33,471 nucleotides of DNA from IMG/VR virus record IMGVR_UViG_3300024219_000013, positions 1 through 33,471 of that record; one strand, 5' to 3'. Of the stretch, positions 1 through 33,471 are shown one piece after another. The stretch comes from a virus. Lineage: Duplodnaviria; Caudoviricetes. The position numbers were made by a program, and so were the translations under genes. The notes under the pieces are model-generated. The model was not told the DNA's origin and made no database searches. It was given only the letters and a program-made list of their open reading frames with translations. The stretch's first letter is position 1. Each line of letters starts with the position of its first letter.

Positions 1-2
1 AC

Positions 3-68
3 CGGACCGATATCGCGCTGCATCTGGACCTGCAAGCGATCCTGGACGAACTGCGCGGCGAGGACTGA
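3..68 (+). CDS. 3' end of a truncated ORF (hypothetical protein)
   Basis: Open frame RTDIALHLDLQAILDELRGED* with GC-rich third codon positions, ending 3 nt before the next start. Confidence 0.5.
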   Translation, partial: RTDIALHLDLQAILDELRGED

Positions 69-71
69 TAT

Positions 72-320
72 GTGGCCGACCGACCGCCGTTCCACATGCT
101 GCGCGCGGCGTTTTGGCTGCTGGCGGTGGTGATTGCCACCGAGAGCATGATCACGCTGGTGGCTGGGCTAGGCTGCCTCTGGATGATTTTCACGGGGCGC
201 GAGCCAATCGGCGCGTGCATGGGCGTCAGCCAGCAGATCCGGGAGATTTGGGCAGAGATGCTCGCGGCGCTTCTGGCTCTGCTGCTGGCGTCGCGCGAGG
301 CGCCACCACCCGACGGCTAG
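72..320 (+). CDS. Small membrane protein (possibly holin-like)
   Basis: 82 aa with long hydrophobic stretches; GAGGA RBS upstream of GTG. Function is not established. Confidence 0.55.
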   Translation: MADRPPFHMLRAAFWLLAVVIATESMITLVAGLGCLWMIFTGREPIGACMGVSQQIREIWAEMLAALLALLLASREAPPPDG

Positions 321-327
321 CGCGCGA

Positions 328-492
328 TCATGGCGAGAGCGGGATGTTCTGGAACAGCCAGAAGATGAAGCCCCACAACGCACCGAGTAAGACCGCGCCT
401 GCCGCCCACAGGGCGATATAGGTGCCTGCACGGGACGGCTGCTGCTTGGTGAGCATGCGGTCGATCCCCTCGTGGTCCTCGCTGTCGATCAT
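328..492 (-). CDS. Small single-TM hypothetical protein (not in ORF track)
   Basis: MIDSEDHEGIDRMLTKQQPSRAGTYIALWAAGAVLLGALWGFIFWLFQNIPLSP*; ATGA overlap with the stop of 489..674. Confidence 0.6.
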   Translation of the reverse strand: MIDSEDHEGIDRMLTKQQPSRAGTYIALWAAGAVLLGALWGFIFWLFQNIPLSP

Positions 493-674
493 CGCCAGTA
501 GTGGTGCAGGATCTGGCCGGCGACACCCGCCACAATCAGCAGCGCAATAGTCAGCGCCGCCACCAGCGTGATGCGGTCACGGCGCCGGAACCGCGCGCGT
601 GCCTCGGCGAGTTCCTCCTCGGTGTAGGGCTTTGAGTTGTCGCCCCAGTTGTCCTGCAAAAGCCGGTTGGTCAT
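489..674 (-). CDS. Small membrane-anchored hypothetical protein
   Basis: 61 aa with a C-terminal TM segment (ITLVAALTIALLIVAGVAG); GGAGG upstream; part of the leftward operon. Confidence 0.65.
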   Translation of the reverse strand: MTNRLLQDNWGDNSKPYTEEELAEARARFRRRDRITLVAALTIALLIVAGVAGQILHHYWR

Positions 675-713
675 CCGCCGACGCTATCCCTCCGAGAGCT
701 GACGGCCAAGACG

Positions 714-1586
714 CTAGCCTGCCGCCATCTTCTCTTCGCCCGCGATCTCGACCTCCGGCAGATCGCCCGGCTCATCCTCGCTTGGGAACCGCGCATAGTT
801 ATCGGCCAGGATCGCGGCAATCTCGCGCTGCACCCACTCTGGGCCAGTGCTGATGGCATCACCGACGCTGGGACGGTTCGCGACCTCTACCACCTCGTCA
901 CGCCGGTAGAGCACATCGCACGCCGCGCGCAACTTATCGAGCCAGACGCGCCACTGTTCATCGGTGCGGGACTTTGGCGTCTCCTGCTCCGACTTACGCG
1001 CCGGGCGTGGCGCAGGGGCGGCGGCAGCACGCAGCGGGATCTCGTCGTTGATCGCCTGCCGCTCCGGCGATGCCTCCAGCGTCGGGCCGGTGTGCTCGTC
1101 CTTGGCCGAGATGTCTGCCTGCTCCTCCGGCACATACATGCCAGACGTGGCCAGTGGCCAGAGCGTGCGGACACCCTCCGACACCACCCGGCTGCGCAGC
1201 ATCTGGCGCGGGAATTTGGTGTACATGTCTTTCTTGCCAAACGCCGTCTGCGCCCGCTTCATGTCCCAGTCGATCCGCACCTCGCCGGTCTGCGGGTGGG
1301 TGAATGTCGCATCGGCCAACTCGTCGGTGAGGCTGTGCCACTGCACTTTGCCACCGGCCTGGATGAAATCGCGCAGCATCGCCTCGGCCTTCTTGGCTGG
1401 CCGGTTGTTGATGATGTCGTAATCGCGCGCGGCCTCGACGGCGTGCCGGCCCTCGGCCTGGGCGATTGCCATGAGCACCAGGGCCTGCTCAGGCGTGCGG
1501 ATGCCGAATAGCCCGCTCTTGGCGATGGCGACGGCGAGCGTCTGCATATCCTGCAGCGGCATTGCGGTTGGCACGAGTGCATTCAT
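714..1586 (-). CDS. RecT/Bet-like single-strand annealing recombinase
   Basis: N-terminal 'LAVAIAKSGLF..TPEQALVLM', 'YTKFPRQMLRSRVVSEGVRTLWP..SGMYVPEE' motif typical of phage RecT-like proteins; adjacent to a Gp157-like gene in the early-left operon. Confidence 0.75.
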   Translation of the reverse strand: MNALVPTAMPLQDMQTLAVAIAKSGLFGIRTPEQALVLMAIAQAEGRHAVEAARDYDIINNRPAKKAEAMLRDFIQAGGKVQWHSLTDELADATFTHPQTGEVRIDWDMKRAQTAFGKKDMYTKFPRQMLRSRVVSEGVRTLWPLATSGMYVPEEQADISAKDEHTGPTLEASPERQAINDEIPLRAAAAPAPRPARKSEQETPKSRTDEQWRVWLDKLRAACDVLYRRDEVVEVANRPSVGDAISTGPEWVQREIAAILADNYARFPSEDEPGDLPEVEIAGEEKMAAG

Positions 1587-1587
1587 G

Positions 1588-2055
1588 TCAGGCTGTCCTC
1601 AGTGTCAAACTCGGGCTCGGGTTGCTCAACGTCGCACCCGGTATCTGCTCCCCGGCCCGCAGCGCCTTACCGAGCGCCACGAGGTCCGGGGCGTGGCGGA
1701 TAAAAGCGTCTGGCAACTCGCTCTGATCCGACACGATGGCCTTGCTGCGATGCGTCACGCTGGCCGTGAACAGGCTGCGCTCGAGCTTCGACAGCCCCAT
1801 CGCCTCCATCATCTGCAGCACGATGTGCCGGCGGCGATCCGCACGGGCCTCAAGGCGCTTGATGCGCTCGCGTGCGCCGTCCACCAGGGCCTCGTCGGCG
1901 AGCGCCTGCTCTACCAGCCGGTCGAGGATTTCGAGGGCGTCGGTCTCGCCGTCGATGGTGTCGGCGAGCAGCTTCTCGTCCTCGGTGTCGCCGAGCATTG
2001 CGCGGATCTGCATGGCGGCCGACATGGCATGCTCGATGCGGTAGGAGCTGGTCAC
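1588..2055 (-). CDS. Siphovirus Gp157-family protein
   Basis: Coiled-coil 'LADTIDGET..IKRLEAR' plus C-terminal 'LPDAFIR..PDLVALGKALRAGEQIPGATL..SLTLR'. Confidence 0.8.
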   Translation of the reverse strand: MTSSYRIEHAMSAAMQIRAMLGDTEDEKLLADTIDGETDALEILDRLVEQALADEALVDGARERIKRLEARADRRRHIVLQMMEAMGLSKLERSLFTASVTHRSKAIVSDQSELPDAFIRHAPDLVALGKALRAGEQIPGATLSNPSPSLTLRTA

Positions 2056-2291
2056 GCGCTCAGCTCCATCTCGGGCTGTGGTGCCTCCTGGGGCGCCTCG
2101 ACGAGCCGTGGCGCGCGCTGGCGGCGCACCCGTGGGCGGCCGGTGAGGGCCGCCACGACCTCGCGCACGGCCTCCAGGCGCGTCTGCAGCACCGTCATCT
2201 CGAGCTCCAGCGCTCGCTCGTCGGACCTGGCTCGTTCGAGCAGAGCGGCTGCGTTCGTGAGCAGCGATGCGTTGTCGGGGTGATCCATCAT
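2052..2291 (-). CDS. Hypothetical coiled-coil protein
   Basis: MMDHPDN... start with GGAAGGA RBS and ATGA overlap; 4-nt overlap with the downstream gene. Confidence 0.65.
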   Translation of the reverse strand: MMDHPDNASLLTNAAALLERARSDERALELEMTVLQTRLEAVREVVAALTGRPRVRRQRAPRLVEAPQEAPQPEMELSA

Positions 2292-2500
2292 GCTGCGTCC
2301 TTCCGTTGGTTGCGGGTGGCGGCTGCGCGCAGTGCGGCTCGGCTCTTGGCGAGCCTGGCGCGCTCCTCGGCTATCGCGAGGCGGACATAGCGGCGCCAGT
2401 AGGCGCGATCCGTGCCAGAGGCTCGCTGCCATTCGGCCAGCGTCGCGACGAAATCCCGGTCCCGTTGCGCTCGTATGATCTGTGCAATCTCGGCGCTCAG
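2288..2500 (-). CDS. Hypothetical protein (start uncertain; possibly CTG coupled to the upstream stop)
   Basis: 3' part of the 2288..2980 frame has phage-like codon usage and fills the gap between two coupled genes. Confidence 0.45.
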   Translation of the reverse strand: MSAEIAQIIRAQRDRDFVATLAEWQRASGTDRAYWRRYVRLAIAEERARLAKSRAALRAAATRNQRKDAA

Positions 2501-2676
2501 CGCCTTCCGTTGTCCCGGCGCGTCACCAATGCCAATCGGTCCCGCAGCAGTTCCAACTCCTCCCGCGTCTGCGGGTCCAGGAGCCGCAGCTCGAGGATGC
2601 GGAACAGCGTCAGATAGGCGTCGAGCAGGGCGTTCATCGCCTGCGCATAGGTCACGGGGCGCGGGCGACGCGGCAT
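2497..2676 (-). CDS. Hypothetical protein, probably the first gene of the leftward operon
   Basis: MPRRPRPVTYAQAMNALLDAYLTLFRILELRLL..., helical, GC3-rich. Confidence 0.6.
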   Translation of the reverse strand: MPRRPRPVTYAQAMNALLDAYLTLFRILELRLLDPQTREELELLRDRLALVTRRDNGRR

Positions 2677-3011
2677 TGTTTGTGGTCCGATAAAGTATTT
2701 GTGAGGTTGCGGTTTGCTCGGAGACATTCCCGGTAACGCCTGGGACATCACGGATATTCCACGCGAGAGTTGCGTTGGAGTCACGTTGCACACGCGCATC
2801 GGGACGCTGCTTGCCGGTTTGCGCATAGGCTGATTGTGACCGCGGCGTTACTGTGACGTTGGGCGCGACCATCCCGCCACACAGGGCTTCGGGGAACTGG
2901 AGGCCCGCCGTTCTCCGTTCTGAATCATGTGGGGAGATCGTATCGTAATGCCGAAACGTGCAGGGCTGTTCAGTAGCCATAGCGGCCTCGCGTCAGGTGA
3001 CGGAGGCACTA

Positions 3012-3049
3012 TAGCAGATATCCTGATGTCAGCAACAGAAAGTCTGTCG
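3012..3049. promoter_or_regulatory. Left operator pair (OL-like)
   Basis: CAACAG-AAAGT-CTGTCG (3033-3049) and weaker TAGCAG-ATATC-CTGATG (3012-3028); same dyad as the sites between repressor and cro. Confidence 0.65.
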
Positions 3050-3101
3050 GTGTTGTGTTGCTTTGTTGTTTTTGTCGGCTTTTCGTTGGGACAAAAAGTC
3101 C

Positions 3102-3482
3102 TTAAGCGCGAGCCATCTTCTTTGAAGGACGCGCCACCGTTTTCTTTACCGGTGCCTGTGCTTCCGGTTCCTTTGGAACCGGTTCCTGCCGCCAAATTTT
3201 CTCTCTGAAACCTTCGACGAAAATCGTCAATTCTCTCGAAAGCTGTCCGGGAACAAGCCGGTCGTCGCCGAAGAAAATCCATTGCACGGTGACGCCCGGC
3301 AGTAGCTTTTCAAGCTCGTAAGCGACTTCGGGTCTGGGGAGCTGATAGCCGTTTACGGCGTTTCCGAAATTCGACCATGGCTCTTCGAGAAGGGCGGCGG
3401 CCTCCCTGATCGAAATTCCCTTTTTCCTTAAAATGGCTCTCAGGCGCAGTCCGACTTCCTGCGGATCTGGTTTCCTTGTCAT
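3102..3482 (-). CDS. XRE-family HTH repressor (CI-like, no peptidase domain)
   Basis: 'GLRLRAILRKKGISIREAAALL...NAVNGYQLP....ELEKLLPGVTVQWIFFG' HTH pattern; divergent from a cro-like gene. Confidence 0.85.
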   Translation of the reverse strand: MTRKPDPQEVGLRLRAILRKKGISIREAAALLEEPWSNFGNAVNGYQLPRPEVAYELEKLLPGVTVQWIFFGDDRLVPGQLSRELTIFVEGFREKIWRQEPVPKEPEAQAPVKKTVARPSKKMARA

Positions 3483-3531
3483 TCGCTACTTTCACTGCGG
3501 CGTTGCCTAGAAGGCAACACATATAGAGGCG

Positions 3532-3593
3532 CGACAGAGATTCTGTCATCAGCGGTCTTTTACCCTGTTGCCTTGCCAACAGATGTGCTGTTG
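3532..3593. promoter_or_regulatory. Right operators (OR-like)
   Basis: CGACAG-AGATT-CTGTCA (3532-3548) and CAACAG-ATGTG-CTGTTG (3577-3593) in the divergent intergenic region. Confidence 0.7.
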
Positions 3594-3604
3594 ATTACCG
3601 TGCC

Positions 3605-3826
3605 ATGACAACGCTCCGGCTTTTCAAAGCATTTGGGGGTCGGGAAACGCTAATGGACATCTGCGATGTAAGCCGCAACGCCATCAACCACTGGTTGTCT
3701 TACGGGGTGCCCTACAAGCACTGGCCGGCGATCCGTGAGGCGGCGGCCGAGGCTGGCATTCCCGGCATCACTGACGCGGCGCTGGCCTCGACGCGGCCAC
3801 GGGCACGCCGGAAGGCCGCCGAGTGA
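3605..3826 (+). CDS. Cro/YdaS-like HTH regulator
   Basis: 'FKAFGGRETLMDICDVSRNAINHW...GVPYKHW' pattern; first gene of the rightward operon. Confidence 0.8.
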   Translation: MTTLRLFKAFGGRETLMDICDVSRNAINHWLSYGVPYKHWPAIREAAAEAGIPGITDAALASTRPRARRKAAE

Positions 3827-4242
3827 GCGCGGCGAATCCTGGACGCCAGCCGCACGCGTGGGGCGAAGCCGCGACGGCGCACCTGCGCCAGCGTTGGACG
3901 GACGGGGCCGGTACCGCGCTGATCGGCGCCGAGCTGCGCGTCAGCAAATCGGCGGTGGTGGGCAAGGCGCACCGGCTGGGCCTGGCGCCGCGACCCTCGC
4001 CGATCCGCGCCGCCGGCCAGACGCCGGTGGTGCGCCCCCGCAAGCGCCCGACGCTGGCCAAGCTGGAGGCCCTGGAGCAGCCGCCCACGCCGGAGCCTGT
4101 AGCGCCGCGTGGCTGCCAGTATCCGCGGGGCAACCGGCCGCACTGGGACTGGTGCGGCGCGTCGGTGGTTGATGGCGGGCCGTACTGTGAGCCGTGCCGT
4201 CGACGCTGCTGGATCGTGCCACCGCGGCGGGCTGCGGCATGA
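3823..4242 (+). CDS. gcrA: GcrA-family cell-cycle regulator homologue
   Basis: N-terminal 'W....LRQRWTDG....IGAEL.VSKSAVVGKAHRLGL..RPSPI' and C-terminal 'CQYPRG....WCGA......PYCEPC'. Confidence 0.85.
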   Translation: MSAANPGRQPHAWGEAATAHLRQRWTDGAGTALIGAELRVSKSAVVGKAHRLGLAPRPSPIRAAGQTPVVRPRKRPTLAKLEALEQPPTPEPVAPRGCQYPRGNRPHWDWCGASVVDGGPYCEPCRRRCWIVPPRRAAA

Positions 4243-4472
4243 ACGGCAACGGCGCGCTAGTGGAGCCGCGGACGCTATGCTGCCCGATCTGCGGGCGCGA
4301 GATGGGCATTCCCGGCCATCGGCCGCAGCAGCCCTGGACGCCGCAGCAGGTGGCGATGATCCGTAAGATGTGGGCGATCGGGCTGCAGCATAAGCAGATT
4401 GCGTGGCTGTTCGGCCCGCGCGTGACGGCGCGGGCGATTGGTTCGCTGCTGCGCACGGGTGCTGCGGCATGA
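4239..4472 (+). CDS. Small protein with a CxxC motif and GcrA-like HTH
   Basis: CPICG followed by 'WTPQQVAMIRKMWAIGLQHKQIA..FG..VTARAIGS'; ATGA overlaps at both ends. Confidence 0.65.
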   Translation: MNGNGALVEPRTLCCPICGREMGIPGHRPQQPWTPQQVAMIRKMWAIGLQHKQIAWLFGPRVTARAIGSLLRTGAAA

Positions 4473-4900
4473 CGTACCGCCTCACCTCGCCGATCGTGCC
4501 GGAGGATGAGTTACACGCCTCGGTCGCGTCGCTGCTGCGCAAGCTGCTGCTGCCGCCGGCGAGATGGACGACGTTTCCGGCTGGCAGCGTGCCGCTCCCG
4601 CCGCAGTATGCCGCCAAGCTGGCGCGGCTCGGATTACAGCGCGGCTGGCCGGATATCCTGGTGCTGCATGACGCGCGTATCTACGGCATAGAGCTGAAGC
4701 GGCGAGGTGGCGGGCTGAGCAAGACGCGCACCGTGCTGACACGCAGTGGCGCGCAGAGGGTGCTGGAGGGCCAGGCCGATGTATTCCCTGCGCTGGAGCG
4801 AGCCGGCATGCGGATCGCTGTGTGCCGTTCGGTCGATGACGTGGTGGATGCGCTCGTTGAATGGCGGCTGCCGATGATACCGGTCCGGGTGGCGGCATGA
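4469..4900 (+). CDS. VRR-NUC / PD-(D/E)xK nuclease (putative resolvase)
   Basis: 'EDELH', 'GLQRGWPDILVL...IYGIELKR..G.LS', 'VCRSVDDV' motifs. Confidence 0.8.
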   Translation: MTYRLTSPIVPEDELHASVASLLRKLLLPPARWTTFPAGSVPLPPQYAAKLARLGLQRGWPDILVLHDARIYGIELKRRGGGLSKTRTVLTRSGAQRVLEGQADVFPALERAGMRIAVCRSVDDVVDALVEWRLPMIPVRVAA

Positions 4901-4928
4901 TGCGCCAGTCGGCGATGGATGAGGGGGC

Positions 4929-5501
4929 GTGATGGCGGGTCAACTCACGCTGTTCCCGGCGTTGCCGGCTCCGAAGCCCGCAAAGCGACGCCTCGCGCCG
5001 GGGCAGAACGCTGCACACCACGATCTGGTCATGACGCCACCCGAACTCGCCCGGCGCATTGTGGACTTCTACCAGCCGCGCGGCCGGCTGCTCGATCCAT
5101 GTCGTGGCAATGGTGCGTTCTACAGCGCGATGCTGCGTCACAGCAACGACGTCCGTTGGTGCGAGGTGACGGAAGGCCGTGACTTCCTGACGTATCGGGA
5201 GCCGGCGGACTGGATCATCAGCAATCCGCCGTGGTCGAAGTTTCGTCCGTTCCTGCGCCACGCGATGGAGCTATCGCCCAACGTGGTGTTTCTGGCGACG
5301 ATCACGCACTTCGTCACCAAAGCGAGGCTGCGAGAGATCGAGGCGGCCGAGTTTGGCGTGACGTGCTTCATGCTGGTGGACCAACCGCCGTTGCCCTGGC
5401 CTGGCAGCGGATTCCAGCTTGCGGCAGCGCTTGTGCAGCGTGGTGCCGGCACGGTGTTTCGCAGGTTGCCTGCCCAACTCGCGGAGGTGATGCATGCCTG
5501 A
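4929..5501 (+). CDS. Putative DNA N6-adenine methyltransferase
   Basis: 'TPPELA', SAM-binding 'LLDPCRGNGAF', catalytic 'IISNPPWS'. Confidence 0.8.
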   Translation: MMAGQLTLFPALPAPKPAKRRLAPGQNAAHHDLVMTPPELARRIVDFYQPRGRLLDPCRGNGAFYSAMLRHSNDVRWCEVTEGRDFLTYREPADWIISNPPWSKFRPFLRHAMELSPNVVFLATITHFVTKARLREIEAAEFGVTCFMLVDQPPLPWPGSGFQLAAALVQRGAGTVFRRLPAQLAEVMHA

Positions 5502-6561
5502 TATCCGGCTTGAGCTGATCCGGCCCAATCCGTTCCGTGATTTCGAGCTGCACCCGATTGACGAGGCGCAGGTGGCAAAGCTGCTTGCATCAATCAAGAG
5601 CAACGGGTTCTGGAGCAGCGTGGTGGCCCGTCCTGCTGGCGAAGGATACGAACTAGCATTTGGTCATCATCGCATTGAGGCGGCACGGCGGCACGGTCTG
5701 GATGCCGTGCCGATTGAAGTGCTCGCTCTTAGCGATGCGCGGATGGTGATCATGCTGGCGTCGGAGAACGCGATGCAGCGCGGCACCACGGCGGCGGCTA
5801 GTTTGGACGCTGTTGCTGCACTAAGTCGCGCAGTGACAGAATCGTGCCTGCGCTGTGACACGCCTGAGGGAGTGGGCCAAATTTGGCCCACTCTTACGCG
5901 GGACGCTGCTGAGAGCATATGGGGCAAAATTCGCAAAGGCGAGCAGCCTGGGCGTGATTGCATCCAGGCGCTGATGCCAACCGGGGCTTACACGCATCAT
6001 CAGATAGACTTAGCGCTCCATGTGCTGCGCGACAGTGGTCGGCTCGGCGGGGCGGAAGCAGTCATTTTCGATGCCAAATGCGCCAAGCTGTTCAAACTCG
6101 ACTATCATCTTGCGGAGTTCCGCCGCATCGTCACCGGCGAGGTGGTACGGTCCTATCTGCCGGTGGATCGGCAGTTCGTTTTTGCCGAGAAGATCATCGA
6201 TGCAGTCGGCAGTAGCGAGTTGACCGCCATCAAGCTGCGCGAGCGCGCCAACGTCATGTTCTACGAAGAACTCGGCATGCCGCGGCATGCCATGCGCAAC
6301 TCACCGCTGCGCATGAGTGATGATCGGGTCAAGGACGCCATGAACCTGATGCGTCGCGGCACGCATGACGTGAAACAGTGCTGCCGTATGCTGGGAACGC
6401 TCATGGCGGAAGGCGTCGATGTGGCGCCGGAGGTGATCGACCGGTTCAAGGATTACATCGCCGAGATCGACCAGGCGCTGAAGTCTCTGACGCCGCCGCA
6501 ACGCTCGGGCCGGCGCAGCAATCTGCGTCTCATCATCAGCAGGGAGGAGGACGTTGCATGA
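5494..6561 (+). CDS. ParB/Srx N-terminal-domain protein
   Basis: 'IRPNPFR', 'LLASIKSNGF', 'YELAFGHHRIEAA', 'ASENAMQR'. Confidence 0.8.
   Translation: MPDIRLELIRPNPFRDFELHPIDEAQVAKLLASIKSNGFWSSVVARPAGEGYELAFGHHRIEAARRHGLDAVPIEVLALSDARMVIMLASENAMQRGTTAAASLDAVAALSRAVTESCLRCDTPEGVGQIWPTLTRDAAESIWGKIRKGEQPGRDCIQALMPTGAYTHHQIDLALHVLRDSGRLGGAEAVIFDAKCAKLFKLDYHLAEFRRIVTGEVVRSYLPVDRQFVFAEKIIDAVGSSELTAIKLRERANVMFYEELGMPRHAMRNSPLRMSDDRVKDAMNLMRRGTHDVKQCCRMLGTLMAEGVDVAPEVIDRFKDYIAEIDQALKSLTPPQRSGRRSNLRLIISREEDVA
5870..5893. repeat. Perfect 24-bp palindrome within the ParB-domain gene
   Basis: GAGTGGGCCAAA|TTTGGCCCACTC. Confidence 0.9.
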
Positions 6562-7181
6562 GTGATCCGCGGGCACAGCACCGGGCATCCATCGAGCTGG
6601 CGAGGAGTTTCTATCACGACCACAAGGCATCGTTTGAGGAGGCGACAGGGAAGAACCTGCTTGACGAGCAGTGGTTCGAGATGCCGCTGACCGAGTTCGA
6701 CCGCTGGCTGGTGGCACAAAGTCTGCTCGAGGAGCCGGCCGATGTGTTCGACAGCAACACGGTGCAACGCTATGGCGTGGTGCAGCATCGCAACCAGGCG
6801 CGATCAAGGATCAATGCAGCCGCCCGCAAGGCGACCGATCATCCGGCCTACTCGATAGGCAGCCGACCCAACTCGTCGCTGCTTCGGGTGAAGCTGGTGG
6901 AGTTGTATGCGCGCGATGCTCCGGCCGACATAGCCGGCGGCTTCCGGGCTTCGTCGGCGCATTATCTGCGGCAGGTCAAGCGGATCGTTAAGCTGGCCAA
7001 TTCGTCGGATGCGGTGAGCGACACGGTGCGCCAGCGGGTGAACCTATGCGCGTCGGTGATGGAGCCGTTGCTGAGTGCCTTCACCTGGGCTGGCATGAAC
7101 ATGCAGGCCGAGATCAAGCAGCAGGACGAGGGGCGGTCGATTGGCCTGCCGGTCAACAGCCGGCGGCGGATTAAGCCATGA
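6558..7181 (+). CDS. Hypothetical protein
   Basis: 207 aa; strong GGAGGAGG RBS and ATGA overlap with the ParB-domain gene. Confidence 0.75.
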   Translation: MSDPRAQHRASIELARSFYHDHKASFEEATGKNLLDEQWFEMPLTEFDRWLVAQSLLEEPADVFDSNTVQRYGVVQHRNQARSRINAAARKATDHPAYSIGSRPNSSLLRVKLVELYARDAPADIAGGFRASSAHYLRQVKRIVKLANSSDAVSDTVRQRVNLCASVMEPLLSAFTWAGMNMQAEIKQQDEGRSIGLPVNSRRRIKP

Positions 7182-7210
7182 CCGTTGCCGACTCAATCAT
7201 GACGGCGCAC

Positions 7211-7244
7211 AATAGAAAACCGCCAGTGTTGGAAGCACTGGCGG
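7211..7244 (-). terminator. Hairpin with a U-tract on the minus strand
   Basis: CCGCCAGTG (7220-7228) / CACTGGCGG (7236-7244), followed by TTTTCTATT on the minus strand. Confidence 0.5.
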
Positions 7245-7344
7245 CCTGTAACTTAACCAAGCGAGCGCTTGGGCACGCAAACTGTATGGCAACTGGCAGC
7301 CATCATTTTGCACAGCCCGAGGCCCGAAGCAAGAGGGCTGTGTC

Positions 7345-8241
7345 ATGAGCGTCCCGGCATTTGCGTGGGCCATTGAGATGGGCCGGGTCCACCGGCTATG
7401 CCCTGACGACCGCTGTCTGCTGATGGTGCTTGCCAATATGGCTGACAAGCACCTGGAATGCTTCCCGCTGCAGTCCACCCTAATGGCGGACACAGGGCTA
7501 CCCAAGCGGACGCTGATCCGTTCCACCCGACGTCTGGAGGTGGCAGGACTGGTCCGGACAGAGCCTCGTGGCAGGAGCCTGACCTACCACATCCAGCGCC
7601 CGACAAATGGTGCCACCGTGGCACCCGATAGGTCTGGGAATGGTGCCGCACTGGCACCAGACAACCCCCTAAAAGGTGCCACACAGGCACCAGTTATGCC
7701 CACAAATGGTGCCACACAGGCACCGGTCATGGAAAATCGGGTGAATGGTGCCACGGTGGCACCAGTTATACCCACGACTGGTGCCAAATCTGCAAACGAA
7801 TGGTGCCACGGTGGCACCTCGCCTTATATCAATATTAACCAAGAGAAGATTAACCAAGAAAGAGAAGAAAGAAAGAACCCACCCCAAACCCCTCCCGTGC
7901 CGGGAGGGGCCGAGCGTGTCCCCCCCCAAGACCGACATGCTTACCCTTCCGATTTCGAAGCGTTTTGGCTCGCCTACCCCAGACAGGCCGGCAAGCGGGC
8001 AGCGCTCAAGGCATGGCACGGCGCAACCGTCCGGGCCGGCAGCCCCGCCCCGATCATGGCCGGCCTCGCCGCCCACCGGTTCTGCGCCGAGGAACGCTTC
8101 ATTCCCCACCCCTCGACCTGGCTCAACCGCGACCAGTGGCTCGACGTCCAGGACAGCTTCGACCCCGTGCTGCGCGCCGTCGGCCTCACGCCGGAAGACC
8201 TCGCCGATTGGCCAATGCCCAGCAGGACGCTGCTGCAATGA
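7345..8241 (+). CDS. Replication initiator protein (N-terminal wHTH)
   Basis: 'LLMVLANMAD....CFP....L..DTGL...T.....L...GLV' wHTH; C-terminal 'FEAFWLAYPR..GK..A.KAW' and 'FIPHPSTWLNRDQW'; internal iterons. Confidence 0.85.
   Translation: MSVPAFAWAIEMGRVHRLCPDDRCLLMVLANMADKHLECFPLQSTLMADTGLPKRTLIRSTRRLEVAGLVRTEPRGRSLTYHIQRPTNGATVAPDRSGNGAALAPDNPLKGATQAPVMPTNGATQAPVMENRVNGATVAPVIPTTGAKSANEWCHGGTSPYININQEKINQEREERKNPPQTPPVPGGAERVPPQDRHAYPSDFEAFWLAYPRQAGKRAALKAWHGATVRAGSPAPIMAGLAAHRFCAEERFIPHPSTWLNRDQWLDVQDSFDPVLRAVGLTPEDLADWPMPSRTLLQ
7609..7880. repeat. Replication origin: iterons plus AT-rich tract
   Basis: GGTGCC-N5-GGCACC at 7609, 7642, 7675, 7708, 7747 and 7802 (degenerate copy at 7780), followed by an A-rich tract at about 7824-7880. 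Confidence 0.85.
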
Positions 8242-8753
8242 GCCACGTCCGAGCCCATCGCGCCCAGTGGATCGCCATGCTCGCCAAACTCACCAGCCCC
8301 ATGGAAAGCACCCAGGCCGCCAGCGCGTTCAATGCATTCCTGCCACTCCTCGCTGATTTTCCAGACGCCGCGTTCACCCACCCAAGCGTCGACTACGTGG
8401 CAACCGAATGCCACGGCGTGCCAACCTACGCCGACGTCCGCCAGCATCTCGGCGCCTGGTGGAAACGCAACCGGCCACAGCCACTCGCCATCGCAGACGC
8501 AGTGCCGGAGCTGCCACCACTTCGCACCGACGCCGAAGCCGCTCACGCCCGCTCACTCGTTGCAGAAACCGTCGCGCATCTCAAAGACCGGGAGGAGGAG
8601 CGCAACGCCCAACTCGCCAAGGCCATCCCAAGCCAGCCGCGAAAGACCGGACACCTCTCACCCGCAGAACTCGCCGAAGCCTACCGAAGAGCCGGCATCA
8701 AACGCGGCATTGCCGATCCGCCGACGCAGAAGGACCACCCCAATGCCGCTTGA
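8238..8753 (+). CDS. Replication accessory protein (putative helicase loader/inhibitor)
   Basis: ATGA-coupled to the initiator; 'LADFP...' and 'PTYADVR' pattern; function inferred from position. Confidence 0.55.
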   Translation: MSHVRAHRAQWIAMLAKLTSPMESTQAASAFNAFLPLLADFPDAAFTHPSVDYVATECHGVPTYADVRQHLGAWWKRNRPQPLAIADAVPELPPLRTDAEAAHARSLVAETVAHLKDREEERNAQLAKAIPSQPRKTGHLSPAELAEAYRRAGIKRGIADPPTQKDHPNAA

Positions 8754-9339
8754 CGCCACACCAGCTACCCGGTTAGATGCGCCCCCTCACGACAGCGCGG
8801 ACACCCTCGCCACGTCCCGCATGCCGTGCCGCAGCATTCGGTGGGCCTGCATCTACACCCACCCCCAAGCCGAGCGCTGGGCCAACACAAACCTCCAACG
8901 CTCCGGCTTTACCACCTACCTCCCGCTCTACGTCACCAGAGTCCGCGATAACGCCATCCGCTCCCTCTGGCACACCGTCGAGCGGCCGCTCTTCGCAAGA
9001 TACCTGTTCATCCGCTTCAACCACACCGCCACATCCTGGTCGCCAATCCGCGCCACACCAGGCGTCGTCGATCTCGTCAGATCAGGCACAGATCCCGCCT
9101 ATGCCTCAGACGCCGCTATAAGCACGCTACAGGCCCTTGACCATGTTCGCCGCACCCTCACCCCTCCCGAACCGCTCTGGCGCCCTGGAGCCGCCTGCAA
9201 GCTCGCGCACGGGCCATTCCAGGGATGGGATGCCGTGGTGACCGCAGTCCATCACGACCGCGCCCTCGTCGCCCTGCTGATGCTCGGTCACCTCCGCGAA
9301 GTGCAGGTCAGCCTCGATTGCCTCGCGGCGCGAGATTGA
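8743..9339 (+). CDS. NusG/RfaH-like transcription antiterminator (start may be 8821)
   Basis: NGN domain 'WACIYTHPQAE..A..NL...GF..YLP', 'PLFARYLF', 'IRATPGV'; KOW 'GPFQG'; occupies the Q-like position before terS. Confidence 0.85.
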   Translation: MPLDATPATRLDAPPHDSADTLATSRMPCRSIRWACIYTHPQAERWANTNLQRSGFTTYLPLYVTRVRDNAIRSLWHTVERPLFARYLFIRFNHTATSWSPIRATPGVVDLVRSGTDPAYASDAAISTLQALDHVRRTLTPPEPLWRPGAACKLAHGPFQGWDAVVTAVHHDRALVALLMLGHLREVQVSLDCLAARD

Positions 9340-9366
9340 GACAGCTAAGCTAGTGGAACTCTAGTC

Positions 9367-9738
9367 GTGGGCGAGTTTCGGCCCTCAAGGCCAGGCGAAA
9401 GACGCGGCGGACGGCAGAAAGGAACGCCAAACAAGGTCGATGGGGACATCAAGCACATGGTCCTCGCTGCCCTGGCTGGCGTCGGAGGCGAGCAATACCT
9501 GATGCGTCAGGCCGACGAGAACCCAACTGCGTTCCTGACACTCGTCGGCAAGGTACTGCCGCTGCAGATCACCGGCGATCCAGACCGGCCCGTCAGCATC
9601 GAGTTCACATGGGCGCCAGCCGCAGCAGCAGCCGTTTCACATGAAACTAAGGACGCGCCACCCGTCATCGACGTAACGCCAGAGCCAGCGAGCACCGACA
9701 CCGAGTTCGTGTGGGGCAAGAGCGATGAAACGGCGTAG
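9367..9738 (+). CDS. terS: Putative terminase small subunit
   Basis: 'GGRQKGTPNK', 'GGEQYL..QA.ENPTAFLTLVGKVLP'; first late gene. Confidence 0.7.
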   Translation: MGEFRPSRPGERRGGRQKGTPNKVDGDIKHMVLAALAGVGGEQYLMRQADENPTAFLTLVGKVLPLQITGDPDRPVSIEFTWAPAAAAAVSHETKDAPPVIDVTPEPASTDTEFVWGKSDETA

Positions 9739-9783
9739 CTACACTCGTCCATACCGTAGCTACGTGCGTCCATACCGGGACGG

Positions 9784-9873
9784 GTGCTGACTGCGCTGTG
9801 TCTGCTGTACGGCGCCGTGGCTGTCGCCGGCTATTGCGCCCTCGTCCTCGGCGCTCGATGCGATGACTGCTGA
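9784..9873 (+). CDS. Possible 29-aa membrane peptide
   Basis: GTG-start LTALCLLYGAVAVAGYCALVLGARCDDC*; fills an intergenic gap. Confidence 0.3.
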   Translation: MLTALCLLYGAVAVAGYCALVLGARCDDC

Positions 9874-9879
9874 AGCGAC

Positions 9880-10092
9880 ATGACAGTCTGGACCGAGCCG
9901 ATGATCGAGCGCCTGCGCCGCATGCACTCGGCCGGCTGCACTGACGACGAGATCGCGCGCGAAATGCACACGACGCCGCGCGCCGTCAACGGCAAGCGCT
10001 ACCGTCTCGGCCTTACCCTCAATCTGGACGATCCGCTCGTCGTTGCATTGCGTCGCGTCAAGCGCGAGCTCAGCGCCAGGACTGACGGTTAG
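9880..10092 (+). CDS. GcrA-N-terminal-like HTH protein
   Basis: 'WTEPMIERLRRMHSAG....EIAREM..TPRAVNGKRYRLGL'. Confidence 0.75.
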   Translation: MTVWTEPMIERLRRMHSAGCTDDEIAREMHTTPRAVNGKRYRLGLTLNLDDPLVVALRRVKRELSARTDG

Positions 10093-10177
10093 GCGCGTAA
10101 TGCCTCCCCAGGTGGCGCCTGATGGGCGTGCAGGCGGTGACAGCCGCCCGCCGCTCAACACTGACGGAGACCGCTGA

Positions 10178-10417
10178 ATGTGCTTCTCGGTGCTCTGGCT
10201 GATTCAAACGCTGATCTGGATCGTGGTGGTGTGCGGCATTGTCGCCATCATCATGATCCTGCTGCCCATCGCGCTGTCCTGGCTCGGCTGGGCCGGCGAG
10301 GTGGCCATGCGCATCCTGCGGATCATCGTCGCGGTGATCGTCATCGTGGCGCTGTTGTGGCTCTGCTACGACCTCTACGTGTGCGCCGGTGGTGGCGGCG
10401 GCCTGAGAGTGCGCTGA
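10178..10417 (+). CDS. Small two-TM membrane protein
   Basis: Two very hydrophobic helices; GGAG RBS. Confidence 0.7.
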   Translation: MCFSVLWLIQTLIWIVVVCGIVAIIMILLPIALSWLGWAGEVAMRILRIIVAVIVIVALLWLCYDLYVCAGGGGGLRVR

Positions 10418-10587
10418 TGTCGCCGGTGATGCTCATCGTGCTTGTGCTGCTCATCGTGCTGCTGTTCGGCGGCTTCTACGGCTACCGCGGCGGCTACTAC
10501 GGCGGGCCGTATTACGGCGGCGGGCTCGGCATCCTCGGCATCGTGCTCGTCATCCTCATCATCCTCATCGTGCTGGGACGTGTGTGA
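10417..10587 (+). CDS. DUF3309-like small membrane protein
   Basis: TM - Gly/Tyr-rich loop (GGFYGYRGGYYGGPYYGGG) - TM ending LGRV; TGATG overlap. Confidence 0.7.
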   Translation: MSPVMLIVLVLLIVLLFGGFYGYRGGYYGGPYYGGGLGILGIVLVILIILIVLGRV

Positions 10588-10823
10588 TGCCGCGTTGGCG
10601 TGTCGAGATGCTGCCGCTGCACCCAGGCGCTGCGCCCCCGCTGGAGATCGTCGAGGCCGAGTTGGTGGCGATAGGTGGTGGAGCGGCGCTGGTGTTTTTC
10701 GACGGTGGTGTGGTGACGCGAGCTCTCGCGCCAGGCCAGTGGGCGCATCTGACGCTGCTCGAGGGTGACGACGAGGCCGCCGCGCAGGACCGCTACACCG
10801 CCGCCACGCAGGCGGCGAGCTAA
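10587..10823 (+). CDS. Hypothetical protein
   Basis: Coupled by TGATG overlap; GC3-rich frame. Confidence 0.6.
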   Translation: MPRWRVEMLPLHPGAAPPLEIVEAELVAIGGGAALVFFDGGVVTRALAPGQWAHLTLLEGDDEAAAQDRYTAATQAAS

Positions 10824-10852
10824 CAAACAACCAACAACACGGAGGCTTCACG

Positions 10853-11572
10853 GTGCGACATCTCCTGCCCCTGGCAGCGGCGCTGGCTGCGCTTGCCACG
10901 CCTGCTTATGCGACGCTGCAGATCGCGGCACAGTTCGGTGGCGGCAACTTCGCCTGTGTCGATAACAACGTCACCTGCGACAGCAATCCGGCCACCGGCA
11001 CGCTGCAGCTCGCCAACGTCGTGATCGGCGGTGTCGCCGTTAATGGCAGCGTGCAGACGAGCTCTGGCGCGTCATCCGGACCGGCGCTGCTCGACATCCT
11101 CAACACGTCATCGCTGAGCGTGACCAACACAAACGCGGCTGCGGTCGCCTACAACATTGCGATCAGCGATACGGGTTTCAGCGCGCCTGTTGCCACCTTC
11201 TCGTCGTCACTGGCTGGCACTTGGCAGAATGCAGTGGGCAGCAGCATCACTGCCGCCTTCTACAATGACACCGCGAACCAGCAGGGCGCTGACACGCCGA
11301 CCGATCATCCGGGGGCGTTGGTGGACATGTTCAGCCAGAACGTCGCCCTCGCTGCCGATAGCTACTCGCACAATGGCTCCGGTGCATTTGCCGCTACGAC
11401 GCCGTTCTCGATGACGCTGTTCAGCACCGGCACGCTCAGTGCAGGCGCTGTGCTGCTCAACCGCGGGCAGACTGAGCTGCTCAGCGTGACGGTGCCGGAG
11501 CCGGCTTCGCTGGCGTTGTTGGGGCTGGGTGTGCTGGGACTTGGTGTGACGCAGTTGCGGCGGAGGAGCTGA
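10853..11572 (+). CDS. PEP-CTERM sorting-domain surface protein
   Basis: Signal peptide (MRHLLPLAAALAALATPAYA), Ser/Thr/Asn-rich body, C-terminal VPEPASLALLGLGVLGLG..RRR; GGAGG RBS. Confidence 0.92.
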   Translation: MRHLLPLAAALAALATPAYATLQIAAQFGGGNFACVDNNVTCDSNPATGTLQLANVVIGGVAVNGSVQTSSGASSGPALLDILNTSSLSVTNTNAAAVAYNIAISDTGFSAPVATFSSSLAGTWQNAVGSSITAAFYNDTANQQGADTPTDHPGALVDMFSQNVALAADSYSHNGSGAFAATTPFSMTLFSTGTLSAGAVLLNRGQTELLSVTVPEPASLALLGLGVLGLGVTQLRRRS

Positions 11573-11725
11573 CCGCCACCAGCGGGATCTAGCGACGTTC
11601 CGGGGGATCCTGATGGCGCTGCTGATTGCGGTGCCGCTATGGGTTATCATCGCGGTCATCTTGTTGCGGTGAGGCGTTTTCAGACTACGGAAGTGGCGAT
11701 CAAACGACCGTTTGAAGGGCTGGAA

Positions 11726-11905
11726 ATGAGTGAAAGCGACCTCCCGCCTGGGTTCAGCTTCCTCGTCTGGGGCAAGGATCAATACACGCTGGTCAACGAC
11801 AACGCCGATGGACACCGGAGCGCATGGACTGACAGGAACGCGATGACGCGGGCTGCATGGGACTGGTGGCACGATGTCCGCTCCGTCGCAGCAACCGGCG
11901 GTTAG
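11726..11905 (+). CDS. Hypothetical protein (start uncertain)
   Basis: MSESDLPPGFSFLVWGKDQYTLV...; open frame with plausible composition. Confidence 0.45.
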   Translation: MSESDLPPGFSFLVWGKDQYTLVNDNADGHRSAWTDRNAMTRAAWDWWHDVRSVAATGG

Positions 11906-12001
11906 GGTCCGAAAACGCCGCTTATCAGACGGAATAAGCCAGCCGCAACCGGGTGCAGCGATTCATACCCAGTTGCTTACCACGCCATATAGACGAGTGC
12001 C

Positions 12002-12364
12002 TTAATCGTCCAACCGGCTGCGCAGCAACGCCGCCAACCGCCCCAGCAGCGCCGCCAACTCCGCTGCGTCCAGGGTATGCTCGCCACTGAGCTTGCGGCT
12101 GTCGCGGTCCTCGCGAGCCTCGATCCAGTGCTCCACTAACTCAGCCAGCGGCACGGTCAGCGGCATCTCGTGCTCGAACAGGCCCATGATGATCGTGCCG
12201 TCTGCCTCGATGTCGGCCATCGTCTGCTCGGCCACCATTCGCAGCACCACCTTCACCACGGCCTCCGGGCTGCCGTCGCAATCGTCGTCCCAGTGCCATC
12301 GCTTCAGGTCCGCCGCGATCTGTTCGTCCGTGACGTTGAAGCTCACGCCCCATTCATTCCGCAT
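12002..12364 (-). CDS. Hypothetical protein, antisense to the late operon (moron-like)
   Basis: 120-aa acidic ORF with GC3 bias and GAGG upstream; no competing long plus-strand gene. Confidence 0.65.
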   Translation of the reverse strand: MRNEWGVSFNVTDEQIAADLKRWHWDDDCDGSPEAVVKVVLRMVAEQTMADIEADGTIIMGLFEHEMPLTVPLAELVEHWIEAREDRDSRKLSGEHTLDAAELAALLGRLAALLRSRLDD

Positions 12365-12390
12365 AGCCGGTTAACCTCACATACCCACCC

Positions 12391-13698
12391 ATGAAAGTCG
12401 AAGTTCCGTTCAGCCCGCGCGAGTGGCAAATCCCGCTCATTGACGACCCATCCCAGCGCATTGTGGCAGTCGTGCATCGCCGCGCCGGCAAATCCACCGC
12501 CCTGATGTGGCGCGGACTGCGCAAGGCGACGGTCGATAAGCGTCCGGACGCCCGCGTGGTGCATCTGCTGCCCTACGGCGTCCAATGGCAGCGCACCGGC
12601 CTGTGGGACCAACTGGTGAAGGCCGCCGAGACCATCCCAGATGCCCAGGTACGTCGCTCCGAGATGGCGATCCGGCTGCCGAATGGCGCCGTCTATCAAT
12701 GCGGCGGCTGCGATAACCCGGACGTGTGGCGCGGTGGAGGCGCCATCGAGATCATCGTGGATGAGTATGACGACACCTCGCCGGGCCTGATGCTGGTCGT
12801 CGAGCCGATGCTGTCCACCACGGCCGGCGTGCTGGTCCGCAGCGGCACACCGAAAGGCAAAGGGCTGCTGCAGGAGGCATACGACCGGGCACGCACCACG
12901 CCGGGCTATTCCAGCTACCTGCTCGACTACACCAAGACCGGTGCATTGTCGGACAGTGCCATTGAGACGCTCCGGCGCGAGCTGACGCCCGAGGAGTTCG
13001 CCCAGGAATTGGAATGCTCATTCGAGGCACCGAATAGCGGATCGTATTACGGCAAGCTCGTGGACACGGCGGATCGCGAAGGCCGCATCACCCGCGTGCC
13101 CTATGACCCCGCTCTCCGTGTCTGGACTGCGTGGGATCTTGGCATAGACGACTCGACCGCCATCTGGTTCGCGCAGATCAGCCGCAGCGGCGAGTGGCGC
13201 ATGATCGACTACATCGAGGACAGTGGTGCGGGTCTCGACCATTACGTGCGCCTTCTGCAGCAGCGGCCGTATGTGTATGAGCGCCATCTCCTGCCACACG
13301 ACGCGGAGGTGCGCGAGTTGGGCAGCGGGCGCAGCCGCACCGAGACGCTCAATAGCCTCGGCGTGCGCCCAACCCGCACCGTGCGCCAACACAGCGTCGC
13401 GGACGGTATCAATGCCGTGCGCATGATCCTGCCGCGCGCGTGGATCGATGCCGAGCGCTGCGCCAAGGGCATTCACGCGCTACGACACTATCGGCGGGAA
13501 TGGAACGAGGCGGCGCAGACGTGGCGTAGCAGTCCGGTGCATGACCACGCGAGCCATGGCGCGGATGCGGCGCGGTATCTGGCGCTCGGCGTGCGCGATG
13601 TTGAGGTCAGGCCGTTGGACGCCATCATCGAGCAGCAGTTCCCAACACATCGGACGATCTACGAAGGCCGCGATAACACCGGCTGGATGTCAGTGTGA
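12391..13698 (+). CDS. terL: Terminase large subunit
   Basis: 'PREWQ', Walker A 'HRRAGKS', Walker B 'IIVDE', 'SGTPKG', nuclease 'WDLGIDDSTAIW', 'SHGADA.RY'. Confidence 0.95.
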   Translation: MKVEVPFSPREWQIPLIDDPSQRIVAVVHRRAGKSTALMWRGLRKATVDKRPDARVVHLLPYGVQWQRTGLWDQLVKAAETIPDAQVRRSEMAIRLPNGAVYQCGGCDNPDVWRGGGAIEIIVDEYDDTSPGLMLVVEPMLSTTAGVLVRSGTPKGKGLLQEAYDRARTTPGYSSYLLDYTKTGALSDSAIETLRRELTPEEFAQELECSFEAPNSGSYYGKLVDTADREGRITRVPYDPALRVWTAWDLGIDDSTAIWFAQISRSGEWRMIDYIEDSGAGLDHYVRLLQQRPYVYERHLLPHDAEVRELGSGRSRTETLNSLGVRPTRTVRQHSVADGINAVRMILPRAWIDAERCAKGIHALRHYRREWNEAAQTWRSSPVHDHASHGADAARYLALGVRDVEVRPLDAIIEQQFPTHRTIYEGRDNTGWMSV

Positions 13699-13943
13699 CG
13701 CGAAAGCCCACCGACGCGGAATTGATCGCGGCAGGCTGGAAATCACCACCTCCGCCGCCGCCGACTGAGACCAGCCTGCTGTGGCAATTGTACCAAATGC
13801 GCGAAGAGGGGCCGCGGGTGTGGACGGTGTTCGGCGCAGATGATGATGCAGTGCTGCATAGGCTGCATCAACGCGCGCCATGGCTTCTGCGCCACAAGGT
13901 GACGAAGGGCTGGGGCGATATGTGGCGCCTGGCGAATTTTTGA
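13695..13943 (+). CDS. Hypothetical protein
   Basis: GTGA overlap with terL; 82 aa. Confidence 0.55.
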   Translation: MTRKPTDAELIAAGWKSPPPPPPTETSLLWQLYQMREEGPRVWTVFGADDDAVLHRLHQRAPWLLRHKVTKGWGDMWRLANF

Positions 13944-13959
13944 CGAGGGAGACAACGAC

Positions 13960-14427
13960 ATGAGCCACTCATCAACCAAGAACGAGTCACGCACCGACCA
14001 TGAACGCGAGACCAGCCACCGCGCGCCTGCCGCCAGGACCGCCGCACCGCGTGATGCCGCCGCCGACCAACTGAGGCTGCTGCTGCTGCTGGCCACCGAC
14101 TGGCTCAACAACGACCGCACGCACGCGGCCGAAATCGCCGCACTGACCGGCGCGATGATTGGAGCACAGGGACCGCCGGTCAACGTGGACGTGCCGCTGG
14201 TCACGCAGGCCGGCGCCACGCTGAGTTGCACCATGGGCAACTGGAGCGGTGAGCCGACCGCGTATGCCTACGCCTGGCACAATGACGGCGTTGCCAACGG
14301 CGGCACGGGCGCGACGTATGGCGTGCAGCCAGAGGACAGCGGGCACAACCTGGCGTGCGTGGTGACGGCGACCAACGCGCAGGGCTCGGCCAACGCGCCG
14401 ATGAGCAACGCCGTAGCTATTGCGTGA
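13960..14427 (+). CDS. Protein with a C-terminal Ig-like beta-sandwich
   Basis: 'GATLSCTMGNWSGEPTAYAYAW...ATYGVQPEDSG..LACVVTATNAQGS'; GAGGGAG RBS. Confidence 0.75.
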   Translation: MSHSSTKNESRTDHERETSHRAPAARTAAPRDAAADQLRLLLLLATDWLNNDRTHAAEIAALTGAMIGAQGPPVNVDVPLVTQAGATLSCTMGNWSGEPTAYAYAWHNDGVANGGTGATYGVQPEDSGHNLACVVTATNAQGSANAPMSNAVAIA

Positions 14428-14434
14428 TGCTCTG

Positions 14435-16648
14435 ATGGCTCGTCGCCCCAGAGCCGGTGATGCCGCCATTCTGCGCGAGGCGAAAGACAGATTCGAGCGC
14501 TGTGTCGGCTGGGAAAGCGCATGGCGTGAACGCGCGCTGTTCGACACCAAATTCGCCAACGCAGACCCACACAATATGTGGCAGTGGGACACCTCGGTCA
14601 AAGCGGACCGCGGCTCTCGCCCATGCCTGACCTACAACCAGGTGAGGCAACACAATCTGCAGGTGATCAACGACGCCCGGCAGAATAAGGCGCAGATCAA
14701 GGTCACGCCCACAGGGGGGCAAGCGTCCTACGAGGCCGCGCAGGTGTTCAGCGGCATCATCCGGCGCATCGAGTATCAGAGCAAAGCGGTGGATGCGTAT
14801 TCCACGGCCATCTTCCATCAGGTCGAAAGCGGCATCGGCTACGTGCGCGTCGAAACCGACTACGTGGACAACGACTCATTCGATCTGGATCTGTGGATAC
14901 GCCGCATTGCCGACCCGCGCAGTGTCTACATGGACCCCGACTGCAAACTCTATGACAAGTCAGACGCCAATTTCGCGTTCGTGTTCGAGGATATCCCGCG
15001 CGACCGGTACGAAGAGGAATACGGCACCGAGGACAACGCCGCGCCGGCCACGCTCGACCACACCGATGGCTGGAACGACAAGGACCATGTGCGGATCGCG
15101 GAGTATTGGCGGCGCGGCATCGCCAATAGCAAGATCCACCAGCTCCAGGATGGCACGGTGGTGCGGGATGACGACATCCCGGACGACATCCGAGACCAGA
15201 TCGAGCCGCTTATCGTCAAGACGCGCGAGGTCGCAGAGCCGGAAATCGAGTGGTTCAAACTTGCCGGCGACCGGATCATCGACCGCGAGGAATGGCCGGG
15301 GAAATACATTCCCATCGTGCCGTTTCTGGGCGAGGAAACCGTCATCGACGGCGAGATGGACCGCAAGGGCCACACCAGAAGCCAGATCGACGCCCAGCGT
15401 ATCTACAACTACTGGGCCTCGGCGGCCGTGGAGCAGGTCGCGCTGCAGACCAAATCGCCGTATGTCGCGCGCATCGACGCGATCCAGGGCCGCGAGGAGC
15501 AGTGGGCGACGGCGAACGTCAAGAACTGGTCTGTGCTGGTCTACAACGGCCTCGACGAGCGCGGCCAGCCAATCCCGCCGCCAGCCCGCGAGCCGCCACC
15601 GCAGATGGCGCAGGCGTATATACAAGGGATGACGATTGCGCGGCAGGATCTGATGAGCGTCACCGGCCAGTATCAGGCTGAGCTGGGTATGCCGAGCAAC
15701 GAACGCAGCGGCATTGCCATCCAGCAGCGTCAGCGGCAGGGCGATACCGCGACGTACCATTACATCGACAACCAAGCCAAAGCGATCCGGCAAGTCGGCA
15801 GGATATTGCTCGACCTGATACCGCGGATCTACGACACGCGGCGCGTGGTGATGACGCTTGCCGAGGATGGCGAGGAAAACAAGGTCGTGGTGGCGCCGGA
15901 TGCGCCCGAGGCGCACCAGTTCGTCGGTCCGCCGCCACAGCAGCCAAACACTGACGGTGCTCCGGTGCCGCTGACCGGCGGACAGGCGCAGGAGCTGCAA
16001 GAGAATCCCGACACACCGGATCCGAGCGTCATCTTCAACCCGAATGTGGGCAAATACGACGTCGAGGCGGACGTAGGGCCGGCCTATGGCACGCAGCGCC
16101 AGGAAGCGGCGAATGCGTTTGCGGAGATCATGAAACAGAACCCGGCGGCATTTCAGATCGTCGGCGACCTGTGGGCTGAGAACAGCGATTTCCCGAACGC
16201 CGACGAGTTCGCGCGGCGGATGAAACGGGGCCTGCCGCCGCAATACAAGAGCGGCGTGGATCCGCAGGTGCAGCAGGTGACACAGGCCGCGCAGCAGATG
16301 CAGCAACATGCACAGGAACTGCTGCAGAAGGCCGATGCGGAGATTGCTGGATTGAAGGCGCAGGTGGCGCATCAGAAGGAACTGCTGGGCGACAAATCGC
16401 ACTCGCTCGAGATTGACGACTACAAGGCCGAGACGGACAGGCTAAAGGCGGTCGGCGGCATCGACCCGCTGGCGTTGCAGGTGGTTGTGCGGCAGATGGT
16501 GAGCGATATGCTGCAGACCGAGCTACACCCGCAGCTCCAGCAGCACGCGGCGCAGCAGAGCGAGCTACAGGCGGCGATGATGCCGCCGGCACCGGAAGGC
16601 GCGGCAGGCGCCGCACCGCCATCACAGACGCTCCAGGGGCCGGCATGA
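14435..16648 (+). CDS. P22-like portal protein
   Basis: About 740 aa after terL; 'RPCLTYN', 'WPGKYIPIVP', 'DAQRIYNYW', 'SGIAIQQRQRQGD', 'GKYDV....GP.Y.TQRQEA'; Gln-rich C-terminal coiled coil. Confidence 0.93.
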   Translation: MARRPRAGDAAILREAKDRFERCVGWESAWRERALFDTKFANADPHNMWQWDTSVKADRGSRPCLTYNQVRQHNLQVINDARQNKAQIKVTPTGGQASYEAAQVFSGIIRRIEYQSKAVDAYSTAIFHQVESGIGYVRVETDYVDNDSFDLDLWIRRIADPRSVYMDPDCKLYDKSDANFAFVFEDIPRDRYEEEYGTEDNAAPATLDHTDGWNDKDHVRIAEYWRRGIANSKIHQLQDGTVVRDDDIPDDIRDQIEPLIVKTREVAEPEIEWFKLAGDRIIDREEWPGKYIPIVPFLGEETVIDGEMDRKGHTRSQIDAQRIYNYWASAAVEQVALQTKSPYVARIDAIQGREEQWATANVKNWSVLVYNGLDERGQPIPPPAREPPPQMAQAYIQGMTIARQDLMSVTGQYQAELGMPSNERSGIAIQQRQRQGDTATYHYIDNQAKAIRQVGRILLDLIPRIYDTRRVVMTLAEDGEENKVVVAPDAPEAHQFVGPPPQQPNTDGAPVPLTGGQAQELQENPDTPDPSVIFNPNVGKYDVEADVGPAYGTQRQEAANAFAEIMKQNPAAFQIVGDLWAENSDFPNADEFARRMKRGLPPQYKSGVDPQVQQVTQAAQQMQQHAQELLQKADAEIAGLKAQVAHQKELLGDKSHSLEIDDYKAETDRLKAVGGIDPLALQVVVRQMVSDMLQTELHPQLQQHAAQQSELQAAMMPPAPEGAAGAAPPSQTLQGPA

Positions 16649-16905
16649 CCAACATCAGCGACGAGGTTTGCGAGGAGTTCCGCAGGATCGTCCTGGAAGG
16701 CGTCGAACATCCCAGCCTGCGCAGGATACTGGAGCATCTCATTCATAGAGGTGAGATCCAGAGGGCGTGCATCCTCAAAGATATGTACGCTCCGGGTTTT
16801 GCAGACCGGAAAGCGTTTCAGGAGACGGTGGCTCGCCAATACAACGAGGCTTTCAAGCCACACAGATCGTCGCTGAGCTTCCGTTGGGAACCGCCGTCGC
16901 TGTGA
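16645..16905 (+). CDS. Hypothetical protein
   Basis: ATGA overlap with the portal stop. Confidence 0.55.
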   Translation: MTNISDEVCEEFRRIVLEGVEHPSLRRILEHLIHRGEIQRACILKDMYAPGFADRKAFQETVARQYNEAFKPHRSSLSFRWEPPSL

Positions 16906-17093
16906 GCGACACTGACGACACCGTGCTGTCGCATGCTGAGGCGCTGGCCGAAATCCGCCGCCTGCGCGCTCGCATCCTCGAACTAGAGGCACAGGCCGCC
17001 ATTCAGCGCGGCACCCTGGCACAACCCGAAGAGGACGCCCCGGCCAGCATCACGCACGGCCAAGCGCCATCCGCACCACCACACAACGAGTAA
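16902..17093 (+). CDS. Small coiled-coil hypothetical protein
   Basis: GTGA overlap; 'EALAEIRRLRARILELEAQ'. Confidence 0.6.
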   Translation: MSDTDDTVLSHAEALAEIRRLRARILELEAQAAIQRGTLAQPEEDAPASITHGQAPSAPPHNE

Positions 17094-17096
17094 GCC

Positions 17097-17336
17097 ATGA
17101 GCGCCATAGCCAGGGACAGCAGCGACCCCTATCCGTTTATACCGGTAAGGGTCGTAAAGGGCATGGAGCCGTGTCCGTTCTGCGGCTGTACGGCGCTCAG
17201 GTTCTGGAATGGCAACGTGGGCCAGCAAGGGGAAGAACCGTCCTGGTGCGTGACCTGTAACTACTGCACCGCCGATGGGCCGCCTGCCGCCACGCAGGCA
17301 GATGCAATCGCTGTCTGGAATGAACGCCATGTCTGA
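17097..17336 (+). CDS. Lar-family (restriction alleviation-like) zinc-ribbon protein
   Basis: 'EPCPFCG', 'VTCNYC.A.GP', 'AIAVWNER'. Confidence 0.75.
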   Translation: MSAIARDSSDPYPFIPVRVVKGMEPCPFCGCTALRFWNGNVGQQGEEPSWCVTCNYCTADGPPAATQADAIAVWNERHV

Positions 17337-18066
17337 GACCACCGAAGGCACACCGGCCCCCGAGCCGGAACCCACACCCACGCCAGTAGCAGAGCCAACG
17401 CCGACTCCCGAGCCCGAGGCGCCAGAGCAGACGCCGGAGGACGAGCAGAAAGCCGCGCGGGACAAGGAAGATCGCCGCATCGCGCAGCTACGCGCCCGCC
17501 TTGGCGCAGCAGAGCGCGAGCGTGAGGCACAACGCGCTGAACTTGAGGTGTACCGCCGCCAGGCGCAGCAGCAGGCGCCCACCGAGGAAACGCCCGAGCA
17601 GCAGTATCAACGCGTGCGTGCCCAGATTCGCGGCGAGGTCGAGGCGCAACTCCGTCAGGAGGCGTTCCACGCTCAGGGCAATGCGGCGTTTCCCGACTGG
17701 CGCCAGCGCTGCGACGACCTGATGGCGATGGGCGCGGATGCCGGTCTTGCGCAACTGCTGATCGAGATGCCCGAAGGCGTGCGGGTGGCAGCGTCGCTCG
17801 CCTCGGATCCCGACGCGCTGGAGCGCATTGCCAACCTGCGCACCGAGCGCGCGCGGGCCGTGGCGCTGGGCAAATACGCCGCGACGGTCGAGGACACGCC
17901 GCCGTCACGCCTGGCATCTGCGCCGCGGCAGATCACCCAGGCACCAGCACCGGTGCGTCCGGTGACAGGCCGCGCCAACCCGCAGGTCAACGAATACCGG
18001 CTCACCGCACAGCAGCTCGTGGACAAGTACAGCCGCGAGGCCATGGAAGCGCGCAGAAGCCGCTGA
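17329..18066 (+). CDS. Putative scaffolding protein
   Basis: Pro/Glu-rich N-terminus, coiled coil, basic C-terminus; lies between portal and coat. Confidence 0.75.
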   Translation: MSETTEGTPAPEPEPTPTPVAEPTPTPEPEAPEQTPEDEQKAARDKEDRRIAQLRARLGAAEREREAQRAELEVYRRQAQQQAPTEETPEQQYQRVRAQIRGEVEAQLRQEAFHAQGNAAFPDWRQRCDDLMAMGADAGLAQLLIEMPEGVRVAASLASDPDALERIANLRTERARAVALGKYAATVEDTPPSRLASAPRQITQAPAPVRPVTGRANPQVNEYRLTAQQLVDKYSREAMEARRSR

Positions 18067-18491
18067 TGGCGCTTAGGTGGGTGCGGCGGTTCTGGAGATG
18101 GCTGCGACCGGAGCCGCCTCATCATGTCGAGTTCAGCTTCAACCGCTCCGAACTGGCGCTGAGCATTGAGGACTTTTCCAGACAGTATATTGATCCAGCC
18201 ATCGAGATCATGGCCAAGGAACTCGCAGCAAGCCTTTCGATTTCTGAGCCTCTGCCGTGGCACAAACGGGCGGTGGTCGCCGTCCGTCTGCTGTGGCGCT
18301 GGTGGTTTCCTGGGAAACCAAAACCTCGCGAGTTAACCGCCAATGACATTACAGCCAAGGCGTTGGTTATCCTTCACCAGAAGTACAACGTCATTGGCTC
18401 TATGAAGGGCGGCGCGAAAGTTGGCGATGCGATCCGCGTTCGGATGCCCGTTGGATACACGATCCACAACGGCGCAAGACCGCCAGACTAG
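18066..18491 (+). CDS. Permuted partial paralogue of the coat protein with Trp/Arg-rich segments
   Basis: Residues 20-50 align to coat 85-115 and residues 90-133 align to coat 8-60; TGATG coupling to the scaffold gene. Confidence 0.8.
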   Translation: MALRWVRRFWRWLRPEPPHHVEFSFNRSELALSIEDFSRQYIDPAIEIMAKELAASLSISEPLPWHKRAVVAVRLLWRWWFPGKPKPRELTANDITAKALVILHQKYNVIGSMKGGAKVGDAIRVRMPVGYTIHNGARPPD

Positions 18492-18681
18492 CCGTGCCTA
18501 ACCGGTAGCGGATCGGTCAACACCGCGCAGCGTGCCGACACGGGCAGCGGGCCGTAACACCGCGTGACGTGCCTCCACCGTCTGTCAGCGCGGCTATCCC
18601 TCTCATTGCGACAACGGCTTGAACCGGCGCCCTGCATCCACGCGGGCGCCTTCCCTCAATCTGTTGTCGAGGAGCAGGGCA

Positions 18682-19869
18682 ATGCCCGCCACCAACACGC
18701 TACTCACCATCGATATGATCACCGCAAAGGCGCTGGTCATCCTCCATCAAAAATGTAACATAATCGGATCGGTGAATAGGCAATATGATGACAGTTTCGC
18801 AAATAGTGGCGCTAAAATCGGCACCACGCTGCGCATCAGACTGCCGGTGCAATACACCGTCTCCACCACCCCGGCACTCTCGCTGCAAAACACCGTCGAG
18901 CAATACGTCAGCCTGCCGATCACCAACCAGTACCACGCCGACTTCAGCTTCAGCAGCGCTGAGCTAACGCTGAGCATCGACGACTTCTCGGCACGCTACA
19001 TCGAGCCGGCCATCGCCACGCTCGCCGCACGCATGGAAGCCGATTTCGTCAATCAGATGTGGCCGAAAGTGTGGAACCAGGTCGGCACCGCCGCATCGCC
19101 GATGCCATACAAAACCATCCTCCAGGCTCGCAAGCTGCTGCTCGACAACCTCACGCCGCAGTCAAAGCAATGGTTGTTGCGCATTAACACGCAGGACAAC
19201 GTGGATCTGGTCGATACCCTGAAGGGGCTGTTCCAGAGCCAGGAGCAGATCCGGCGCCAATACATCGATGGCGTGATGGGGCTGAGCGGTGGCTTCGAGT
19301 GGGCCGAGAATACCCACCTCACCACACAGACCCGCGGCGCTGAGGCCGGCTACCTCGTTAGCCCGGCATCACAGACCGGCGCCACACTCGCCGTCATCAC
19401 CGGCACCGGCGCAGGCAACGCGGGCGACGTGTTCACCATCACCGGCGTCTATCGCGTGCATCCCGAAACCAAGGTGAACACGGGCGTCCTGCAGCAGTTC
19501 ACGCTGACCTCGGCTTATGCTGGAGGTGCAGGCAACATGGCGATCAGCCCCGCTATCGTCACGTCAGGCCCGACGCAGAACGTCAGCGCCAGCCCGGCCA
19601 ACAACGCACCGATTACCTTCGCCAATACCGCCAGCGTCGCGACCGGGCTGAGTTTAGCATACCACCCAGATGCTTTTACATTCGCCACTGCTGACCTTGT
19701 CATGCCCGGAGGTGTGGACATGGCCTCGCGTGTGGTGAAGGACGGTATCTCCATGAGGGCTGTGCGTCAATATAGCATATCAGACGACACTTTCCCAATC
19801 CGCATAGATGTCTTGTGGGGCTGCGCCGCGTTACGGCCCCAGCTCGCGTGTCGGTTGGTTGCTAATTAG
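18682..19869 (+). CDS. Major capsid protein, P22 coat family
   Basis: 'NTLLTIDMIT..AL..L', 'RQYDDSFA..GAKIG.TLRIRLP', 'FSARYIEPA', 'AGDVFTI.GV..V.P.TK', 'RIDVLWG...LRP'; GAGGAG RBS. Confidence 0.93.
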   Translation: MPATNTLLTIDMITAKALVILHQKCNIIGSVNRQYDDSFANSGAKIGTTLRIRLPVQYTVSTTPALSLQNTVEQYVSLPITNQYHADFSFSSAELTLSIDDFSARYIEPAIATLAARMEADFVNQMWPKVWNQVGTAASPMPYKTILQARKLLLDNLTPQSKQWLLRINTQDNVDLVDTLKGLFQSQEQIRRQYIDGVMGLSGGFEWAENTHLTTQTRGAEAGYLVSPASQTGATLAVITGTGAGNAGDVFTITGVYRVHPETKVNTGVLQQFTLTSAYAGGAGNMAISPAIVTSGPTQNVSASPANNAPITFANTASVATGLSLAYHPDAFTFATADLVMPGGVDMASRVVKDGISMRAVRQYSISDDTFPIRIDVLWGCAALRPQLACRLVAN

Positions 19870-19871
19870 GA

Positions 19872-19930
19872 TTGCTGTTTGCTACTAGGGTAGTTATCAT
19901 GCTCCTTCCTTAAAACAGGAGGGAGCATGA
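19872..19930 (+). promoter_or_regulatory. Candidate sigma70 promoter overlapping an RBS-sequestering hairpin
   Basis: TTGCTG-17bp-TATCAT (19872-19900); 14-bp stem 19897-19910 / 19917-19930 covering AGGAGG and the ATG. Confidence 0.7.
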
Positions 19931-20511
19931 CCTGCATAGTCGAGGGGTGCGGCGCAACTGCGCGAGGGCATGGCTATTGCCTGCGGCACTACACACAGTG
20001 GCGGCGGCACGGTGATCCGCTTCATCAGGAACGGCGCTATTATAAAGGGATGCCGGCAGAAGAGCGGTTCAAAGCCTATGTCCAGAAGGGATTGGGACCG
20101 AAAGCATGCTGGGAATGGACGGGAGGGAAAATGTCCACTGGCTATGGGATGTTTCATCCGACGCCCAGGCAATCGATACTCGCGCATCGCTACGCCTATG
20201 AACAACATCGTGGGCCAATTCCGGCAGGCCAATTTATCTTGCATCACTGCGATAATCGGTCCTGCGTCAATCCTAGGCATTTGTTCTGCGGCGACCAGCA
20301 AGCGAATGTCGATGACATGATCAATAAAGGCCGTGATCGTAAGCAAGGCCGATCTGGCGCCATGAACCACCAAGCCAGAATTACCGAGGAGATTGTGCGA
20401 AAAATTCGCGCATCGTCGATGACCGCCAAGATCCTGGCTAAACGGTATGGGGTGTCAGTGTCCCTGGTCTATGCCGTCAAGCAACGCCGCCTTTGGCAAC
20501 ACATCGAGTAG
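19927..20511 (+). CDS. Free-standing HNH endonuclease
   Basis: 'CWEWTG....GYG', 'AHRYAYE...GPIP', 'LHHCDNRSCVNPRHL..G....N..DM..KGR'; N-terminal CxxxxC/CxxH module; C-terminal HTH. Confidence 0.92.
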   Translation: MTCIVEGCGATARGHGYCLRHYTQWRRHGDPLHQERRYYKGMPAEERFKAYVQKGLGPKACWEWTGGKMSTGYGMFHPTPRQSILAHRYAYEQHRGPIPAGQFILHHCDNRSCVNPRHLFCGDQQANVDDMINKGRDRKQGRSGAMNHQARITEEIVRKIRASSMTAKILAKRYGVSVSLVYAVKQRRLWQHIE

Positions 20512-20523
20512 GAGACAACGCGC

Positions 20524-20898
20524 ATGCCATACGATAGAGGCCCGCAGCTATTCGACCCCGGGCTGATCACCAGCGGTGGCGGCATGTCATACGTCACCGG
20601 CATCACCGCCAGGGCAGGCGGCACACGCGCCGCTGGAACGCCGCTGACAGCCGCCGTCAACCACATCACCGTCTGTGCCACCGCAGCCGACAGCGTGGTC
20701 CTGCCGCCCGCTGTGGGCGGCCAGGAGATGGTGGTGATTAACGGTGGCGCGGCAGCGGCGCAGGTGTTCGCCGCCGTGGGGACATCCGACACGATCAACG
20801 GCGTGGCCGCGGCGACTGGCATTTCGCTGGCTGCCGCTGGCAAGGAAATCTTCGTGTCTCCAGGCCCCGGCCTCTGGTTCGGTATCCTGTCAGCGTAA
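20524..20898 (+). CDS. Putative virion (head decoration-like) protein
   Basis: Ala/Gly/Thr-rich beta protein just after coat and HNH; GGAG RBS. Confidence 0.55.
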   Translation: MPYDRGPQLFDPGLITSGGGMSYVTGITARAGGTRAAGTPLTAAVNHITVCATAADSVVLPPAVGGQEMVVINGGAAAAQVFAAVGTSDTINGVAAATGISLAAAGKEIFVSPGPGLWFGILSA

Positions 20899-20990
20899 CT
20901 CTGCCGAGACTGGTCCCCCCAGTCACTGCAACGCGTGTGGCCCCGAGCGCTTTCTCGGCAGATCGGGGCGCCCCACATGAGGCGTGAGCC

Positions 20991-21752
20991 ATGATTTCGA
21001 CAACCGGTGACCTCATCACGTTCACGCTGCGGGCGTCAGGGATCAACGGCGTCGGCCAGACACCCTTAGCAGAGGATTCCAACACCGGCCTGCAGTATCT
21101 CCGCTGGCTGATGGCAGCATGGCGGCGAAAGCGCTGGATGGTGTGGAACCTGCCGAGCACGGCGCTGATCTCGACCGGCGCCAACAGCTACACCGTCGGT
21201 CCGGGTGGCGACTACAACATCGCCCGTCCGGATAAGATCCACGCCGCCTGGTGCCGCATGCAGCCGTTCGGCGGGCCTAATCCCGTCGATATCCAACTCG
21301 CTATCATCGAGAGCAAAGAGGACTGGGCCGGCGTCAGCATCAAAGACCTGAAGTCGCTGCCGTCCGCCGTGTTCTACGACAGCAGCTTTCCGCTGGGCCG
21401 GGTGCATTTCTGGCCGGTGCCGCCGGCGGCGATCTACGAGATGCACATCGTGTGCAAGGCCGAGCTGCCGACCTACACCACGCTAACCGATCCGCTTGCG
21501 CTGCCGGAGGAATACGAAGAGGCAGCGATGTGGGCGCTGTGCGTCAAGCTGCAGATGTCCTACGGCTTGCCGGCCCGCCCGGATCATGTCGCGGCGATGC
21601 AGGTGGCCATCAACACCATCGAGCTGGCCAACAGCCAGATCCCGCTGCTGAAACTGCCCAACTTCGGCCGCGGCGGTGGTGATGTGAGCAGTTGGGTCGG
21701 GCGCGGGCTTAACCGAGCCTGGGTGGTTGGCGGGGATAGCGTGCTGTCATGA
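20991..21752 (+). CDS. Head-to-tail adaptor (P22 gp4-like)
   Basis: 'TTGDLI...LR..G....GQTP.AED...GL..L..LM..W', 'LPEEYEEA....L..KL...YG'. Confidence 0.75.
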   Translation: MISTTGDLITFTLRASGINGVGQTPLAEDSNTGLQYLRWLMAAWRRKRWMVWNLPSTALISTGANSYTVGPGGDYNIARPDKIHAAWCRMQPFGGPNPVDIQLAIIESKEDWAGVSIKDLKSLPSAVFYDSSFPLGRVHFWPVPPAAIYEMHIVCKAELPTYTTLTDPLALPEEYEEAAMWALCVKLQMSYGLPARPDHVAAMQVAINTIELANSQIPLLKLPNFGRGGGDVSSWVGRGLNRAWVVGGDSVLS

Positions 21753-22483
21753 CCGATAATGCCTATCCATGGGAGACTGGCGATCTGCTGACAGCGGCAG
21801 CGCTCAATGCTGCCATTGCGGCGGCTGCAACGGGCGCGCAGGGGCCTCCAGGTCCGCCGGGGGCAACCGGGCCGGCTGGACCCGCGGGCGCTCCAGGCGC
21901 ACAGGGGCCGCCAGGAACGCCGGGGGCTGGTGGCACCGTCACCAGCGTTGGCACATCCGGCACCGGCATCAGCGGAGGCCCTATCACCGTGGGCGGCGTG
22001 CTGACGGTCTCGTGGAACGGGCCAGCGGTGAACGCACTCGGCACTGGGCTATCGGCTGCAGGCGGCACGCTGGTCACCACGCCGCCAGCCGCCTCTTCGA
22101 TCACCGGCACGCTGACCTATGCACAGCTTCCCGGCGAGGTGCAGCAGGTGCCGATAGCATTCCCGTTCTCGGGTAAGCCGGCGGCGAATGCCAGCGTCTA
22201 CGTGCCGATGCCATGGGCACTGACAGTGCCGGCCAGCCTGGCGGGCACCGTGGCGTATTGCGTCACCAACCCGACCAGTGCCGCGACCTTCACGCTCAAC
22301 CGCATTCGCTCGGGCGCCACGCTGGCGCTGGGCACCGTGCAGATCGGCACCAGCGGTGCGGTGACGCTCGGCGGCGCGGGCGGCTCGCTGGCGATTGGCG
22401 ATGTGCTGCAGCTCACCGCACCGACCGTGCAGGACGCGACGCTCGCCGATTGCGGCATCACCATTCTCACCACGCGGGTGTAG
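21749..22483 (+). CDS. Collagen-like repeat fibre protein
   Basis: About ten Gly-X-Y triplets (GAQGPPGPPGATGPAGPAGAPGAQGPPGTPG) and a beta-rich C-terminal domain. Confidence 0.75.
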   Translation: MTDNAYPWETGDLLTAAALNAAIAAAATGAQGPPGPPGATGPAGPAGAPGAQGPPGTPGAGGTVTSVGTSGTGISGGPITVGGVLTVSWNGPAVNALGTGLSAAGGTLVTTPPAASSITGTLTYAQLPGEVQQVPIAFPFSGKPAANASVYVPMPWALTVPASLAGTVAYCVTNPTSAATFTLNRIRSGATLALGTVQIGTSGAVTLGGAGGSLAIGDVLQLTAPTVQDATLADCGITILTTRV

Positions 22484-22487
22484 CGCG

Positions 22488-23948
22488 ATGGCATACATCT
22501 TCGGTGATGGGTTCGATTGCTACGCTGCCGTAGGCGATACGACACTAGGATATTGGGATGGCGGATCGGTAACGAACAGCTCTTTGGTGGCTGGAAGGTT
22601 CTCTGGAGGTCAGGCGTTTCAGACGAATGCGAACGGCGTCTTTCTCATATACAAATCGTCCGGGGCTAACGATGGCATACACCACATAGTGTGCGCGTTC
22701 CGGCAGACTGCCGCATTGAGCGGCACAACGCTGGGCTTTTTCTTCCAGCTTGTGGATGGTGTCACGGGACAATGCTGTATCGTGTTCCGCAGCGACGGCA
22801 CGATCCTGCTGACCTCGGGCATCCCAAGCGGCGCCGTCCTGGCGACGTGGACTGGAGGTTTGCCTGCCGCCAATACTTGGACCGCTTATGAGTTTGAGGT
22901 GGTCATCCACAACACTGCCGGTTCATTCACCGCGCGGCGCAACGGCAACACCAGCAACGATTTCACCGCCACAAACCTGAATACGCGGACGACGGCGAAC
23001 AACTACGCCAACCGGCTTCAGACCGGGATGCAGGCGACTATTACGTCCCAGCAGTTCGATGACCTGCTGTGGCGCAGCGACGCCGCCAGCGTGCCGTTCG
23101 TGGGCGACATCCGCGCGTATACTCGCATGCCCGCGAGCGATGTGAGCGTGCAGTTCGCGCGGTCGCCCAATCCGGCGCTGGTGCCACAGACCAACGTCGC
23201 AGGAGCTGGCACAGCGTCGAAGGCGGCGAACCTGGGGATCATGTCGGCGTTTACCGCTTCGTTCGACGGCACGATCACAACGGGGACCGTGTCGGTGAAT
23301 ACCGGGGCGACCGGCAACATGAAGGTGGCAATCTATGACAGCGCTCGTGCGCTCGTGCTTGCGACCTCTAACGCCATCGTTAATCCGGTATCGGGCAACA
23401 ACACATTCACCCTGACTGCGCCGCTCACCGTGACCAAGGGAACAGTTTACTATCTGGCGGTCGATCAGGACGTCACGATCATCTACAATTCAACGACCAG
23501 CAATTACTCGTTCACTACGACCTATGCGAGTTTTCCAGCTAACAGCCCGGTCACGACAGCGGGTTCGCCTGGCCCGACTTTCGTGGTTTCACTCGTGCCG
23601 ACCAACGCCACGCTGGTTGCAGAGGCGCAGCAGGACGGCGCCACCAGCTACGTCTACTCTGCCACTACAGGCCAAAGCGACCTGTATGGCATCGCCGCAC
23701 TGGCTGCGACGCCGGTCAGCGTCGTCGCGGTGACCACCAGGGGCTACATCCAGAAATCCGACGCTGGCACACGCAACGGTGCGGTGCAGCTCAAGAGTGG
23801 TGCCACGACAGTGCAGAGCACCAGCACGGCGCTCTCGACCACGTTCGGCTGGCTCTGGCGCACTGATTCTGTCGATCCGGCCACCTCGACCGCGTGGACG
23901 CCCGTGGCGGTGAACAACGTCAACATCGGCCCAGTCTGCACGCTATGA
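22488..23948 (+). CDS. Beta-rich virion/receptor-binding protein (lectin-like)
   Basis: 'MAYIFGDGFD', 'NTW..YEFEV', 'FDDL' ConA-like pattern; Thr/Ser/Ala-rich. Confidence 0.65.
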   Translation: MAYIFGDGFDCYAAVGDTTLGYWDGGSVTNSSLVAGRFSGGQAFQTNANGVFLIYKSSGANDGIHHIVCAFRQTAALSGTTLGFFFQLVDGVTGQCCIVFRSDGTILLTSGIPSGAVLATWTGGLPAANTWTAYEFEVVIHNTAGSFTARRNGNTSNDFTATNLNTRTTANNYANRLQTGMQATITSQQFDDLLWRSDAASVPFVGDIRAYTRMPASDVSVQFARSPNPALVPQTNVAGAGTASKAANLGIMSAFTASFDGTITTGTVSVNTGATGNMKVAIYDSARALVLATSNAIVNPVSGNNTFTLTAPLTVTKGTVYYLAVDQDVTIIYNSTTSNYSFTTTYASFPANSPVTTAGSPGPTFVVSLVPTNATLVAEAQQDGATSYVYSATTGQSDLYGIAALAATPVSVVAVTTRGYIQKSDAGTRNGAVQLKSGATTVQSTSTALSTTFGWLWRTDSVDPATSTAWTPVAVNNVNIGPVCTL

Positions 23949-24160
23949 CCGACATCCAAACTACACAGATCGCCATTGAGCAGTTCGCGACTGGCACGCC
24001 CGCTGTGCAGATGACGCAGGTTGCGGTCGAGATGTGGGCCACCGTGCAGGCGACGTCAGGCACCAGCATGATTGCCTCGCAAATCTCGCTGGAGATGTGG
24101 GCGCCGGTCGTGGCTGCCGTGGTGCCCGGTAGCGACGTGCGCGTGATGGTGATGGCGTGA
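23945..24160 (+). CDS. Small virion-associated protein with three internal repeats
   Basis: TQIAIEQF / TQVAVEMW / SQISLEMW; coupled at both ends. Confidence 0.65.
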   Translation: MTDIQTTQIAIEQFATGTPAVQMTQVAVEMWATVQATSGTSMIASQISLEMWAPVVAAVVPGSDVRVMVMA

Positions 24161-25947
24161 CACGTCTGGCGATCAGTGGCGGCGCCTACGAGGCCCGCAG
24201 CGTCATCGCATCGGCACAGCGCTGCCTCAACCTGTTCGCTGAGAGCCTGCCGACCGGCAACAAATACACCGGCAGCACCGGCATCGAGGAGCCGGCGCAA
24301 TTCGCCTATTACCCGACGCCCGGTCTCCGACGCCTCAACACCCTGCCGCAGAACGGCGTGCGCGCCATCAAACAAGCCACGACCGGCGGCATCTACGCCG
24401 TAGCCGGCAGCGGCGTGTATCGCCTCGACCCGAGCACCTGGGCCGGCACTCTGCTCGGCTCCATCACGTCCGGCCACCGCACGCCCGTGTCGATGCAGGA
24501 CAACGGGCTGCAGATGGCGATTGTGGACGGCTCGCCCTACGGCTGGAGCATCGACCTCACCAACGACGCATTCGCCGCCATCAGCGATCCCACCGGGATG
24601 TTCAGCGGCGCGGACGTGGTGCAGTACCTCGACACCTATCTGCTGTTCAATAAGCCCAAGACGCCGCAATTCTACAGCAGTGACAGTCTCGCGCTGACGT
24701 TCGACCCGCTGTGGTTCGCCAACAAGCAGAGCTTCAGTGATCTGCTGGTGACGCTCGCCGTGGCCAAGCGGGAAATCTGGCTGCTTGGAGACCGGACATC
24801 CGAGGTCTGGTATAACAGCGGTAAGCCGGACTTCACGTTCGAGGAGCAGCCCGGCACGTTTGTGGATCACGGCACCTGCGCGAAATACTCCGCCGCCGTC
24901 TACGATAATTCCGTGTTCTGGCTGTCGCGCGACAGGCAGGGCCGCGGCTTCGTCATCCAGGGCGCCGGCTACCAGACCAAGCGCATCAGCACCCACGCCA
25001 TCGAGCAGGAACTGGCCGGCTACGAGACGCTGAGCGACGCCATCGGCTTCTGCTACGGTCTCTCGGGCCATGCCTTCTACGTGTTGACCTTTCCCAAGGC
25101 GGACAGGACGTGGGTTTACGACATCATCACCGGGCTGTGGCACGAATGGTGCTGGATCGACAGCAACGGCGATGAGCACCGCCACCGCGCTAATTGCTGC
25201 TATCCGGTCAACGACACCATCGTGGTCGGCGACTGGCAGAACGGCAACCTCTATGCGCTGGACCGCGATGTCTATACAGACGACGGCCAGCCGATCAAAC
25301 GGGTCAGGGCGTTTCCGCACATCCTCAACGACGGCAACCGCGTGTTCTATCGCCAGTTCGTCGCCGACATCGACACCGGCACGGGCGGCGGGGAGATCAT
25401 CGAGCAGACGCTGATCCGCACGACATTCACCGCACCGGATGGCACGCCGCTGCAGGACTACAGCAACGATGCGGATGTCGGGACGTGGGCCGTGGTGAGC
25501 GGCGCGGCACAGATCACCGGCAACGCGCTGCTCGGATCTGGCACCGCGGAGTATCGCTCGACCGCATTGATGGCAGGGCCGGATTATATCCTGACCTACA
25601 AGGCCATCCCGACAGATTACAGCATTGTGCCGACCGGCAACGTCCACGCCACGGCACGCTCCGGTTATACCGCGACGATCCGCGGCGACGGCGCGCAATA
25701 CTGGGTGGACCTCGCCGTGGTTGGCGGCTCCACCACCTCGATTGCCATGGGCACGATTCCGTCAGGCCACTACGCGGTGACGCTGCGGCTGCAGGGCGCG
25801 ACAATCACGCTCTCGGTGCAGCGCTCGTCCGATAGCCTCTGGCTGCGTGGCGATGGCGCATGGACAGCAATTGCCAGCAATGCCATCACCGTCAACGACG
25901 ACACGCATCCGGCGCCCGGACAGGTCACCATCGGGGGCACCTGGTGA
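24157..25947 (+). CDS. Tail hub / packaged-DNA stabilisation protein (P22 gp10-like), N-terminal part
   Basis: 'AQRCLNL', 'YPTPGL', propeller-like repeats, 'REIWLLG..TSEVW', 'TWVYD..TGLWHE', 'VGDWQNG.LY.LD'. Confidence 0.85.
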   Translation: MTRLAISGGAYEARSVIASAQRCLNLFAESLPTGNKYTGSTGIEEPAQFAYYPTPGLRRLNTLPQNGVRAIKQATTGGIYAVAGSGVYRLDPSTWAGTLLGSITSGHRTPVSMQDNGLQMAIVDGSPYGWSIDLTNDAFAAISDPTGMFSGADVVQYLDTYLLFNKPKTPQFYSSDSLALTFDPLWFANKQSFSDLLVTLAVAKREIWLLGDRTSEVWYNSGKPDFTFEEQPGTFVDHGTCAKYSAAVYDNSVFWLSRDRQGRGFVIQGAGYQTKRISTHAIEQELAGYETLSDAIGFCYGLSGHAFYVLTFPKADRTWVYDIITGLWHEWCWIDSNGDEHRHRANCCYPVNDTIVVGDWQNGNLYALDRDVYTDDGQPIKRVRAFPHILNDGNRVFYRQFVADIDTGTGGGEIIEQTLIRTTFTAPDGTPLQDYSNDADVGTWAVVSGAAQITGNALLGSGTAEYRSTALMAGPDYILTYKAIPTDYSIVPTGNVHATARSGYTATIRGDGAQYWVDLAVVGGSTTSIAMGTIPSGHYAVTLRLQGATITLSVQRSSDSLWLRGDGAWTAIASNAITVNDDTHPAPGQVTIGGTW

Positions 25948-27272
25948 GCATTGTCGTCACAGTTTTTGCGCCATCGGTCGCTGCCGGCGGCACCGTGGTC
26001 CTGCTCCGCAGCAATCTGCTGGCCACCGACAACAACACGCCGAAGGCGACAGACGCGCAGTTGCTGTTCACCGTGACGCTGCCGCCGTCGCATGGGTCGC
26101 TGCACCTGAGCGGCAGCCCTGCCAGTCAGTTCACGCAGCAGGACATCAACGACGGGCTGGTCACCTACACCAACAGCGGCGGGACGGCCGACAGTTTCGG
26201 CATGTTCGTGCGGGTGACGGCCACGCCGGGTGTCGCGAAGCCATACTCGCCCACGTTCACCAACTTCTCGGCACCCATGCCGGCGTCTGATGGCGGGGTG
26301 TACCTCGCCACTGCGCTCGTAGGAAGCACAGTGCCGCCCGTCTTCAATGTATTGGGCGGAATCCAGGGCGGCAGCGGGACAGGCACAACCCACTCGGCAA
26401 CCTTTACGGTCCACGCCAACACAGTCTTGGTGCTTGCGGCCTGGTCGTCTCCCATCGCTGGCGGCACGACAGGCGGCCCCGTCACCGTCACCTCGATCTC
26501 AGCCACCGGGCTGACGCTCACCCACATCGGCGGCGGCCAGATCACGACCAGTCTGTCGGGACCGGGTTACTCGTCGGTCTGGAACACCGTTGACTGGTAC
26601 TGGGCGCCCGTCTCTGCCACTGCGACGGTCACGGTCAACGTCACTTTCTCGGCGTCGTTTGCGCACAGCCTGATGATGATCGGGTTCCACGAGTTCAGTG
26701 GTGTGGCCTCAATCGCTGCGCCGTGGGATACTAACGCGGGCAACCTCGCGAGCACCGTCACTGGTAGCCTTCCCGCTACCGTCAGTCTGATGGCGGACGC
26801 GCCGGATAACCTGGTGCTGCCGGTGTTTTTCGAGATGGTGTCGGGCGATGAGATAGGCGGGATGGCCTATTCGTTTCCCGTTGGCTACCAGGCCCTGGGG
26901 CAGAGCGGCGGGACCATCGGCGTGCTCGGCGCTTACAGTCGGTTCAGCGCAGCCGCGTCGATGCCGATTGTCATCAGCGACACCCCGCCACCAGAGCCTC
27001 CATCGGTGTTCCTGTCACTGGACGACGTAGTGGTCCGCACCATCCCGACACCGCCGTGCCAGATTTTCCTAAAATACTCGGATGACCGTGGCCACTCGTT
27101 TGGATCGCCGGTTGGTCAGCCACTAGGGTCGCTGGGGGAGTATCTCACTACGGTTACCTGGAATCGTCTGGGATACGCGCGCGATCGCGTGTTTTCTTTA
27201 GAGTGGAGTTGCCCAAGGCCCACTGCCCTCCAGGGAGCTTTTGTCGTCGCGAATACCGCCGCAAAGAGTTAG
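25944..27272 (+). CDS. Cadherin-like/beta-sandwich protein ending in the C-terminal segment of the gp10-like hub
   Basis: GTGA overlap; 'L.ATD...L.FTVT.PP.HG.L......FTQQDINDGLVTY' CSPG/cadherin-like motif; C-terminal 'YSDDRGHSFG..G..GEY...V.WNRLG.ARDRVF'. Confidence 0.8.
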   Translation: MSIVVTVFAPSVAAGGTVVLLRSNLLATDNNTPKATDAQLLFTVTLPPSHGSLHLSGSPASQFTQQDINDGLVTYTNSGGTADSFGMFVRVTATPGVAKPYSPTFTNFSAPMPASDGGVYLATALVGSTVPPVFNVLGGIQGGSGTGTTHSATFTVHANTVLVLAAWSSPIAGGTTGGPVTVTSISATGLTLTHIGGGQITTSLSGPGYSSVWNTVDWYWAPVSATATVTVNVTFSASFAHSLMMIGFHEFSGVASIAAPWDTNAGNLASTVTGSLPATVSLMADAPDNLVLPVFFEMVSGDEIGGMAYSFPVGYQALGQSGGTIGVLGAYSRFSAAASMPIVISDTPPPEPPSVFLSLDDVVVRTIPTPPCQIFLKYSDDRGHSFGSPVGQPLGSLGEYLTTVTWNRLGYARDRVFSLEWSCPRPTALQGAFVVANTAAKS

Positions 27273-27888
27273 TGTAGAAGTCGGTGGCATCCTGATAGCT
27301 GATCCCATATTTCCTGGCCCGCCATGGGATTGACGGGCGGGATATGCCTAGCCGTTCTGCTGCATCCGCCACACACATGCTTTCGCCATTCAACACAACC
27401 ATAAGGTTTCGGCGCGTATTGCGTCGCTGGATTGCAACGGTCGTCCAACGGCAATTCGTGGGAGTGTAGTTTCCGTCGTTATCTATTCGATCGAGTTGAG
27501 CCTTCGGAAATGGACGCTCTCCCATATCTGTCAGGAAGTTTTCAAAGCTGTCCCACCGCGGGTCTACCGTTATGCCTCTCCCGCCGTAGTTGTTATATTC
27601 AGAACTTTTCGGGTTTCTGCACCGTTCTTTCATGTGGGTCCATGCCTTGTACGTTGGTGTCTTATACATTCCATGGCGCAGCATGCTTGGACGAGAGGCG
27701 CAGCCGCATGACGTAACCAGACCGCTCCGAAGCTTCTGGAAAAAGACCGATGTCTCTTTGCCGCATGAGCAGAGCAGAAGAGCGACACGACGCCACCCAG
27801 ATCTAGATCGCCTTTTGCCATCTAACTCCCGGACAACTGTGAGTTGTCCAAATACCTGGCCGGCGATCAATGGTATCCGCTGTCTCAT
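27154..27888 (-). CDS. Free-standing HNH-type endonuclease
   Basis: 'GQVFGQLTV', 'CSCG', 'TSCGC', 'W..MKERC', 'YGGRGI.V..RW..FENFL.DMG', 'LDRIDNDGNY.P.NCRW'; lower GC; antisense to the late operon. Confidence 0.9.
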   Translation of the reverse strand: MRQRIPLIAGQVFGQLTVVRELDGKRRSRSGWRRVALLLCSCGKETSVFFQKLRSGLVTSCGCASRPSMLRHGMYKTPTYKAWTHMKERCRNPKSSEYNNYGGRGITVDPRWDSFENFLTDMGERPFPKAQLDRIDNDGNYTPTNCRWTTVAIQRRNTRRNLMVVLNGESMCVADAAERLGISRPSIPWRARKYGISYQDATDFYTNSLRRYSRRQKLPGGQWALGNSTLKKTRDRARIPDDSR

Positions 27889-27918
27889 GGCGCTGTTATA
27901 TATCGGAATGAAACGCTA

Positions 27919-28686
27919 ATGCCACTTCCTCTGCCACCTCCGCGCATCCAATGGATTGACGCGAATGGACATCCGCTGGCGGGCGGTACAGTGCAAACAC
28001 TGGTCGTTGGGACGAGTACGCCCAAGGACACCTGGGTTGATCCGGACAAGGCCGCCGCTAACACAAATCCGGTGATACTCGACTCCGCAGGCCGCGCCAT
28101 CATCCTCGGGTCCGCCGACTACCGGCTGATCGTGCGCGATGCCGATGGAAATCTGGTGTACGACGGCTGGACCTCCACCGGCATTTCCGATGCGCTGCTG
28201 CCGTTCACCACCGCGCCGACGCTGGCCGATGCGCGCGCGCTGCTGGGCATCGAGGACGCGATCCAGGTGGAGACGGATCGTGCGCTCGCCGCCGAGGCCA
28301 ACATGCAGACGCAGATCACCGCGGAAGTTACGCGCGCAACCAACAAGGAGAACGACCTTCAGAGCCAGATCGATGCGGAGGAAGCGGCGCGGATTGCCGC
28401 GGACAATGCGCTGCAGGCGCAGATCACGACGCTCGGCGCGACGAGCCTCAAGGTTGGCACGAACGTCACCGACTCAAGCGGTCATCTCCGGGTGGACTTC
28501 CCGGCGCCGTTTCCGACTGCTACGACCGCCGTTGTGACGCAGTTGCTGAACTCCGATCTCAGCGCAGTGTGGCTGTCGGTCAACTATGACCGGTTTGGCT
28601 TCGATATCTGGTCCTCGATCCCATTGGCGGACGATGCCGTGCATCCGATCCCCGCGGCGTTCTGCTGGATCGCTACCGGCAACTGA
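27919..28686 (+). CDS. Tail appendage protein (virion-attachment N-domain, coiled coil, small C-domain)
   Basis: 'DANG.PLAGG......GT.TPK.T..D......NTNPVILDSAGRA', heptad region, 'FPAPFPT....V....W.A.G'. Confidence 0.7.
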   Translation: MPLPLPPPRIQWIDANGHPLAGGTVQTLVVGTSTPKDTWVDPDKAAANTNPVILDSAGRAIILGSADYRLIVRDADGNLVYDGWTSTGISDALLPFTTAPTLADARALLGIEDAIQVETDRALAAEANMQTQITAEVTRATNKENDLQSQIDAEEAARIAADNALQAQITTLGATSLKVGTNVTDSSGHLRVDFPAPFPTATTAVVTQLLNSDLSAVWLSVNYDRFGFDIWSSIPLADDAVHPIPAAFCWIATGN

Positions 28687-29238
28687 ATGAACGTCGCGCT
28701 CAATACGGGCGTGCCCTCGGCGCCGCTGGTCGATCCGATCAGCGGGCAGGTAACGCCGGCCTGGCGCGCGTTTTTGCTGGCGCTGTATCAGCGCACGGGC
28801 GGGGCGGTCGGGCAGTCGTCCGATACGTCGGAACTCGAGGCGCAGTTAGCGGCCGAGGAAGCGGCGCGGATTGCCGCGGATACGGGGTTGGCAACCGGCC
28901 TGGCGAGCGAGGCGACAACCCGCGCGGCCGCTGATAATGCGCTCGACACGGCGCTGGACCGCGAGGCAGCGATCCGGGCGCGGGCCGACAGCAACGAAGC
29001 GACGGCGCGGCAGAATGCCGATGCGCTGCTGGTGCCCATCGCTCAGCTCTGCAGCCTCTGGGCCGGGTGCGACCTGTCGTTCCTGCCGACAGCGGATCCG
29101 GGCAACGGGATGCCGTGGCTCGACGGCACGCACATCGCGGTGGGCACATCGGCATCGGCTGTCGTCGGCATCGGGAAAGAGGATGGCACCGGGCGCTGGG
29201 GCCTGGAGGACGGCACTGGCGGCTGGACGTGGGGGTGA
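28687..29238 (+). CDS. Coiled-coil tail protein (needle-like)
   Basis: 'PLVDPISG.VTPAWR.F...L..RTGG' then E...R..AD repeats. Confidence 0.65.
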   Translation: MNVALNTGVPSAPLVDPISGQVTPAWRAFLLALYQRTGGAVGQSSDTSELEAQLAAEEAARIAADTGLATGLASEATTRAAADNALDTALDREAAIRARADSNEATARQNADALLVPIAQLCSLWAGCDLSFLPTADPGNGMPWLDGTHIAVGTSASAVVGIGKEDGTGRWGLEDGTGGWTWG

Positions 29239-29241
29239 GCA

Positions 29242-30600
29242 TTGGCCGACACAAAGATTAGTGCGGGCGCAGATCCCGGCACGCTGACGGCGACCGACAA
29301 GCTGCCGCTGGCGCGCAGTGCATCGACCACAGCCTATGCCGCGACGATGGCCGAGATCGCCAGCTACGCGAATACCGCATATACGCCGAACTACAGCGCG
29401 GCGGCGCCGATCATGGACGGCACGGCGGCTCCTGGCGTGGCTGCAGCGGTCTCGCGCGGCGATCACATCCATCCGTCCGACCTCACCCGCGCACCGCTCG
29501 CCTCACCGACCTTCACCGGCACGCCGGCGGCACCCACCCCGACGACCGGCGACAGCACCACACGCATTGCCACCACGGCCTTCGTGCAGGCGCAGATGGT
29601 GGCGTCGGGCGCTGGTGTCAGCACATGGAACACGCGGGCCGGTGCGGTGGTGCTGCAGCAGGCCGACATCGCGGCGGTGGGGGCGCTGCACGACGACGGG
29701 CGCAACCTCATCGATAACGGATGTTTCAACGTCGCGCAGCGTGGCGCGGGGTCGTTCACAGTGAGCGGCGGCTACACAGCAGACCGCTGGCTGATGGCGT
29801 TTGCGAATGGTTCCGCGAGTGTTGGCGTTGGCGCTGCGTCCGATGCAAACCGCGCGTCGGTTGGTGATGAGGCATTCCAATATTTCCTCTACAATAACTT
29901 CACCGGCAGCGCGACCGGCGGCTCTTTCTGTCAGCTATGGCAGCGCATCGAGAACGTGCGTCGGCTTGCAGGCAAGACTGTCACCGTCAGCTTCTACGCC
30001 GCAACGGGAACGGCGGGATTTAAATTAGGCGTGGTGATGGCTAATAATTATGGCACGGGCGGGTCGCCATCTGCTCCTGATTACACAGCATCGCAATCGG
30101 TGACGCTGACCACGGCATGGGGACCGCGCTACAGCCTTACATTCACCGTGCCGTCTGCCAGTGGCAAAACTTTCGGCACCACTGCGGGGACTGACTACAC
30201 GCTGCTGTCATTCGAGTATTCCAATCCATCCGGCGTTGGCGTGCAGTCCGGTAACATCACACTCTGGGGAGTACAGCTAGAGATCGGTAGCGTTGCCACG
30301 CCGCTGGATTACGGCGGCAAACCGCAGCAACAGCTCGCCGCCTGCCAGCGGTTCTATCAGACGGGCAACGTGGGAGTTTGGGGAAATGGGGCAGCGGGTT
30401 CTTGGATTGGAGCACACAGACCTTTTGTTGTCCGAATGCGTGCAGTGCCAACATTAAGTTTTTCCAACCCAGTATTATCAAATTGCTCTGGGATGACGGC
30501 GTATGGCGTCGGGCAAGATGACATGATCCCGTATGCAGTTGTCACGGCGACAGGGGCGACTAGTTATTTCTCCAACTTTACTGCCAGCGCGGACCTCTGA
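29242..30600 (+). CDS. Tail fibre with a carbohydrate-binding-like domain
   Basis: 'SRGDHIHP', 'APLASPTFTGTPAAPT...IATTAFV', 'RNLIDNG.F.VAQRG', 'YTADRW', 'GVQLEIGSVAT', 'CQRFYQ', 'MRAVPT'. Confidence 0.85.
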   Translation: MADTKISAGADPGTLTATDKLPLARSASTTAYAATMAEIASYANTAYTPNYSAAAPIMDGTAAPGVAAAVSRGDHIHPSDLTRAPLASPTFTGTPAAPTPTTGDSTTRIATTAFVQAQMVASGAGVSTWNTRAGAVVLQQADIAAVGALHDDGRNLIDNGCFNVAQRGAGSFTVSGGYTADRWLMAFANGSASVGVGAASDANRASVGDEAFQYFLYNNFTGSATGGSFCQLWQRIENVRRLAGKTVTVSFYAATGTAGFKLGVVMANNYGTGGSPSAPDYTASQSVTLTTAWGPRYSLTFTVPSASGKTFGTTAGTDYTLLSFEYSNPSGVGVQSGNITLWGVQLEIGSVATPLDYGGKPQQQLAACQRFYQTGNVGVWGNGAAGSWIGAHRPFVVRMRAVPTLSFSNPVLSNCSGMTAYGVGQDDMIPYAVVTATGATSYFSNFTASADL

Positions 30601-30608
30601 GGTAACCC

Positions 30609-30926
30609 ATGGAACTCGTATACACGAACGTAGAGCAGACCTCGATCCAGGCGACGCTCGACGATAAGGAGACGCTTGGCAATCTCACCGGCCCCCGCGT
30701 GTTTTTCGTGCCAGTGGACGAAAGCAACGCCGAATACGCCGAGATCCTCGCCGCCGGCATGAAGGTCGAGGAATACGTGGCGCCGACACCGCCACCGCCG
30801 ACGCCTGTGGATCTGCCTCCAGTGATGCCCACCGAGCCGCAGCAGGCCGCACCCAAGGCGTATGTGGACACAGAAATCGCGGCACTCGCGGCTCGCCTCG
30901 AGGCGCTGGAGGCCAGGCTCGGGTGA
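30609..30926 (+). CDS. Putative tail-fibre assembly/chaperone protein
   Basis: Directly after the fibre gene; 'VPVDESNAEYAEI' motif; GAGG RBS. Confidence 0.55.
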   Translation: MELVYTNVEQTSIQATLDDKETLGNLTGPRVFFVPVDESNAEYAEILAAGMKVEEYVAPTPPPPTPVDLPPVMPTEPQQAAPKAYVDTEIAALAARLEALEARLG

Positions 30927-31963
30927 CACCGCCTTTCGTGGTGCTCAGCCTGCCGCGCAGCCGGTCGGCTTGGTTGGCACACTGGCTGGCCGGTGTGGCG
31001 CAGATGCCAGTCGGGCACGACCTGGCTATCGAGGCGGACAGCATCGATCAGTGGCTCGGCCAGGTGGCGCGCGGCTATCGCGGAACGTGCGAGACTGGTG
31101 CGGTTGAGGTGTGGCCTATCCTACGCCGTTCAATCCCGACCTGCCGCATCATAACCGTGCATCGGCCACTGGGGGCGGTGTGCGCCTCACTGAGGGCGGC
31201 TGGCTATGAGCCGCCTATGGACGACCTGACACGTCGGAGCGCCGCCCTTGAGCGTCTGGCGGGGCAGGCTGGGGTGATGGCGTTCCCGTTCGATGCACTG
31301 AACGACCCGCGCTGGTGCGCCGTGCTGCAGGAGCATGCGCTAGGAATGCCGTTCGACTGGCCGACGTGGCGCGAGGCGTCGGATCTCAACGTGCAAGTAA
31401 AGCGGGACGTGCGATTGGCCCGGCTGGCCGAGCGTCGTCCGCAGATCGAGCGACTTCGTGCTGAGTTGATTGACCGCCTGGCGGAGCACCGGCCGTTCGT
31501 GTCAGTCGGTGAGGAACGGTGGGCGGATGTGGCCGACGAATGCGAGCGTCTCGGTGCTGTGCATCATGCCGAGGCAACGGCTGGTGTTGAGGGCGCATTC
31601 CGGCTCAATCGCGAAGCTATGCAGCAGCTTGCTGATGCCGGGTTATGGCGGGTGTTTGTGGCGCGCGTCGATGGGACGCTGGCCGGTTATTGCTGCTGGA
31701 CGCACGAGACAAACCTGGAGGCGGCTGCGCCGAAGACCATGGCGCATGGGCCGTTCTATGTGTCGCCTGAGTATGCACGTCACAAGCTGGGCATGGGACT
31801 CCTGCGTGCAGCCAGCGATGTGCTGACGGCGGAGGGCTACCGGGTGTTGCGGCTGCATCACACGATGCACGGGCGTGGAGCGCGGGCTGGGCGGCTCTAC
31901 GAGGCGTTGGGGGCGGTCGAGTATCAGCGTGAATATATCTGGAGGGTAGGGGCAGATGCCTAG
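30923..31963 (+). CDS. Sulfotransferase/P-loop-like domain fused to a GNAT acetyltransferase
   Basis: N-terminal 'FVVLSLPRSRSAWLAHWL...HD'; C-terminal 'FVARVDG.LAGY', 'FYVSPEY....LG..LL', 'LYEALG'. Confidence 0.7.
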   Translation: MTPPFVVLSLPRSRSAWLAHWLAGVAQMPVGHDLAIEADSIDQWLGQVARGYRGTCETGAVEVWPILRRSIPTCRIITVHRPLGAVCASLRAAGYEPPMDDLTRRSAALERLAGQAGVMAFPFDALNDPRWCAVLQEHALGMPFDWPTWREASDLNVQVKRDVRLARLAERRPQIERLRAELIDRLAEHRPFVSVGEERWADVADECERLGAVHHAEATAGVEGAFRLNREAMQQLADAGLWRVFVARVDGTLAGYCCWTHETNLEAAAPKTMAHGPFYVSPEYARHKLGMGLLRAASDVLTAEGYRVLRLHHTMHGRGARAGRLYEALGAVEYQREYIWRVGADA

Positions 31964-32756
31964 CATCAGCGTGGGGGCAGCGGTACTTGGCTCGGCGGTT
32001 ATCGGCGCTGGCTCGCAAATGCTTGGCAGCAGCCAGGCGGCGGGAGCCGCGAAGGACAGCGCCAACCTACAGAAAATGCAGTACCTGATGACGCGGCAGG
32101 ATCTGTCGCCGTTCATGGCTGCGGGTGCGAGCGCGCTGCCGGGACTGTCGGCGCTGGCCAATGCGGGGCCAACCGGCGGCGGGCCGAATTACGTCGATCT
32201 GGCGTATAACCAATACCTGCCGCCCCGGATGACGCAGGCGGAACTGGAGCAGACGCCCGGATATCAGTTTCAGCTTCAGCAAGGCTTGAAACAGACGCAG
32301 AGCGCAGCGGCAGCGCGCGGACTTGGTGTCAGCGGTGCGAGCCTTAAGGGCGCGGCGGAGTTTGTCACGGGGTTGGCGGACAAGAACTACCAGAACCAGT
32401 TCAACAACGCGCAGACCCGCTTCAACGACGTGCTCGCGCTGAACACCGGCCAGCAGGGGCAACTCACCAACCAGTTCCAGCGGCTGTTCGATACAGCGCG
32501 GCTGGGAGAGAACGCTGCGGCAGGCTTAGGCACGCAGGGGGTTGATGCGGCGAGAAACGCCGGTAATGCGCTGACAACGGCGGGGCAAACGGAGGCGGCG
32601 GGACTGACCGGCGCCAGCAATGCGCTGAACCAGGGCGTGCAGAATTACCTGAGCTACGACGCGTTCAAGAACTACTCGAGCCCGCAGAGCACGTTCGGGG
32701 GCGGCGGTAGTCCTGGTAGTTGGTCCACATGGAACACTGGGGGGGCCGCTGGATGA
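31956..32756 (+). CDS. DNA ejection/pilot protein (P22 gp7-like)
   Basis: Hydrophobic Gly/Ala N-terminus, 'LSPF..AG..AL', 'TPGYQFQLQQG', 'AAARG...SGA.LK', Gln/Asn-rich. Confidence 0.8.
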   Translation: MPSISVGAAVLGSAVIGAGSQMLGSSQAAGAAKDSANLQKMQYLMTRQDLSPFMAAGASALPGLSALANAGPTGGGPNYVDLAYNQYLPPRMTQAELEQTPGYQFQLQQGLKQTQSAAAARGLGVSGASLKGAAEFVTGLADKNYQNQFNNAQTRFNDVLALNTGQQGQLTNQFQRLFDTARLGENAAAGLGTQGVDAARNAGNALTTAGQTEAAGLTGASNALNQGVQNYLSYDAFKNYSSPQSTFGGGGSPGSWSTWNTGGAAG

Positions 32757-33471
32757 GTGGCTCGAACTTCGGCCTGGCACCGCCGGTTGTCGTCAACCCG
32801 CTGGCAGCGCAGACCACGGCGCTCGAGGCGGCAACCAAAGTCTACGGGCTGAGAGAGAAGCAGTCCGATGAGGCGTGGGGACAGGCGCTTCAGGCCGCGA
32901 CGGACGCAAATGGGAACGTGGATCTGCCGAAGGCGCAATCGCTCGCAGCGCAGAACCCGCTGGCACGTCAGGGCATGCTCAAGGCGCTGGGACAGACCTC
33001 AACCATTCAAGGCGAGCAACTCAATCAGGGGATTGCACGGAACAAGGCGGTGAGTAACGCCATCGTGGGCGCGCTGGATGGTGATGATGCCGGGCTGCAT
33101 GATCGTGTTGTTGGTGGGCTGCGGAGCCTCGTTGCCAGCGGCGGCTGGACACAGGAACAAGCAACCAGGGCGGCGCTCGCTCTACCGTCTGATCCGACGC
33201 AACTACGACAACGGCTGCAGCAGATCCAGATTTCGTTGTCGCCGCCTGAGCTGCAGCAACAGCAGATTTCCGGCAGGTTGGGCACACAGACCGGGCCGGG
33301 CGGTCAAACGATCGGTACACGCCAGAACCTCCGCACGGGTGCCGTGGATGCGCCGACGCAACAAGGCGCCCCGCAAGGGCTGACAGCCGAGCAAGCCGCC
33401 GAGCGTACGAAATGGCTGCAGTCGCCAAGAGATTATCCCGACCCGACCAATCCCACCGTCACTAAGCACGG
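32753..33471 (+). CDS. Second ejection/internal virion protein (truncated by the window edge)
   Basis: ATGA overlap; open frame MSGSNFGLAPPVVVNPLAAQ... to the end of the window; Gln/Ala-rich. Confidence 0.7.
   Translation, partial: MSGSNFGLAPPVVVNPLAAQTTALEAATKVYGLREKQSDEAWGQALQAATDANGNVDLPKAQSLAAQNPLARQGMLKALGQTSTIQGEQLNQGIARNKAVSNAIVGALDGDDAGLHDRVVGGLRSLVASGGWTQEQATRAALALPSDPTQLRQRLQQIQISLSPPELQQQQISGRLGTQTGPGGQTIGTRQNLRTGAVDAPTQQGAPQGLTAEQAAERTKWLQSPRDYPDPTNPTVTKH

What the first reader, a model, noticed from the sequence alone, without database searches (positions are those of the whole stretch)
18066..18491. Permuted mini-coat: a possibly membrane-tethered capsid mimic next to the real coat gene
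Seen: the 141-aa ORF contains two coat fragments in reversed order. Residues 20-50 (HVEFSFNRSELALSIEDFSRQYIDPAIEIMA) match coat 85-115 at 18/31. Residues 90-112 match coat 8-30 at 18/23, including an exact ITAKALVILHQK. Residues 116-133 match coat 43-60 at 10/18, with a 9-residue gap before them. Each fragment is preceded by a similar Trp/Arg-rich segment and Pro linker (WVRRFWRWLRPEPP; VRLLWRWWFPGKPKP). In the identical 12-mer, 9 of 12 codons differ synonymously, and the gene is translationally coupled to the scaffold gene, so this looks like a selected protein rather than duplication debris. Established: the P22 coat N-arm contacts scaffolding protein, and some defence systems (CapRel, Lit) are triggered by major capsid proteins. 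Inference: it could be a decoy for capsid-sensing immunity, a dominant-negative inhibitor of competing phages' assembly, or a membrane tether/modulator of procapsid assembly. I know of no described equivalent.
Basis: partly seen in the sequence, partly recalled or inferred. Interest (0 to 1): 0.92.

Follow-up and report, generated by a model that had tools for sequence, protein, structure and literature searches.

The report
Phage mini-protein displaying coat-protein pieces
A soil phage carries a small optional gene, kept by selection, that joins two predicted membrane-binding helices to short copies of its own head-shell protein, and it likely works as a decoy that soaks up proteins aimed at the unassembled shell, a design I found described in no paper.

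Summary
The 141-aa gene carries three pieces of the adjacent P22-type coat: spine-helix start, N-arm helix and the strand after the F-loop. It is a clean ~420-bp optional insertion at the scaffold stop codon, not a misassembly. It is intact in relatives at 82-83% (dN/dS about 0.3) and at 48%.

It is best read as two 'leader + coat piece' modules fused in tandem, not a circular permutation. Single-module versions sit in other head operons. A much larger family with a twin-arginine (Tat-like) leader carries the same pieces, once in the same order. This scan found that Tat-leader family before on other DNA; the Trp/Arg-helix form links to it.

Across both leader types the N-arm helix is kept and is more acidic, the coat's conserved F-loop decays, and the pieces resemble the phage's own coat. 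Most likely it is a membrane-tethered decoy for host or parasite proteins that bind unassembled coat (0.45). Rivals are a scaffold sponge against competing phages and a modulator of its own assembly.

Expression, membrane binding and any partner are untested. The known Avs capsid sensors bind a domain this protein lacks.

The parts
18066..18491 (+). Mini-coat gene, 141 aa; optional ~420-bp insertion at the scaffold stop codon
   Evidence: ORF; absent from relatives with a joint skipping 18064-18486 and from L009; dN/dS 0.28-0.33
18066..18119 (+). Leader 1, residues 1-18: Trp/Arg amphipathic helix plus Pro linker (predicted membrane-surface anchor)
   Evidence: Hydrophobic moment 0.91, above the 99.9th percentile (0.69) of 11-mers in 16 window proteins; net charge +4; W5, R7, R8 invariant in 5 of 5 aligned; helix 2-12 in a low-confidence model
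18120..18230 (+). Piece A, residues 19-55: copy of coat 84-120 (P-domain strand, short helix, first 21 residues of the spine helix)
   Evidence: coat model E75-91, H92-96, H99-129; segment dN/dS 0.15-0.23
18249..18332 (+). Leader 2, residues 62-89: basic Trp-rich helix with Pro linkers
   Evidence: P64-R68, R74, L76, W80 invariant in 5 of 5; net +6, moment 0.47, no transmembrane segment
18333..18404 (+). Piece B, residues 90-113: copy of coat 8-31 (N-arm helix)
   Evidence: coat helix 10-24; P22 N-arm 2-30 binds scaffold (PMC9965877)
18411..18464 (+). Piece C, residues 116-133: copy of coat 43-60 (strand after the F-loop), following a 9-residue deletion in the F-loop
   Evidence: coat strand 49-53; F-loop decay across minis
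17329..18066 (+). Scaffolding protein gene; its stop overlaps the mini start; basic C-terminus
   Evidence: phrog_8865, E 5.5e-13; C-termini
18492..18681 (+). Ancestral scaffold-to-coat intergenic leader; supplies the mini's stop codon (CTAG)
   Evidence: Same sequence directly after the scaffold gene in mini-less L009
18682..19869 (+). P22-type major coat protein, 395 aa; source family of the pieces
   Evidence: PF11651, E 9.5e-32; Foldseek to Sf6/CUS-3/P22 coats, TM 0.70-0.77

Best explanation
The gene is an optional, selected insertion in the head operon that encodes two basic Trp/Arg helices, each followed by copied pieces of the phage's own coat, and it likely acts as a membrane-tethered decoy that would bind host, prophage or satellite proteins recognising unassembled coat and hold them away from the real coat. 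Shown: anatomy, insertion, purifying selection, likeness to the cognate coat, loss of the F-loop, membership of a wider class with interchangeable leaders. Inferred: co-expression with scaffold and coat; membrane-surface binding by the helices; that the pieces (N-arm helix, spine-helix start, adjacent strand) present the inner, scaffold-binding face that the phage cannot mutate; that tethering neutralises what is bound (Tat-leader relatives might do the same by export).
For: (1) Optional and repeatedly gained: most of 71 scaffold-plus-coat loci have no such gene, and G003 and G004, whose coats read the same over the first ~150 residues shown, carry different minis in that slot. (2) Selected: dN/dS 0.33, 0.30, 0.28, p 4e-4 to 9e-5, although synonymous sites against the cognate coat are saturated (pS 0.70-0.75). 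(3) Self-like: the cognate coat is outscored by only 0-8 of 80 panel coats for 6 of 7 helix-leader minis. (4) Unlikely to be a shell subunit: match to coat consensus is 0.63/0.62 in the N-arm but 0.28/0.29 in the F-loop (coats 0.76 and 0.79); deletions of 5 or more residues in 7 of 10 helix-leader and 5 of 25 Tat-leader minis against 0 of 80 coats. (5) Class-wide pattern: of 120 listed hits (278 in all), 115 have an RRxF leader and 54 of these carry a P22-type coat piece; 0 of 1200 shuffles hit. Others carry pieces of another capsid family (P0178, E 3.6e-11) or weakly of tail proteins. One narrow assembly role explains this poorly; mimicry of conserved virion proteins explains it well. (6) Precedents for the logic: 13 further Avs families sense core phage proteins as monomers (10.64898/2026.01.04.697583); SaPI CpmB uses the scaffold's site on the capsid protein so that the helper cannot escape by mutation (PMC5644958); DSAD1 blocks a sensor by occupying the trigger's site (PMC11087589). 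(7) A Lar-like restriction-alleviation gene lies just upstream in the same operon.
Against: No sensor that binds the N-arm or spine start was found in the papers read. Avs7, 8 and 10 bind the A-domain through a large folded surface, and no mini covers it (partly a search bias). Thoeris sensing depends on E-loop and P-loop residues, and the E-loop tip (coat 61-80) is absent here. The protein has no confident fold (pLDDT 43). Invariance among the five tandem minis is only weakly tied to coat conservation (p 0.076). Piece A has dS about 0.7 against about 0.2 elsewhere, so recombination with coat-like donors may lower dN/dS. W, L003 and L004 are one lineage, the coat panel is rich in near relatives, and G005 and the three Tat-leader minis tested track their own coat weakly or not (45 of 80; 13 of 83, 16 of 80, 54 of 79). 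A faithful mimic could trigger a sensor rather than block it. Membrane binding is predicted only.
Confidence: 0.45

Rival explanations
1. Weapon against competing phages: the copied N-arm and spine start bind the scaffolding (or coat) protein of related phages and strand it at the membrane, poisoning their head assembly.
For: P22 scaffold binds N-arm D14/E15/E18 and R101 (PMC9965877). Profile position 102, about window coat 104 by an offset I inferred, aligns to P22 residue 101, so both sites are copied. Minis are more acidic than coats at N-arm columns 11 and 12 (7/10 and 38/47 vs 24/80; 5/10 and 13/47 vs 5/80, sequences not independent), and scaffold C-termini are basic. One Tat-leader mini has the other N-arm type than its own phage's coat (L239).
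Against: The gene lies in the late head operon, overlapped with the scaffold gene, where it would hit its own assembly first. Its pieces are closest to its own coat. No sigma-70-like promoter on its strand suggests lysogenic expression (a weak test).
Confidence: 0.2
2. Helper of the phage's own assembly: it binds own scaffold or portal and tethers or times procapsid nucleation at the inner membrane, or buffers spare scaffold.
For: Position and start/stop overlap between scaffold and coat; self-likeness; the copied face is the scaffold-binding face.
Against: Absent from most close relatives, including L009 with a 97% identical coat and the same flanks. It evolves about six times faster than coat at the protein level (dN/dS 0.3 vs 0.05). 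Class members carry unrelated pieces.
Confidence: 0.15
3. The active part is the membrane-active Trp/Arg helices (lysis timing, exclusion, small toxin); the coat pieces are recycled sequence kept only as soluble helical spacers.
For: The helices are at least as conserved as the pieces among close homologues (leader 1: 0-1 amino-acid changes). About half of the Tat-leader proteins (61 of 115) have no detectable P22-type coat piece. The conservation link is not significant (p 0.076).
Against: The same coat segments recur behind unrelated leaders; specific motifs are kept while the intervening loop decays; coat likeness persists at synonymous saturation.
Confidence: 0.13
4. Non-functional recombination debris or misassembly.
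For: No expression data; no confident fold; patchy occurrence.
Against: Intact frame in all homologues found, down to 48% identity; dN/dS 0.3; in-frame indels only; spanning contigs.
Confidence: 0.04

Closest known systems
P22-type coat proteins (Pfam PF11651; P22 gp5, Sf6 gp5, CUS-3)
   Same: Three pieces are homologous to the N-arm, the strand after the F-loop and the P-domain strand/spine start of the neighbouring PF11651 coat.
   Different: About 80 of 395 residues; no A-domain, I-domain, E-loop tip or C-terminal P-domain sheet; reversed order; added basic helices; no PF11651 hit itself.
DSAD1, phage inhibitor of DSR2 (PMC11087589, passages)
   Same: Works like the proposed decoy: a small phage protein occupying the sensor site meant for a structural protein.
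   Different: I did not check whether DSAD1 derives from its trigger; here the pieces are plain coat homologues with a membrane-type leader, and no sensor is identified.
Ccm of cos-type SaPIs (PMC8569155, PMC5052747; start of abstracts only)
   Same: An accessory homologue of a capsid protein that changes head assembly.
   Different: Ccm is encoded by a satellite and redirects the helper's shell; that it is a near-complete HK97-fold subunit is recalled. This protein is a set of short pieces in the phage's own head operon and lacks the shell-forming domains.
CpmB of SaPI1 and Tai systems (PMC5644958 passages; PMC11364771 abstract)
   Same: Parasite or prophage proteins that attack virion assembly; CpmB binds the scaffold site beside the N-arm, the face copied here, so such proteins are candidate targets. 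Tai has a lytic-cycle counter-defence gene.
   Different: They mimic scaffold or block tails; none is described there as a coat fragment with a leader.
Twin-arginine (Tat) signal peptides (TIGR01409, PF10518) and hitchhiker export (PMC4273604, start of abstract)
   Same: Sister minis carry an RRxF leader with a hydrophobic stretch; the window's leader 1 has an invariant RR.
   Different: The window's protein has no Tat motif spacing, no hydrophobic stretch and no model hit, so it likely stays on the cytoplasmic side.

Membership tests
P22-type coat protein (PF11651) | Full HK97 fold with A- and P-domains, E-loop, I-domain; Pfam score above cut-off | tested here: not met
   No Pfam or PHROG family for the mini at E 0.01; pieces cover coat 8-31, 43-60, 84-120 only
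P22-type coat protein (PF11651) | Sequence homology to N-arm and spine helix | tested here: met
Circularly permuted coat | Contiguous sequence re-opened at one point, with old termini joined | tested here: not met
   Two separate pieces each behind its own leader; single-module forms and both orders exist
Tat substrates | N-terminal RRxF motif followed by a hydrophobic stretch | tested here: not met
   No TIGR01409/PF10518 hit; highest 19-residue hydropathy 0.86. Sister P0043 scores only E 0.11, below cut-off
Leader-plus-virion-fragment mini-proteins (undescribed class) | Small optional phage gene: basic or export-type leader followed by diverged pieces of a virion protein | tested here: met
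   same pieces, same F-loop decay, same A-then-B order in P0102; both leader types in one genome, G002
Phage anti-defence decoys (DSAD1-like) | Binds a defence sensor at the trigger's site and blocks activation | not testable with these tools
   No sensor identified; needs co-expression tests
Capsid-assembly interference proteins (Ccm, CpmB, Tai) | Encoded by a satellite or prophage defence slot, acting on another phage | tested here: not met
   Lies in the phage's own head operon between scaffold and coat
Capsid-assembly interference proteins (Ccm, CpmB, Tai) | Lowers yield or changes shape of a target phage's particles | not testable with these tools
   Bench test
Integral membrane proteins (holin-like) | At least one transmembrane helix | tested here: not met
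   Highest 19-residue Kyte-Doolittle mean 0.86

The most novel reading that the evidence does not exclude
Phages have a modular, repeatedly invented counter-immunity platform: copies of the unmutable surfaces of their own virion proteins are fused to a 'removal tag', either a Tat leader that drags the bound defence protein out of the cytoplasm or, as here, amphipathic helices that pin it to the membrane. The copied pieces would then map which surfaces of phage proteins bacterial and parasite sensors recognise, pointing to an unknown class of sensors for the capsid N-arm and spine face.
Probability: 0.3. Interest if true: 0.95.

Novelty: categorically new. Interest (0 to 1): 0.8.

Why it matters
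Defence systems target conserved virion proteins because phages cannot easily mutate them. A gene class that displays copies of those surfaces on a tether would be a general answer to that problem, and each member would be ready-made bait for finding new sensors. This member adds that the leader is interchangeable: the same pieces occur behind a helix that does not look like an export signal, so Tat export is probably not essential and removal to the membrane may be the shared function. If it instead binds scaffold, it is a natural minimal inhibitor of P22-type head assembly.

Tried and rejected
Complex prediction of the scaffold C-terminus (45 aa, 37-row alignment) with the mini: no verdict, score 0.00, no evidence either way. 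Sequencing-run search: no RNA holder listed among 24 runs. AlphaFold2 of the mini: pLDDT 43, not used for a fold search. ESM Atlas: no usable feature hit for the mini and structure hits TM 0.33 or less; for the Tat-leader sister, best scores 0.86-0.88 to unnamed clusters, leads only. The metagenome scan returned only identical copies plus one weak hit (5 of 269 stretches). No mini lay within 5 kb of the coat in the 6 genome loci. A viral scan with P0033 gave coats only (21 loci), so the surroundings of P0004, P0005, P0033 and P0043 are unknown. P0003 was dropped as a low-complexity repeat. Short coat N-terminal ORFs in L032, L070, L192, L207, L212, L234 and L310 and the frameshifted L228 were dropped as interrupted or cut coat genes. 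The summed-BLAST ranking was noisy and was replaced by column scoring. No other fragment-bearing gene was found against 16 large window proteins. No Rfam match in the window. Literature searches for a described equivalent found none; the library lacks most subscription papers, and no supplements were read.

Full report
Setting. The window is a 33.5-kb linear virus record of a P22-like podophage: terminase 12391, portal 14420, scaffold 17329, coat 18682, then adaptor, head closure and tail genes. Coats 60-70% identical occur in 4 of 6 genome hits labelled Acetobacteraceae or Rhodopila, one on a 3-Mb contig. The host is therefore probably a soil alphaproteobacterium and relatives can be prophages (inference).

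Observation. BLAST E-values are 1e-10 and 8e-14. The two Trp/Arg segments do not align significantly with each other. Contigs span the gene in X1 and X2 and the whole stretch in 3 of 4 further runs; some may be the source sample. In two other runs a contig jumps from the scaffold stop to 18486 (skips of 420-421 bases). L009, with a 97% identical coat, has the same intergenic leader directly after its scaffold gene. The gene is thus a clean optional insertion that takes its stop codon from pre-existing sequence.

Selection. Intact homologues lie in the same slot in 4 viral contigs at 100, 100, 83 and 82% identity. Pairwise dN/dS is 0.33, 0.30 and 0.28 (Fisher p 4e-4, 9e-5, 9e-5), against 0.03-0.09 for coat (simple counting, three alleles of one lineage). 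Against the cognate coat, synonymous sites are saturated (pS 0.70-0.75) while pN is 0.23-0.24. Piece A has a higher dS (about 0.7) than the rest (about 0.2), which hints at recombination and weakens this test. Two more proteins, P0004 and P0005, keep the whole architecture at 48% identity, including Trp/Arg residues of both leaders; their surroundings are unknown.

What the pieces are. The coat model is good (pLDDT 82) and matches Sf6, CUS-3 and P22 coats. Piece B is the N-arm helix (10-24), piece C the strand after the F-loop (49-53), piece A a P-domain strand and the start of the spine helix (99-120). In P22 the scaffold C-terminus binds N-arm D14/E15/E18 and R101 (PMC9965877, passages). The profile alignment to P22 starts at profile position 102 against residue 101, about window coat 104 by an offset I inferred, which is inside piece A. 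The copied set is therefore likely the inner, scaffold-binding face. Leader 1 is a very strong amphipathic basic helix (moment 0.91; 99.9th percentile 0.69), leader 2 a weaker one (0.47), and there is no transmembrane segment. The mini itself has no confident fold.

A wider class. Among 80 coat-relative loci, 4 carry this tandem gene, 5 carry single-module genes (basic or amphipathic helix plus B/C; 2 distinct sequences), L035 carries two, and L073 a weak one. P0033 is a single Trp/Arg helix plus B/C, much like the second half of P0005. The reversed order therefore follows from fusing two modules. A motif scan led to L114, a twin-arginine-type leader plus B/C between terminase and portal. Its search gave 278 hits. 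Of 120 listed, 115 have the leader and 54 of those carry a P22-type coat piece; 0 of 1200 shuffles hit. P0102 has A before B/C as in the window, P0148 and P0150 have A before C, and P0043 has the natural order. Others carry pieces of another capsid family or, weakly, tail proteins. Genome G002 holds both leader types. I reached this family before opening earlier notes; those notes show the scan met the Tat-leader family on other DNA and also report portal and terminase pieces, which I did not test. No note was returned for the Trp/Arg form.

Pattern of conservation. Against 83 dereplicated coats (of 155), both leader types keep the N-arm helix (match 0.63 and 0.62; coats 0.76) and the strand (0.59, 0.61; coats 0.72) but lose the F-loop, the best-conserved of these segments in coats (0.28, 0.29; coats 0.79). 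Deletions occur in 7 of 10 and 5 of 25 against 0 of 80. N-arm columns 11-12 are more acidic than in coats (sequences are related, so the p-values are too small). Helix-leader minis resemble their own coat: 3, 0, 1, 0, 4 and 8 of 80 panel coats score higher, with one exception (45 of 80, on 14 columns). Three Tat-leader minis do so weakly or not. A test of whether coat-conserved columns are the invariant ones among five tandem minis was not significant (p 0.076).

Mechanism. I commit to a tethered decoy (0.45). It would be made with scaffold and coat from the late operon, cannot join a shell, shows the face that the phage cannot mutate, and would hold a bound protein at the membrane. Support is indirect: optional presence, repeated gain, self-likeness and the variety of cargo in the class. 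CpmB (PMC5644958, passages) shows that parasites attack this site, and DSAD1 (PMC11087589, passages) shows that blocking a sensor's trigger site works. Against it, Avs7, 8 and 10 need the folded A-domain (bioRxiv 10.64898/2026.01.04.697583, passages and section 11), and Thoeris sensing depends on E-loop and P-loop residues (PMC12578639, passages). The target would thus be an undescribed sensor or an assembly-interfering protein. Rivals: scaffold sponge against competing phages (0.20), aid to own assembly (0.15), helices as the real function (0.13), debris (0.04). The role of T4 Gol/Lit and the binding site of CapRel are recalled or unchecked and not used as evidence.

Novelty. Five full-text searches and passages of two recent reviews (PMC12409349; PMC13728456) gave no description of phage mini-proteins built from coat pieces; the library omits most subscription papers. 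The protein fails membership of the coat family, of Tat substrates and of satellite interference proteins. I rate the design categorically new, with function untested, interest 0.8.

Noticed in passing
window 18492-18681; L004, L009, L011, L020, L024, L033 upstream of coat: The scaffold-to-coat intergenic region holds repeated GC-rich units of roughly 25-45 bases in varying copy number among relatives and folds better than shuffles (z -2.7); no Rfam match. Possibly a structured leader RNA.
   Followed up: partly
L032, L070, L234 (G001), L310: Coat genes interrupted at codon 27-34, right after the N-arm, by inserts of about 0.7-0.9 kb; a group I intron was confirmed in 1 of 4 (L310). A recurrent insertion site close to where piece B ends.
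   Followed up: partly
window 19927-20511: HNH endonuclease gene right after coat; present in L002, absent at this place in L001, L003, L004, so mobile.
   Followed up: partly
window 18682-19869 vs L001 5617-6801: Coat genes differ at about 27% of synonymous sites with one amino-acid change, while the mini genes are identical in DNA: coat alleles recombine among near-identical phages.
   Followed up: no
window 16645-17336; L003 3392-4066; L004 2822-4036; L035 464-2236: The portal-to-scaffold slot is an accessory hotspot: a Lar-like restriction-alleviation gene here, unrelated 224-590 aa genes in relatives; a ~63-aa gene just before scaffold is conserved.
   Followed up: no
L239 1300-1779 (G002): Tat-leader protein with an N-arm-like helix, piece A and the C-terminal P-domain strands: a pared-down P-domain, of the other N-arm type than its own phage's coat.
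   Followed up: partly
window 10853-11572: 239-aa phage gene ending in a PEP-CTERM sorting motif (E 1.6e-6), unusual for a phage.
   Followed up: no
L036 and L038, scaffold-to-coat gap: 92-aa ORF with a short stretch resembling the start of piece A, not detected by the coat profile.
   Followed up: no
window 30923-31963: 346-aa gene joining a hydrolase-like N-terminal part to a GNAT acetyltransferase, next to a DNA-ejection gene.
   Followed up: no
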